Source: Escherichia phage D5505. From it: a stretch of DNA of 64,000 bases. The notes beneath the pieces are model-generated. The model ran no database searches. It was not told the origin of the DNA and saw only the letters and a list, made by a program, of their open reading frames with translations. This document shows positions 1 to 64,000 of the stretch, piece after piece. Positions within the stretch are counted from its first letter, which is position 1. Each line of letters begins with the position of its first letter. Position numbers and translations under genes: made by a program. The stretch lies in the sequence record MK327929.1; one strand, 5' to 3'.

Positions 1-413
1 TTCTGGCTTCAGTTGATACCGGCATTTCTTATGCTGCACAAGGTCTGGCTACTGGCTTTAACACTGATACTACCAAGTCAGTATTTGCTGGTGTTCTGGG
101 TGGTAAATACCGTGTATATATCGACCAGTATGCTAAACAGGATTATTTCACTGTAGGTTATAAAGGTCCGAACGAAATGGATGCTGGTATTTACTACGCT
201 CCATATGTAGCTCTGACTCCGCTGCGTGGTTCCGATCCGAAGAACTTCCAACCGGTAATGGGATTCAAAACTCGTTACGGTATCGGTATCAACCCATTTG
301 CAGAATCCGCTGCTCAGGCTCCGGCTTCTCGCATCCAGAGCGGTATGCCTTCTATTCTGAATAGCCTTGGTAAAAATGCTTACTTCCGCCGTGTATATGT
401 TAAAGGTATCTAA
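1..413 (+). CDS. 23: major capsid protein gp23, C-terminal part (5' end is upstream of the window)
   Basis: Frame open from window edge to TAA 411-413; translation ...GIYYAPYVALTPLRGSDPKNFQPVMGFKTRYGIGINPFAESAAQAPASRIQ... matches remembered T4 gp23 C-terminus. Confidence 0.85.
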   Translation, partial: LASVDTGISYAAQGLATGFNTDTTKSVFAGVLGGKYRVYIDQYAKQDYFTVGYKGPNEMDAGIYYAPYVALTPLRGSDPKNFQPVMGFKTRYGIGINPFAESAAQAPASRIQSGMPSILNSLGKNAYFRRVYVKGI

Positions 414-428
414 TCTTTGACGATTTAA

Positions 429-447
429 GGGACCTTCGGGTCCCTTT
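429..447 (+). terminator. stem-loop GGGACC-TTCG-GGTCCC followed by T-run, downstream of gene 23
   Basis: Perfect 6-bp GC stem with UUCG tetraloop and TTT seen in sequence. Confidence 0.5.
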
Positions 448-461
448 AGTTGTTTTTATGG

Positions 462-469
462 TATAAATA
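462..469 (+). promoter_or_regulatory. T4-type late promoter TATAAATA upstream of gene 24
   Basis: Exact TATAAATA about 28 nt upstream of the gene 24 ATG. Confidence 0.55.
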
Positions 470-496
470 AATCATATAAACCAAAAGGAAAGCGCA

Positions 497-1780
497 ATGG
501 CTAAAATCAACGAACTTCTGCGCGAATCAACCACAACGAATAGCAACTCAATCGGTCGCCCAAATCTCGTTGCTTTGACTCGCGCTACCACTAAATTAAT
601 ATATTCTGACATTGTAGCAACGCAAAGAACTAATCAACCTGTTGCTGCTTTTTATGGTATCAAATACCTTAACCCAGACAATGAATTTACATTTAAAACT
701 GGTGCTACTTATGCTGGCGAAGCTGGATATGTAGACCGAGAACAAATCACAGAATTAACGGAAGAGTCTAAATTAACTCTTAATAAAGGCGATTTATTCA
801 AATATAATAATATCGTTTATAAAGTATTAGAAGATACACCATTTGCTGATATTGAAGAAAGTGATTTAGAATTAGCTCTTCAGATTGCAATTGTTCTTTT
901 AAAGGTTCGTCTATTTTCTGACGCAGCGTCAACAAGCAAATTTGAAAGCTCTGATAGTGAAATTGCGGATGCTAGATTCCAGATTAATAAATGGCAAACC
1001 GCAGTTAAATCTCGTAAACTTAAAACTGGTATCACAGTTGAATTAGCACAAGATTTAGAAGCAAATGGATTCGATGCTCCTAATTTCTTGGAAGATTTGC
1101 TTGCAACTGAAATGGCAGATGAAATCAATAAAGATATTCTGCAGTCTTTGATTACAGTATCAAAACGTTATAAAGTTACAGGAATTACTGATACTGGATT
1201 CATTGATTTGAGTTATGCATCTGCACCTGAAGCTGGTCGTTCATTATACCGAATGGTATGTGAAATGGTTTCGCATATCCAAAAAGAATCAACTTATACA
1301 GCAACGTTTTGTGTTGCTTCAGCTCGTGCCGCTGCGATTCTTGCTGCATCTGGTTGGTTAAAACATAAACCAGAAGATGATAAATATCTTTCACAAAATG
1401 CCTACGGGTTCTTAGCTAATGGTTTACCGCTTTATTGCGATACTAACAGCCCATTAGATTATGTAATCGTTGGCGTAGTAGAAAATATCGGTGAAAAAGA
1501 AATTGTTGGATCAATTTTCTATGCTCCGTATACAGAAGGTCTTGACTTAGATGACCCTGAACATGTAGGTGCATTTAAAGTTGTAGTTGACCCAGAAAGT
1601 TTGCAGCCATCTATCGGTTTATTAGTTAGATATGCTTTATCAGCAAATCCTTACACTGTAGCAAAAGATGAAAAAGAAGCAAGAATAATTGATGGTGGAG
1701 ACATGGATAAAATGGCGGGTCGTTCAGATTTGTCTGTTTTATTAGGTGTTAAGCTACCAAAAATTATCGTTGATGAATAA
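497..1780 (+). CDS. 24: head vertex protein gp24
   Basis: 427-aa ORF directly after gene 23, gp23-like fold expected; length equals T4 gp24. Confidence 0.85.
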   Translation: MAKINELLRESTTTNSNSIGRPNLVALTRATTKLIYSDIVATQRTNQPVAAFYGIKYLNPDNEFTFKTGATYAGEAGYVDREQITELTEESKLTLNKGDLFKYNNIVYKVLEDTPFADIEESDLELALQIAIVLLKVRLFSDAASTSKFESSDSEIADARFQINKWQTAVKSRKLKTGITVELAQDLEANGFDAPNFLEDLLATEMADEINKDILQSLITVSKRYKVTGITDTGFIDLSYASAPEAGRSLYRMVCEMVSHIQKESTYTATFCVASARAAAILAASGWLKHKPEDDKYLSQNAYGFLANGLPLYCDTNSPLDYVIVGVVENIGEKEIVGSIFYAPYTEGLDLDDPEHVGAFKVVVDPESLQPSIGLLVRYALSANPYTVAKDEKEARIIDGGDMDKMAGRSDLSVLLGVKLPKIIVDE

Positions 1781-1786
1781 AACAAA

Positions 1787-1807
1787 GGGACCTTTCGGTC
1801 CCTTTTT
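1787..1807. terminator. bidirectional hairpin terminator between convergent genes 24 and rnlB
   Basis: GGGACC-TTTC-GGTCCC followed by TTTTT. Confidence 0.5.
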
Positions 1808-1809
1808 AT

Positions 1810-2814
1810 TTAACTTACCAATTCAATCCAAGCCGGACGAAGTACATCTTGTACCATTTTAACTAATTCCTTTTTAACCAAAGAAGGATTATCTGCTTGA
1901 GTTAGAGTAATACCTTCACGAGAAGTTTCTTCCAAAATATCTTGAACAGTTAGTCCCATCACCTTTCCAAAATCCTTCGGACCAATTTCACCAATTTTAG
2001 AAATAACGTTATTTACTCGGTTCAGTGTAACGTAGCAAGCTAAAATTCCCACCAATTTGTTATCAGCTTCTGATAGTTCAACTTTAGCTTTAATAGGCTT
2101 ATCAGACTTTTTCTTTTCACTAAATTTGGAATTCTTGCATTTGATGGCTACACGATTTCCATTATGAAGCCAAGAAGGATAACAAGGTTTCAATACATAT
2201 CCTTCAGCGGTAAATACTTCGCCTTTGGCTTCAGCTTTCCAAACACATTTGTTAGCGTCAACTAATCCAGCATGGTCTACTGTAAAATTATAATCTTGGA
2301 CGACAGAATCTAAATCATTTGGCAATTTAATAAGTTCTTCAAATTTACCACGACCTAAAAGTGGAGCCATTTTAAATTTAAATGTATTACAGAATGATTC
2401 CATCATATAATCATCGACATAAGTTACATCACCACTTTCTGTAGTGACAATAATGTCAAATACATAAAAATCTTTATCGCCATAATCGACATTCTTCTGA
2501 ATGCCAGGTCCAGCGAATTCGCCAAAGACTTGATAAGATACAACCGCTGAGGTTTCCATAATATCTTGTACTGCTTTAATAGAATCTTCGTAATTCTTTA
2601 GAATAATTTCATACCCAAAGAAATCTTCAGCAGGAAGAATCGGTCCAGTACGTTTAGCGCAAGTTACTTTATCACGCTCAATAATCAATGAGAAATTTGT
2701 GCCGTGAATCTTTTCACGAGCTACCCACTCCCCACCAGTCAATCCCAAGCTATAAAGTTTTTCAATAAATTTAGAGTTGTAATGATTTTCAAGACTGCTA
2801 TACTTTTTAAACAT
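1810..2814 (-). CDS. rnlB: RNA ligase 2 (Rnl2)
   Basis: 334 aa; N-terminal lysine nucleotidyltransferase motif EKIHGTN; position and length as T4 rnlB. Confidence 0.85.
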
Positions 2815-2823
2815 AATTAATCC

Positions 2824-3102
2824 TCAAAATGTAATTTCTAACCAATCACCATCACGCTGATCACTATTGACTTTAAAGCTGAATCCTTCTTTTCTCAGCC
2901 AATCACCAATTTCTTCAGTAATCAATTTATCACGAGCAATACAATAATAACTAAAATGTGTTTTACCTTGTTCAGCTGCTTTATTAGCAAGTTCCGAAAA
3001 ATCTTTAATAAAACACTCTAGCTTAAACTGTTTACTTTTAAGTGCTTTTTCGCGCAATTGATTAGCAAAAGATTCATTTTCATAAAGATCATACTGTTCC
3101 AT
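2824..3102 (-). CDS. hypothetical protein (T4 24.2 position)
   Basis: 92-aa ORF with ATG start, syntenic position. Confidence 0.5.
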   Translation of the reverse strand: MEQYDLYENESFANQLREKALKSKQFKLECFIKDFSELANKAAEQGKTHFSYYCIARDKLITEEIGDWLRKEGFSFKVNSDQRDGDWLEITF

Positions 3103-3304
3103 TTTTCACCTTTTTATTGATATGTCTTTTTCTATAGACGACTTTTTCTCGAGTTTCAAATTTATTTTTAGCAGTCATAGCTCGAGCCCATAATACAGCC
3201 ACTTCTTTTGCCTGTAAGTTTAATTCACGAGCAATTTCAATGAATGACTTTCCAGACTCATGAAGAGTAAACACCACAACCTCAGTTCTCATAATCAATC
3301 TCAT
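3089..3304 (-). CDS. hypothetical protein (T4 24.3 position)
   Basis: 71-aa ORF with ATG start, overlaps upstream gene end. Confidence 0.45.
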   Translation of the reverse strand: MRLIMRTEVVVFTLHESGKSFIEIARELNLQAKEVAVLWARAMTAKNKFETREKVVYRKRHINKKVKNGTV

Positions 3305-3372
3305 GTTATCGAGTTGATGCCATTATATACATCATTTTCTGAGTATGTTTTGTGTGCTTTCAAAATGAAGAA

Positions 3373-3388
3373 AGGGGCCGAAGCCCCT
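3373..3388 (-). terminator. hairpin GGGGC-CGAA-GCCCC downstream of hoc
   Basis: GC stem-loop next to T-rich run on the minus strand. Confidence 0.45.
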
Positions 3389-3417
3389 TATGATTATGAT
3401 TATGATTATGATTATGG
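3388..3417 (-). repeat. tandem hexanucleotide repeat (TCATAA)x4-5 at the hoc stop codon
   Basis: plus strand TTATGA x4 + TTATGG; on the coding strand gives TAA-TCA-TAA-TCA-TAA... in frame. Confidence 0.8.
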
Positions 3418-4542
3418 ATAGGTATAGATGATACCAGTTTCTAAAGCAGTTTTATGAATGATGTATCCATTACGCGATTCTTGAACATCAACTTCTGGAT
3501 AGTCTTTCATCATCTTCTGAAGAGTGTAACGATGTAGGTAATATTTACTATCTGGGTCGTCAGTTTTCCAATCTTTACCTTCTTCGGTCATTTTTTGGAT
3601 TTCATCCATAACCCACCAACCGCACCAGATATAAGCTGAAGTACGATGTGGAAGAGGATGAACATAAGGTAGTTCACCTTCTGGTTCTGGAGCAACTTTA
3701 TCAGTTACCTGAACTTGACCTTCTGCTGTAATAGTTTTGCTATCGTAATCAGTTGCAGTAACGACAGCAGTAACTTCAATAGTTTGACTTCCAACAGATG
3801 AGGTATCGACAGTATATACGTTAGTTGACCCTTCTACAGGAGAAGAATCTTTCTTCCATGAGTAAGTAATTTGTGCTTCTTCTGGAGCACCCGTAACATT
3901 AGCCGTAAATGTAGCCGAAGCATCTTGCTGAACATTAATAGAAGGAGGAGTCAATGTAACCTGTGGATTCATTGTCTTCTTATTAACTGTCAGTGATACT
4001 TCATTCGAAGTAACTTCCTTTGTATCATAATCTGTCGCGGTTACTTGAGCTACGCACTTAATTGTTTTAACTCCGATTGCGTCAGGAGTGTAATTGAATG
4101 TAGTGCTAGTTGCTTCGCCCACAGGAGAACCGTCAACGTACCATTGATACGTAGCGTTTGCACCTGATGGCTGTGAAGCTAAGGCAGCGGTAAATTCAAT
4201 TGGAGTTCCAATCACTCCAGCATCAGGGCTACCAGGAGTTACTGCCAAAGTAGTTGTTTGTGTCTTATTTTGAACTGTGATAGTTGTACTAATTTCAGCT
4301 GTTTCAGGTTCAGATTCTGCAACTTGATTGGTTGCAACTACTTTAATAGTCTTTTGACCGGCAGGTCCTTTTAGTACATAACTAAAAGTTGCTGACGTTT
4401 CTTCCTGTGGAGCGTCGTCTACAGTCCAAGCATATGTAATAGGTCCATCTCCAGTTTGACCACTGGGTGTAGCAGTAAACTGCTGAGTCTGATCTATAAC
4501 TCCAGTAGGTGTTTTAGGAATTATATCAACTGTAAAAGCCAT
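3412..4542 (-). CDS. hoc: Hoc, highly immunogenic outer capsid protein (Ig-like domains)
   Basis: 376 aa, repeated Ig-like segments (..YTWTVDD.., ..YQWYVDG.., ..YSWKKDS..); length and position as T4 hoc. Confidence 0.85.
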   Translation of the reverse strand: MAFTVDIIPKTPTGVIDQTQQFTATPSGQTGDGPITYAWTVDDAPQEETSATFSYVLKGPAGQKTIKVVATNQVAESEPETAEISTTITVQNKTQTTTLAVTPGSPDAGVIGTPIEFTAALASQPSGANATYQWYVDGSPVGEATSTTFNYTPDAIGVKTIKCVAQVTATDYDTKEVTSNEVSLTVNKKTMNPQVTLTPPSINVQQDASATFTANVTGAPEEAQITYSWKKDSSPVEGSTNVYTVDTSSVGSQTIEVTAVVTATDYDSKTITAEGQVQVTDKVAPEPEGELPYVHPLPHRTSAYIWCGWWVMDEIQKMTEEGKDWKTDDPDSKYYLHRYTLQKMMKDYPEVDVQESRNGYIIHKTALETGIIYTYP

Positions 4543-4551
4543 AAGTTATCC

Positions 4552-5232
4552 TTATTTTAATGTTACGAAAGAAGAATTACGTGTTTCACGAATTAGAACT
4601 GATCCGTCACGATTAATGTAGTAAATTAAGCTAAATAAAGTTTGGTGTGCCGACGCATGTTCAAAACTAGTTGGGTGAGATTTCCAATCAGGAGTTTCAG
4701 CAATCCATTGATAAATCCACCAAGGAACAGTGCAGAATCCTGGATTTTTTCCAATCAGCTGAAGATTCGGACTAAAGTTTTCCGGAAGAGTAAATACAGA
4801 CGGCTTTTCAGATTCAATAATCTCAGCTACAGCCTGTTCGAATTTTTCTTCAACAAAAGGAGTATCTTCAATTAAAACAGTGGTATTTTCAGGAATTTTA
4901 TCCGTTTCTACTACTTCAATTTTAATGTCAGATTTAACCGGAGAATCAATCAGAAGTGCTGCCTCTGGATTGACTTCTTCATCGTCATATTTTAATCCGT
5001 CTGCAGCATCAGCAGCATCAATTAAGTCTTTAATAGATAACCCATCAGTCTCTGGCATAGGTTCACTAGCGAGCTTCTGGAGGGCTTCTTCAATATCAGC
5101 AATGATATTATCAAAAGATTTATTCTTTTTGACCTTTATACCAAACTGCTCAGCATATTCAGCTAATTTAGCTTTAGCTTCTTTGTTATCATCAAGAGCC
5201 TTCAGCTCTGCAATATAATCTTTATCTATCAT
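4552..5232 (-). CDS. inh: Inh, inhibitor of prohead protease
   Basis: 226 aa acidic protein, position and length as T4 inh. Confidence 0.65.
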   Translation of the reverse strand: MIDKDYIAELKALDDNKEAKAKLAEYAEQFGIKVKKNKSFDNIIADIEEALQKLASEPMPETDGLSIKDLIDAADAADGLKYDDEEVNPEAALLIDSPVKSDIKIEVVETDKIPENTTVLIEDTPFVEEKFEQAVAEIIESEKPSVFTLPENFSPNLQLIGKNPGFCTVPWWIYQWIAETPDWKSHPTSFEHASAHQTLFSLIYYINRDGSVLIRETRNSSFVTLK

Positions 5233-5245
5233 AATATTTCCTCAG

Positions 5246-5253
5246 TATAAATA
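5246..5253 (+). promoter_or_regulatory. late promoter TATAAATA upstream of uvsW
   Basis: Exact TATAAATA about 30 nt upstream of the uvsW ATG. Confidence 0.5.
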
Positions 5254-5282
5254 TAGATATATTTATTACATGGTATTTAGAC

Positions 5283-6794
5283 ATGACTGACATTAAAGTA
5301 CATTTTTATGATTTTAGTCACGTGAGAATTGATTGTGAAGAAAGTACATTTCATGAACTCCGTGATTTCTTTAGCTTTGAAGCTGATGGGTATCGTTTTA
5401 ATCCGAAATACAAATATGGCCACTGGGATGGACGAATCCGTCTTTTAGATTATAATCGTCTTCTTCCATTCGGCTTAGTCGGGCAAATTAAAAAGTTCTG
5501 TGATAACTTTGGCTATAAAGCCTGGATTGACCCACAAATTAACGAAAAAGAAGAATTATCAAGAAAAGATTTTGATGAATGGCTTTCTAAATTAGAAATC
5601 TATTCAGGAAATAAAAGAATTGAACCGCACTGGTATCAAAAAGATGCAGTGTTCGAAGGATTAGTTAATCGTCGTAGAATTCTTAATCTTCCAACATCCG
5701 CTGGTAAATCGTTAATTCAAGCTTTGCTTGCGCGATATTATTTGGAAAATTATGAAGGTAAAATTCTTATCATTGTTCCAACAACTGCTCTAACAACTCA
5801 GATGGCTGATGACTTCGTTGACTATCGTTTATTCAGTCATGCAATGATAAAGAAAATTGGTGGCGGAGCATCAAAAGATGATAAATATAAAAATGATGCA
5901 CCAGTCGTTGTTGGTACATGGCAAACTGTAGTAAAACAACCGAAAGAATGGTTCTCACAGTTTGGAATGATGATGAATGATGAATGCCATCTTGCTACAG
6001 GAAAAAGTATTTCATCTATCATATCAGGTTTAAATAACTGCATGTTCAAATTTGGTCTATCTGGTTCATTACGTGATGGCAAAGCCAATATCATGCAGTA
6101 TGTTGGAATGTTTGGTGAAATATTTAAGCCAGTAACGACTTCTAAGTTAATGGAAGATGGACAAGTAACTGAGCTAAAAATTAATAGTATTTTTCTTCGC
6201 TATCCCGATGAGTTCACTACTAAATTAAAGGGAAAAACTTATCAAGAAGAAATAAAAATTATTACGGGGCTTAGTAAAAGAAATAAATGGATCGCTAAAT
6301 TGGCTATTAAGCTTGCACAAAAAGATGAAAACGCTTTTGTCATGTTTAAACATGTATCACATGGTAAAGCTATTTTCGATTTAATTAAAAATGAATACGA
6401 TAAAGTTTATTACGTATCAGGGGAAGTTGATACCGAAACCCGCAATATAATGAAAACCTTAGCTGAAAATGGTAAAGGAATAATTATAGTAGCTAGTTAT
6501 GGTGTATTTTCTACTGGTATTTCAGTTAAAAATCTGCATCACGTTGTTTTAGCGCACGGTGTTAAATCAAAAATCATTGTATTACAAACAATCGGTCGTG
6601 TATTACGTAAGCATGGTTCTAAAACAATCGCAACAGTCTGGGACCTCATAGATGACTGTGGTGTCAAGCCAAAATCTGCTAATACTAAAAAGAAATATGT
6701 TCACTTGAACTATCTTTTAAAACACGGCATTGATCGTATTCAGCGCTACGCAGATGAAAAATTTAATTACGTAATGAAAACAGTTAATTTATAA
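5283..6794 (+). CDS. uvsW: UvsW, SF2 RNA-DNA/DNA helicase
   Basis: 503 aa; Walker A PTSAGKS, DECH box (MMMNDECHLATG), helicase C-terminal motifs. Confidence 0.9.
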   Translation: MTDIKVHFYDFSHVRIDCEESTFHELRDFFSFEADGYRFNPKYKYGHWDGRIRLLDYNRLLPFGLVGQIKKFCDNFGYKAWIDPQINEKEELSRKDFDEWLSKLEIYSGNKRIEPHWYQKDAVFEGLVNRRRILNLPTSAGKSLIQALLARYYLENYEGKILIIVPTTALTTQMADDFVDYRLFSHAMIKKIGGGASKDDKYKNDAPVVVGTWQTVVKQPKEWFSQFGMMMNDECHLATGKSISSIISGLNNCMFKFGLSGSLRDGKANIMQYVGMFGEIFKPVTTSKLMEDGQVTELKINSIFLRYPDEFTTKLKGKTYQEEIKIITGLSKRNKWIAKLAIKLAQKDENAFVMFKHVSHGKAIFDLIKNEYDKVYYVSGEVDTETRNIMKTLAENGKGIIIVASYGVFSTGISVKNLHHVVLAHGVKSKIIVLQTIGRVLRKHGSKTIATVWDLIDDCGVKPKSANTKKKYVHLNYLLKHGIDRIQRYADEKFNYVMKTVNL

Positions 6795-6819
6795 GGGCTT
6801 CGGCCCTTTGGAGAAAAAG

Positions 6820-7050
6820 ATGTTACTAGAATTTAAACAATTTCTTTATGAAGCTTCTATTGATGAATTTATGGGTAAAATTGCCTCTTGTCAAACATTA
6901 GAAGGTTTAGAAGAACTTGAAGCTTATTATAAGAAAAGAGTTAAAGAAACTGAATTAAAAGATACTGATGACATCTCAGTCAGAGATGCTTTGGCAGGAA
7001 AAAGAGCTGAATTAGAAGATTCAGACGATGAAGTAGAAGAAAGCTTTTAA
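6820..7050 (+). CDS. uvsW.1: UvsW.1 small acidic protein
   Basis: 76 aa from the ATG with GGAG SD (track ORF begins at an upstream TTG); length as T4 UvsW.1. Confidence 0.6.
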   Translation: MLLEFKQFLYEASIDEFMGKIASCQTLEGLEELEAYYKKRVKETELKDTDDISVRDALAGKRAELEDSDDEVEESF

Positions 7051-7105
7051 ATTAAAAAAGGCCCAACCAAAAAGGAAGGGCCAAAACTATAGACTAAAGG
7101 TCACA

Positions 7106-7273
7106 CTATAGCAAAAGTTGCGTTTCATTTAATTGTTCTTCCGAACTTTCTGAAACTGGTAGTTCTTTAATGTAATTATAGCAAGGCCCAGGATGTACAG
7201 GACCTTTGTCTGTTTCAACAACCAATGCAGAATCGATTGGAGTTTTACAGACAACACAAATCTTATCTGACAT
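7106..7273 (-). CDS. small hypothetical protein (uvsY.-2 position), 55 aa
   Basis: ATG preceded by strong SD GAGGAG, not in the ORF track because under 60 aa; late promoter upstream. Confidence 0.5.
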   Translation of the reverse strand: MSDKICVVCKTPIDSALVVETDKGPVHPGPCYNYIKELPVSESSEEQLNETQLLL

Positions 7274-7298
7274 GATTGTCTCCTCTGAATTATATATC

Positions 7299-7306
7299 TA
7301 TTTATA
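7299..7306 (-). promoter_or_regulatory. late promoter TATAAATA (minus strand) upstream of the 55-aa ORF
   Basis: plus-strand TATTTATA = minus TATAAATA. Confidence 0.45.
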
Positions 7307-7526
7307 CAACTCTCATATGCATATCAATGCCCATATCTTTAGAATAAAAATATTCATCAAGATATCCGGCAAATTTTCCTTTAATATAAAGAACATCTTC
7401 ACCGCACGGGTGGTCGGCCAGGATACGAATATCCTGACGCTTGAGATTATACTTTTTCATTAAGAATTGAATTTCCGTTTCGAATTCTTCTTCATAATTA
7501 AAAGCATCATCAATGCTATATTTCAT
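7302..7526 (-). CDS. hypothetical protein (uvsY.-1 position)
   Basis: 74-aa ORF, stop overlaps uvsY. Confidence 0.5.
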   Translation of the reverse strand: MKYSIDDAFNYEEEFETEIQFLMKKYNLKRQDIRILADHPCGEDVLYIKGKFAGYLDEYFYSKDMGIDMHMRVV

Positions 7527-7939
7527 TATTTTCCAGCCTCAAATGCTCGCATGTCTTGAATATGCTTAATAGCAAATCCGCGTGATTTAATAGCATCAAG
7601 AGCTCCGCTACAGAAATCCAATAAAATTCCCCAATATTGTAATGAAGTATCAACTTTTAAAACATCCTTATCAGCTGATAGAACTGTCTTCATTTCTGAT
7701 TTCTCGTAACGATCCATACTAAATTCATCACCATCTCCTCGTCCCGAGTAGTAGTCTAATTTAGCTTTAAGAGCAACTTTTTTCTGTGCTTCAATTCTAA
7801 GCATTTCCTTTTTAATACTTGAATGCTTATTAAGCCATTTACTATATAACATCACATTATTAGCTGCTTCATACTGTAATTTAGTCGAATCTATAAACAC
7901 ATCTTTCTTCAATTCTTCTTGAAGATCTTCTAATCTCAT
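7526..7939 (-). CDS. uvsY: UvsY recombination mediator
   Basis: 137 aa, position and length as T4 uvsY. Confidence 0.85.
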   Translation of the reverse strand: MRLEDLQEELKKDVFIDSTKLQYEAANNVMLYSKWLNKHSSIKKEMLRIEAQKKVALKAKLDYYSGRGDGDEFSMDRYEKSEMKTVLSADKDVLKVDTSLQYWGILLDFCSGALDAIKSRGFAIKHIQDMRAFEAGK

Positions 7940-7979
7940 ATTGTTCTCTATTCAATTGTTATTGGATGGACTTAGATTC

Positions 7980-8008
7980 ATTATACCACGTTTATACGTG
8001 AAGCATTA
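7980..8008 (-). promoter_or_regulatory. MotA-dependent middle promoter of uvsY (oriF region in T4)
   Basis: minus strand TAATGCTTCA (MotA box) - 13 nt - TATAAT, overlapping the gene 25 stop. Confidence 0.55.
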
Positions 8009-8404
8009 TACTCTATTACTGGAAGCCAGTTGTAGTTTTATCTGCTCAATATCATCAGGGTTATCGATGACTGAAAAGCGTATTTCTACTATCAAAGTAT
8101 AATCATCATAAACCGGTATTACATTAACTGCTAATTTATCAATACGTGGCTCATAGTTTCTTACTGCGCTTTCGATATTACGCTCAACCGTGTCAGCAGT
8201 AAGAGGAGTCATATTCTCAAAAAGTTGGTCAGATAAATCGCATCCAAATTCAGGGTCAAACGGTCTTGAACCTTTTCTTGTTGTAATAATTCCTAAAAGA
8301 CTATTTTTAATTGACCTTAATCCAAGTGATCTTGAAACGTCTTTGTTCCAATCCATTTTCATCTCTGGGTCAATATCAGAATAAAGCTTATTAATATTTG
8401 CCAT
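8006..8404 (-). CDS. 25: baseplate wedge subunit gp25
   Basis: 132 aa, synteny and length as T4 gp25. Confidence 0.85.
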   Translation of the reverse strand: MANINKLYSDIDPEMKMDWNKDVSRSLGLRSIKNSLLGIITTRKGSRPFDPEFGCDLSDQLFENMTPLTADTVERNIESAVRNYEPRIDKLAVNVIPVYDDYTLIVEIRFSVIDNPDDIEQIKLQLASSNRV

Positions 8405-9030
8405 TACAATAGCTCAAAGAATTCTTTGAGTCCTCTTATTACATGAGCGTGAGTTTTTCCACACTCTGGACATTTAATTGGAACAGCCAAATAAACAGTA
8501 GGCTTTAAAAGCATATCTTTTATAGCTACAATATCTGACTCTGCGATGATAGAATATAAATCTTCCAGTTCTTTTTCATTTAAGTCTTCAACTGGAATGC
8601 TTTCACCGTTAGCATGAATCGTTTCTATACATGATACTATCATGTGGGCTATATTTTTATCATCAAAAATTTTAGGGTAATGGAATTTAATTTTAATGTC
8701 ACCCAGTGTATACCAGAGGTCTTCTGGTGCATCTATTTGTGTATGTAATAGATTTATATGGGTTGGTATTTCAGTTCCACAGGTGCACTTCCAGGAGTTT
8801 TCGTGATTAACTTCTCCAAGAGAATGCGCCCATAAATGAATCAGTAATAGTTCTGATTCTTGGCGGTTTAAATCTTTTGCATTTGTACAGTCTTTGATTA
8901 GCTTTTTAACAATCTCTTCTACTGAACCATTCTTTTTAGCAGTAATAAGTTCTAGATATTCTTTAAGAGTAAATGCGCGACAGTTGATTATTTTAGAACC
9001 AACTCTCACATCAAATTTGTATTCATACAT
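8404..9030 (-). CDS. 26: baseplate hub subunit gp26
   Basis: 208 aa, synteny. Confidence 0.8.
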
Positions 9031-9051
9031 ATTTAGCTCCTTTATTTATCA

Positions 9052-9063
9052 TATTTATAAATA
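9052..9063. promoter_or_regulatory. divergent overlapping late promoters for genes 26 (minus) and 51 (plus)
   Basis: TATTTATAAATA contains TATAAATA on both strands between divergent genes. Confidence 0.5.
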
Positions 9064-9080
9064 GAATAAAAGGAGCATCT

Positions 9081-9833
9081 ATGGCAAACATTATTCGTTG
9101 TAAATTACCAGATGGTGTTCATCGTTTTAAACCATTTACGGTAGAAGATTATCGAGATTTTTTGTTAGTTCGAAACGATATAGAACATCGGTCACCACAA
9201 GAACAAAAAGAAATAATTACTGATTTAATTGATGATTATTTTGGAGACTATCCGAAGACTTGGCAACCATTTATATTTTTGCAGGTATTTGTAGGTTCAA
9301 TAGGTAAAACTAAAGTACCAGTCACATTTGTATGTCCAAAATGTAAAAAAGAAAAGACAGTTCCATTTGAAATATATCAAAAAGAATTAAAGGAACCTAT
9401 TTTTGATGTAGCTAATGTTAAAATTAAATTAAATTTTCCTTCTGAGTTTTATGAAAATAAAGCAAAGATGATTACTGAAAATATTCATTCTGTTCAAGTA
9501 GATGAAATGTGGTATGATTGGAAGGAAATTAGTGAATCGAGTCAAATAGAACTTGTTGACGCCATCGAGATAGAAACATTAGAAAAAATTCTCGATGCAA
9601 TGAATCCTATTAATTTAACATTGCACATGTCGTGTTGTGATAAGTACATTAAAAAATACACTGATATAGTAGATGTGTTTAAGCTATTAGTTAATCCAGA
9701 TGAGATATTTACTTTTTATCAAATTAATCACACGCTTGTAAAAAGTAATTATAGCTTAAATTCAATAATGAAAATGATTCCTGCCGAGCGCGGATTCGTA
9801 TTAAAACTGATTGAGAAGGATAAACATCAATGA
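9081..9833 (+). CDS. 51: baseplate hub assembly catalyst gp51
   Basis: 250 aa, Cys-rich, synteny. Confidence 0.8.
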
Positions 9834-11002
9834 GTATGTTACAACGTCCTGGATATCCAAATCTCAGCGTTAAATTATTTGAGAGTTATGACGCTTGGAG
9901 TAATAATAGATTTGTTGAATTAGCTGCTACTATTACCACATTAACTATGCGTGACTCTCTTTATGGTCGAAATGAAGGAATGCTGCAGTTTTATGATTCT
10001 AAAAATATCCACACAAAAATGGATGGAAATGAAATAATTCAAATTTCTGTAGCTAATGCAAACGATATTAATAATGTTAAAACACGAATTTATGGATGCA
10101 AGCATTTTTCCGTGTCAGTAGATTCAAAAGGCGATAACATCATTGCTATTGAATTGGGAACTATTCATTCTATAGAAAATCTTAAATTTGGTAGACCATT
10201 TTTCCCTGATGCAGGTGAATCTATAAAAGAAATGCTTGGTGTCATTTATCAAGACCGCACATTATTAACTCCAGCAATAAATGCTATAAATGCTTATGTT
10301 CCTGATATTCCATGGACTAGTACATTTGAAAATTATTTGTCCTATGTAAGAGAAGTTGCTCTAGCGGTAGGAAGCGATAAGTTCGTATTTGTATGGCAAG
10401 ACATCATGGGAGTTAACATGATGGACTATGATATGATGATAAATCAAGAACCATATCCAATGATTGTAGGTGAGCCAACTTTAATAGGTCAATTCGTCCA
10501 AGAATTGAAATATCCATTAGCATATGATTTTGTTTGGTTGACTAAATCAAACCCGCATAAACGTGATCCAATGAAAAATGCTACTATCTATGCTCATTCG
10601 TTTTTAGATTCTTCACTGCCAATGATTACTACAGGAAAGGGTGAAAACTCTATTGTAGTGTCAAGGTCAGGTGCTTATTCTGAAATGACTTATAGAAATG
10701 GCTATGAAGAAGCTATTCGTCTTCAAACTATGGCGCAATATGATGGCTATGCTAAATGTTCTACTGTCGGTAATTTTAACTTGACTCCTGGTGTTAAAAT
10801 TATTTTTAATGATAGTAAAAACCAATTTAAAACAGAATTTTACGTTGATGAAGTTATCCATGAATTATCAAATAATAATTCAGTAACTCATCTATATATG
10901 TTCACTAATGCAACGAAACTGGAAACAATAGACCCAGTTAAGGTTAAAAATGAATTTAAATCTGATACTACCACTGAAGAAAGTAGTTCTTCCAATAAGT
11001 AA
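9830..11002 (+). CDS. 27: baseplate hub subunit gp27
   Basis: 390 aa, ATGA overlap with 51. Confidence 0.85.
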
Positions 11003-11483
11003 TAAAGAAGTTTCTATTCCTAAGATGGGTCTTAAACATTATAACATTTTAAAAGATGTTAAAGGTCCTGATGAAAATTTAAAACTTCTTATTGATTCTA
11101 TTTGTCCGAATTTATCACCGGCAGAAGTTGATTTCGTTTCCATTCATTTATTGGAATTTAATGGAAAGATTAAATCCCGTAAAGAAATAGATGGTTATAC
11201 TTATGATATTAATGACGTTTATGTATGTCAAAGATTGGAATTTCAATACCAAGGAAATACATTTTATTTTAGACCTCCTGGAAAATTTGAACAATTTTTA
11301 ACTGTAAGCGATATGTTATCCAAATGCTTGCTTAAGGTCAATGATGAAGTTAAAGAAATTAATTTTCTTGAGATGCCAGCATTTGTTTTAAAATGGGCAA
11401 ATGATATTTCTACAACTTTAGCAATTCCTGGCCCTAATGGTCCAATAACCGGAATTGGCAATATTATTGGATTATTTGAATGA
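10950..11483 (+). CDS. 28: baseplate hub distal subunit gp28
   Basis: 177 aa, starts inside the 3' end of gene 27 (53-nt overlap). Confidence 0.75.
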
Positions 11484-13252
11484 AAAAGCCACAAGAAATG
11501 CAAACGATGCGTAGAAAAGTTATTTCAGATAATAAACCAACACAGGAAGCGGCTAAATCCGCTTCTAATACTTTATCTGGTCTTAATGACATTTCTACAA
11601 AATTAGATGATGCTCAAGCTGCCTCTGAATTAATAGCTCAGACTGTTGAAGAAAAATCAAATGAAATAGTTGGAGCAATTGATAACGTTGAAAGCGCAGT
11701 AAGTGATACTACTGCCGGTTCTGAGTTAATTGCCGAGACTGTTGAAATTGGCAATAATATCAATAAAGAAATAGGCGAATCACTCGGAAGCAAATTAGAT
11801 AAATTAACGAGTTTATTAGAACAAAAAATTCAAACAGCTGGAATTCAACAGACTGGAACGAGTTTAGCAGTAGTAGAAAATGCTATTCCTGTTAAAGTCG
11901 TCGAGGATGATACAGCTGAATCTGTGGGTCCTTTATTACCGGCTTCTGAAGCAGTTAATAATGATCCTGATGCTGATTTTTTCCCTACTCCTCAGCCAAT
12001 TGAACCAAAACAAGAGTCTCCAGAAGAGAAGCAAAAAAGAGACGCATTTAACTTAAAATTATCTCAAGCTTTAGATAAATTAACAAAGACAGTTGATTTC
12101 GGATTTAAGAAATCTATTTCAATTACTGATAAAATATCTAGCATGCTATTTAAGTATACCGTCAGTGCTGCTATTGAAGCTGCTAAAATGGTTGCATTGA
12201 TAATGGCTGTTGTTATTGGAATAGACCTGCTGATGGTTCATTTTAAATACTGGTCAGATAAATTTTCAAAAGCCTGGGATTTATTTAGCACTGATTTTAA
12301 AACTTTCTCAAGCGAAACAGGAACTTGGGGCCTTTTATTACAAAGCATCTTTGAATCTATTGATGAAATTAAAAAGTTCTGGGAAGCTGGAGATTGGGGC
12401 GGATTAACAGTAGCTATTGTTGAAGGGCTTGGAAGTGTTCTTTATAATTTAGGAGAGCTTATTCAATTAGGTATGGCTAAATTATCTGCAGCAATTCTTC
12501 GAGTCATTCCTGGCATGAAGGATACTGCTGATGAAGTAGAAGGAAGAGCATTAGAAAATTTCCAAAATTCTACTGGAGCATCTCTTAATAAAGAAGACCA
12601 AGAAAAAGTAGCAAATTATCAAGATAAACGAATGAATGATGATCTTGGCCCAATAGCAAAAGGATTAGACAAAATTGCGAACTGGAAAACTCGTGCATCT
12701 AACTGGATTCGTGGTGTAGATAATAAAGAAGCATTGACTACTGACGAAGAACGTGCAGCAGAAGAAGAAAAATTAAAACAACTTTCACCGGAAGAAAGAA
12801 AAAATGCTTTAATGAAAGCTAATGAAGCTCGTGCTGCGATGATTCGTTTTGAAAAATACGCTGATTCAGCTGATATGAGCAAAGACTCGACAGTTAAATC
12901 AATTGAAGCTGCTCATGAAGACCTTAAAAAACGAATGAATGATCCGGATTTAAATAATTCACCAGCAGTTAAAAAAGAACTTGCTTCTAGATTTGCTAAA
13001 ATTGATGCCACTTATCAAGAGCTCAAGAAAAATCAACCTGAAGCAAAACCTGAAACTTCTGCTAAATCACCAGAAGCAAAACAGGTCCAGGTGATTGAAA
13101 AGAACAAAGCACAACAAGCTCCTGTTCAACAAGCATCTCCTTCAATCAATAATACTAATAATGTTATTAAGAAAAATACTGTCGTTCATAATATGACACC
13201 TGTCACAAGCACAACTGCTCCTGGTGTATTTGGTGCGACGGGAGTTAATTAA
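11480..13252 (+). CDS. 29: gp29 baseplate hub / tail length determinator
   Basis: 590 aa, coiled-coil rich, synteny. Confidence 0.85.
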   Translation: MKKPQEMQTMRRKVISDNKPTQEAAKSASNTLSGLNDISTKLDDAQAASELIAQTVEEKSNEIVGAIDNVESAVSDTTAGSELIAETVEIGNNINKEIGESLGSKLDKLTSLLEQKIQTAGIQQTGTSLAVVENAIPVKVVEDDTAESVGPLLPASEAVNNDPDADFFPTPQPIEPKQESPEEKQKRDAFNLKLSQALDKLTKTVDFGFKKSISITDKISSMLFKYTVSAAIEAAKMVALIMAVVIGIDLLMVHFKYWSDKFSKAWDLFSTDFKTFSSETGTWGLLLQSIFESIDEIKKFWEAGDWGGLTVAIVEGLGSVLYNLGELIQLGMAKLSAAILRVIPGMKDTADEVEGRALENFQNSTGASLNKEDQEKVANYQDKRMNDDLGPIAKGLDKIANWKTRASNWIRGVDNKEALTTDEERAAEEEKLKQLSPEERKNALMKANEARAAMIRFEKYADSADMSKDSTVKSIEAAHEDLKKRMNDPDLNNSPAVKKELASRFAKIDATYQELKKNQPEAKPETSAKSPEAKQVQVIEKNKAQQAPVQQASPSINNTNNVIKKNTVVHNMTPVTSTTAPGVFGATGVN

Positions 13253-13260
13253 GGAATAAT

Positions 13261-14355
13261 ATGGCAATTGTTAAAGAAATAACTGCTGATTTAATTAAAA
13301 AGTCCGGTGAAACAATTTCAGCCGGACAGAGTACTAAATCAGAAGTAGGAACTAAAACATACACAGCCCAGTTTCCAACTGGGCGTGCTAGTGGTAATGA
13401 CACTACAGGGGACTTCCAGGTAACAGATCTATATAAGAATGGATTATTATTTACTGCATACAATATGTCATCTAGGGATTCTGGAAGTCTTAGAACGATG
13501 AGATCTAACTACTCTTCTTCATCTTCGAGTATTTTACGTACAGCCAGAAACACTATCAGTAATACAGTATCAAAACTATCAAATGGACTAATATCAGATA
13601 ATAATTCAGGAGCAATAAGTAAAGTTCCTGTTGCAAATATTCTTTTACCTAGATCTAAATCTGACGTCGATACGTCATCACATAGATTTAATGATGTTCA
13701 AGATAGTCTTATTACAAAAGGTGGAGGTACTGCTACTGGTGTGCTAAGCAATATGGCTTCAACCGCAGTATTTGGAGCGCTGGAAAGTATAACACAAGGT
13801 ATAATGGCTGATAATAATGAACAGATTTATACGACAGCCAGAAGCATGTACGGCGGTGCTGAAAATAGAACTAAAGTGTTCACTTGGGATTTGACTCCGC
13901 GCTCAACAGAAGATTTAATGGCTATTATTAATATCTATCAGTATTTTAACTATTTTTCTTACGGTGAAACTGGTAAATCTCAATATGCTGCTGAAATAAA
14001 AGGATATTTAGATGAGTGGTACCGTTCTACTTTTATTGAGCCGTTAACTCCAGAAGATGCAGTTAAAAATAAGACGTTATTTGAGAAAATGACATCGAGT
14101 TTAACTAACGTTCTTGTAGTTTCAAACCCGACAATTTGGATGGTGAAAAACTTTGGTGCAACATCTAAGTTTGATGGAAAAACGGAAATATTCGGTCCAT
14201 GTCAAATCCAGAGTATCAGATTTGATAAAACACCTAATGGTAACTTTAACGGATTAGCTATTGCTCCAAATCTCCCTAGTACATTTACTCTCGAGATTAC
14301 TATGAGAGAAATTATCACGTTAAACCGTGCTTCTTTATATGCGGGGACTTTTTAA
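13261..14355 (+). CDS. 48: gp48 baseplate tail tube cap
   Basis: 364 aa, synteny. Confidence 0.85.
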   Translation: MAIVKEITADLIKKSGETISAGQSTKSEVGTKTYTAQFPTGRASGNDTTGDFQVTDLYKNGLLFTAYNMSSRDSGSLRTMRSNYSSSSSSILRTARNTISNTVSKLSNGLISDNNSGAISKVPVANILLPRSKSDVDTSSHRFNDVQDSLITKGGGTATGVLSNMASTAVFGALESITQGIMADNNEQIYTTARSMYGGAENRTKVFTWDLTPRSTEDLMAIINIYQYFNYFSYGETGKSQYAAEIKGYLDEWYRSTFIEPLTPEDAVKNKTLFEKMTSSLTNVLVVSNPTIWMVKNFGATSKFDGKTEIFGPCQIQSIRFDKTPNGNFNGLAIAPNLPSTFTLEITMREIITLNRASLYAGTF

Positions 14356-15320
14356 TGTATTCTTTAGAGGAATTTAATAATCAAGCAATAAACGCAGATT
14401 TCCAACGTAATAATATGTTCAGCTGTGTTTTTGCTACAACTCCATCAACTAAAAGCTCTTCGTTGATAAGTTCAATTAGCAACTTTTCTTATAATAACTT
14501 GGGCCTAAATTCAGATTGGTTAGGATTAACTCAAGGCGATATTAATCAGGGAATTACTACGCTAATTACAGCTGGCACACAAAAACTGATAAGAAAATCA
14601 GGGGTTAGTAAATATCTTATTGGTGCCATGAGTCAACGTACAGTTCAAAGTTTATTAGGCTCATTTACAGTTGGTACATATTTAATTGACTTCTTTAACA
14701 TGGCATATAACTCATCTGGATTGATGATATACTCTGTAAAAATGCCAGAGAATAGATTATCCTATGAAACTGACTGGAACTATAATTCTCCTAATATTCG
14801 TATAACTGGGAGAGAATTAGACCCTTTGGTTATTTCATTCAGAATGGATTCAGAAGCTTGTAACTATCGTGCAATGCAAGACTGGGTTAACGCTGTTCAA
14901 GACCCAGTAACTGGATTGCGTGCTTTGCCGCAAGATGTCGAGGCAGATATTCAGGTTAATCTTCATTCTCGCAATGGATTACCACATACTGCGGTGATGT
15001 TCACTGGATGCATTCCAGTGTCAGTGAGCGCTCCTGAGTTATCATATGATGGAGATAACCAAATAACTACATTTGATGTTACTTTTGCATATAGAGTCAT
15101 GCAGGCTGGAGCAGTTGATAGGCAAGCTGCGCTTGAATGGCTTGAATCTGCTGCTATAAATGGTATTCAAAGCGTTCTCGGAAATAGTGGAGGTGTTACT
15201 GGACTATCTAATTCGCTTTCACGACTCAGTAGATTAGGGGGAACTGCAGGAAGCATTTCAAACATTAATACTATGACAGGAATTGTCAATTCGCAAAGTA
15301 AAATATTAGGAGCAATATAA
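14355..15320 (+). CDS. 54: gp54 baseplate tail tube initiator
   Basis: 321 aa, synteny. Confidence 0.85.
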   Translation: MYSLEEFNNQAINADFQRNNMFSCVFATTPSTKSSSLISSISNFSYNNLGLNSDWLGLTQGDINQGITTLITAGTQKLIRKSGVSKYLIGAMSQRTVQSLLGSFTVGTYLIDFFNMAYNSSGLMIYSVKMPENRLSYETDWNYNSPNIRITGRELDPLVISFRMDSEACNYRAMQDWVNAVQDPVTGLRALPQDVEADIQVNLHSRNGLPHTAVMFTGCIPVSVSAPELSYDGDNQITTFDVTFAYRVMQAGAVDRQAALEWLESAAINGIQSVLGNSGGVTGLSNSLSRLSRLGGTAGSISNINTMTGIVNSQSKILGAI

Positions 15321-15324
15321 CAAT

Positions 15325-15342
15325 GGGGACCTTTCGGTCCCC
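15325..15342. terminator. hairpin GGGGACC-TTTC-GGTCCCC after gene 54
   Basis: perfect 7-bp GC stem followed by T-rich tract. Confidence 0.5.
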
Positions 15343-15348
15343 ATATTT

Positions 15349-15639
15349 TTATTTACGGAATGAAATGAAAGCAGCAACTGAAGCAACTAAACTGTCTTCA
15401 ATATAAACTTCAATTTTTACCGGAGCTTCTGACTCAAATTTACCTGTTACTACACCCTGAAAAATACTTTCAGTCTGTTCTGGCTTTGAAAAATTTTCAG
15501 AAGGAAAAATTCCGAACTTTTTATCTGTTCCAAAAATTTTGATAAATTCATCGTAAACTGCTTCATTAAAAGCATTATCAGCAGGAATAACGCCTTCAAC
15601 TACAAGTTCTTGACCTAAAAAGCGCAAAGAAGATTTCAT
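15349..15639 (-). CDS. hypothetical protein (alt.-3 position)
   Basis: 96-aa ORF with ATG, preceded by early promoter. Confidence 0.5.
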   Translation of the reverse strand: MKSSLRFLGQELVVEGVIPADNAFNEAVYDEFIKIFGTDKKFGIFPSENFSKPEQTESIFQGVVTGKFESEAPVKIEVYIEDSLVASVAAFISFRK

Positions 15640-15670
15640 TTTGTGTTCCTCATGTTATGTCAGTAAGACT

Positions 15671-15700
15671 ACTATAACACAACACGAGGGACTTGTAAAC
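15671..15700 (-). promoter_or_regulatory. sigma70-type early promoter (GTTTACA - 17 nt - TATAGT), copy A of a 54-bp repeat
   Basis: minus strand GTTTACAagtccctcgtgttgtgtTATAGT; identical element at 31595-31624. Confidence 0.55.
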
Positions 15701-17757
15701 TACATCTTGAACTTTTTAGACATTCCGTTGATGTTAACCAAAGAAGCTAAGATTTGAGAAACTTCGTTTTCCTCTTCTTTTGATTCTTCTACAAGGAATT
15801 GATTAAATCCAGCCATTGGACGAACTTCACCAGTTTCCATCAAATGATCGCCATCATATACTGATTCTTCTAATTGCTCAGAAGGAGGAACGATTGTACC
15901 TTCGATTAGATACTTGTTATAAGCAGTTTCTTTCATAAAGTAAGTACTTACTTTATTAATCTTCAGTAAAATTCCACGCGGTAGAATAACTTCAGCTTCT
16001 GATGGAAATCCTGATAAATGACCCGGAACGATAACTTTGATTCGCTCAGCTCCTTTAATTACCATACCCACGCTAGTTTCAGCATCTTCATTAGCATATG
16101 TAGAATGACTACCCATATGCATCAAATCTTCTGCATCAACGGAACCTTCTCCTTCACCAGAAAATACTGCACCGGAATCATCTAGAGCCATATAGTTTTT
16201 ACCATGCTCGCCGAAGATATTTGGTTTAAGCGATGTAGATACGAAGTTCTTGAAATAGAACATTTTGTTTTCAATGTTATGACGCAAAGTTTTAAAGGTA
16301 ACTTCTTGTCCGCGATAAAGCGTAGTTCCTGGAGGAAGAACTGAACCTTTAGCGAATGCAGAATCCAACGTCTCGATGTGCTTAATAGCTCGTTCCATAT
16401 ATTCTTCACGGGTAGAATCTGGTTTACCCAAAAGGAACGAGTTCATTTCAACATATGAATCTGCACAATAATCTTCAATTACATCAGATTCGGCCTGAGT
16501 CAGTCCTTTTGGAGTTACTTCAGTGCTTGCGTATTCATATGCCTGGGCAGCAGATTCATTAATCAATTTATAAATGCCATTCATGACAAATTGAATAATA
16601 GCTGTCTTTTCATCTGGCGTAGCTTTAGAACCTTTAACTAAATCATTAATAATTTTCTTAATAACATCAAAGCTATTAGAAATATTAATGTCAGCAAGAT
16701 CGCTTAAAATTTTATCAGTTTTATAATCAAAGAATTCTTTATTCTTTAAATATTCTTGAGAACCTTGATATGTTATATCGCTCTGCAACTTGATAGATGG
16801 ATCACGTAAACGTGCATGGGCCAATGCAATATGATTTCGGAAGCTTTCTAGTTCATAATCGCTAGATTTAAAACGAGAAGCACTTCTCATACCACCGATA
16901 GCTCCTTTGCTGAAGTTTGAACCAATCTGGATAACGCCAGAGTTCATTGGTCCTTCTGCTTTATATACCGGAACTTTAGATTCAAACTCTTGATATTTCT
17001 TGGCAGCGAAGCTATCACCCTGTAGCGAAGCATCGACAGTAGAATATTGAGCTTGTGCTGCTAATCGACGACTAATTTTAGTTTTTTGAATAACAGCTTG
17101 ATCCGTGCGCTTATCATTTTCTAAAGCAATAGAAGCAGCAACAGCGACAGCTTTAGGAACAGCATTACCTGTTTTAACATCTACATAAACATCACCGACC
17201 TTCGATTCAACTTTTGTGAATAACTCAGTTGAAATAGGAGGTACACCTGGAATGTCTTCTAAATTGGCATTTTTACGGTAAACCATAATATATGCATACT
17301 TTTTATCATAGTCCCAGATTTCCTTTAAAAGAACATATCGACCTGCTCCTTTAGTACGTACTAAACGGTCAGCAATAACTTGCATTTGACGAGCAGCGCC
17401 ATTTGTTTTACTCTTTAGTACGCGGAATAAGCATGCATCAATTTTATACTGTTTCATTGTTTGAAGAGCAGTATCAAAAACAGCGTTAATGACGCCAATT
17501 GGATTTCCACCCAAGTTTCTAAGTTTAACCAGTGATAATTTCTCGTTGACACCTATCATTACGATATGCATCATTTTATCGCCCGGCTTAACGTTTTTAT
17601 TTGTATCACCTCCAGAGGTGTATGTACAAAATCTAAATCCAGGAAGCACGCTTTCTTCGCCGGCTTGAATAGCAAAAATTTGAGGTATTTTATGCTTAGG
17701 ATTTAAGTTAACAACCGGCGCCGAAGCGCCGTCAAATAATTCTGTAATAAGTTCCAT
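15700..17757 (-). CDS. Alt-like ADP-ribosyltransferase paralog
   Basis: 685 aa; N-terminus MELITELFD shared with Alt; R-S-E ART motifs LYRGQ, FVSTSL, EVILPRG; divergent C-terminal half. Confidence 0.8.
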   Translation of the reverse strand: MELITELFDGASAPVVNLNPKHKIPQIFAIQAGEESVLPGFRFCTYTSGGDTNKNVKPGDKMMHIVMIGVNEKLSLVKLRNLGGNPIGVINAVFDTALQTMKQYKIDACLFRVLKSKTNGAARQMQVIADRLVRTKGAGRYVLLKEIWDYDKKYAYIMVYRKNANLEDIPGVPPISTELFTKVESKVGDVYVDVKTGNAVPKAVAVAASIALENDKRTDQAVIQKTKISRRLAAQAQYSTVDASLQGDSFAAKKYQEFESKVPVYKAEGPMNSGVIQIGSNFSKGAIGGMRSASRFKSSDYELESFRNHIALAHARLRDPSIKLQSDITYQGSQEYLKNKEFFDYKTDKILSDLADINISNSFDVIKKIINDLVKGSKATPDEKTAIIQFVMNGIYKLINESAAQAYEYASTEVTPKGLTQAESDVIEDYCADSYVEMNSFLLGKPDSTREEYMERAIKHIETLDSAFAKGSVLPPGTTLYRGQEVTFKTLRHNIENKMFYFKNFVSTSLKPNIFGEHGKNYMALDDSGAVFSGEGEGSVDAEDLMHMGSHSTYANEDAETSVGMVIKGAERIKVIVPGHLSGFPSEAEVILPRGILLKINKVSTYFMKETAYNKYLIEGTIVPPSEQLEESVYDGDHLMETGEVRPMAGFNQFLVEESKEEENEVSQILASLVNINGMSKKFKM

Positions 17758-17760
17758 GAT

Positions 17761-19809
17761 TTATCCTTGAACGAACTTGTAAGGCATGTTTGCAATATCT
17801 ATGCAAGACGCAATAATTCCAAGAGATGATTCTACTTTCTGTTTAACATTTGATGAAACAAATGATGCAAAGTCAACTCTATCTTCTATATCACCTGTCA
17901 TTGTAACCAATTCACCAGTTTCCATTAAATGGTCTCCGTCATAGATTACCGATTCGGTGAGTTCTTCTGTGGTCATAACTTCAGCTTGAATAAGCTTGTT
18001 GTTAGTTTTAACTGTTCCATCATTGTAAGATGCATCGGTTATTTTATTAACTTTGACCATTAATCCACGTGGCAAAATGACTTCCATTTCATTTGAAGGT
18101 GCTAAACTTCCACCGGGTAAAACAACATTGACCTTATCAGCCCCAGTAATAACCCATCCAATTCCAACTAAATTATCGCTAGAATTTACTAGTCCTTCAT
18201 CAGTTTTATCAATAGAAACACTTAGACGCTTTTCGTCTGGTAAAACACCTACAGATGAATCAGTCATCCAAGTACCAAAAATATTTGGATATAATGATGT
18301 TGACACAAAGTTTCTAAAATAAAAAACTCGATTTTTTACCATTGCTTCATATATTGAAGGTAACATTCGTTGTGAACGATACAAAGTAATACCTTTTGGT
18401 AATCGTTCACCATTTTTAAAGGCTGAATCTAAATTATCAATAGCTTTTTCTATGTCAGATGCTGTCAAAATACTTGTACGCTCATCTGGATTATATAATC
18501 CCAAAAGAGCATTATTTATATCTACATATCCTGAACCTACGTATTCACGAATTCCGCGTTTTTGCGCCGGTGTGTATTTAGATGAATCTTTATTTTCGAC
18601 TATAGGATGTAATGACCATCCAGCTGTAAGAGCATATCCACGTAATTCTCTTCGAATAATCTTTGTTTTTATTGCATTCCAAGAATTTTGTACTAACTCA
18701 TTTGCAGCATCTTGATTTAAATGCGAATGTTTGTTAATATTTCTTTCAAACCAAGCACCTTTATATTTTTCTAAAGTATCATCGACGATAGAAGCAATAG
18801 TTTCTAAAGTTTTTATTGAAGTAATAGATTCTTTTCGTAATCTTTCTAAAGCTTTATTTTTTATTTCTGTATTAACATCAGATTCTTTATCTTCAGGAAT
18901 TATAGAAGCTTCTCTGAATGCCATTCCAGCTGTAACACTATTAAGAGCATTCTCTAATGCAAATCCTGAAGTAGAAATAACAGTTAATTCGTTAGCATCG
19001 GAAATTAAAGGCGCATCAGCGGGTTTATTTAATTCTGCTGCTGAAGCCTCAAATTTTTGAAACATCGGTGTTTCAAATCTAGAAGATTCCAATGATTGAC
19101 TTTGCGCAATTGCTCTACGGGAAATTTTAACTTTAACGATTACAGCTTGGTCAGAACGTTTATCATTTTCTTGTGCAATAGATGCTGCAATTGCCTCATT
19201 TTTAGTTACTTGAGCTCCAGTATCTTTATTGATATAAACATCACCGACCTTCGATTCAACTTTAGTAAAGAGCTCGGTACTAATTTCTGGAACTCCTGGA
19301 ATGTCTTCTAGTGATACATTTTTGCGATGTATAAGAATATATGCATACTTTTTATCATAATCCCAGAGTTCCTTAAGAAGGACGTATCTGCCACCTGAAC
19401 GACTACGGATAAGTCTATCAGCAATAACTTGAATTTGTCGAGCTTGACCAGCGGTTTTAGACTTAAGAATACGGAGCATACAAGCATCAATTTTATATTG
19501 ACGCATTGTTTGCATTGCAACAGTAAAAACTGAATTGATATAATTAATTGGGCTTGGCCCAAGACCTTTCAATTTAGCAATTGAACCTTTAGCGGTTAAT
19601 GTAAAAGGAACAATATGCATCATTTTATCGCCCATTTTTAAATCGCGATTAGTATCACCTCCAGATGTATAGGTACATAAACGAAAGCCTGGCTGTTCAA
19701 TTGCATCATCAACGTGAACTGAAAAAATTTGCGGTATTTTCTTCTTTGGATTTAAGTTTGTAATCGGAAGAGTAGTATCTTCGTCAAATAATTCTGTAAT
19801 GAGTTCCAT
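17761..19809 (-). CDS. alt: Alt ADP-ribosyltransferase (packaged, injected)
   Basis: 682 aa from second ATG; motifs LYRSQ, FVSTSL, EVILPRG; matches remembered T4 Alt. Confidence 0.85.
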   Translation of the reverse strand: MELITELFDEDTTLPITNLNPKKKIPQIFSVHVDDAIEQPGFRLCTYTSGGDTNRDLKMGDKMMHIVPFTLTAKGSIAKLKGLGPSPINYINSVFTVAMQTMRQYKIDACMLRILKSKTAGQARQIQVIADRLIRSRSGGRYVLLKELWDYDKKYAYILIHRKNVSLEDIPGVPEISTELFTKVESKVGDVYINKDTGAQVTKNEAIAASIAQENDKRSDQAVIVKVKISRRAIAQSQSLESSRFETPMFQKFEASAAELNKPADAPLISDANELTVISTSGFALENALNSVTAGMAFREASIIPEDKESDVNTEIKNKALERLRKESITSIKTLETIASIVDDTLEKYKGAWFERNINKHSHLNQDAANELVQNSWNAIKTKIIRRELRGYALTAGWSLHPIVENKDSSKYTPAQKRGIREYVGSGYVDINNALLGLYNPDERTSILTASDIEKAIDNLDSAFKNGERLPKGITLYRSQRMLPSIYEAMVKNRVFYFRNFVSTSLYPNIFGTWMTDSSVGVLPDEKRLSVSIDKTDEGLVNSSDNLVGIGWVITGADKVNVVLPGGSLAPSNEMEVILPRGLMVKVNKITDASYNDGTVKTNNKLIQAEVMTTEELTESVIYDGDHLMETGELVTMTGDIEDRVDFASFVSSNVKQKVESSLGIIASCIDIANMPYKFVQG

Positions 19810-19832
19810 CATATCCTCTCTAGTGTTTATTC

Positions 19833-19840
19833 TATTTATA
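19833..19840 (-). promoter_or_regulatory. late promoter TATAAATA upstream of alt
   Basis: plus TATTTATA about 20 nt upstream of alt start. Confidence 0.5.
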
Positions 19841-19861
19841 AAATTAAAGGCCCGAAGGCCT

Positions 19862-20050
19862 TTAATAATCTATTGGTAAGAGAGTACGGTATATTTCAAA
19901 CTTTGGACCTTTTTCATAGGCATCAAATGTTTCTGTGAATTTATTATAAGCATATGCATCTACAAATTCGAGAATGACTTGTGATACAGAAGTAGAAACA
20001 TCTCCACCTTCTTTTTGAGCAATGACAATTGTTTCTAAGTAAGCTTTCAT
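19862..20050 (-). CDS. hypothetical protein
   Basis: 62-aa ORF, ATGA overlap with the gene 30 stop. Confidence 0.4.
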   Translation of the reverse strand: MKAYLETIVIAQKEGGDVSTSVSQVILEFVDAYAYNKFTETFDAYEKGPKFEIYRTLLPIDY

Positions 20051-21510
20051 AGACCAGTTACCTCATGAAAATCACCAAATACATCCTCGAATGTATTAGC
20101 TTTAGTTTTATCTTCACGTAAACGAATCGCAATCGGAAGAAATAATTTAACGTAATCAGTGCGGCCATCAGATTTTAACCAACCGTTGCATTCGCACTCT
20201 AGAATTTTTCCAATATAATAATTTTGGTTTTCCATAATGCGAGTACGGTCAAGTTCATGCGATTTTACACCGGCTTTATCTTTTAAGCCTGAACCAGCAT
20301 TTACTTTAATTTTTCCACACTCTGACTCAAGAATAAATCCACCTGCTTTAGTAGGGTCTTTACGGTGAGGATAAATTCCTACAATTTTTAAATCAACATC
20401 AATTACTTCTTTAAATTTATAGAGATTTTTTGAACGAGCATTTTCCCATAATCCATCGATATTTTTGAGAATAATACCTTCAAGACCTTGGTCAATATAC
20501 TTTTTATAAATTACCTTAGCTTCATCTAGGTTATTTACTACCTGGTTTTCAATTAAAATTACTTTATCATATCCCGATGTCATTTGTTCTAGTTTAGAAA
20601 AACGTACATCATATTTTAAACGAAACGCTGGAAGACCGTATATTTCTACCAACGGGACATAATCCCAGACCTGAAACTTCATACATTGAGCTTCTTTTTC
20701 AGAAATGGTTCCTTTTAAGGATTTATTGGCGATTCCATTAGAAGTAGTACGAGATTCCGCTACTTCGGCGAATTCTTTGGCTTTACTAATTTCAGGATAA
20801 GCATCAAAAAGAAAATCTAGGCCTTCTGGTTCCTTTTTAACTTGCTCATGGTATACCAATTCGCCATCAATTAACACACCTTCTGGATGAATCTGGCGGG
20901 CTTCAGCAGTCATTTTGATTAACTCTTCCTTAAGAAGATCTAATCCTAGATATTCATTACCAGCTCGTGATAAAAGACGAACATCATCTAATTCATCGCC
21001 TCGGACTTCAGCAAAACACCGAGCTCCATCTGCTTTTAACTGCGCAAAGGCTGGAAACTTGATATTCTTATTAATGCCTTTTTCATCATAAGAACTTGCA
21101 AGCATTTGAGGTTGTTCAGGAATTAAACCTGGCCAAACTTTATTTGCAATAGATACTGAAGCACCGCATTCAAGGTCTCGCATCATAACTCGACGCAAAA
21201 CTTCAACATCATCCTTTTTACCATCAGTGATATATCCAGTTAATTCCTCAATTGCAGCATTTCCAGTCAATTTCCGAGTAGCTAACGTGAATTCAATGAA
21301 GTCAAGCATATCGGTAATAGTCAGCATTCCAAAACTCTGGGTAGCAATACCCGGTTTAGGCCATTTCTTGATATAATACTGTAACCCACGAGAATAAGTC
21401 AGACGATATACTCGTTTAAGCAATTCATTATCTTTATTCTTTTCAAGAATTGCTTGCTTCTGCTTAGTTGAACCAATAGATGCTATTTCGTTCAGAATTT
21501 TAAGAATCAT
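20047..21510 (-). CDS. 30: ATP-dependent DNA ligase gp30
   Basis: 487 aa; adenylation motif AQLKADGARCF. Confidence 0.9.
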   Translation of the reverse strand: MILKILNEIASIGSTKQKQAILEKNKDNELLKRVYRLTYSRGLQYYIKKWPKPGIATQSFGMLTITDMLDFIEFTLATRKLTGNAAIEELTGYITDGKKDDVEVLRRVMMRDLECGASVSIANKVWPGLIPEQPQMLASSYDEKGINKNIKFPAFAQLKADGARCFAEVRGDELDDVRLLSRAGNEYLGLDLLKEELIKMTAEARQIHPEGVLIDGELVYHEQVKKEPEGLDFLFDAYPEISKAKEFAEVAESRTTSNGIANKSLKGTISEKEAQCMKFQVWDYVPLVEIYGLPAFRLKYDVRFSKLEQMTSGYDKVILIENQVVNNLDEAKVIYKKYIDQGLEGIILKNIDGLWENARSKNLYKFKEVIDVDLKIVGIYPHRKDPTKAGGFILESECGKIKVNAGSGLKDKAGVKSHELDRTRIMENQNYYIGKILECECNGWLKSDGRTDYVKLFLPIAIRLREDKTKANTFEDVFGDFHEVTGL

Positions 21511-21776
21511 TGTTCATCCTTTAGAGTTTGGTTTACAGCTCTATTATAAATCAATTCATCATTAAGCTCAGTCAAAGACCTGTGGTACGTGGTTCTAACT
21601 TTATTTCCTTGCATCCAGTGCTTGACGTAAATGAAACCTTGCTCTACACATTTTTTAAAAATTCGTTCGTCTTTTTGAGCTCGGAATTCTGGATTGCATC
21701 TAAAAAATTGATTTACGTGACCGTAATCACGTGTAGTATTACCTTCATTTTCATAAATAGTGTGAACAACAAACAT
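21507..21776 (-). CDS. hypothetical protein (30.1 position)
   Basis: 89-aa ORF. Confidence 0.5.
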   Translation of the reverse strand: MFVVHTIYENEGNTTRDYGHVNQFFRCNPEFRAQKDERIFKKCVEQGFIYVKHWMQGNKVRTTYHRSLTELNDELIYNRAVNQTLKDEQ

Positions 21777-22615
21777 TAGAATGCTCCTTGGAAAATATTA
21801 TCACCACTAGTAAATCTATTAAAATATCCTGCATCACCAGGCTTAGTATAACTCCACGTATGGAATGGATTCATATGATACGGGTGTGTATAATATGGAT
21901 TATACGGATTAAATCCAGGAGTTCTCCAGGTAGTGTTCCAACGAAAAGAATCGTTTTTAACCATCTTCTCAATTACATCTTTTATAGCTTTTTCACTATC
22001 AAAACTTTCTTTATTTTCCTTCGGTGAAAAAAGCTTATTTTCTACATCATTCCATGTATAAACTCGCTGCGCAGTTTTTGGAATATTGTCACGCTCTCCT
22101 CGAGCCATCCAATAAACAGGAACATTTAATATTTCACTCGCATGATCGCAGTGGTGGGCGAGATCGTCAATATAACAAATTACATTATATTTCTCTTTTG
22201 CCTTTTTGAATAACTCTTCTTTTGAAGAATCATGACCACACATCATTACTTCTGAGAAGGCACCAGGAAAAAGAGCATTCAAATTAAATTGACGATTCAG
22301 CAGAGCGTCAATAGAATCACCCAATGCTGTAACAGCTACAAAATTATAATCTTCTTTTAGTTTGTTAATTACGCACAGGGCATCTTTATATGGAGACAGG
22401 TAACGAATAAAATCTGATCGATTGTATTTTTCAATTAGCTTGGCACCAAGTTCTTCATCACAATTAAAGAGTTTACCCGGAGAAATAAATTTCTCATCTT
22501 GGATCATTTTTAAAATATGTTCTAACGGAAGATTATATTTCTGAGCAAAATAAGGAAGACCTGATTGCCAGCTTAAACATACTCCATCAATATCAGTTAA
22601 AATAGTAGGCTTCAT
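21776..22615 (-). CDS. HAD-superfamily hydrolase-like protein (30.2 position)
   Basis: 279 aa; N-terminal ILTDIDGV resembles HAD motif I, YIDD resembles motif IV. Confidence 0.5.
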   Translation of the reverse strand: MKPTILTDIDGVCLSWQSGLPYFAQKYNLPLEHILKMIQDEKFISPGKLFNCDEELGAKLIEKYNRSDFIRYLSPYKDALCVINKLKEDYNFVAVTALGDSIDALLNRQFNLNALFPGAFSEVMMCGHDSSKEELFKKAKEKYNVICYIDDLAHHCDHASEILNVPVYWMARGERDNIPKTAQRVYTWNDVENKLFSPKENKESFDSEKAIKDVIEKMVKNDSFRWNTTWRTPGFNPYNPYYTHPYHMNPFHTWSYTKPGDAGYFNRFTSGDNIFQGAF

Positions 22616-23076
22616 AGAGAGTCTCTTAATAGGTTTAACACATCAATAAATTCAGCTTCGGTTAGTATTGTATCATCTTTTGTTAGACCACTAGCCATGC
22701 TGTGCTTCAAAACTTTTCCTTTCGAGGCTTGTAATGCATCGCGAAAGCCCCTGTTTTGGAACGCTGCTTCAAAATATGCATTTGTGTATAATTCTTTCCA
22801 CACTGGAGAGTATCTTGAAAACGGAACTCCAAGCCAGAAGAGGGTCCCACGGTCCTGAGCTCTAGCATAAGACCTTCCAGCTTGTTGGGCGGCAAGCCCG
22901 GATAACCCAAATATACGACGTTGCTGTTCAATATTTTTCACCTTACACCCTTGGAGGAATCCTTCGAGACCTCCAAATTGGATACCATCCATAACAAAAG
23001 GCCATTGGGCGAAATTACTTAATGCGCATGATGGCCATCTAAAATTGCTTCTAATCTCTAACTCAGACATTTTCAA
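22612..23076 (-). CDS. NADAR/YbiA-like (DUF1768-type) protein (30.3 position)
   Basis: 154 aa; LSNFAQWPFVMDG resembles the YbiA/NADAR N-terminal signature as I remember it; needs HMM confirmation. Confidence 0.45.
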   Translation of the reverse strand: MKMSELEIRSNFRWPSCALSNFAQWPFVMDGIQFGGLEGFLQGCKVKNIEQQRRIFGLSGLAAQQAGRSYARAQDRGTLFWLGVPFSRYSPVWKELYTNAYFEAAFQNRGFRDALQASKGKVLKHSMASGLTKDDTILTEAEFIDVLNLLRDSL

Positions 23077-23269
23077 TACTTATAATTTCAACATCAGCCC
23101 AATGACCATAGCAAGGAAGACGAAATTCAACTGGCCAGTTAGGGTCCTTTTCTAATATAATAGACTTAACTTGTGGTTCTTCGTGTTCATCAGTATATGG
23201 ATTTTTATCTGTTACTTTATATGTGACCTTAATGTACTGAATTCCAAAAATCTTATTAATTATATTCAT
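23063..23269 (-). CDS. hypothetical protein
   Basis: 68-aa ORF. Confidence 0.45.
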   Translation of the reverse strand: MNIINKIFGIQYIKVTYKVTDKNPYTDEHEEPQVKSIILEKDPNWPVEFRLPCYGHWADVEIISIENV

Positions 23270-23463
23270 ACTAATTCCTTTAATCCGTAGATAGGAGATA
23301 ATTCATCACCCATACGAAGGTCTTCATTTCCATCTACCCAGGAAACAATATAAGCCTCTTTTATTTGAATACCACTCCATTTAAATGGAGGTAGAACCTT
23401 AGAAATTAATCCAGGTATACCAACTCCCTTTAATTCAACAGTTTGACCTAAAAAGAATTTCAT
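23266..23463 (-). CDS. hypothetical protein
   Basis: 65-aa ORF. Confidence 0.45.
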   Translation of the reverse strand: MKFFLGQTVELKGVGIPGLISKVLPPFKWSGIQIKEAYIVSWVDGNEDLRMGDELSPIYGLKELV

Positions 23464-23705
23464 TAAAACCTCATCTGAAAACCGTGCGATTTAACATTAC
23501 CGCCATTAATATCAGAACTATTAATTTCACGTGCAATTGAGGGATCAATGTCAATTTCGCGATTGAGTTTAGTGATAGCTAAAGTATCGCGCCCATTTAC
23601 AGTACGGAACTCTAAAGGGCAGACTACATTAACGTAGTTTTTAATCGATTCACTGGTAGGTTGCAAATGTGCAGGAAGGTCTTTAGGCGCCTTTGAGAAA
23701 ACCAC
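23463..23705 (-). CDS. hypothetical protein; no in-frame ATG (GTG start or frameshifted)
   Basis: 80-aa ORF begins at GTG without SD; an ATG with good SD lies one frame off just upstream. Confidence 0.35.
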   Translation of the reverse strand: MVFSKAPKDLPAHLQPTSESIKNYVNVVCPLEFRTVNGRDTLAITKLNREIDIDPSIAREINSSDINGGNVKSHGFQMRF

Positions 23706-23765
23706 TTCACAAAATTTTTACGGGTATCAAAATAAGTAGTCATAAACATAACATTTTCCTCAGTA

Positions 23766-23783
23766 AGGGGCCAAAGCCCCTCA
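23766..23783 (-). terminator. hairpin GGGGC-CAAA-GCCCC
   Basis: GC stem-loop between ORFs. Confidence 0.4.
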
Positions 23784-23789
23784 TTTATT

Positions 23790-24155
23790 TTAAATATCAA
23801 ATTCGTTAAGAACTACATCAAAGATTGCTTCAAGATGCTCAGGTTTAGCTCTGTTACTCAGAATATGACGAATCCAAGTTTTAACCAAAAGCTTGCGATT
23901 AACGCCATTCCAGCAAGGATGAGTCCCTAAATCGCGTTCACGGAAATCATCATCCAGAGCGATTTTAAAGTTGGAACCTTCCATCGTGATTGAAACCGTG
24001 ATACCGTTTTCAAATCGCATATAAACGTAATTAGGAGTCATATACTGCTCAATTTCGCATACTGATCCATTTTGATGTTTCCAAAGGCAAATAGTATCAA
24101 TAGAACCTGCAATACCATTAGAAACATATTTACGTTCAAAGTTGATGTAGTTCAT
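23790..24155 (-). CDS. hypothetical protein (30.7 position)
   Basis: 121 aa from ATG (track ORF starts at upstream TTG). Confidence 0.45.
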   Translation of the reverse strand: MNYINFERKYVSNGIAGSIDTICLWKHQNGSVCEIEQYMTPNYVYMRFENGITVSITMEGSNFKIALDDDFRERDLGTHPCWNGVNRKLLVKTWIRHILSNRAKPEHLEAIFDVVLNEFDI

Positions 24156-24180
24156 TTTATTATCCAAGATGTTTAATTGC

Positions 24181-24220
24181 GGTACAGGTATATAATATCA
24201 TATCCTGTACCAAAGTAAAC
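24181..24220 (-). promoter_or_regulatory. early promoter (GTTTACT ... TATTAT) embedded in an 8-bp inverted repeat
   Basis: GGTACAGG - 15 nt - CCTGTACC palindrome encloses the -10 region. Confidence 0.45.
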
Positions 24221-24222
24221 AA

Positions 24223-24555
24223 TTATTTTACTACTTTCCAATGCTGCATGTCAAGTTTACCAACTTTTTTCATCTTCTCAATTAAGCGTTCGGCACGTTG
24301 GCGAGCTGTAACATAATACCATTCACCTAATTCATTTTGTTCAATTTTTCCAACGATTACTGTATTCAATTCATAAATCCAACCAGTAAAGAAATTATGA
24401 ACTTGAATTGTAAAGGTGAAATCTGTTCCCATACCTTCTGTTGTTTCTACTTCAATAATATCACCTTCAACTGCCATTAAGAACCACATAGTTTCATCAT
24501 ATTTACCATTGAAGCATTTAGTTTTAACTGCAGCGTTCAGATTAATCGTTTTCAT
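24223..24555 (-). CDS. hypothetical protein (30.8 position)
   Basis: 110-aa ORF with ATG. Confidence 0.5.
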   Translation of the reverse strand: MKTINLNAAVKTKCFNGKYDETMWFLMAVEGDIIEVETTEGMGTDFTFTIQVHNFFTGWIYELNTVIVGKIEQNELGEWYYVTARQRAERLIEKMKKVGKLDMQHWKVVK

Positions 24556-24582
24556 TTTATTCTCCTTTGTTTGTGTAAGATA

Positions 24583-24612
24583 ATACTATCACAAAGGAAC
24601 CATACTGTAAAC
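24583..24612 (-). promoter_or_regulatory. early promoter GTTTACA - 17 nt - TAGTAT
   Basis: T4 early promoter consensus on the minus strand, preceded by hairpin 24642-24659. Confidence 0.5.
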
Positions 24613-24665
24613 AACTTTATGCAATCTTTGGAAAATAAAAAAGGACTCCCGAAGGAGTCCTCAAC

Positions 24666-24842
24666 TTATGCTTTCTGCTTACCAAAACGAGAAGCATCAT
24701 CTCGAAGAACCGCACGTGCTCGGCGCATGATCTTCTCAACAGTTTGATTGATACGAGAGTTCGACCCACGCTTGTAGCCAGCGCGTTTAGAATCACCAAC
24801 TTTCTTTTCAACTGCTTTCTTTGCTTTAGCTTGTTTTGCCAT
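24666..24842 (-). CDS. small basic protein (30.9 position)
   Basis: 58 aa from ATG 24842, Lys/Arg rich. Confidence 0.45.
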   Translation of the reverse strand: MAKQAKAKKAVEKKVGDSKRAGYKRGSNSRINQTVEKIMRRARAVLRDDASRFGKQKA

Positions 24843-25240
24843 TATAAATTCTCTTTTAAATGAAAATGCAGGACTTATTGGCATTGCCTGCGCAAGCCCT
24901 CAAGGGGAACATAGGTTTTTGGATATTTAACGACCAGGATAACCATAAACCCGTCATCATACCTTATAGCTCTTATCTGTTGCACACCGTTAGCTTAAAG
25001 GTTCCGGGTTCGATTTCTCGAGGATAAGATATATACTGATGGATATATAGGCCTTGAGGCGTACTCCCGATTGGCCATCACCTCGGGGTAGCATGCACTT
25101 GCCGCTATAAGAATAACATTCAAGAGGTACACCGTAAAACTGCCGGGGTCTTAAAACTATAATGATTCACAAATCATTAATCAGACAGTTCGACGGCTCC
25201 TCGTTTTAACTTCACACTAAGGCAGTGACTCTCCAATAAA

Positions 25241-25489
25241 TTACTTCAGTGTTACCACAAAGTGACGAACTGCTTTTCGTGCAGCAGAAGCCAGAGGCTT
25301 AGCATATTTAAGTTCATCTTTTTCCTGAAGCTCAGCAGCTAATGCAGTTTGAGCAGGATTCAGATGTTTGAAATAACGCAGGATTTCAAGAGCTTCGGCT
25401 TCAACATCAATAGATGCGCCATAGTTTTCGTGACCATTATTCCATGCGTTTCGTTGCAGTTCAAGAGCGTGTTGTAATTGTTTAATCAT
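25241..25489 (-). CDS. rIII: RIII lysis-inhibition accessory protein
   Basis: 82 aa, position beside gene 31, length as T4 rIII. Confidence 0.8.
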   Translation of the reverse strand: MIKQLQHALELQRNAWNNGHENYGASIDVEAEALEILRYFKHLNPAQTALAAELQEKDELKYAKPLASAARKAVRHFVVTLK

Positions 25490-25636
25490 TTAAAAATTCT
25501 CGTTAGAGATTAAAACTCGGTAGTCACGTTCTTCTGAATTTCATCTTCTTTCGACAGATCTCTCAGTTGTAGACTACCACATAGAATTGTTCGGTTAACT
25601 TATTATTCCGACACCCAATTCATATTATTATTTATA

Positions 25637-25972
25637 TCACTTATAAAGACACGGAATAGCTTTATAGTGACAGGTAACGAATTTTTGTTTAATTTCTTTT
25701 GGCTGCTTAAGACCCAGAGCTACAAAAGGGTGTGGAACGTTTCGAATTTGACCAACTGGAAGAGAAGTCAAATCACCAACTTCACAGAAACCTTCAGGAA
25801 CATCAGGACCGACAGAGTGAACTACACACAGTTCAGGAACTTCACCTTGAACACGTTTACCGATAATAAGTCCTGATTCTGTAACTTCTTCATCACCGGC
25901 TTGTGCAGGTTCAGAAACTAAAATAACATATTCACCGACAGCACGAATTGGTAGCTGTTGTACTTCAGACAT
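25637..25972 (-). CDS. 31: gp31 co-chaperonin (GroES analogue)
   Basis: 111 aa, length and position as T4 gp31. Confidence 0.85.
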
Positions 25973-26028
25973 CGTTTTTCCTTTTTGTTAACAGATGAAT
26001 TAATAATAACAAATAATTCTTAAAGCAT

Positions 26029-26337
26029 TTATTTACCAATAAATTGGAGCAAATGCTCAACTTTCATACCATTAACGGAAATCAATTTGTCAATAGAAAA
26101 ACCTCGCCATGCACCAAGCTCAACATCAAATACTGGAATCATATCAGTAGATTCTTTCCGAGTAGATTCAGTCAATTTACCAGTTTGCATGGTTGGCATA
26201 AAGTCAGCATCGCGAGTACCTTTCATAACACGAATAGTACCATCAGACTTTTCAAAAACTACGTTTGAAACACCCATGGACAATTTAGTTTTCAAAATTT
26301 CAAGAATTGCTACTTTTTGTTCAGTCGTCAGTTTCAT
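26029..26337 (-). CDS. hypothetical protein (31.1 position)
   Basis: 102-aa ORF. Confidence 0.5.
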   Translation of the reverse strand: MKLTTEQKVAILEILKTKLSMGVSNVVFEKSDGTIRVMKGTRDADFMPTMQTGKLTESTRKESTDMIPVFDVELGAWRGFSIDKLISVNGMKVEHLLQFIGK

Positions 26338-26574
26338 TTATTTACCTATTACAGTTTTAATATGAGTTGTTCCACGTTCTTTAAGAGTGGAAAGTAATTT
26401 TTGGCATTTTTCTAAATCAGATTTCCAACTATGTGGTCTATCAATACAAACCCAGTTTGACTTATAATACTGCTTCCATTTAGAGAAAAAATACTTCTTA
26501 TACTCTACAGCAAATGAAATGTTCTCGTTGGAATAAGAACTAATTGCTGTGAGCTGTACCAAACGAAATTTCAT
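26338..26574 (-). CDS. hypothetical protein (31.2 position)
   Basis: 78-aa ORF. Confidence 0.45.
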   Translation of the reverse strand: MKFRLVQLTAISSYSNENISFAVEYKKYFFSKWKQYYKSNWVCIDRPHSWKSDLEKCQKLLSTLKERGTTHIKTVIGK

Positions 26575-27155
26575 TATTCACCACAGAATTCGTTGATATT
26601 TTCCCAGTTTAACTTATTTAAGTTTTTCTTAGGAACATTAAACACTTCAATACCTGCATTTCGCAGAATATCATCCCAGCCAGGTTTATTTTTATCGTAT
26701 GTTTCACAATAAACCAGCTTTTTAATTCCAGATTGAGCTATTGCTTTTGCACAATCTGGGCAAGGAGAAAGTGTTACATACATAGTAGCACCTTCAATTG
26801 AAGAACCGTTTCGTGCAGCAAACAAAATCGCATTTAGTTCAGCATGAATTTCATTTTTAGACGACCATTCAGAGTGCGCGCTACGATGTTCTTTCGCCAA
26901 TACAAAACGATCAGTTGAACCAAACGATACACATTCAGGCTTATGACCTTGAATGATAGTATGTTTAGGCTTATTCAGCAACCAACCTTGCTCAGCAGCA
27001 TAATCACAGCAGTTCACACCACCTGCAGGTGAACCATTATATCCAGTAGAAATAATACGTCCATTCTTTTCAATTACTGCTCCTACTTTCCAGGAGCAAC
27101 ATTTTGATTCTTGTGATACTAAATATGCAATTTGAAGTACTGTACTCGCTTTCAT
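26574..27155 (-). CDS. cd: dCMP deaminase
   Basis: 193 aa; zinc-binding deaminase motifs HAELNAI and SPCPDCAKAI. Confidence 0.9.
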   Translation of the reverse strand: MKASTVLQIAYLVSQESKCCSWKVGAVIEKNGRIISTGYNGSPAGGVNCCDYAAEQGWLLNKPKHTIIQGHKPECVSFGSTDRFVLAKEHRSAHSEWSSKNEIHAELNAILFAARNGSSIEGATMYVTLSPCPDCAKAIAQSGIKKLVYCETYDKNKPGWDDILRNAGIEVFNVPKKNLNKLNWENINEFCGE

Positions 27156-27490
27156 TTCATAATCACCAGATAAGCAGATTTAGCAGTTTCAACACGATAA
27201 ATTTCGTGACGAAGTTTAGTTATACTTTTAATAACAGAACTAATTATATTCTGCCCATCTTTAAAGCGGTTTTTCTTATCAATAAAAATTGCGCCAACCA
27301 TCTTTTTGTGAAGCTCAACCGGATACTTCGTCACAATAATAGCATCATACACAGAAGGATGAATACTATTCACCAGAGTATCATTCATTAAAGTTATTCT
27401 AATGAACTTTGCTGTTTCAGAGTCAAGCGCTCTATGATCGCCAGTATCATTTTCAAGACAATTATCAATTATATCAGTTAAATTCATCAT
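27152..27490 (-). CDS. hypothetical protein (cd.1 region)
   Basis: 112-aa ORF. Confidence 0.45.
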   Translation of the reverse strand: MMNLTDIIDNCLENDTGDHRALDSETAKFIRITLMNDTLVNSIHPSVYDAIIVTKYPVELHKKMVGAIFIDKKNRFKDGQNIISSVIKSITKLRHEIYRVETAKSAYLVIMK

Positions 27491-27723
27491 AGTACGCCAT
27501 ACACCCTTTGTGCTTCAACTAATCCATCAAAATCCAATTTGAGATGTGTTATTTGGTCACCATCACCTGGATTCACAATTACTAATACCGAACGAGGAGT
27601 TTCGGTAATAACACGAACCGACGTTTCAGGAAATCGTTCAGAAACCTTATTTACCAATTCTTGAGCAAATAGTTTAACTTTTTCTTGGAATTCTTTAACA
27701 GTAATTGGTTTTTCGCTTAGCAT
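27487..27723 (-). CDS. hypothetical protein
   Basis: 78-aa ORF. Confidence 0.45.
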   Translation of the reverse strand: MLSEKPITVKEFQEKVKLFAQELVNKVSERFPETSVRVITETPRSVLVIVNPGDGDQITHLKLDFDGLVEAQRVYGVL

Positions 27724-28244
27724 GTTGATCCTAGCTCCTTACTTTCAACATTTTTAACTAATTTGACAGAAACTAATTCAGCATCTTGGGTAATCATTAC
27801 CGGACCTTCTTCATGCTCTTCAAGATATTCTAGAGCTTTCTTTTTAGCTTCTTCCTTCGTATCAGTTTGAGCATAGATATAGAACATACAACCAGTAATA
27901 CCTACTACTTTCCACTTAATTTCTTTATCAGTTTTAATTTCAAATTTACTTACAGAATCATCTTTTTGAACTTCTTCGAAAAAAGAATATTCTAACATAT
28001 AAGCAATTGAAAATAACGGGCTAACTTTATAGGATTCACCCATTACATCAACAGCTTTATACCAACAATCATCAATTTCACGTTTAATGCTAATAACATT
28101 TTTCGCAGGATCTATTTTTACTTTAAATGAATTTTCCCCAATAAACTGGGCAATTCGTTTATTAGCCCCGCAAGTTTCATTAAAAATATCTTTATACCCA
28201 GTTTTAAAGCGATAAACCTTATCTTCTTCAAACCATTCGCTCAT
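27717..28244 (-). CDS. hypothetical protein
   Basis: 175-aa ORF, early promoter GTTTACT...TATTAT upstream (28262-28291). Confidence 0.5.
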   Translation of the reverse strand: MSEWFEEDKVYRFKTGYKDIFNETCGANKRIAQFIGENSFKVKIDPAKNVISIKREIDDCWYKAVDVMGESYKVSPLFSIAYMLEYSFFEEVQKDDSVSKFEIKTDKEIKWKVVGITGCMFYIYAQTDTKEEAKKKALEYLEEHEEGPVMITQDAELVSVKLVKNVESKELGSTC

Positions 28245-28305
28245 TTCAATTTCCTCGTTTGTTTTGGTAGAGCTATAATATCACAACTCTACCGTAAAGT
28301 AAACT

Positions 28306-28581
28306 TTAAATTGCTTTGAATTCTGATGTCTGTGATTCAAAGCGAATATCGCCTTTGATGACTAGCTCAGCATCAAGACCGAATACGACAATGATATGCG
28401 CGGAACCTGGATACAACGTGATGGCAACAGAATCCACCTGGTCTGGAAGCAAAGTGTTCAATACATGAGTCACTTGAGCATGGATTCGAAGCTCAGCTGC
28501 GTTATCAAGTTTTTCAAACATATTATTAGCGATAATTTGGCTAAACACTACTTCTACGATTTTAGAGTAAGTCGGAAACAT
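28306..28581 (-). CDS. hypothetical protein
   Basis: 91-aa ORF. Confidence 0.4.
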   Translation of the reverse strand: MFPTYSKIVEVVFSQIIANNMFEKLDNAAELRIHAQVTHVLNTLLPDQVDSVAITLYPGSAHIIVVFGLDAELVIKGDIRFESQTSEFKAI

Positions 28582-28583
28582 AT

Positions 28584-28776
28584 TTACCTCACATAATTTT
28601 CTTCAAGCCAATCAATAACATCCAAAGCGTTATCAAAAGTTGCGCCATCTACTTTGTCTTCTGTTTCATAATCAAGAACATCTAGGCCTACTCTTCCGTC
28701 AACAATAGGCCATAGACAAAATAGATATTTCTTTTCTTTTTCAATTTTATCACAAAGACGATAAATCTTTTCTAGG

Positions 28777-28784
<8 letters not shown>
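28584..28784 (-). CDS. hypothetical protein
   Basis: 66-aa ORF. Confidence 0.4.
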
Positions 28785-30192
<1,408 letters not shown>

Positions 30193-30196
<4 letters not shown>

Positions 30197-30423
30197 TTAT
30201 TTTTCTCAACTAATGATTGAATATAATCATGCAGGTCTTTAGATGCTTTACCCCACTTATTTTGATATTCATTTTTGAGATTAGCACGGGATTGAGCTAA
30301 TAAAACATCATTAGTTGGAGGTAAAGATTCTAACCGCTGAATCTGGCGTCCATAAATCATTGCAGCCATCTCGGATTCATAAATCAATCCTTTGAGATGT
30401 TCAAATTGATGCCATGAAATCAT
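30193..30423 (-). CDS. hypothetical protein
   Basis: 76-aa ORF. Confidence 0.45.
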
Positions 30424-30719
30424 TTACATTTATCCTCTTTTAACTCTTGACGATAATAACATATCATAGTTTTTTGGTCATGTACATATCGTTTTACATC
30501 ATTAAGCCAAATACGAAATTCCTGGGAATCTTCAAATGGCATACCGACCCAAGCTTTACCATCAATAACTTTAACTTGCCAAGATAGTTTAGCTTCATCA
30601 TATGACTTTATCTGTACAGGCCAATTAGGATGAACTGTTTCTTTCTTTACTTCTAGAGGCTTTGTCGAACAACCAGCTAGAAGACCGATAGATAATATTA
30701 CTGCTGATAGTCTAATCAT
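30420..30719 (-). CDS. o-spanin (outer-membrane lipoprotein, T4 PseT.2-like)
   Basis: 99 aa; signal peptide with lipobox LLAGC|S. Confidence 0.65.
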   Translation of the reverse strand: MIRLSAVILSIGLLAGCSTKPLEVKKETVHPNWPVQIKSYDEAKLSWQVKVIDGKAWVGMPFEDSQEFRIWLNDVKRYVHDQKTMICYYRQELKEDKCK

Positions 30720-31069
30720 TTAGAAAGGTCCTGGATGTCTTCTGCGAACTTGTTGAAGGAGTTGTTGATTTGTTTTTCAACCAATCCTGGCTTACGAGCC
30801 ACCACATCCGCCTTCTTTGCATCTTTGCGGAGTTTTTCATTTTCACGCTCAATAGCAGCAATCGCCTCACGATTTTTATTATTCATCGCATCAATATAAT
30901 TATACTGAATTCGCAAATTATTTAATGCTAAGGCGTTTTCATTGGCCGTTTTTGTAATTTCTACAACAGACGTTTCTAATCTTTCAATTTTATTTTTTAA
31001 AATTAAAGAAGTTCCGCCTAATGCAATTACAATTAATAGCAAACCTGCTGTCGTATTACTTAATTGCAT
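30716..31069 (-). CDS. i-spanin (inner-membrane, T4 PseT.3-like)
   Basis: 117 aa; N-terminal TM helix then coiled-coil; overlaps the o-spanin gene. Confidence 0.65.
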   Translation of the reverse strand: MQLSNTTAGLLLIVIALGGTSLILKNKIERLETSVVEITKTANENALALNNLRIQYNYIDAMNNKNREAIAAIERENEKLRKDAKKADVVARKPGLVEKQINNSFNKFAEDIQDLSK

Positions 31070-31566
31070 AAAGTTTTAATAACCTCTATAATATCGTCTT
31101 GAGAAAGACCGTTAATTAAAATATGATGTTCAGCCGGAGATTTAGAAATTTTAAAGCATGCCTCAACATCTTCTGCCATATCCGATGCGCTACGATTTGG
31201 ATTACTAATTCCAAGACGATGTTTTCCCGTTAAAGGATTAACGATGATATAGCATTTACAGTTGTTAATATGAACATTAGGTTGAGTCTGATTAATGAAC
31301 ACATCGCAATCATATTTCGCAAGCTGATTTTCTAAAAAGACTTTCATCTCCTCAACCGCATCAGGAAGCATATCACGGGCTTGCTCAAGACGACGATTTC
31401 GATATTCTTTAATGGTCGTTTTCCGCTTGACTTGCTTAGCTAAATCTTTCTTAAGATCGGTGATATATCCAACTCGACGATTTCCTTTAAATACAGAAAT
31501 CCCATCTGTAGTATCACCGTATGCTTCAACGACCATTTCAGTAGTAATAAGCTGCAAATCCATCAT
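31060..31566 (-). CDS. alc: Alc, inhibitor of host transcription
   Basis: 168 aa, position between spanins and rnlA as in T4. Confidence 0.65.
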   Translation of the reverse strand: MMDLQLITTEMVVEAYGDTTDGISVFKGNRRVGYITDLKKDLAKQVKRKTTIKEYRNRRLEQARDMLPDAVEEMKVFLENQLAKYDCDVFINQTQPNVHINNCKCYIIVNPLTGKHRLGISNPNRSASDMAEDVEACFKISKSPAEHHILINGLSQDDIIEVIKTLCN

Positions 31567-31594
31567 AAAGTCCTCATGTTATGTCAGTAAGACT

Positions 31595-31624
31595 ACTATA
31601 ACACAACACGAGGGACTTGTAAAC
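31595..31624 (-). promoter_or_regulatory. early promoter, copy B of the 54-bp repeat
   Basis: identical to 15671-15700: GTTTACA - 17 nt - TATAGT. Confidence 0.55.
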
Positions 31625-31627
31625 AGC

Positions 31628-33215
<1,588 letters not shown>

Positions 33216-33225
33216 AATAAAATGG

Positions 33226-33241
33226 GCCTTGCGGCCCACTC
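33226..33241 (-). terminator. hairpin GGGCC-TTGC-GGCCC between nrdB and denA
   Basis: GC stem-loop. Confidence 0.4.
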
Positions 33242-33242
33242 C

Positions 33243-34421
33243 TTAAAAGTATTTTTTAAAACTCATCATAACTTTATCATCAACATCATTATCAATCTGT
33301 GCAACAAGATAAGATGACAGTTCTACTTCTTGTGGTGCTGATTGAACATTATCAGAATTAAGATATTCACGAATCCAAGGATATGGATGTTTAACCGGAG
33401 CATCGGTAATTGGGCATGGAAGACCACACTGTTTCATACGAGATACAGTTAAGTAATCAATAAAGCTCCACATGCTATTTGTATTTAATCCAGGAACATC
33501 GCCATCTTTAAATAAATGAACTGCCCAATCTTTTTCTTGGCGGTTAACTTCCATGAAAATATCAACTGCTTCTTGCTCGCACTCTTGAGCAATTTTAACC
33601 CATTCATCGCCATCAGTACCAGATTGAAGTTGACGAATAATATATTGTGTACCTTTAAGATGAAGCTGCTCATCACGTGCAATGAACTTCATAATCTTGG
33701 CATTACCTTCCATGATTTCCATGTTTTTATGGAAGTTAAAGGTACACGCAAAGGATACATAAAAACGAATAGCTTCTAATGCATTAATAACGTGCAAACA
33801 GAGGTAAAGAGATTTCATTAGCTCACGCTTCCAATATGTCTCATGCTCAATAGCATCTTCAATAACGTCTTCGTCTGCATTAATTTCTTTTTGGTATTCG
33901 ATATCAGCTTTAGCGTTTTCCCAATAACGAGTTTTAATCAGAACATCATCATAATAACGTCCAATGGATTCAGCACGTTTCATAATAGCTTCATCTAATA
34001 CAATTTCATCAAATACCTTCGATGGATCAGTATAAAGATTTCGCATGATATGAGTATATGAACGACTGTGAATAGTTTCACTAAAAGTCCATGTAGCAAC
34101 CCATGTATCAAGGCTTGGGTCTGAAATTAATGACATAAGTACAGCAGATGGCGCGCGACCCTGAATGCTATCTAAAAGTGATTGATACTTCAAGTTGTTA
34201 GTAAAAATATTTTGCTGATACTGAGGAAGCTTATTAAACTGTGCAGCATCCATCATCAAGTTTACTTCTTCAGGACGCCAGAAAAATGATAATTGCTTTT
34301 CGGTTAAATCTTCAAAAACTTTATGACGTTGAATATCATAACGCGCAATACCAAGACCTGAACCAAAAAACATAGGTTCTTTTAAAACATCAACTGGATT
34401 TGTATTAAAAACTGTGCTCAT
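33243..34421 (-). CDS. nrdB: ribonucleotide reductase small subunit, uninterrupted (no intron)
   Basis: 392-aa continuous ORF with di-iron/tyrosyl-radical R2 motifs. Confidence 0.9.
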   Translation of the reverse strand: MSTVFNTNPVDVLKEPMFFGSGLGIARYDIQRHKVFEDLTEKQLSFFWRPEEVNLMMDAAQFNKLPQYQQNIFTNNLKYQSLLDSIQGRAPSAVLMSLISDPSLDTWVATWTFSETIHSRSYTHIMRNLYTDPSKVFDEIVLDEAIMKRAESIGRYYDDVLIKTRYWENAKADIEYQKEINADEDVIEDAIEHETYWKRELMKSLYLCLHVINALEAIRFYVSFACTFNFHKNMEIMEGNAKIMKFIARDEQLHLKGTQYIIRQLQSGTDGDEWVKIAQECEQEAVDIFMEVNRQEKDWAVHLFKDGDVPGLNTNSMWSFIDYLTVSRMKQCGLPCPITDAPVKHPYPWIREYLNSDNVQSAPQEVELSSYLVAQIDNDVDDKVMMSFKKYF

Positions 34422-34472
34422 AAATTTTCCGCTTAGTTAATAGTTGGTGACTCGTCCGTGAGTCAAATTATA

Positions 34473-36737
34473 TCATAATTTACAGGATGAACAATCTTCA
34501 GCTTTTGGAGTTTCTATTTCATAATCATCAGTACCAGAACCATCGCGGGTATTATGATAATAGAAATTTTTTCCGCCAAAATACCAAAAATACAAAAGGT
34601 CATCAATCATTATTGACATTGGAACCTTGCCTTTAGGGAAGATTTGGGGGTCATAGTATGTATTCGCCGAAGCTGATTGACAAACCCATTTCAGCATAAT
34701 AGCTACCTGCGTAAGATAAGGTTTATTACCTTTCTTAGCTAATTTCCATGTATAGTCGTAAAGGTCTATGTTATGCTCAATATTGGGCACGACTTGATTA
34801 AAGGAGCCCTCTTTTGATTCTTTAACAGAGACTGGTCCACGTGGAGGCTCGATACCGTTTGTACTGTTAGATACCTGACTGGATGATTCGCAAGGCATCA
34901 ACGCGGATAAAGTAGAATTTCTAATTCCATGCTGTTTGAGTTCAGATCGAAGTTCGTCCCAATCACAAACGTATTTTGGAGCTGCGATTTGGTCAATCTT
35001 TTTATTGTACCAGTCAATAGGTAATTCGCCTCGAGACCAACGAGTGTCTGAATAATATTCGCAAGGTCCTTTTTCTTTGGCGAGTTTAATGGATGCTTTA
35101 ATGAGTCCATACTGTAATCTCTCAAATAGTTCATGTGTTAAATCGTTAGCATCTTCATAAGAAGCAAAGTTACTTGCCAGCCAAGCTGCATAGTTAGTAA
35201 CACCTACACCGAGGTTACGACGCTTTTTAGCTTTTTCTGCTTCAGGAACTGGATATCCTTGGTAATCCAAAAGATTATCAAGAGCACGAACTTGAACTTC
35301 TGCCAATTCATTAATTTTATCTTGGTCTTGCCAGTCAAAATTATCTAGTACGAATGCAGAGAGAGTACACAATCCAATTTCAGCATCAGGACTATTCACA
35401 TCATTTGTTGGAATAGCAATTTCACAACACAAGTTACTCTGACGAATAGGCGCCTTTTCACGAATAAACGGAGTATAGTTATTCGTATTATCAATGAACT
35501 GCACATAAATCCTTGCGGTTCCTGAACGTTCAGTCATGAGCAATTCAAATAGTTCACGGGCTTTAATACGCTTTTTACGAATATTAGGGTCTTTTTCTGC
35601 TGCTTCGTATAATTCACGGAAACGGTTTTGGTCTTTAAAATAAGAATAATAAAGCTCGCCACCCATTTCATGTGGACTGAACAAAGTAATGTAATCGTTC
35701 TTTCCGAATCGTTCCATCATCAAATCATTCAGTTGAACACCATAATCCATATGACGAATGCGGTTTTCTTCTACGCCTTTGTTATTTTTCAAAACGAGAA
35801 GATTTTCAACTTCCAAATGCCAAATAGGATAATAAGCAGTAGCAGCGCCGCCACGAATTCCGCCCTGTGAGCATGATTTAACAGCAGTCTGAAAATGTTT
35901 CCAAAAAGGAATAACACCAGTATGACGCACTTCACCCATGCCAATCTTAGAACCTTCGGCACGAATCATACCAACGTTAATACCAATTCCAGCACGTTTG
36001 GAGATATATTCAACAATTGAAGCAGAAGCCTTATTAATAGACTTTAATGAATCACCTGCCTCAATAACAACGCATGAACTAAACTGCCGAGTTGGAGTAC
36101 GGCAACCAGCCATAATAGGAGTTGGTAATGAAATCTGTCGAGTAGATACTGCTTCATAAAAACGAATAACATGTTTTAATCTATCAACAGGTTCATCTTG
36201 ATGCAATGCCATTCCAATAGTCATAAATGCAAACTGTGGAGTTTCATAAATTTGACCAGTGGTTTTATCTTTAACTAGATATTTTTCTTTTAATTGCATC
36301 GCCCCGGAATAAGTAAATTCCATATCCCGTTCGTGCTTAATTTTTGATTCTAAAAATGTAATTTCTTCTGCTGAATATTTTGACAACAGTTCAGGGTCGT
36401 ATTTACCTTCATTTACACAGTAAGAAATATGGTCAATAAATGAACGCGGTTCATACTGCCCATAAACATGCTTACGAAGAGCGAACATTAGACAACGTGC
36501 AGCTACATATTGATAATCAGGCTCTTCAACCGAAATAGAATTCGCAGCGGCCTTAATGACAATAGTCTGAATATCATCAGTTGTCATTCCATCACGGAGA
36601 TAAGATTTAATATTTTCATATAATTCATAAGGATCTACTGATGTTCCCTCAGCTGCCCAAGATAAAACTTTAATAATTTTTTGTGGGTCAAAGCTCTGAG
36701 AAACACCACTACTTTTGATAACATTAATTAATTGCAT
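34473..36737 (-). CDS. nrdA: ribonucleotide reductase large subunit
   Basis: 754 aa; class I RNR active-site region ...NLCCEIAIPT... Confidence 0.9.
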   Translation of the reverse strand: MQLINVIKSSGVSQSFDPQKIIKVLSWAAEGTSVDPYELYENIKSYLRDGMTTDDIQTIVIKAAANSISVEEPDYQYVAARCLMFALRKHVYGQYEPRSFIDHISYCVNEGKYDPELLSKYSAEEITFLESKIKHERDMEFTYSGAMQLKEKYLVKDKTTGQIYETPQFAFMTIGMALHQDEPVDRLKHVIRFYEAVSTRQISLPTPIMAGCRTPTRQFSSCVVIEAGDSLKSINKASASIVEYISKRAGIGINVGMIRAEGSKIGMGEVRHTGVIPFWKHFQTAVKSCSQGGIRGGAATAYYPIWHLEVENLLVLKNNKGVEENRIRHMDYGVQLNDLMMERFGKNDYITLFSPHEMGGELYYSYFKDQNRFRELYEAAEKDPNIRKKRIKARELFELLMTERSGTARIYVQFIDNTNNYTPFIREKAPIRQSNLCCEIAIPTNDVNSPDAEIGLCTLSAFVLDNFDWQDQDKINELAEVQVRALDNLLDYQGYPVPEAEKAKKRRNLGVGVTNYAAWLASNFASYEDANDLTHELFERLQYGLIKASIKLAKEKGPCEYYSDTRWSRGELPIDWYNKKIDQIAAPKYVCDWDELRSELKQHGIRNSTLSALMPCESSSQVSNSTNGIEPPRGPVSVKESKEGSFNQVVPNIEHNIDLYDYTWKLAKKGNKPYLTQVAIMLKWVCQSASANTYYDPQIFPKGKVPMSIMIDDLLYFWYFGGKNFYYHNTRDGSGTDDYEIETPKAEDCSSCKL

Positions 36738-37054
36738 AAGTCCTCAACTTGAAAATCGTCTTTAAACAATCGGTTAACTATATGAGCTATTATATCACCA
36801 TGGCACGGCTTTGGTTTACATGTGCATCCTAGCCTCATTCCACGTAAAGGCTCTAAATGTGCTTTAGTTATTTCTCCGGATTTAATTCGACGTATAAAAT
36901 CTTTTTTGAATAATTCAATGGCAGCCTCCCGGCTGCCAGCATCTTTACCGACGTAATTTCCCCAAAATGTACCACGGTGAATATTCACATCAAAGTCGGA
37001 TTTGTATTTATTCACTACCCGACATAGACGGCCCGCGCGGTGATAATTCGGCAT
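36728..37054 (-). CDS. hypothetical Cys/His-motif protein (nrdA.1 position)
   Basis: 108 aa; [12 protein letters not shown] motif. Confidence 0.5.
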
Positions 37055-37271
37055 ATTGTTTTTCCGTTAAAACAGTAATATCGTAGTAACAGTCAGAAGA
37101 AGTTTTAACTGTGGAAATTTTATTATCAAAATACTCACGAGTCATTTTATGAGTATAATATTTTTTGCCATAAATGATAATAGGCTGATTTGGTCCTGGA
37201 ACTTCTAACTCACTTGGGTTAGGAAGTGTAAAAAGAACTACACCAGAAGTATCTTTAAATCGTAAAATCAT
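37008..37271 (-). CDS. hypothetical protein (nrdA.2 position)
   Basis: 87-aa ORF. Confidence 0.45.
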
Positions 37272-37294
37272 AAATCCTCACAATTAAATTAAAA

Positions 37295-37606
37295 TTACAC
37301 CGCCATTTTTCCTTTCAAGACGCCGTGGGACTGATAATCTTTGAGAACGAAATCTTTAGGCCTGAGTTTAAGAATGTATTCCAATTGTTCTTTAGTAGAA
37401 AGATAGCGGAATTTATAAGGCAATCCGCCTATTACCAGTTCACAAAGCTCTTTAGGTTCACGACGCAAAATTTCTTTACATTGTTCTACGTGATTCATAT
37501 AGATATGAGTATTACCACCGGAAAATATCAAATATCCCGGAATAAGATTACACATCTTAGCTACAATATGAACTAACGTAGCATATGATGCAATATTAAA
37601 TGGAAG
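37295..37606 (-). CDS. td: thymidylate synthase, exon 2
   Basis: begins CTT CCA TTT (LPFNIAS...) right after intron terminal G at 37607; exon1+exon2 = 286 aa. Confidence 0.85.
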   Translation of the reverse strand, partial: LPFNIASYATLVHIVAKMCNLIPGYLIFSGGNTHIYMNHVEQCKEILRREPKELCELVIGGLPYKFRYLSTKEQLEYILKLRPKDFVLKDYQSHGVLKGKMAV

Positions 37607-38622
37607 CATTATGTTCAGATAAGGTCGTTAATCTTACCCCGGAATTATATCCAGCTGCATGTCACCATGCAGATCAGACTATATCTCCAACTTGTTAAAG
37701 CAAGTTGTCTATCGTTTCGAGTCACTTGACCCTACTCCCCAAAGGGATAGTCGTTAGGCATTTATGTAGAACCAATTCCATTTATCAGATTTTACACGAT
37801 AAGTAACTAATCCAGACGAAATTTTAAAATGTCTAGCTGCATCTGCTGCACAATCAAAAATAACCCCATCACATGAAATCTTTTTAATATTACTAGGCTT
37901 TTTACCTTTCATCTTTTCTGATATTTTAGATTTAGTTATGTCTGAATGCTTATGATTAAAGAATGAATTATTTTCACCTGAACGATTTCTGCATTTACTA
38001 CAAGTATAAGCAGAAGTTTGTATGCGAACACCGCACTTACAAAACTTATGGGTTTCTGGATTCCAACGCCCGTTTTTACTTCCGGGTTTACTGTAAAGAG
38101 CTTTCCGACCATCAGGTCCAAGTTTAAGCATCTTAGCTTTAACAGTTTCAGAACGTTTCTTAATAATTTCTTCTTTTAATGGATGCGTAGAACATGTATC
38201 ACCAAACGTTGCGTCAGCAATATTGTATCCATTAATTTTAGAATTAAGCTCTTTAATCCAAAAATTTTCTCGTTCAATAATCAAATCTTTCTCATATGGA
38301 ATTTCTTCCAAAATAGAACATTCAAACACATTACCATGTTTGTTAAAAGACCTCTGAAGCTTTATAGAAGAATGGCATCCTTTTTCTAAATCTTTAAAAT
38401 GCCTCTTCCATCTCTTTTCAAAATCTTTAGCACTTCCTACATATACTTTATTGTTTAAAGTATTTTTAATCTGATAAATTCCGCTTTTCATAAATACCTC
38501 TTTAAATATAGAAGTATTTATTAAAGGGCAGTCCTACAATTTAGCACGGGATTGTCTACTAGAGAGGTTCCCCGTTTAGATAGATTACAAGTATAAGTCA
38601 CCTTATACTCAGGCCTCAATTA
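37607..38622 (-). mobile_element. group I self-splicing intron of td (1016 nt) carrying I-TevI
   Basis: 5' junction TTGGGT|TAATTGAGGCCTGAGTATAAGG..., 3' junction ...CATAATG|CTTCCA; matches remembered T4 td intron. Confidence 0.85.
37754..38491 (-). CDS. I-TevI: I-TevI GIY-YIG homing endonuclease (intron-encoded)
   Basis: 245 aa; N-terminal GIYQIKN...KVYVGS GIY-YIG motif; C-terminal Zn finger/HTH region. Confidence 0.9.
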   Translation of the reverse strand: MKSGIYQIKNTLNNKVYVGSAKDFEKRWKRHFKDLEKGCHSSIKLQRSFNKHGNVFECSILEEIPYEKDLIIERENFWIKELNSKINGYNIADATFGDTCSTHPLKEEIIKKRSETVKAKMLKLGPDGRKALYSKPGSKNGRWNPETHKFCKCGVRIQTSAYTCSKCRNRSGENNSFFNHKHSDITKSKISEKMKGKKPSNIKKISCDGVIFDCAADAARHFKISSGLVTYRVKSDKWNWFYINA

Positions 38623-39170
38623 ACCCAAGAAAACATCTACTGATCGTTGATACCACTGCAAATCCAAATAGCCATTACGCACATTAAACTGATAGAACAT
38701 ATGACAAGGCGGTAATGCCATCTGCTTGAGTTCAGCTGGATTCCATGCTGAAACAATTTGACGCCTATCATTTGGCAGTTTTTTAATACGATCAATAACT
38801 TCTATAATTTGGTCTACACCACCAAAATCACGCCACTGTTTTCCATAAATTGGACCAAGTTCACCGCTATGGTATCCTAAATCTTTTGCTTGATTTTCGT
38901 AATTTTCATCCCAAACTGTTTTGCCTTGGATTAACGAATCATGTTGAATTAATCGCAAATCATTGACATTTGTGCTTCCCGATAAAAACCAAAGCAGCTC
39001 AGCAATGCAAGCTTTCCAGGCGAGCTTCTTAGTTGTTACTGCAGGAAAACCTTTAGTTAAATCCCAGCGTAATTTAGTACCGAACAAAGCAATTGTTCCT
39101 GTGCCTGTTCGGTCATCGGTTTCGTAGCCATTTTCCAGGATATCTTTAATTAAAAATTGGTATTGTTTCA

Positions 39171-39171
<1 letters not shown>
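38623..39171 (-). CDS. td: thymidylate synthase, exon 1
   Basis: from ATG 39171 (MKQYQF...), ends ...VDVFLG at the 5' splice site. Confidence 0.85.
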
Positions 39172-40200
<1,029 letters not shown>

Positions 40201-40211
40201 ATTATCTCCTA

Positions 40212-40544
40212 TTAAAAAGGATCAGGAACATATCCGCTAGCTTTAATCATTTTAATTAACGTTAACATTCCTTTGTTAACTGCTCGTGAGATTTCATCAA
40301 AAACTTCATCACTAAAAAGTTCTAACACGCCCTTCTGAACTTTTAATTTACAGCCAACAATTTCGTCATCTCCTATAGTAAATTCGCTTCCGCCAATTCC
40401 GCCGAAAAACTTAATTACGCCAGTTAACTGTCTTCCACGAGAATATGGGTCGTGTGATAAAGTAATATGAGTCACCCCAGGTACAGTTTTAAATTGGCAG
40501 CGGATGTTTACTTGAGCAATTCCAGTTACATGAATGTCAGACAT
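40212..40544 (-). CDS. hypothetical protein
   Basis: 110-aa ORF. Confidence 0.45.
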   Translation of the reverse strand: MSDIHVTGIAQVNIRCQFKTVPGVTHITLSHDPYSRGRQLTGVIKFFGGIGGSEFTIGDDEIVGCKLKVQKGVLELFSDEVFDEISRAVNKGMLTLIKMIKASGYVPDPF

Positions 40545-40554
40545 ATTATTTTCC

Positions 40555-40797
40555 TCAAACAGACTTTTTCACAATTTTCCAATCAGCTTTAAACTGATCA
40601 ACATCAGAATGATAAATCCAGAATCCTGCGCTTTCTCCGTCTTCATAAAGAGGACATCCATCGCATTCATCTTCCCACCCCATATCGCGTAAAAGATGTT
40701 CAGCTTTTTCAACAAGCCCAGAATCTTTACCGATGATATTAAAATACCATTTACCTTTAACTTCTGAATCTTTGATGCTCTGGCGTTGTAATCTCAT
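40555..40797 (-). CDS. hypothetical protein
   Basis: 80-aa ORF. Confidence 0.45.
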   Translation of the reverse strand: MRLQRQSIKDSEVKGKWYFNIIGKDSGLVEKAEHLLRDMGWEDECDGCPLYEDGESAGFWIYHSDVDQFKADWKIVKKSV

Positions 40798-40807
40798 TTT
40801 ATTCTCC

Positions 40808-40876
40808 TTAGCAAGCTTTAATCAAAAGATATAAACAGACCAACATAACTGCTGCCATAATATAAGGTGCGAACAT
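40808..40876 (-). CDS. possible 22-aa hydrophobic peptide
   Basis: ATG with GGAG SD 9 nt upstream, directly downstream of an early promoter; MFAPYIMAAVMLVCLYLLIKAC. Confidence 0.25.
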   Translation of the reverse strand: MFAPYIMAAVMLVCLYLLIKAC

Positions 40877-40935
40877 TTTCTTTTCTCCATTAGTTTTGAT
40901 AGGGTAATAGTATCACACTACTACCCTTCTGTAAA

Positions 40936-41301
40936 CTACTTTTTGAAAGTTTTTCGCAAAAGTTCAATGATTTCATCTACATTGTTTTCGTCAACAATGC
41001 AGTGAATTTTTGTTACGCCAGAAACTTTGTCTTTGACTTCATCTTCTTCAGAAGTCGGTTCTTTATACTCACGAAAACAATGAAATTCGTCTTCACAAAC
41101 GTTAAAGTAAAAATGCTTTCCATTTGCGCATTCAATGTGTTTTATTACTCTAAATCCATCAACAAAGAAAGCTTCTTTAACTTCAAACCATCCGCCATTT
41201 TCTTGAATAATTTTAACTATCGATGAATTAGAACGTGGGCGATAATTAATAAATGTATCAATAAGTCTTGGAACAAGCTCATACTTTTTGCCAATATACA
41301 T
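40936..41301 (-). CDS. hypothetical protein
   Basis: 121-aa ORF with ATG. Confidence 0.45.
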   Translation of the reverse strand: MYIGKKYELVPRLIDTFINYRPRSNSSIVKIIQENGGWFEVKEAFFVDGFRVIKHIECANGKHFYFNVCEDEFHCFREYKEPTSEEDEVKDKVSGVTKIHCIVDENNVDEIIELLRKTFKK

Positions 41302-41346
41302 TACGTTTTCCTCATTTTAACGGGGCTTGTAATAGCCCCTTGATAA

Positions 41347-41577
41347 TTATTGTTCAATCAATCCCATGTAAAATTCTGCGTCTTCAGAATCCATACCATC
41401 ACAATATTCATTAGCCATAAAGCGGGTGAGGTCTTCAAGAGGACCTTCAATGACAATAGAAAAATTGCAATAATTGGGATCATCGTGAATACTTGTGATA
41501 CTAAGTTCAGGATAACGATTACGAATAATTTCTTCAATATATTCAAAATCAACGATGTCAATATCAACTTTAGCCAT
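41347..41577 (-). CDS. hypothetical acidic protein
   Basis: 76 aa from ATG with AGAGGA SD; track ORF extends upstream through the promoter. Confidence 0.45.
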
Positions 41578-41622
41578 ATTATTTTCCTCTTTAATTATCA
41601 GCAGTATTGCCGATAGTTGTAT

Positions 41623-41652
41623 AGTACCATGGAAGGACAAGGATGTAAACAG
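41623..41652 (-). promoter_or_regulatory. early promoter GTTTACA - 17 nt - TACTAT with conserved A/T upstream element
   Basis: near-identical cassettes at 58483-58512 and 62138-62167. Confidence 0.5.
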
Positions 41653-41682
41653 TTTTGTGAAAAAATTTTTGAAATAAAAAGG

Positions 41683-41701
41683 GGACCTCTAGGGTCCCCA
41701 A
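41683..41701 (-). terminator. hairpin GGGGACC-TCTAG-GGTCCCC downstream of gene 32
   Basis: 7-bp GC stem. Confidence 0.5.
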
Positions 41702-41721
41702 TTAATTAGTAATATAATCTG

Positions 41722-42630
41722 TTAAAGGTCATTCAAAAGGTCATCTAGATCCGTGTCATCAGCACTAGATGAACTGCCAGAGCTTGAGCTCATAAAATCA
41801 TCTTCAGTTTTTGTTTTGAAGTCATCAACATTGAATGCATCCAAATCATCAGCAACTTTATCAGCTTTCTTAGCGGCAGTTGCAGCGGCACCACCCATTG
41901 CAGCAGTTCCCATAACTTGACTGAACTTAGTGCTCAGTTCTTCAAATGATTTGAATTTATCTTTAGAAGTCATTTCAGAAAGGTCAACCATTTGTTCGAA
42001 CAGTTCTTTCTGGAAAGATTCATCGTCAATGTTTGGAATCGCAGATTGATTCAGGAATTTAGATTCGTCGTAGTTACTAAAACCAGAAACTTGTTTAACT
42101 TTCAGTACAAAGTTAGCACCTTCCCACGGACAAGTTACATCAACCGGAGTTTCACCCATTTCAACATCAACTGCAATCATTGCATTGATTTTATCCCAGA
42201 TTTTCTTACCGAAACGATATTTAAATACTTTACCTTCGTTTTCTGGAGCAGCTGGGTCTTTTACAACAAGAATGTTAGCCCAGTAAGAAGTTTTACGTTT
42301 AACAAGACTGTACTCTTTATTGTCAGTGTTGTACAGATCATTTTTACTGATGTACTGACATACTGGGCAAGAATCGTAATCACCGTGGGTAGATGAGCAA
42401 TTTTCGATATACCATTTACCGTTTTTCTTGAAACCGTGATTTACAAGAATTGCGAATGGTGCTTGTTCATCATTTTTAGACGGAAGAAAACGAATTACTG
42501 CTTGACCGTTACCCGCATTATCGAGTTTCAGTTTCCACTCGCCTTTATCTTCAGAAGAAAAACCACCTTTATTTCCAGCCAGTTTAGCCATTTGTGCAGC
42601 GAGTTCAGCAGTAGATTTACGTTTAAACAT
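41722..42630 (-). CDS. 32: gp32 single-stranded DNA-binding protein
   Basis: 302 aa; Zn-binding Cys/His cluster, acidic Ser/Asp-rich C-terminus. Confidence 0.9.
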
Positions 42631-42713
42631 TTTTATTTCCTTTTTAATTTAATTAACAGTTGGTGCTATGACGATGTATGACCTCATAGCTGGTCAGTGA
42701 GATAATTATAATC

Positions 42714-42721
42714 TATTTATA
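42714..42721 (-). promoter_or_regulatory. late promoter TATAAATA upstream of gene 32
   Basis: plus TATTTATA in the 32-59 intergenic region. Confidence 0.4.
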
Positions 42722-42729
42722 ATAAGCAA

Positions 42730-43383
42730 TTAATACTTGCAAGATTTCACAGTTTCAATGAAAACATTTTTAGCTTTCTGTGAATCAATATTTAAAATTT
42801 TTCTATAAGCTTTTAACTTTATAGAATAATTGTTCCAAACTAAATTATCAGTCTGTTCATCATGTTTATCGATTATATTTAAAAACGAATCAAGCAAGAT
42901 AAACGTCTCAAACGAAATTATATTCGATTGAAGTAGTTTAAAAATATAACTCGACTGAACTTTTGGATTATACTCAAAGATTTCTTTAAAAGCAGAAACT
43001 TCAACTTTTTTACTAAAATAATAGATATTCCTAATATCTTCTTCAAACTTAAATTTAATTTGCTTTAAGCGTCCGATATATTCACGATAAAATACTAATG
43101 CATCAGCGTCAGAGATATCACCAATCCAAGCATCTTGGTTAGCTACAAGATTGCTAATAAAAATTAAAGTTAATTCTTTTAATTTATACTTTTCTGATAG
43201 CTTTTGGAAAAAATACTTATCCCTTCGCTTTTGATAAGCGGCATCAGACACCCGCATGCACCAATTATACTTAATAACATCATACTTTCCATTCATATGT
43301 TGTTTTATCATTAAGTATAATTTATAAACTGATTTACCATCAATGTATCTTTCACCATCAGCAGGCATGCGGAGTTTAATCAT
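42730..43383 (-). CDS. 59: gp59 helicase loader
   Basis: 217 aa, synteny and length. Confidence 0.85.
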   Translation of the reverse strand: MIKLRMPADGERYIDGKSVYKLYLMIKQHMNGKYDVIKYNWCMRVSDAAYQKRRDKYFFQKLSEKYKLKELTLIFISNLVANQDAWIGDISDADALVFYREYIGRLKQIKFKFEEDIRNIYYFSKKVEVSAFKEIFEYNPKVQSSYIFKLLQSNIISFETFILLDSFLNIIDKHDEQTDNLVWNNYSIKLKAYRKILNIDSQKAKNVFIETVKSCKY

Positions 43384-43718
43384 AGTAGAAAATCTAATGT
43401 ATTAGTTTTTTCACAACGAACAACAGAAGGACGTAAAAGATTTTCGTCAATGGCTTCTGACTGAATTTTTTCAATTATACCCGAAGGAATAAATTTAGCA
43501 AATTGAGTTTCAGGAATAGAGTTTTCTTCCAAAAATGCTGTTGTAGCTTCAAGATAACTCATTCCAAATTCTTCTACCATTTTTTCAATAATAAATCCAT
43601 TTTCTTGACGATCAAGAAGCTTTGCTATTTCATCCTTTTCTTTCTTGATTGAAAGTTCTTTTTCTGAAAGACCGGTCTCATCGACCGGACGAATATCATT
43701 TAGAGAAAACTGTGTCAT
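43380..43718 (-). CDS. 33: gp33 late transcription co-activator
   Basis: 112 aa from MTQFSLNDI. Confidence 0.8.
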   Translation of the reverse strand: MTQFSLNDIRPVDETGLSEKELSIKKEKDEIAKLLDRQENGFIIEKMVEEFGMSYLEATTAFLEENSIPETQFAKFIPSGIIEKIQSEAIDENLLRPSVVRCEKTNTLDFLL

Positions 43719-43965
43719 AAAGTTCAACTACCTCTTCAGTTTCAGCTTCAAACACATCACGGTTATCTTTATGATACAAAGCTAATAGACGATTAAACAT
43801 CTTACCATCAACGCCAAGTTCATCTTTGGCACGAATTCGAATATCTTTAATCAGTTCATTATAACCGGAAATTTTCAGTTTATGATCAGATGCTTCTTTA
43901 ATAAATTTAGCCAAGTCTTCGCCATGGATAGCTTCATCAAATTCAACCATTTCTTTTTTAGCCAT
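43696..43965 (-). CDS. dsbA: DsbA double-stranded DNA binding protein
   Basis: 89 aa, synteny. Confidence 0.7.
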   Translation of the reverse strand: MAKKEMVEFDEAIHGEDLAKFIKEASDHKLKISGYNELIKDIRIRAKDELGVDGKMFNRLLALYHKDNRDVFEAETEEVVELYDTVFSK

Positions 43966-43973
43966 TATTCACC

Positions 43974-44891
43974 TCAAAATTCATTAATGCTATTAGTTAA
44001 TTTAGAAAGACCCGCTTTTACAAAATATGAATAAATTTTGCCACGCGGTGGTAATTTATATGAATTATAGTAATTCACAATGTTTGAAGCAATATTATCA
44101 GGAATATAATCAAAATCAATTAGAACTAAATTTTCTTTATAACGATTATATTCAGATTCTGTGAGAAGCACCTTAGCTTGCTCACGGTCATTAGCAATAG
44201 CTTCAACGATTGAAGTTTTCATTGAAGGAGTTCGTTCACCTTCAACTCTGGTAAACCAAAAGTCAGAACGTACTTTAACTGAAGCAACATTATCCTTTTT
44301 GTCACCCTTAAGAATTTTAGTCATACAATCAATTTCAGCAGAACCGCTTTTAATTTTAACCCATTTCTTATGCATCGGTGACCATTGCTTAACATTTGGA
44401 TATTTGTGAAGCTGTGTAAAGTCACCATCCGATGAAATGATTAAAATCTTATGTCCTTCTAAAGAGAACTTTTTAACAAGAACAGCAATGTGGTCATCTG
44501 CTTCATACTTATCAATATCCATAACAATGTATGGCATATAAGCTTTCAATTCATCTATAACTTTATGGCTGGATTCAAAATAACCTTCCCAGTCCCAAGT
44601 AGATTCTTCTCGTGCTTTTCCACGGTTTTTCTTATAATAATAAGCGAAATCACGACGCCAGTATCCAGATTTCGCGTTATCAATACACAGTACAATTTTA
44701 GTGTATCCAAGCGTTTTTGCTTTTTTGACATTAAACTTAATTGAGTTCAATATCAAATGACGAACCATTGATAAATTAATTTTTTCTTTATCTGGGAAGT
44801 TTACCAGAGCAGTTGAAAGAGCAATTTGACTAAAGTCAATAAAGCAAATTCCTTCTTTGTAATCTTCATCCAGCATCATTTCTAAATCCAT
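43974..44891 (-). CDS. rnh: RNase H / 5'-3' flap exonuclease
   Basis: 305 aa from MDLEMM; FEN-family acidic motifs. Confidence 0.85.
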   Translation of the reverse strand: MDLEMMLDEDYKEGICFIDFSQIALSTALVNFPDKEKINLSMVRHLILNSIKFNVKKAKTLGYTKIVLCIDNAKSGYWRRDFAYYYKKNRGKAREESTWDWEGYFESSHKVIDELKAYMPYIVMDIDKYEADDHIAVLVKKFSLEGHKILIISSDGDFTQLHKYPNVKQWSPMHKKWVKIKSGSAEIDCMTKILKGDKKDNVASVKVRSDFWFTRVEGERTPSMKTSIVEAIANDREQAKVLLTESEYNRYKENLVLIDFDYIPDNIASNIVNYYNSYKLPPRGKIYSYFVKAGLSKLTNSINEF

Positions 44892-44953
44892 ATGAACCTC
44901 GTTCAATTAGTGAGATTTCTATTATATACTATCTAAATCTTAAAGTAAACAGG

Positions 44954-44961
44954 TATAAATA
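44954..44961 (+). promoter_or_regulatory. late promoter TATAAATA upstream of gene 34
   Basis: exact TATAAATA 35 nt upstream of ATG 44996. Confidence 0.55.
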
Positions 44962-44995
44962 CTTATTATTGAAAACACAATAGGAGCCCGGGAGA

Positions 44996-47900
44996 ATGGC
45001 CGAGATTAAAAGAAAGTTCAGAGCAGAAGATGGTCTGGACGCAGGTGGCGATAAAATAATCAACGTAGCTTTAGCTGACCGTACCGTAGGAACTGACGGT
45101 GTTAACGTTGATTACTTAATTCAAGAAAACACAGTTCAGCAATATGATCCAACTCGTGGATATTTAAAAGATTTTGTAATCATTTATAATAATCGTTTTT
45201 GGGCAGCAACGGATAATATTCCAAAACCTGCTGGAAATTTTAATAGAATTCGTTGGAAAGCATTACGTACTGATGCCGTATATACAACCGTATCATCTGG
45301 ACCATATCAATTAAAATCCGGAGAAGCAATTTCAGTAGATACATCAGTTGGCAATGACATTGAGTTTACTTTACCACCTTCTCCGCTTGATGGAGAAACC
45401 GTAATAATTCAAGATATCGGTGGAAAACCTGGCATAAATCAGGTTAAAATAAATTCTTCAAATCAGAGTATTGTCAATTTTAGAGGTGAACAGGTACGTT
45501 CAGTTTTAATGACTCATCCAAAGTCACAGATGATATTCATTTTTAATAATCGTTTGTGGCAAATGTATGTTGCTGATTATAGCAGAGAAGCTGCGATTGT
45601 TACTCCATCGACTGCGTATCAAGCACAATCTAATGATTTTATCGTACGTAGATTTACTTCTGCTGCACCAATTAATGTTAAACTTCCGAGATTTGCTAAT
45701 CATGGCGATATTATTAATTTCGTTGATTTAGATAAACTGAATCCACTTTATCATACAATTGTTACTACATACGATGAAACGACTTCAGTACAAGAAGTTG
45801 GAACTCATTCCATTGAAGGCCGTACATCGATTGACGGTTTCTTGATGTTTGACGATAATGAGAAATTGTGGAGATTGTTTGACGGGGATAGTAAAGCACG
45901 TTTACGCATTATAACAACTAATTCAAATATTCGTCCAAATGAAGAAGTCATGGTATTTGGCGCGAATAATGGAACAACCCAAACAATTGAACTTCAGCTT
46001 CCGACTGATATTTCTGTTGGTGATACTGTTAAAATTTCCATGAATTACATGAGAAAAGGACAAACAGTTAAAATCAAAGCTGCTGGTGAAGATAAAATTG
46101 CTTCTTCAGTTCAATTGCTGCAATTCCCAAAACGTTCAGAATATCCGCCTGAAGCTGAATGGGTAACAGTTCAAGAATTAGTTTTTAACGGTGAAACTAT
46201 TTATGTTCCAGTTTTACAACTTGCTTATATAGAAGATTCTGATGGAAAATACTGGGTTGTACAGCAAAACGTTCCAACTGTAGAAAGAGTAGACTCTTTA
46301 AATGCTTCTACTAGAGCAAGATTAGGCGTAATTGCTTTAGCTACGCAAGCTCAAGCAAATGCTGATTTAGAAAATTCTCCACAAAAAGAATTGGCAATTA
46401 CTCCAGAAACGTTAGCTAATCGTACTGCTACAGAAACTCGCAGAGGTATCGCAAGAATAGCAACTACTGCTCAAGTAAACTGCTACAGAAACTCGCAGAG
46501 GTATCGCAAGAATAGCAACTACTGCTCAAGTAAATCAGAACACTACATTCTCTTTTGCTGATGACCTTATCATCACTCCTAAAAAGCTGAATGAAAGAAC
46601 TGCTACAGAAACTCGCAGAGGTGTTGCTGAAATTGCTACGCAGCAGGAAACTAATACAGGTATCGATGATACTACAATCATCACTCCTAAAAAGCTTCAA
46701 GCTCGTCAAGGTTCTGAAACATTATCGGGTATTGTAACTTTTGTATCTACCGCAGGAGCTACTCCAGCCTCTAGTCGTGAATTAAATGGTACAAATGTTT
46801 ATAATAAAAACACTAATAATTTAGTTGTTTCACCTAAAGCTTTGGATCAGTATAAAGCTACTCCAACGCAACAAGGCGCAGTAATTTTAGCAGTTGAAAG
46901 TGAAGTAATTGCTGGACAAAGCCAAGAAGGATGGGCAAATGCGGTTGTAACGCCAGAAACGTTACATAAAAAGACATCAACTGATGCAAGAATTGGTTTA
47001 ATTGAAATTGCTACACAAAGTGAAGTTAATACAGGAACTGATTATACTCGTGCAGTCACTCCTAAAACTTTAAATGACCGTAGAGCAACTGAAAGTTTAA
47101 GTGGTATAGCTGAAATTGCTACACAGGTTGAATTCGACGCAGGCGTCGACGATACTCGTATCTCTACACCATTAAAAATTAAAACCAGATTTAATAATAC
47201 TGATCGTACTTCTGTTGTTGCTCTATCTGGATTAGTTGAATCAGGAACTCTCTGGGACCATTATACCCTTAATATTCTTGAAGCAAATGAGACACAGCGT
47301 GGTACACTTCGTGTAGCTACACAAGTTGAAGCTGCTGCAGGAACATTAGATAATGTTTTAATAACTCCTAAAAAGCTTTTAGGTACTAAATCTACCGAAT
47401 CGCAAGAAGGTGTTATTAAAGTTGCAACTCAGTCTGAAACTGTGACTGGAACGTCAGCAAATACTGCTGTATCTCCAAAAAATTTAAAATGGATTGTGCA
47501 GAGTGAACCAACTTGGGCAGCAACTACTCTGATAAGAGGGTTTGTTAAAACTTCTTCTGGTTCATTAACGTTTGTTGGTAATGATACGGTAGGTTCAACA
47601 CAGCCATTAGAATCATATGAGAAAAATGGTTATGCAGTATCACCATATGAATTAAATCGCGTATTAGCAAATTATTTGCCATTAAAAGCAAAAGCTGTAG
47701 ATAGTAATTTATTAGATGGTCTAGATTCGCTCCAGTTCATTCGTAGGGACATTGCACAAACAGTTAATGGTTCACTAACCTTAACCCAACAAACGAATCT
47801 GGGTGCCCCTCTTGTATCATCTAGTACTGCTACATTCGGTGGATCAGTTTCAGCAAATAGTACATTAACTATTTCTAATACTGGAACGGCAACTCGTCTG

Positions 47901-48920
47901 ATTTTTGAGAAAGGACCTCAAACTGGAACAAACCCGGCTCAAACGATGACAGTCAGAGTGTGGGGAAATCAATTTAGCGGGGAATCAGACACAACACGTT
48001 CTACCGTATTTGAAGTTAGTGATGAAACGTCTAGTCATTTTTATTCTCAGCGTAATAAAGCTGGAAATATAACATTTAATATCAACGGTACAGTAACACC
48101 GATAAATGTTAATGCTTCAGGAACATTGAATGCAAATGGTGTAGCAACATTTGGTAATTCAGTCACTGCAACTGGTGAAATTATTTCTCGAAGCGCAAAT
48201 GCTTTCCGTGCTATTAGCGGAAATTATGGTTTCATTGTTCGCAATGACGGGTCAGTAACGAATTTTATGCTTACTGCATCGGGTGATCAGACTGGCGGAT
48301 TTAATGGATTGCGTCCTTTAGCTATTAATAATGCATCTGGCCAAGTAACGATTGGTGAAAGCTTAATCATTGCCAAAGGTGCTACTATAAGTTCGGGTGG
48401 TTTGACTGTTAACTCGAGAATTCGTTCTCAGGGCACTAAAACATCTGATTTATACACCCGCGCTCCAACATCTGATACTGTAGGATTCTGGTCAATTGAT
48501 ATTAACGATTCAGCCACTTATAACCAGTTCCCGGGTTATTTTAAAATGGTTGAAAAAACTAATGAAGTGACTGGGCTTCCATACTTAGAACGTGGCGAAG
48601 AAGTTAAATCTCCTGGTACATTGACTCAGTTTGGTAACACACTTGATTCGCTTTACCAAGATTGGATTACTTATCCAACGACCCCAGAAGCACGTACCAC
48701 TCGCTGGACGCGTACATGGCAGAAAACTAAAAATTCTTGGTCAAGTTTTGTTCAGGTATTTGATGGAGGTAACCCTCCTCAACCTTCGGATATAGGAGCG
48801 ATCCCATCTGATAATGGAATAATAGGTAATCTTACTATTCGTGATTTCTTACGAATTGGTAATGTTCGCATTATTCCTGACCCAGTGAATAAAACTGTTA
48901 AATTTGAATGGGTTGAATAA
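44996..48920 (+). pseudogene. 34: long tail fibre proximal subunit gp34, disrupted by 55-bp tandem duplication (frameshift)
   Basis: ATG-frame terminates at TGA 46559-46561; remainder open in +1 frame 46479-48920; removing one repeat copy gives one 1289-codon ORF. Confidence 0.85.
46424..46533 (+). repeat. perfect tandem direct repeat, 2 x 55 bp, inside gene 34
   Basis: unit ACTGCTACAGAAACTCGCAGAGGTATCGCAAGAATAGCAACTACTGCTCAAGTAA at 46424-46478 and 46479-46533. Confidence 0.95.
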
Positions 48921-48928
48921 GAGGTATT

Positions 48929-50044
48929 ATGGAAAAATTTATGGCAGAGTTTGGACAAGGATATGTCCAAACGCCATTTTTATCGGAAAGCAATTCAGTA
49001 AGATATAAAATAAGCATAGCGGGTTCTTGCCCGCTTTCTACTGCGGGGCCATATGTTAAATTTCAGGATAATCCCGTTGGAAATCAAACATTTAGTGCAG
49101 GTCTTCATTTAAGAGTTTTTGACCCTTCTACAGGAGCATTAGTTGATAGTAAGTCATATGCTTTTTCTGCTTCAAACAATACAACATCTGCCGCTTTTGT
49201 TAGTTTCATGAATTCTTTGTCAAACAATAGACTTGTTGCTATATTAACTAGCGGAAAGGTTAATTTTCCTCCTGAAGTGGTATCTTGGTTAAGGGGAGCA
49301 GGAACTTCAGTTTTTCCATCAGATTCAGTATTGTCAAGATTTGACGTGTCATATGCTGCTTTTTACACTTCTTCTAAAAGAGCTATCGCATTAGAGCATG
49401 TTAAACTAAGTAATAGAAAAAGCACAGATGACTATCAAACTATGTTAGATGTTGTATTTGATAGTTTAGAAGACGTCGGAGCTACAGGATTTCCTAAAAG
49501 AACATACGAAAGCGTTGAGCAATTTATGTCTGCGGTTGGTGGAACTAATAACGAAATTGCGCGATTGCCAACTTCAGCTGCTATAAGTAAACTTTCTGAC
49601 TACAATTTAATTCCTGGTGATGTTCTTTATCTTAAAGCACAACTATATGCTGATGCTGATTTACTTGATCTTGGAACTGCAAATATATCTATTCGTTTTT
49701 ATGATGCATCAAATGGATATATTTCCTCGACCCAAGCTGAGTTTACTGGGCAAGCTGGGTCTTGGGAATTAAAAGAAGATTATGTAGTTGTTCCTGAAAA
49801 TGCAGTAGGATTTACGATATATGCACAAAGAACTGCCCAAGCAGGTCAAGGCGGCATGAGAAATTTAAGCTTTTCTGAAGTATCAAGAAATGGCGGAATT
49901 TCAAAACCTGCTGAATTTGGTGTCAATGGTATTCGTGTTAATTATATCGGTGAATCCTCTTTACCTCCAGATATAATGGTACTTCCTACACAGGCATCGT
50001 CTAAAACTGGTAAAGTGTTTGGACAGGAATTTAGAGAAGTTTAA
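48929..50044 (+). CDS. 35: gp35 long tail fibre hinge connector
   Basis: 371 aa, synteny. Confidence 0.8.
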   Translation: MEKFMAEFGQGYVQTPFLSESNSVRYKISIAGSCPLSTAGPYVKFQDNPVGNQTFSAGLHLRVFDPSTGALVDSKSYAFSASNNTTSAAFVSFMNSLSNNRLVAILTSGKVNFPPEVVSWLRGAGTSVFPSDSVLSRFDVSYAAFYTSSKRAIALEHVKLSNRKSTDDYQTMLDVVFDSLEDVGATGFPKRTYESVEQFMSAVGGTNNEIARLPTSAAISKLSDYNLIPGDVLYLKAQLYADADLLDLGTANISIRFYDASNGYISSTQAEFTGQAGSWELKEDYVVVPENAVGFTIYAQRTAQAGQGGMRNLSFSEVSRNGGISKPAEFGVNGIRVNYIGESSLPPDIMVLPTQASSKTGKVFGQEFREV

Positions 50045-50050
50045 ACTGAG

Positions 50051-50072
50051 GGAGCCTTCGGGTTCCTTTTTT
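50051..50072 (+). terminator. hairpin GGAGCC-TTCG-GGTTCC + TTTTTT after gene 35
   Basis: stem-loop with T-run. Confidence 0.5.
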
Positions 50073-50075
50073 CTT

Positions 50076-50083
50076 TATAAATA
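50076..50083 (+). promoter_or_regulatory. late promoter TATAAATA upstream of gene 36
   Basis: exact TATAAATA. Confidence 0.55.
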
Positions 50084-50106
50084 ATATTAAAATAAAGGGG
50101 CATACA

Positions 50107-50757
50107 ATGGCTGATTTAAAAGTAGGTTCAACTGTAGGTGGATCTGTCATTTGGCATCAAGGAAATTTTCCGTTGAATTCAGCCGGTGACGATGTACTCT
50201 ACAAATCATTTAAAATATATTCAGAATATAATAAACCACAGGCAGCTGATAATGATTTCGTTTCTAAATCTACTGGTGGTACTTACACAGGCCCAGTTAC
50301 TATTAATTATGGTGTAAATAGTTATCTTCAATTAAGTAATAATGAAACCCCCATCCGAATTCGTTCTGGTGGCGGCACTGGCAATACTCTTGTAGTTGGT
50401 GGCTCTTCTGGCGGTATTAGTTTTAGACCAGCAGGTAGTGAAATCACTACTGGACAAATTACTATTACGCCAGAAGGTTTGACAACATTTACCAAAGCTG
50501 TAAAGGCTCCATCTGTAACTGTTACATCTACTCCTTCCGCAGCATCTGATGCTACTCGTAAAGATTATGTTGATGGAGCAATAAATACTGTTACAGCAAA
50601 TGCAAACTCTAGGGTATTACGCTCTGGAGACACTATGACAGGAAATTTAACTGCGCCAAACCTTTTTTCACAGAATCCTGCATCTCAACCTTCACACGTT
50701 CCACGATTTGACCAAATCGTAATTAAGGATTCTGTTCAAGATTTCGGCTATTATTAA
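50107..50757 (+). CDS. 36: gp36 long tail fibre distal connector
   Basis: 216 aa, synteny. Confidence 0.8.
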
Positions 50758-50765
50758 GAGGACTT

Positions 50766-53711
50766 ATGGCTACTTTAAAACAAATACAATTTAAAAGAAG
50801 CAAAACTGCAGGTCAACGTCCTGCTGCTTCAGTATTAGCCGAAGGTGAATTGGCTATAAACTTAAAAGATAAAACAATTTTCACAAAAGATGACTCAGGT
50901 AGTGTTATAGAATTAGGTTTAAAATATGGAGGAACTATAAATGGGTCTTTAGAGGTTACAGAAAATATAACTGGAACTTTAATTGGAAATTCTAGCACAG
51001 CTACTAAATTGCAAACACCTAGGAAAATTAATGGTATATCTTTTGATGGGTCAAAGGACATTACCTTAACTCCATCTGACATAAATGTCAATAGCACAAC
51101 ATTTATAAAAAATAATGGCGAATTACCTACTGATGCTAATTTAGATACGTATGGGCCCATTGAAGAATATCTTGGTGTTTGGTCGAAATCTACTTCAACA
51201 AATGCGCAACCAGCAAATAAATTCCCAGAAGAAAATGCCGTAGGTGTACTAGAAGTGTTTGTGGCCGGCCAATTTGCTGGCACTCAGCGTTATACTGTAA
51301 GATCTGGTAACGTCTATATTCGTTCCTTATCTGCTAAATGGAATGGCGTCGATGGTCCATGGGGTGTGTGGCGTAATGTTCAAGCGTCAACTCGTCCACT
51401 TTCACAAACGATTGACCTTGATAGCTTGGGAGAATTAGAACATTGTGGCTTATGGCGAAACAGTTCAAGCGCAATCGCATCATTTGATCGCCATTATCCA
51501 GAAGAAGGATCAGCCGCACAAGGATTTTTAGAAATATTTGAAGGTGGTTTATACACGAGAACTCAGCGTTATACTACCCGCATGGGTATGGTTTATACTC
51601 GTTGTCTCGCTGCTGCATGGGATGCTAGTGCACCTAAGTGGGAGGAATGGAAGCAGGTTGGTCATGGCACACCAGCGACTTTCTATGATGGTGACCTTAA
51701 TGATTTTAAAACTCCTGGGTTATATAATATTTTAGGCACCGATGCCGTTATTAACTGCCCTACAGGTGAAGGTTTGCCGCCTGTTATTGTTGGTTTGCTG
51801 GAAGTTAAACAGCGTGCTTCTGGTGGTGCTATTTTCCAAAAATTTACTACTGCCGGAACAGGCGCAACTACTCGCGGACGTATTTTTGAGCGTGCATATA
51901 CTGGTGGTGCGTGGGGTGCATGGAACGAAGTATATACATCTTACTCTCTGCCAATTACTTTGGGTATGGGTGGTATTAAAGCTCAATTAGCGGAGTTAGA
52001 TTGGCAAACCTTTGATTTTGTTCCTGGTAGTATGTTTAGCGTTCCTTTAAACAAAATAAAGAACATGCCAGCAAATATGGATTGGGGGACGATTGACGGA
52101 AACTTGGTTATGTTTTCCGTTGGTCCTAGCGAACACACTGGCACAGGGCGTACTGTTCAGGTTTGGCGCGGTACTGTATCCCAGACAAACTACCGTTATT
52201 TCGTTGTTCGTATCGCTGGTAATCCAGGAAGTAGGACTAATACTTGTCGCCGTGTTGTTCTTGAAGACGGATCACATACTTGGACTGCTCAACAAAACTT
52301 TAGGGGATTGCTGAATATCACTGCTGCTGTTAATCTTGGTGCTAATCAGAAAATTTCACTTGCTCCAGGAGCATATATTCAAGCCCCTGCTAGCGGTTCT
52401 GGTTCTAATACTTACGCAAATCAGAATACTACCATTGCGCCATTATATCAGGCTATTGACGATTCAAATAAAAACCAGTTTGCGCCAATTGTTAAACAGA
52501 AAAATACTGTAAGTAATATCACCTTTGCCACTGGTATGGCTATAGGTACATCCGAATATAAGATCATTGCTCAGGGTGATTTATCCGCTGATGGAACAGC
52601 AGATGGGTTAAAACAGTGGACTTTCATGCCGTCAGGTTATTTTAAATCTCCAGGGCGTGTATATGTCGGTGATGCGTTCCTTAATACAGATGGTAATATT
52701 GCCGGTTCAATCTGGAAGAAATATAACAATGCGACAAATTTAGATGCTGCCTTGAATACTCGCGTAGGTAAAGGCGGTGATACGATGACAGGTCGGTTAA
52801 CAATCAATGCACCTAATGATTCTATTGTATTATCAACGACTGCTAGTAATTCTTTGCATATTCGTGGTGACATAGACGGGACTGGTAACTGGTATATTGG
52901 TAAGGGTGGTGCTGATAATTCGCTAGCATTTTATAGCTATGCTTCTCAGGCGGCAGTACATATCACAAACAATGGTGAGATTGCGTTAAACCCGCAAAAT
53001 ACCGCAATGGTTAACGTTAACCGTGACCGTGTACACATTAACGGTTCTGGATGGATTGCTAGACAACCGGGTGATTGGGGCAACCAATGGCGAGTAGAAG
53101 CTCCATTATTCGTTGATCATGGTTATGTTTCACAGGATTGTTATTATCCTATTCTTAAAGCAAGAAGCGTTATAACCAATCAAGGATATAGCACCGCTGT
53201 TGACTTTGGTATGCGTCGTATTCCATCACAGTGGGGGCAAGCAATCATTCGTGTCGGATCCACGGAGGCTTCTCCTGATGCTGGACACCCACAAGCTGTG
53301 TTTGAATTCCATCATGATGGATTCTTTTATACACCAGGAAATGGTAGCTTTAGCGATGTGTATATTCGTTCTGACTCCCGTCTCAAGATTAATAAAGAAG
53401 AATTAGAATATGGAGCGGTCGAAAAAGTTTGCCGACTGAAAGTTTATATTTACGATAAAGTTAAGTCTATTAAAGACCGTAGTGTTATTAAACGTGAAGT
53501 TGGTATTATTGCTCAGGACCTTGAAAAGGAATTACCGGAAGCTGTATCTAAAGTTGAAGTTGATGGATCTGATGTTCTGACAATTTCTAACTCTGCTGTG
53601 AATGCTCTTTTAATTAAGGCTATTCAGGAAATGAGTGAAGAAATTAAAGAATTGAAAACGCCTCTCTTTACTAAAATTGTTCGCAAAATTAGTAAATATT
53701 TTAAATTCTAA
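50766..53711 (+). CDS. 37: gp37 long tail fibre distal subunit with C-terminal intramolecular chaperone domain (T2-type)
   Basis: 981 aa; C-terminal ...[12 protein letters not shown]... resembles the S74 autoproteolytic chaperone signature. Confidence 0.8.
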
Positions 53712-53716
53712 CAACA

Positions 53717-53734
53717 AGGGGGAAATGCCCCCTT
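53717..53734 (+). terminator. hairpin GGGGG-AAAT-GCCCCC + TTT
   Basis: GC stem-loop between 37 and 38. Confidence 0.45.
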
Positions 53735-53747
53735 TGGAGTATAAATT

Positions 53748-54527
53748 ATGGCAGTAGTTGGTGTTCCTGGTTGGATTGGAAGTTCAGCCGCAAATGAAAC
53801 AGGACAGCGCTGGATGAGTCAAGCGGCTGGTCAATTAAGATTGGGTGTTCCTTGCTGGATGAGTCAATTTGCAGGTCGCTCACGAGAAATTATTCACACG
53901 CTTGGAGCAGACCATAACTTCAATGGTCAATGGTTCCGAGATAGATGTTTTGAGGCAGGTAGTGCACCTATAGTGTTTAATATTACAGGTGATTTAGTAT
54001 CATATTCTAAAGATGTTCCTTTATTCTTCATGTACGGAGATACACCAAATGAATATGTTCAGTTAAATATACATGGCGTAACGATGTATGGTCGTGGAGG
54101 TAATGGTGGTAGCAATAGTCCTGGCTCAGCTGGGGGTCATTGTATTCAAAACGATATTGGTGGGAGACTAAGAATTAATAATGGTGGAGCTATTGCTGGC
54201 GGTGGCGGTGGCGGTGGCGGCGGATATTATTCTCCTTTTTCACAAATGAGATTAACCTTTGGCGGTGGTGGGCGTCCGTTTGGTGCACCTGGCGGATCTA
54301 TTGATATGCAATCAGGCGCAACTGCTGGTACTATTTCTGCACCTGGCTCAGGATCCGTGAATGGTATCTATAATGGTGGAAACGGTGGTGAAGTAGGTTC
54401 CGCGGGAGGTAGATGCAATATTCGCGGTCAAGGATCTGAATATAATGGCGGCGCTGCTGGTTATGCTGTCATAGGGTCTGCTCCAACGTGGCAAAATGTT
54501 GGAGCAATATATGGTCCAAGAGTATAA
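53748..54527 (+). CDS. 38: gp38 tail-fibre tip adhesin (T2-type, glycine-rich motifs)
   Basis: 259 aa; GRMs including a run of 9 Gly (GGC/GGT codons 54198-54224). Confidence 0.75.
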
Positions 54528-54557
54528 TGTGAATAAATACCCTTAAAAGGAGGGTCT

Positions 54558-55214
54558 ATGGCAGCACCTAGAATATCATTTTCGCCCTCTGATATTCTGT
54601 TTGGTGTTCTAGATCGCTTGTTCAAAGATAACGCTACCGGGAAGGTTCTTGCTTCCCGAGTAGCTGTCGTAATTCTTTTATTTATGATGGCGATTGTTTG
54701 GTATAGGGGAGATAGTTTCTTTGAGTACTATAAGCAATCAAAGTATGAAACATACAGTGAAATTATTGAAAAGGAAAGAAATGCACGCTTTGAATCTGTC
54801 GCCCTGGAACAACTCCAGATAGTTCATATATCATCTGAGGCAGACTTTAGTGCGGTGTATTCTTTCCGCCCTAAAAACTTAAACTATTTTGTTGATATTA
54901 TAGCATATGAAGGAAAATTACCTTCAACAATAAGTGAAAAATCACTTGGAGGATATCCTGTTGATAAAACTATGGATGAATATACAGTTCATTTAAATGG
55001 ACGTCATTATTATTCCGACTCAAAATTTGCTTTTTTACCAACTAAAAAGCCTACTCCCGAAATAAACTACATGTACAGTTGTCCATATTTTAATTTGGAT
55101 AATATCTATGCTGGAACAATAACCATGTACTGGTATAGAAATGATCATATAAGTAATGACCGCCTTGAATCAATATGTGCTCAGGCGGCCAGAATATTAG
55201 GAAGGGCTAAATAA
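54558..55214 (+). CDS. t: holin T
   Basis: 218 aa; single N-terminal TM segment and large periplasmic domain. Confidence 0.85.
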   Translation: MAAPRISFSPSDILFGVLDRLFKDNATGKVLASRVAVVILLFMMAIVWYRGDSFFEYYKQSKYETYSEIIEKERNARFESVALEQLQIVHISSEADFSAVYSFRPKNLNYFVDIIAYEGKLPSTISEKSLGGYPVDKTMDEYTVHLNGRHYYSDSKFAFLPTKKPTPEINYMYSCPYFNLDNIYAGTITMYWYRNDHISNDRLESICAQAARILGRAK

Positions 55215-55487
55215 TTATTTGTTCGTATACATCTCTAGATATCGATATACACCCTCAAAACCCTCGTTGAATTCGTCGATGAGGGTTTTCTTATCTTCTT
55301 GAGTTAATTCAGAAACAATTTTACGGAATGAATTCTGATTTAACTTTCTACCTTCATGTGTTACTCCAATCTCATTCAGAAATGCAATAAAATTAGCACG
55401 ATTTTCAACAATATCTTCTCTGGAAAATTTAATCAAAATAGACGCAACAGTAATAATTTCACGAACTGTATCAATGTTTTTATTCAT
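55215..55487 (-). CDS. asiA: AsiA anti-sigma70 factor
   Basis: 90 aa; matches remembered AsiA sequence. Confidence 0.8.
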   Translation of the reverse strand: MNKNIDTVREIITVASILIKFSREDIVENRANFIAFLNEIGVTHEGRKLNQNSFRKIVSELTQEDKKTLIDEFNEGFEGVYRYLEMYTNK

Positions 55488-55518
55488 TAACTATACCACT
55501 CAATTAGTTGACTTTGTT

Positions 55519-55548
55519 ATAATATCATCAGACACTTGATTTGTAAAC
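55519..55548 (-). promoter_or_regulatory. early promoter GTTTACA - 17 nt - TATTAT upstream of asiA
   Basis: T4 early consensus on the minus strand. Confidence 0.5.
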
Positions 55549-55648
55549 TGGTCTGTGTTATTTTCTTCAAAAATTTTTTCTACGAATTCCTTGAACGACT
55601 CGCGTTCCTGAGCTACATTATGCTCGATTACCATTTCAAGATTATGAC

Positions 55649-55927
55649 TCATTCGAAATAATCTTCAATTTCGTAATCATGGACATAAATCATTATAGTT
55701 TTTAATACATCATCAATACTTTTTCCTGGAGCTGGAATTACGTAAAAATATCCTGCTTTTGAGAGGTCTTTATAAGTTCCAACCAAGAAATCATTATTCT
55801 CGAGATGTAATTCTTCAACTAATTCATTAACAATTGAATGGTATAAATTTGGTAGAAACTTATATAGCTTTTCTAGAATATCAATTTTGATTGTATATTG
55901 AACCACAGATTGAGAATCAATAATCAT
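55649..55927 (-). CDS. arn: Arn, anti-restriction (McrBC inhibitor)
   Basis: 92 aa, position and length as T4 arn. Confidence 0.6.
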   Translation of the reverse strand: MIIDSQSVVQYTIKIDILEKLYKFLPNLYHSIVNELVEELHLENNDFLVGTYKDLSKAGYFYVIPAPGKSIDDVLKTIMIYVHDYEIEDYFE

Positions 55928-56010
55928 AGACCTTCCCCTTATGTTTCTGTTTGCGATTAGATTCTTTAAACGCTTTCTTCTTATCCTTATGAACAGAAGC
56001 TTTATTAAAA

Positions 56011-56229
56011 TTATGTTTTGCGACTAAATTGTTCATAGTGCTGAATTACCTCTCTCAAACATTTGCATGTGAATGAAAACTTTTTAGCTACACCACATTC
56101 AAATATATGTTCTCTTAAATCACGTGTGTCAGTATATCCCATCTCAACAATAAAATGTCGTATTAGATTTTTATCTTTATCATTGAGAGAATTAAAATAA
56201 TCGGATTTTGAATTAATTTCCCTGGCCAA
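56011..56229 (-). CDS. hypothetical protein (arn.1 position)
   Basis: 72-aa ORF. Confidence 0.4.
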   Translation of the reverse strand: MAREINSKSDYFNSLNDKDKNLIRHFIVEMGYTDTRDLREHIFECGVAKKFSFTCKCLREVIQHYEQFSRKT

Positions 56230-56509
56230 ATTGAATCACCTTCAGTTGACGTTTTAGTTCTTTTATCATTTCTTCATTCATCGCAATATAAAGATCGCGT
56301 AAAGCGGGTTTTAACATTCCATTTACTGGAGAACTAAATGGACATACATAATCTTTTCCTACGAGCTTTTTAGTGAATTCCATATTACAGAACTGAAATG
56401 CCGGTTCATTAGCATAAATTCCCCAATTGGTTGACATCATTTTATTGGCATATTCCAATGCTTGGATTTGATTAGTAATTCCATCAATTTGAAACTTTTT
56501 AATATTCAT
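56213..56509 (-). CDS. hypothetical protein
   Basis: 98-aa ORF. Confidence 0.45.
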   Translation of the reverse strand: MNIKKFQIDGITNQIQALEYANKMMSTNWGIYANEPAFQFCNMEFTKKLVGKDYVCPFSSPVNGMLKPALRDLYIAMNEEMIKELKRQLKVIQFGQGN

Positions 56510-56976
56510 TAGTAAAGGTCCTCGGAGTAAAGTTCTTTTTCACTACCACCACGTTCAATACGCACTTGTCCAGCGTAAGTTGCAATAATCATTGCTTCTT
56601 CACGTGTCCAGTAATTGCTATACTGGTCAATAAATCCTTGGTCTTCACCACAAACATGGTCTGATACAAGTTTATCACTTACCTGGTCAAGAACTTCAGC
56701 CATATCTTTAGAATAATGACGAGCACCAGGAATAACCAGAGTCCCACCATCTTTTAACTTAAAGCGGTTGGCTGCACACACAATTCGACGTTGATATTTT
56801 TCATTATTGTTCCAATGTGCTACTTGCCAACAGATTTCAGGAACCTCTTCTAAAACATCCTCTTCCGTATATTCGGTGTAGTCGCCATAGGCCTGTAATT
56901 TAGCTGCTAGACTTTCTGGAGTTTCACGTAATAAAGCCAGGTCTAATAATTCAAGACGCTCTTTGAAGGTTTTCAT
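56509..56976 (-). CDS. hypothetical protein
   Basis: 155-aa ORF. Confidence 0.45.
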
Positions 56977-57124
56977 TTGGTTTCCTCAACACTTTTAATT
57001 TTTATAGCTTGTTTAGAACTTTCAAAGCATTGACAATATACTCTTACCGCATCAAACTGGTTGGCCGCTTTAAGATGGACTACACCTTCGTCGTTATAAA
57101 ATTCTACGACAATTTTAAATGTTT

Positions 57125-57454
57125 TCATTTAAACCATCCTTTAATACGTTGCCATAAAGTTTTCTGTTGAGCTTTGTTAACACCAATTGAACGAATAACT
57201 GGTTGAGATTCCTGAAATTCTTTATAATCAGCAAGGTAAATTTCGTAAGCTGCATCCGTAAATGAACTTATCGCTGCCATAAAATTATTGCGAATACCTA
57301 CTGAAGCATCTTTACTTTCACGAATAATCATGTATTTACCAGTCTTAATCTTTACGATAGTTCCAAGATAAGCTCCATGGTACCAGATGTCCCAACCCTC
57401 TTGAGTAGGTTCTACACAACGACGAAGTTCATTGACAATTTCTAACTTGTTCAT
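57125..57454 (-). CDS. hypothetical protein (motA.1 position)
   Basis: 109-aa ORF. Confidence 0.45.
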   Translation of the reverse strand: MNKLEIVNELRRCVEPTQEGWDIWYHGAYLGTIVKIKTGKYMIIRESKDASVGIRNNFMAAISSFTDAAYEIYLADYKEFQESQPVIRSIGVNKAQQKTLWQRIKGWFK

Positions 57455-57464
57455 TATTTATTCC

Positions 57465-58100
57465 TCACAGTTCAGATGCTACAGTGATTACAGCTTCAAT
57501 GTTTTCTGCCGAGCGTTTAATGTCAAGATACACATTACCGTTTTTAGCGATTTTACATGACATTCCGATGTCAGTAAATTTCTGAATATGATGTTCCATC
57601 ATTTTGTATCCAAAAATTCGCATATTTCCATTGTTGTTAATTTCAAAATTACGAATTCCGTGAGTGCGTTTTTCTAAAATAGCGAGATAGTTACTGCGGT
57701 AAGTTTCAACCTTTTTAAGAACAAATCCATTTTCATCTAAAAGTTTTAACATGAAGTCTTTATCTTCTTCCATATCAGAGGTAATTTCGCGAGCTTTACG
57801 AGTTGCTCGTTTTTTCAGTAGTTCCGGAGCGTTTTCCTGCGCGTATAAAGTTGCTGCATTTGAAATAATATCCTGAGCTTCACCAGTAATGATTAATCCA
57901 TCACCAGATTTCTCCACCAGGCCTTTTTTAATCAATACCCCAATATTACTATTAACTACTGCGTTACCTAAATCTGGATGCACCTCACGAACTTCTGCGG
58001 CTGTAATGAAATCTTTCTTAGCAATGGTAATTAAAATCGCAGCAGTTTTTTCATTCAGAACATCGTTAGAAGCTTTGATGATGTAAGTTACTTTAGACAT
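57465..58100 (-). CDS. motA: MotA middle-transcription activator
   Basis: 211 aa, length and position as T4 MotA. Confidence 0.85.
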   Translation of the reverse strand: MSKVTYIIKASNDVLNEKTAAILITIAKKDFITAAEVREVHPDLGNAVVNSNIGVLIKKGLVEKSGDGLIITGEAQDIISNAATLYAQENAPELLKKRATRKAREITSDMEEDKDFMLKLLDENGFVLKKVETYRSNYLAILEKRTHGIRNFEINNNGNMRIFGYKMMEHHIQKFTDIGMSCKIAKNGNVYLDIKRSAENIEAVITVASEL

Positions 58101-58205
58101 TTTAATCTCCGTTTCAGTTCATTTATTTGATAGGTCTATAGTATCATGTTTAAAGCAGAAGTAAACACTTTTTTGCACTCTTTTTCAAGAGCTCTAATAA
58201 AGTAC

Positions 58206-58433
58206 TTACTTAATGTTCAGATTACGAACTTCGATTTCGTCTTCATGGGCAAAATCAAACTGTTTGAATTCTGTGTCACCTTTAAATTTAAAAATCATTG
58301 TGAAGAAAGTCAGAACACCAGGTTTTTCTTCACGAACTCCACAGATATCATATTCAATACCATCTACAACCAGTTTGTTAGCAGTCAGAGCATTTTTAGC
58401 TTTAACGATTTCGTTTTCGATTTTAAATTTCAT
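58206..58433 (-). CDS. hypothetical protein
   Basis: 75-aa ORF downstream of early promoter 58483-58512. Confidence 0.45.
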   Translation of the reverse strand: MKFKIENEIVKAKNALTANKLVVDGIEYDICGVREEKPGVLTFFTMIFKFKGDTEFKQFDFAHEDEIEVRNLNIK

Positions 58434-58482
58434 TTTTTGTATCTCCGGGTTGTTTGTTTCAGTTCATTTATTTGATAGTTGT

Positions 58483-58512
58483 ATAGTACCACAGTATGCT
58501 TTGGTTGTAAAC
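58483..58512 (-). promoter_or_regulatory. early promoter GTTTACA - 17 nt - TACTAT
   Basis: consensus cassette preceded by terminator hairpin 58544-58563. Confidence 0.5.
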
Positions 58513-58543
58513 CGTTTTGTGAAAAAATTTTTGAAATAAAAAA

Positions 58544-58563
58544 GGGAGAGCCTCGGCTCTCCC
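58544..58563 (-). terminator. hairpin GGGAGAGC-CTCG-GCTCTCCC
   Basis: 8-bp GC stem. Confidence 0.5.
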
Positions 58564-58568
58564 TAAAA

Positions 58569-58718
58569 TTACTGCATGACTGTGATAACTGTCATGATAA
58601 CACGTTGAATTCCGAACGCAAGAAGACCTCCTGTTACGGCAGGAACAACACCTAAACCCGCCAGTAAAATGCCACCAGATACTAATGCAGCGCTTGTGAT
58701 ACCAATGAATGGACTCAT
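58569..58718 (-). CDS. 49-aa hydrophobic membrane peptide, translationally coupled to gene 52
   Basis: ATGA overlap with gene 52 stop; SD AGAGGAAA; MSPFIGITSAALVSGGILLAGLGVVPAVTGGLLAFGIQRVIMTVITVMQ. Confidence 0.45.
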   Translation of the reverse strand: MSPFIGITSAALVSGGILLAGLGVVPAVTGGLLAFGIQRVIMTVITVMQ

Positions 58719-60043
58719 TTGATTTCCTCTAAATCTTTGGTGTATTCTGTAACTACATCAGTAGTTTTCCAATATTCGTTTTCTTCTTTTTTGGCTTTAG
58801 CTTCTTCAGCAAGTTTCTTTGCTTCGTCGGAAGTCATATGAAAAATGTTCATTCCAACTAGTTTATCAACATAAGAAGAATACATATCAATTTTAGAAAG
58901 TTCTTCGGTCAGTTCTTTGCGAGTTTTACCTTGTACAACAATTTCACCTGAAATTACTTTCTTAATGAAATGTGCCTTGGCAAAAGCTAAACGAAATGCT
59001 GATTCAGTTTCTTTGATTTTGTTATCAATTCGTTTTTGGACATAAGTTTTACGAACTTCAACGAAGTCTTTGATTAAATCAACTACATTATCGTAAACTT
59101 GCAGCTTTCCTTTCTCATTAATGACGGTAATATTCTGGGAACGACGCTCAATCAACCCGAAGTCTTTCATAATTTTTGCATGGCGTTCTTCTTCATTATC
59201 GCTCAAAGAGTATTCTTTTCGGAATTTAACTTTGAATCCAAAACCATGCTCACCACAAGCATCATCCCATGTAATGAAGCCTTTATCTTCAAGCGGGTCT
59301 AAGATTTTACTCACATAAGTTTCACGATCATACTTATATGGAATCTCAGTGATATGCATTTGAGTTCGTGAAGTAAACTTATATGTTCCACGAATTTCAT
59401 ATTGCCCATCAATTTCAACGACTTCACCACGAAATTCTGGGAATTCTACCTTCGGTTTAGTTACTTTCTTTCCTTGAAGAGCTTGCAGTACAGCTTTCTT
59501 GACAGAAGAAACACTATGAGGAAGAATGTAAGTTGCATAACCAGTTGCAATACCGGAAACGCCATTAAGAAGAACAGTAGGAATAATAGGCAAATAGAAA
59601 GCAGGCGGAATGTGTTCTTTATCTTGATGTACTGGAGCATATTCAGTATCTTTATATACGTTATAGAAATTTTTACTTACACGAGCAAAAATATAACGAC
59701 TTGCTGCTGCCTTTTGGACAGTACGAGAACCAAAGTTTCCTTGACCGTCTAACAGAGGAAAGTTATTATTCCAAGTGTTAGCCATCAAAGCACCTGCGTC
59801 TTGCGCAGAGTTTTCACCATGATGATATCCAAGGTCCGCTACACCGCCTGCGATAGAAGCGAGTTTGTGAAACTTATCTTTATTTCCTCGTGCCAAATCA
59901 AGAGCTCGAGCAATAACAAATCGTTGAACTGGCTTAAATCCGTCAATCATATTTGGAATGGCACGATTTTCAACCGTGTACATAGCATAAGCCAATGCTT
60001 CATTATCAATGATACTTTTTAAATCACGATTATTCAGTTGCAT
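58715..60043 (-). CDS. 52: gp52 DNA topoisomerase II medium subunit
   Basis: 442 aa; GyrA-like N-terminal region. Confidence 0.9.
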   Translation of the reverse strand: MQLNNRDLKSIIDNEALAYAMYTVENRAIPNMIDGFKPVQRFVIARALDLARGNKDKFHKLASIAGGVADLGYHHGENSAQDAGALMANTWNNNFPLLDGQGNFGSRTVQKAAASRYIFARVSKNFYNVYKDTEYAPVHQDKEHIPPAFYLPIIPTVLLNGVSGIATGYATYILPHSVSSVKKAVLQALQGKKVTKPKVEFPEFRGEVVEIDGQYEIRGTYKFTSRTQMHITEIPYKYDRETYVSKILDPLEDKGFITWDDACGEHGFGFKVKFRKEYSLSDNEEERHAKIMKDFGLIERRSQNITVINEKGKLQVYDNVVDLIKDFVEVRKTYVQKRIDNKIKETESAFRLAFAKAHFIKKVISGEIVVQGKTRKELTEELSKIDMYSSYVDKLVGMNIFHMTSDEAKKLAEEAKAKKEENEYWKTTDVVTEYTKDLEEIK

Positions 60044-60047
60044 AAAT

Positions 60048-60188
60048 TTACCATACTAGTGAATGTAGTGCCATAATAACATCAGAAATGAAAAGCACGA
60101 CTTGAATTAATCCGAACATTATTCCGTAATATAATGCTATCAATAAAATAGCAAGGGCTAATGAATAGCCCAAGATTTTCTTAATCAT
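60048..60188 (-). CDS. 46-aa hydrophobic peptide (52.1 position)
   Basis: ATG immediately after gene 52 region; MIKKILGYSLALAILLIALYYGIMFGLIQVVLFISDVIMALHSLVW. Confidence 0.35.
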   Translation of the reverse strand: MIKKILGYSLALAILLIALYYGIMFGLIQVVLFISDVIMALHSLVW

Positions 60189-60339
60189 TAGTAGATAACA
60201 ACACAAATGTTAAATATGCACACATACCCTGAGCTAAAGCTTGCGAAAACACACTGCTGGCATCAATACAGATAGTTAAAACACATGCTACTATCCAACA
60301 AATAAATGAAATAACTCCTAATAATTTTGCGATATTCAT
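60181..60339 (-). CDS. ac: Ac (acridine sensitivity) membrane peptide
   Basis: 52-aa hydrophobic ORF between 52 and stp as in T4. Confidence 0.45.
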   Translation of the reverse strand: MNIAKLLGVISFICWIVACVLTICIDASSVFSQALAQGMCAYLTFVLLSTND

Positions 60340-60346
60340 ATTTTCC

Positions 60347-60427
60347 TCACTGGCGTCCGAAGACGCCTTTAGTTTTAAGATTATTACGATAGAACTGCAT
60401 CACGTGTTCGTTGTGGAAATTACTCAT
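60347..60427 (-). CDS. stp: Stp peptide (suppressor of three-prime phosphatase; 26 aa)
   Basis: [26 protein letters not shown] matches remembered T4 Stp; TAATG overlap with ndd stop. Confidence 0.75.
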
Positions 60428-60885
60428 TAATATGCCTGCAAAACGAATTTAAAATTATCAGCCAACATACGGTTCATTTCTTCAAGTGTTTGATACTCAG
60501 AATGATGATTACGAGTAAACGCTAAAGCTAACTGTCCTTTTCCAAATCCCGTCGTCAGAGGTTTCATCTTAGAAGCAGGCAGATAAAATACTGCGTATGG
60601 AACATTGTTATTTGCAATAGTACGTGCAAGCTGAGACCGACGTTGACGAATATGACTTAGAACTGCACTGAATCCTTGCTTAGAACGCTGATTACCTACA
60701 TAAAATCGTGCAGACACGCATGGATTACTAAATGGACGACCATCTAATTTACTCACTAAAAAGTAAAATCCAGGTTTAGATAAAAAGTCTTTATGCGGAG
60801 TTCCCAAAAACCATTCACCGTTCTTGATTGTACCAATAACGGTAGCGCCCGCATTATTCAGATCAGTAGCAGTCATGTATTTCAT
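60427..60885 (-). CDS. ndd: Ndd nucleoid disruption protein
   Basis: 152 aa from MKYMTATDL; position beside stp. Confidence 0.75.
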
Positions 60886-60945
60886 ATTAATTTCCTCTAA
60901 ATTATTTTCTACTCCAAGGCCGCATGAATACACGCGGCCATTAAA

Positions 60946-61161
60946 TTAATCGTCGCAGTCGACGCTCAATTCCCAAAACTCTTCTACGGTATAAGTTTCA
61001 GTATCATTTTCAATACAGAAACGTTCATTACTGTTATTTGCTAAAGTAGCATTAACTGTCGGTTTCTCGCTAGTGCTCTTAAGAGGTGAAATACGAATTA
61101 ACTGATCACCATTATCTAAACAAAAAATTTCACCAACTTTTACATCTTTAAAACTTTTCAT
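60946..61161 (-). CDS. hypothetical protein (ndd.1 region)
   Basis: 71-aa ORF. Confidence 0.4.
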   Translation of the reverse strand: MKSFKDVKVGEIFCLDNGDQLIRISPLKSTSEKPTVNATLANNSNERFCIENDTETYTVEEFWELSVDCDD

Positions 61162-61276
61162 AATTCACCTCAAGGAGTATAAAATCCAAACGCAGTTGTT
61201 GACCATCCCATCCAATATGGAAAATTTGCACCAATGTAAAACATAAGAATATAAAACCAACCGCTCAGCAAATTCA

Positions 61277-61474
61277 TCATTTTACACCATTCCAAATTGT
61301 TTCAACCACGGATTTTAAACCATTTTGATGAATATCAATTCCGACTACTGTCATCAAATAGATTCCAACTACAACTGAACCTAAGGCAAAAATCAGCATG
61401 AAAATGAATAAAGCCGGAAAAATATTATCGAAAAACCATTCAATAAATGTAAAAGCACTGCGTTTACGCTTCAT
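61277..61474 (-). CDS. small membrane protein
   Basis: 65 aa from ATG with GAGGAAA SD; hydrophobic. Confidence 0.4.
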   Translation of the reverse strand: MKRKRSAFTFIEWFFDNIFPALFIFMLIFALGSVVVGIYLMTVVGIDIHQNGLKSVVETIWNGVK

Positions 61475-61481
61475 ATTTTCC

Positions 61482-61595
61482 TCACATAAATCCAAAGTAA
61501 GCGTTTAATACATCAATCATTAAAACGATTGGGAATATACTCAAAACTACTAGTATTATAACTACATTCCATATAGCTTTAACAATCTTTTTCAT
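61482..61595 (-). CDS. 37-aa membrane peptide
   Basis: ATG downstream of early promoter 61624-61653; hydrophobic. Confidence 0.3.
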   Translation of the reverse strand: MKKIVKAIWNVVIILVVLSIFPIVLMIDVLNAYFGFM

Positions 61596-61839
61596 TTTCT
61601 GTTCCTCCGTAGTTGATAGGGTAATAGTACCACGGAAGAACAGTCTTGTAAACAACTTTTTTTAAAAATATTCGTAATAAATGTGAATACCAACTACTAC
61701 CGCTGAAACCTGTGCAACCCACCACGCACAAGCAATAAGTACAGAATTCAAAATTTTCATAATAACCTCATTACAAAAGTAAATGTTAAACAAATTAATG
61801 GAATACTAATTAACCAAACAAAACACCACCATAATGAAC

Positions 61840-62103
61840 TCATAGTTCAATCTCAGCGATTTTCATTTCATTATTGTTAATAGCATTTTTAAGACTATCC
61901 GAAAGAATTACATTCCAGTGGTCATTCATATGACCATTAACTAAGCGTGTAATTTCTTCGGGAGTTGAAAAATAAGGCGTATCAGACTCCCAATGCGATA
62001 ATCCTAAGCGAGTATAAATCATGCCTTCATCATCGCTAGAATATTCAACTGACACAAACTCATCAGTTATTTTATGTTTAGCGTAATAAAATTTAAATTT
62101 CAT
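61840..62103 (-). CDS. hypothetical protein
   Basis: 87 aa from ATG downstream of early promoter 62138-62167 (track ORF extends upstream through promoter). Confidence 0.45.
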   Translation of the reverse strand: MKFKFYYAKHKITDEFVSVEYSSDDEGMIYTRLGLSHWESDTPYFSTPEEITRLVNGHMNDHWNVILSDSLKNAINNNEMKIAEIEL

Positions 62104-62183
62104 TTTACTCTCCAAATCCGTATCAGTTGATAGTTGTATAGTACCACGGTCCTTGTGGTATGTAAACCATTTTGTGAAATTTT

Positions 62184-62741
62184 TTAAATGGAAAGATACC
62201 ATCCGCTGTAGTTGCTTTTTCTTACAACCTTACGAAGGTCTTCTCTATCACCGATGAACTTCGGAGTGTATTGGATGACACCTGGATGAATTTCTTTAGT
62301 GTTGAATATAATTATACAGTCAGCGACTTGATGATTTAGAATGGGCCCTAGATTTATTCCAGAACCATATGGATACTCTCCGCTGCATCCTGTTGTCACC
62401 GAAATCCAACGTGAGTCAGTTTGATGTGTCTTAACTTCTACACGAAGCCCGCAGTATCTTGGATGCGCCAATACATCCCATGCATATGTGTACGGATCAT
62501 CGACATCTTCTTGACCTTTGTTAACATACCCGCTCAGCCAATCTGCTACAAAAAACTCTGCGTACACAGCGATACGGCATCTTTCGATAACTTCTGCCTT
62601 ATCCTGATTTGGGTTTTGTTTTAAAGAGTATCTTGCAGTATCAACAATTTTGACCTTCATTTCACTAGTCAAGTCACTGTTCGATAGGGTAAATGTCGGA
62701 ATCTGAAATAGTCTCTGTAACCCCGGATTCGTTTTCTGCAT
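62184..62741 (-). CDS. denB: endonuclease IV (DenB)
   Basis: 185 aa, adjacent to rIIB, length as T4 denB. Confidence 0.65.
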   Translation of the reverse strand: MQKTNPGLQRLFQIPTFTLSNSDLTSEMKVKIVDTARYSLKQNPNQDKAEVIERCRIAVYAEFFVADWLSGYVNKGQEDVDDPYTYAWDVLAHPRYCGLRVEVKTHQTDSRWISVTTGCSGEYPYGSGINLGPILNHQVADCIIIFNTKEIHPGVIQYTPKFIGDREDLRKVVRKSNYSGWYLSI

Positions 62742-62827
62742 TTAAACTTTCCTTTTATGTCTGAATCACTGGTATTCATATAATAAATCATAATTTCTCT
62801 TAAAACAAAAGGGCCGAAGCCCTTATT

Positions 62828-63022
62828 TTATTTGAATTGTGCAATTCTTTTCTCTAGACATTCAGCATAAGATTTCATTGAGATAAACTGCGAAAGTAAC
62901 AGTTCTTGCTCAACTGCATTAACTGTTAGAAACTTTGCGCTTTCTAAAAATTTGCTCAGTGCATTAATTTTGAGCATTAATTGATCGTATTCTTCTTTTA
63001 CTCGTGCTTGATAACCTAACAT
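62828..63022 (-). CDS. hypothetical protein flanked by identical hairpins
   Basis: 64-aa ORF between two copies of AAGGGCCGAAGCCCTTATTT. Confidence 0.4.
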   Translation of the reverse strand: MLGYQARVKEEYDQLMLKINALSKFLESAKFLTVNAVEQELLLSQFISMKSYAECLEKRIAQFK

Positions 63023-63050
63023 AATTTTCCTCAGTTAAGGGCCGAAGCCC

Positions 63051-63989
63051 TTATTTAAATTGTTCAGTAACGTCTTCAACTACTTCGTATTGGCAGGTAC
63101 GCATTTTAGCATCGTTGTAATCAATCGGAATTGATACTACATCACGCGGATGTACTTTAACTTTTACAACTCGGCTAGTTGAACTGCCAAAGTGACGAAT
63201 ATAAGATTTAGAACACACATGCAGACCGCGAGAACAAGTTTGTGTATCATCGTCATTCACACGAGTACGCGGCATTTTAACTACTTTACCAGGACTGTTA
63301 TCAAAAGTGTTTGAGTGACAATCAAAGTAATTGCTACGAACTACTTTCCAAGCATAGAAGTAACCATCTTCTGTAATTTCAATATCGTTTGCTACTAAGA
63401 AATCAAAGAGTCGAGATACCGCTTTCTGGCTTGGGTTTTCCAGCAGATTTTCCAAGAACGGAAAATAAAATTCAAAGTTTTCGCCTTTTTCCATCGAATC
63501 AAGAATACGATCAACCAAACCAGACCGCAATTCAATATTTTGATAGAATAAGCTTCCACCTTCAATTCGAACATCGCCGGAAATATATTTTTCAACAGCG
63601 CGACGAACATTAATTTTTTGTGCTGCTTCTTCTAACTTATCTGCTACGAGCAGATTAAGAATTTCCTGGAAGTTTGAATGAGTATTAGGTGTTGCATTAT
63701 AAGTTACACCATCAACAGTAATCGAAATGAATTTTTTAGATGCATTCCAAATAATGTCAGATTTAGCAACTGGAGCAATAACTGCATCGCTATTAACTTT
63801 AACTGTAATATCACCGCTAATAGTAACTTTAGGGCGTTTAGCTTCTTCAGCATTTTTCAAAACACGACGGATTGTGTCAACCGATACACCTTGCCAATCA
63901 GCCAATTCCTGCTGAGTGTAATTACCACTTGAATACAGTTTAACAATTTCAGCTTGTTCGTTTTTGGTCAGGCATTTAATATTGTACAT
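63051..63989 (-). CDS. rIIB: RIIB membrane-associated protein
   Basis: 312 aa; start codon near window end; length as T4 rIIB. Confidence 0.85.
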   Translation of the reverse strand: MYNIKCLTKNEQAEIVKLYSSGNYTQQELADWQGVSVDTIRRVLKNAEEAKRPKVTISGDITVKVNSDAVIAPVAKSDIIWNASKKFISITVDGVTYNATPNTHSNFQEILNLLVADKLEEAAQKINVRRAVEKYISGDVRIEGGSLFYQNIELRSGLVDRILDSMEKGENFEFYFPFLENLLENPSQKAVSRLFDFLVANDIEITEDGYFYAWKVVRSNYFDCHSNTFDNSPGKVVKMPRTRVNDDDTQTCSRGLHVCSKSYIRHFGSSTSRVVKVKVHPRDVVSIPIDYNDAKMRTCQYEVVEDVTEQFK

Positions 63990-64000
63990 AATTTTCCTTA

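Follow-up and report, generated by a model that had tools for sequence, protein, structure and literature searches.

Receptor-Recognition Module of the Tequatrovirus Escherichia Phage D5505: A T6-like gp37–gp38 Fiber Tip with Length Variation in the Glycine Runs of the Adhesin

Introduction

Phage T6 (AF052605) is specific for the nucleoside channel Tsx, a receptor that it shares with RB5 (PMC3157838 for both) and with WilhelmHis/Bas35, for which Tsx was shown with complementation (PMC8594841). For CM8, Tsx/HepI are reported as the receptors (bioRxiv 10.64898/2026.04.02.716166). The receptor is not a fixed property of the gp38 adhesins. PST gained OmpA and Yersinia via three gp38 residues (PMC3157838), and the single exchange Q206L in RB68 gp38 switched the receptor from OmpF to OmpW (bioRxiv 10.64898/2026.04.02.716166). 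Deletions of whole glycine motifs in T6 gp38 are lethal.

The architecture of such a fiber tip is seen in phage S16 (PDB 6F45). Here, a trimeric gp37 carries a 113-aa autocleaved chaperone and is capped by one gp38, which attaches through three tryptophans (PMC6851490) and binds Salmonella OmpC. S16 gp37 is cut at DLNVS^SDRRIKK, releasing 113 aa, while the cleavage context in the fPS phages is DVYIR^SDGRLKI (both PMC7917993). The gp38 of PP01 (PDB 9V85 for the receptor-binding domain) binds O157 OmpC (PMC12892980). We compared the g37-g38 locus of Escherichia phage D5505 with these systems.

Results and Discussion

The stretch of DNA that we analyzed, called the window here, comprises 64,000 nucleotides of phage D5505 (MK327929.1); all features are on its plus strand unless stated otherwise. 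Open reading frames and Pfam matches give the order g37 (50766..53711), g38 (53748..54527) and Phage_holin_T (holin t, 54558-55214). The first gene encodes the precursor of the long tail fiber distal subunit with 981 aa, the second a receptor-recognizing adhesin of 259 aa that would cap the fiber tip; both lengths are exactly those of the initial annotation. The two proteins are identical to QBO61257.1 of phage D5505 and to QBO61258.1, respectively. Immediately after g37 and ahead of t, g38 occupies the position expected for the gp38 adhesin family. The T4 locus likewise lies between g36 and t, and both phages share gp37 aa 1-64. This N-terminal end (50766..50957), which joins gp36, is 75% identical to T4 gp37 aa 1-64 and is the sole part conserved with T4 gp37. 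At the DNA level the T4 similarity ends at 50920 and returns at 54533, with none across 50921-54532, while the flanking regions are 90–99% identical. T2 DNA is likewise without similarity over about 51000-54500, again between flanks of 90–99% identity. The fiber tip is thus mosaic relative to the T4-like backbone, as had been noted initially; the tip module would have been exchanged by recombination relative to T4.

An exact match to the T4-type late promoter consensus, TATAAATA, is located upstream of g36 at 50076..50083, with a terminator-like hairpin (50048-50069) just upstream of it. This site is likely the start of a late g36-g37-g38(-t) transcript; the promoter role of the consensus is predicted from T4 biology. 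We searched for it directly because a sigma-70 promoter scan, with 10 sites against 15 in shuffled controls, is uninformative for a late operon of the T4 type. The g37-g38 spacer contains a putative element, the GC-rich hairpin AGGGGG-AAAUG-CCCCCU (53717..53733), which folds with a minimum free energy of -16.3 kcal/mol and a weak z of -1.97. Its outer stem is predicted to be able to pair with the g38 Shine-Dalgarno sequence GGAG (53736-53739). Antisense ORFs within g37, such as 50813..51283 on the minus strand, were treated as chance ORFs. In gene 34, an exact 55-bp tandem duplication breaks the reading frame. It is probably an assembly artefact; if the frameshift were real, D5505 would make no long tail fibers at all.

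The D5505 record labels gp37 as a "hypothetical protein". It matches phrog_1699 'long tail fiber protein distal subunit' with E 8e-204, so that the annotation can be corrected to a long tail fiber distal subunit with S74 chaperone. A gp37_trimer match (PF20744, aa 692-742, 52839..52991) lies barely over the 21.7-bit cut-off (22.2 bits, E 1.5e-4). The last 113 aa (aa 869-981, 53370..53708) are a Peptidase_S74 intramolecular chaperone equal in length to that of S16. PF13884 covers aa 869-927 of 981 with profile positions 1-57 of 58 (E 6.3e-10, 39.6 bits; cut-off 22), and phmmer aligns gp37 aa 863-968 with 6F45_A, the chaperone region of S16 gp37. The domain begins exactly at S869, the first residue of SDSRLK (aa 869-874, 53370..53387), from which motif a self-cleaving chaperone had been proposed. 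The Pfam start, the alignment to S16 and the predicted cleavage context DVYIR^SDSRLKI, which matches that of the fPS phages and aligns with DLNVS^SDRRIKK of S16, all support that proposal.

We predict S869 to be the scissile, nucleophilic serine and K874 the general base. With the lysine five residues downstream, they would form the Ser-Lys dyad of S74 domains, in the spacing of Ser1264 and Lys1269 of T5 pb1, which is cleaved at Thr1263^Ser1264 (PMC4690869). S^SDRRIK of S16 fits this arrangement too. Autocleavage and release are predicted after trimer folding. DVYIR (aa 864-868, 53355..53369) would then be the end of mature gp37 and, by homology, the docking surface for gp38. T5 pb1 and K1F endosialidase have the Pfam family, the C-terminal position and the Ser-x4-Lys at the domain start in common with D5505 gp37, while their upstream fiber or spike is unrelated. 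Furthermore, cleavage unmasks the receptor site itself in these two proteins, whereas in D5505 it would unmask the surface on which a second protein, the adhesin, docks.

Compared with D5505, T6 gp37 shows 91% identity over aa 1-524 and 86% over aa 676-981; D5505 aa 525-675 have no T6 counterpart at E<1e-5. T2 gp37 aligns strongly at aa 1-71 and 845-968 only, plus weakly (25%) over 453-671. The IP008 protein is shorter (854 aa) with a middle part unlike that of D5505, and the shaft of S16 gp37 ahead of the cut has no relation to that of D5505 but for the last residues. A PDB sequence search with full gp37 found the S16 C-terminal fragment only, leaving the shaft without a solved relative by sequence, and an NCBIfam scan of gp37 and gp38 returned no family.

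gp38 is a clear member of the adhesin family. It matches Pfam GP38 (PF05268; E 3e-70, 236.8 bits) and Gp38_N (PF21721; E 6e-20, 71.4 bits), where the cut-off is 25 for each. Further matches are to phrog_2056 'tail fiber protein; host specificity' (E 1e-110) and to the PDB sequences 9V85 (E 4.5e-78) and 6F45_D (E 5.9e-49). The N-terminal attachment domain (PF21721, aa 1-42, 53748..53873) presents the tryptophan 'prongs' W9, W22 and W37, each in one unit of a three-fold pseudo-repeat with GVPGWI as the first unit; the DNA pseudo-repeats D1 and D3 are found in this region of g38. The three residues are conserved among T6, T2 and IP008, and across 69 homologues W9 is invariant and W22 conserved to at least 90%. 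The receptor-binding domain (PF05268, aa 47-259, 53886..54524) is modeled as a beta-helix with a polyglycine-II (PGII) sandwich. In the PDB, Foldseek matched the AlphaFold2 model (pLDDT 86.5, pTM 0.78) only to gp38 adhesins, those of PP01 (9V85) and S16 (6F45_D). The receptor-binding domain of PP01 gp38 is the best structural match (target-normalized TM 0.86, rmsd 2.2–2.5 Å, 65% identity), with receptor loops that differ from those of D5505. S16 gp38, about 45% identical, also differs in the loops; the three-Trp attachment domain, the beta-helix and the PGII sandwich are common to it and the D5505 model. Glycine makes up 23.6% of the whole protein and 33% of aa 115-259, with 12 runs of at least two Gly separated by non-Gly segments. 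Conserved glycine-rich motifs that alternate with hypervariable segments on this predicted fold are a trait of the adhesin family, and D5505 gp38 has them.

Based on these similarities we propose the following assembly path. gp37 would be synthesized as a 981-aa precursor, in which the 113-aa C-terminal S74 chaperone would drive trimerization and folding of the distal fiber and then cut itself off between R868 and S869 via the S869/K874 dyad. Cleavage would expose a flat DVYIR tip, on which a single copy of gp38 would dock by means of the three tryptophans in its N-terminal domain. The domain that follows would be a beta-helix that bears the PGII sandwich made of the glycine-rich motifs, and the variable loops between these motifs would touch the receptor. 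The GGY repeats that code for the glycines would be sites of unit-length slippage and of unequal exchange among relatives.

The module had been called T2-type. This name is correct for the class and not for the allele, which is T6-like: gp38 is 94% identical to that of T6 versus 53% for T2. The allele of T2 sensu stricto, with an FadL/OmpF-binding gp38 and a 1341-aa gp37, was rejected given the different gp38 loops and the lack of DNA similarity over 51000-54500. T6 has the same gene order, and its gp38 agrees with that of D5505 in the nine-Gly run and, in essence, in all four hypervariable segments; it has an extra Gly at aa 110 and five Gly before RPFG versus four in D5505. The number of gp38 substitutions relative to the Tsx phages is 3 for CM8, 6 for WilhelmHis, 7 for RB5 and 16 for T6. 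In the receptor-binding domain, A193G and N233D are the only differences to CM8. Between two Gly runs lies the hypervariable loop that Trojet et al. named HVS2 (aa 160-171, 12 residues, 54225..54260); CM8, WilhelmHis and RB5, all of which depend on Tsx, have exactly this loop. Moreover, D5505 keeps Q166, M167 and G206, where PST has the Yersinia-adapting R, I and I. Because the loop set of D5505 gp38 is the T6 set, with hypervariable segments shared with experimentally Tsx-dependent phages, we predict that D5505 most likely uses Tsx as its primary receptor on E. coli K-12. Since a single loop residue can switch the receptor, the near-identity is strong evidence for Tsx and not proof. The Yersinia phage fPS-65, with the same gp38 but for one Gly, infects Yersinia, which has no Tsx, and needs the LPS inner-core heptoses there (PMC7917993); the D5505-type adhesin may therefore be polyvalent.

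Two other readings of the module have to be weighed. gp38 could be an assembly chaperone only, as in T4, with the receptor bound by gp37 itself. The name and the position are indeed common to T4 gene 38, yet BLASTP of gp38 against T4 gp38 (NP_049864), an unrelated chaperone, gave a best E of 1.6 over 12 residues, hence no similarity, and both sequence and fold place the D5505 protein in the adhesin family. Its gp37 is also without the needle-tip sequence of T4 and ends in the S74 chaperone instead, while T4 gp37 has its own receptor-binding tip and no S74 domain. We give a pure chaperone role practically no chance and consider it effectively refuted. The adhesin-type assignment of the initial annotation thus stands: neither an alignment of gp38 with T4 gp38 nor a gp37 C-terminus lacking the chaperone or cleavage signature, the two findings it had named as contradicting it, was seen. 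The adhesin module might also be as we describe it and have OmpA, OmpF or the LPS core alone as its primary receptor, via the missing Gly or the loop substitutions. That small changes switch gp38 specificity (three residues in PST, Q206L in RB68), that one OmpA-binding adhesin group is phylogenetically close to the Tsx group, and that fPS-65 enters Yersinia via the heptoses would all be compatible with such a shift. The identity of HVS2 with the loops of CM8, WilhelmHis and RB5, the mere two exchanges relative to the receptor-binding domain of CM8 and the only 75% identity to the gp38 of the OmpA-dependent phage FL18 make it quite improbable, and Tsx remains the receptor that we favor.

We then come to the glycine runs. 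Residues 151-159 (54198..54224) are nine Gly encoded by a (GGC GGT)n microsatellite-like tract, the counterpart of PGII helix 3 in S16. The number and place of the codons had been given correctly; the description as GGC/GGT codons misses, trivially, that the sequence GGC GGT GGC GGT GGC GGT GGC GGC GGA ends in GGA. At 54197-54220, Tandem Repeats Finder calls (TGGCGG)x4. Across 69 diverse homologues, each of the residues 152-157 is either invariant or conserved to 90% or more, which argues that the nine-Gly run is not a chance feature; in S16 gp38 it has its equivalent in the long glycine-rich motif at the center, 151-GGGGGGGG-158 (PMC6851490). The run comprises 4–9 Gly over 108 family representatives, and 12 residues (+3) in PYps14T, AV121 and PYps32T. 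The following HVS2 is tandemly duplicated in PYps47T and ZN18, and it is here that the gp38 model has its lowest confidence, about 70 pLDDT. The second run (54261..54272), which precedes RPFG, has only four Gly. Five Gly are present before RPFG in 10 of 10 DNA comparators, 16 of 16 protein comparators and 106 of the 108 family representatives, so that D5505 alone among its close relatives has one GGT fewer in GGGGG-RPFG, a motif that otherwise hardly varies. The gp38 of IP008, ES19/ES21 and fPS-65 is the same as that of D5505 save for this one Gly: the codons are GGC GGT GGT GGT GGG in these phages, and GGC GGT GGT GGG in D5505. The DNA of ES19 is about 100% identical to D5505 across g37-g38, and likewise within g37.

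Where sister phages have an identical gp37, their gp38 can still vary, either through a 9-nt unit within the run of nine Gly or through the tandem duplication of HVS2. Among close relatives, five of eight indel events fall into the two Gly runs, together 5% of g38; the tally before PYps32T was included stood at four of seven (binomial P about 2e-4). The 108 family representatives used for the run lengths are those of 90% clusters; an IMG/VR scan with gp38 had yielded only 13 loci, among them several that duplicate GenBank phages, and thus too few for a population-level indel survey. The comparative data support slippage or unequal exchange at the Gly runs of g38 as the probable source of these indels. 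The initially proposed (GGY)n slippage hotspot gains support from them as well, but the change in D5505 itself is in the second run (54261-54272) and not in the nine-Gly run. A correlation of run length with Yersinia host range did not hold cleanly: PYps14T (12 Gly) lysed 61% of the Y. pseudotuberculosis strains and PYps15T (9 Gly) 66%, and a run of 12 Gly is also present in AV121, which was isolated on the E. coli side.

It is possible, though we lean against it, that a sequencing or assembly error removed the one Gly codon from the second run and that the true protein is the common 260-aa gp38 of IP008, ES19 and fPS-65. The 259-aa sequence is present on one contig only, all close comparators have five Gly at this position, as do 106 of the 108 representatives, and the duplication in gene 34 is of the kind typical of an untrimmed k-mer overlap. 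On the other hand, the in-frame loss of exactly one unit of (GGT)3 is what replication slippage produces and is not typical of short-read assembly error, and the neighboring Gly run varies genuinely in length in relatives. If real, the missing Gly in GGGGG-RPFG may affect the function of D5505 gp38. A bolder idea, which we regard as unlikely, is that the GGY tracts flanking HVS2 are a built-in, contingency-locus-like device for length variation that makes viable adhesin variants. Candidate products would be the Gly loss in D5505, the +3 in PYps14T, AV121 and PYps32T, and the HVS2 duplications in PYps47T and ZN18.

Conclusion

In summary, we are confident that the g37-g38 locus is a standard T2/T6-class receptor-recognition module of the Tequatrovirus Escherichia phage D5505, and that the proposed account of cleavage, docking, Tsx use and slippage describes it well. 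The family, its structure, the cleavage and the receptor logic are already published and near-identical phages have been described, so that the module itself is nothing new biologically. The prediction of Tsx is useful in choosing phages for cocktails or in host-range engineering. Should the GGY tracts indeed be a length-variation device, the variants made by slippage and unequal exchange would adjust how the loops are presented and which hosts are infected, and the four-Gly motif of D5505 would be a real, functional example within an otherwise 98% invariant motif. With the repeat-unit indels at the Gly runs, the comparison adds a modest yet concrete point to what is known about glycine-rich motifs in recombination.

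Results and Discussion

ORF calling returned g37 at 50766..53711 and g38 at 53748..54527, both on the plus strand and encoding 981 and 259 aa, exactly as in the initial annotation. The proteins are, in every letter, gp37 (QBO61257.1) and gp38 (QBO61258.1) of Escherichia phage D5505 (168,049-bp sequence), and the surrounding synteny is T4-like (rnh, g34, g35, g36, g37, g38, holin t, asiA, arn, motA), with T4 late-promoter consensus upstream of g34 (44954) and of g36 (50076). The g37-g38 DNA is 99.7% identical to ES19, ES21 and LF73P1, and 99.2–99.4% identical to PYps47T and CM8. The 36-nt spacer holds a GC-rich hairpin (53717–53739), with a possible outer stem pairing with the g38 Shine-Dalgarno GGAG; the predicted fold exceeds shuffled controls only slightly (z −1.97), so any part it plays in coupling translation or in mRNA stability is speculative. 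Separately, aa 58–112 of gp35, the proximal hinge connector (48929–50044), match Pfam ILEI at 33.3 bits (E 7e-8), above the curated cut-off of 27 bits; this interleukin-like EMT inducer/FAM3 domain bears a name unexpected in a phage fibre protein.

The SDSRLK motif that had suggested a C-terminal chaperone lies at aa 869–874 of gp37 (53370–53387, plus strand). This reading is borne out by a Pfam Peptidase_S74 match over aa 869–927 (E 6e-10), whose profile begins precisely at S869, and by the alignment of the C-terminal region with S16 gp37 in the tip structure 6F45. According to Salem et al., S16 gp37 is cleaved at DLNVS^SDRRIKK, which frees 113 residues, and DVYIR^SDGRLKI of the fPS phages aligns to this site (PMC7917993). 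D5505 reads DVYIR^SDSRLKI, and from S869 to the gp37 end there are likewise exactly 113 residues. K874 lies five residues downstream of S869, the same spacing as in the Ser1264/Lys1269 dyad of T5 pb1 (PMC4690869). Judged by sequence, gp37 would thus terminate in a self-cleaving chaperone.

The downstream gp38 is an adhesin and not a T4 chaperone, as originally proposed. It matches Pfam GP38 (E 3e-70), Gp38_N (E 6e-20) and phrog_2056 "host specificity", and its entire sequence can be aligned with two adhesins of known structure, those of PP01 (9V85, E 4.5e-78) and S16 (6F45_D, E 5.9e-49). These family matches, together with the lack of similarity to T4 gp38 by BLASTP (E 1.6), effectively rule out a T4-type chaperone. 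Structure prediction, which had been suggested for the gp38 variable loops, agrees: for the AlphaFold2 model (69 homologues as input; pLDDT 86.5, pTM 0.78), the significant Foldseek matches in the PDB are gp38 structures only, namely 9V85 with a target-normalised TM of 0.86 (rmsd 2.2–2.5 Å) and 6F45_D with a query-normalised TM of 0.73. W9, W22 and W37 are the counterparts of the three Trp residues through which S16 gp38 docks on the tip of gp37, and sit within a three-fold pseudo-repeat that is detectable at the DNA level too. In CM8 gp38 the third of these prongs is replaced by Leu (W37L), and CM8 is still a functioning Tsx phage; a site at about nt 149 of the HP3.2 g38 gene is listed together with this replacement.

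Residues 115–259 of gp38 are 33% glycine, with twelve runs of at least two Gly separated by other residues. One of these had been described as nine GGC/GGT codons at 54198–54224 (plus strand); number and position are correct, while the ninth codon is GGA, giving (GGC GGT)3 GGC GGC GGA, or (TGGCGG)x4 by Tandem Repeats Finder. In S16 gp38 its counterpart is the long glycine-rich motif at the centre, 151-GGGGGGGG-158, which forms the polyglycine-II helix in the middle of the sandwich (PMC6851490).

The fibre tip is indeed mosaic relative to the T4-like backbone. By blastn we found no similarity to T4 within 50921–54532, with flanks that are 90–99% identical, and T2 is equally dissimilar over this interval. 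At the protein level, the T4 likeness of gp37 is confined to its first 64 aa (75% identity). The module is patchy among close relatives as well: ES19 is ~100% identical across the whole module; Paracelsus, which matches the upstream 25 kb best (98.9%), falls to 74–89% in parts of g37; and T6 gp37 matches aa 1–524 and 676–981 of D5505 gp37, the segment between having no match. Within mid-g36 (50250–50550), T4 nucleotide similarity is lost again at 50286–50552, so that the exchanged region also includes another, smaller block ahead of g37. Another small mosaic patch (56500–57000) contains a minus-strand ORF, 56509..56976, at the arn.3 position; it is 74–86% identical to T4, T2 and Paracelsus and 99.6% to ES19, within flanks that are 93–99% identical to all four.

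The idea that the glycine run is a slippage hotspot gained comparative support. In a g38 DNA alignment of eleven close relatives, length differences sit mostly at two Gly-coding tracts, which make up 5% of the gene and account for 5/8 indel events (an earlier tally of 4/7 gave P of about 2e-4). PYps14T and AV121 have 12 Gly in place of 9 and differ from their sister PYps15T, whose gp37 is identical, by exactly one GGCGGCGGT unit; in PYps32T, a run of 12 residues stands on a different codon background. The Yersinia phages PYps47T and ZN18 carry independent tandem duplications (54 and 51 nt) of HVS2, the hypervariable loop between the tracts, which include part of the Gly run (gp38 aa ~160–195) and are bounded by the two tracts. 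PYps47T and PYps32T share an identical gp37. Hammerl et al. mention the PYps47T change as a "15-aa insertion", without interpretation; PYps47T lysed 41% of Y. pseudotuberculosis strains, its sisters 61–68%. Since crossovers within glycine-rich motifs are already on record (Tetart 1998, as cited in PMC3157838), the principle of Gly-motif exchange is known.

D5505 itself lacks one GGT of the (GGT)3 tract at 54261–54272. In a set of 108 cluster representatives, the length of the central run ranges between 4 and 9 Gly, and 106 have 5 Gly before RPxG, which makes the 4-Gly version of D5505 a rare outlier. Gene 34 (44996–48920) contains an exact 55-bp tandem duplication at 46424–46534 (2.0 copies, 100% identical), found in neither ES19 nor T4; the resulting frameshift breaks this gene, which encodes the proximal long tail fibre, into two ORFs of 521 and 692 aa. 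If true, this break would leave a phage without long tail fibres. Because 55 is a frequent k-mer length of assemblers, the duplication is likely an untrimmed k-mer overlap, left when the circular contig was rotated. This apparent artefact lowers confidence in the one-codon deletion of g38; an in-frame loss of one unit is, for its part, not typical of an assembly error.

Alignment with T2, T6 and relatives refines the allele. The module had been called T2-type, which holds for the class (T2/T6); the allele is T6-like, gp38 being 94% identical to T6 gp38 and 53% to that of T2. IP008, ES19 and fPS-65 have the D5505 gp38 plus one Gly, and substitutions number 3 in CM8, 6 in WilhelmHis, 7 in RB5, 11 in PST and 16 in T6. 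The CM8 receptor is Tsx/HepI by RB-TnSeq, WilhelmHis (Bas35) requires tsx, complementation included, and T6 and RB5 use Tsx. Given these few substitutions, an HVS2 shared unchanged with CM8, WilhelmHis and RB5, and Q166, M167 and G206 in place of the R, I and I that confer OmpA and Yersinia capacity on PST, Tsx is the best receptor prediction for D5505. However, a single change in the gp38 loops is able to switch the receptor, and fPS-65, carrying the same adhesin, enters Yersinia via LPS heptoses.

Conclusion

Nothing here is new except the unique one-Gly variant of gp38, whose reality is uncertain. The first reading is supported and its allele refined: D5505 carries the ordinary T2/T6-class tail-fibre tip module of a published phage, with a T6-like allele and probably Tsx specificity.
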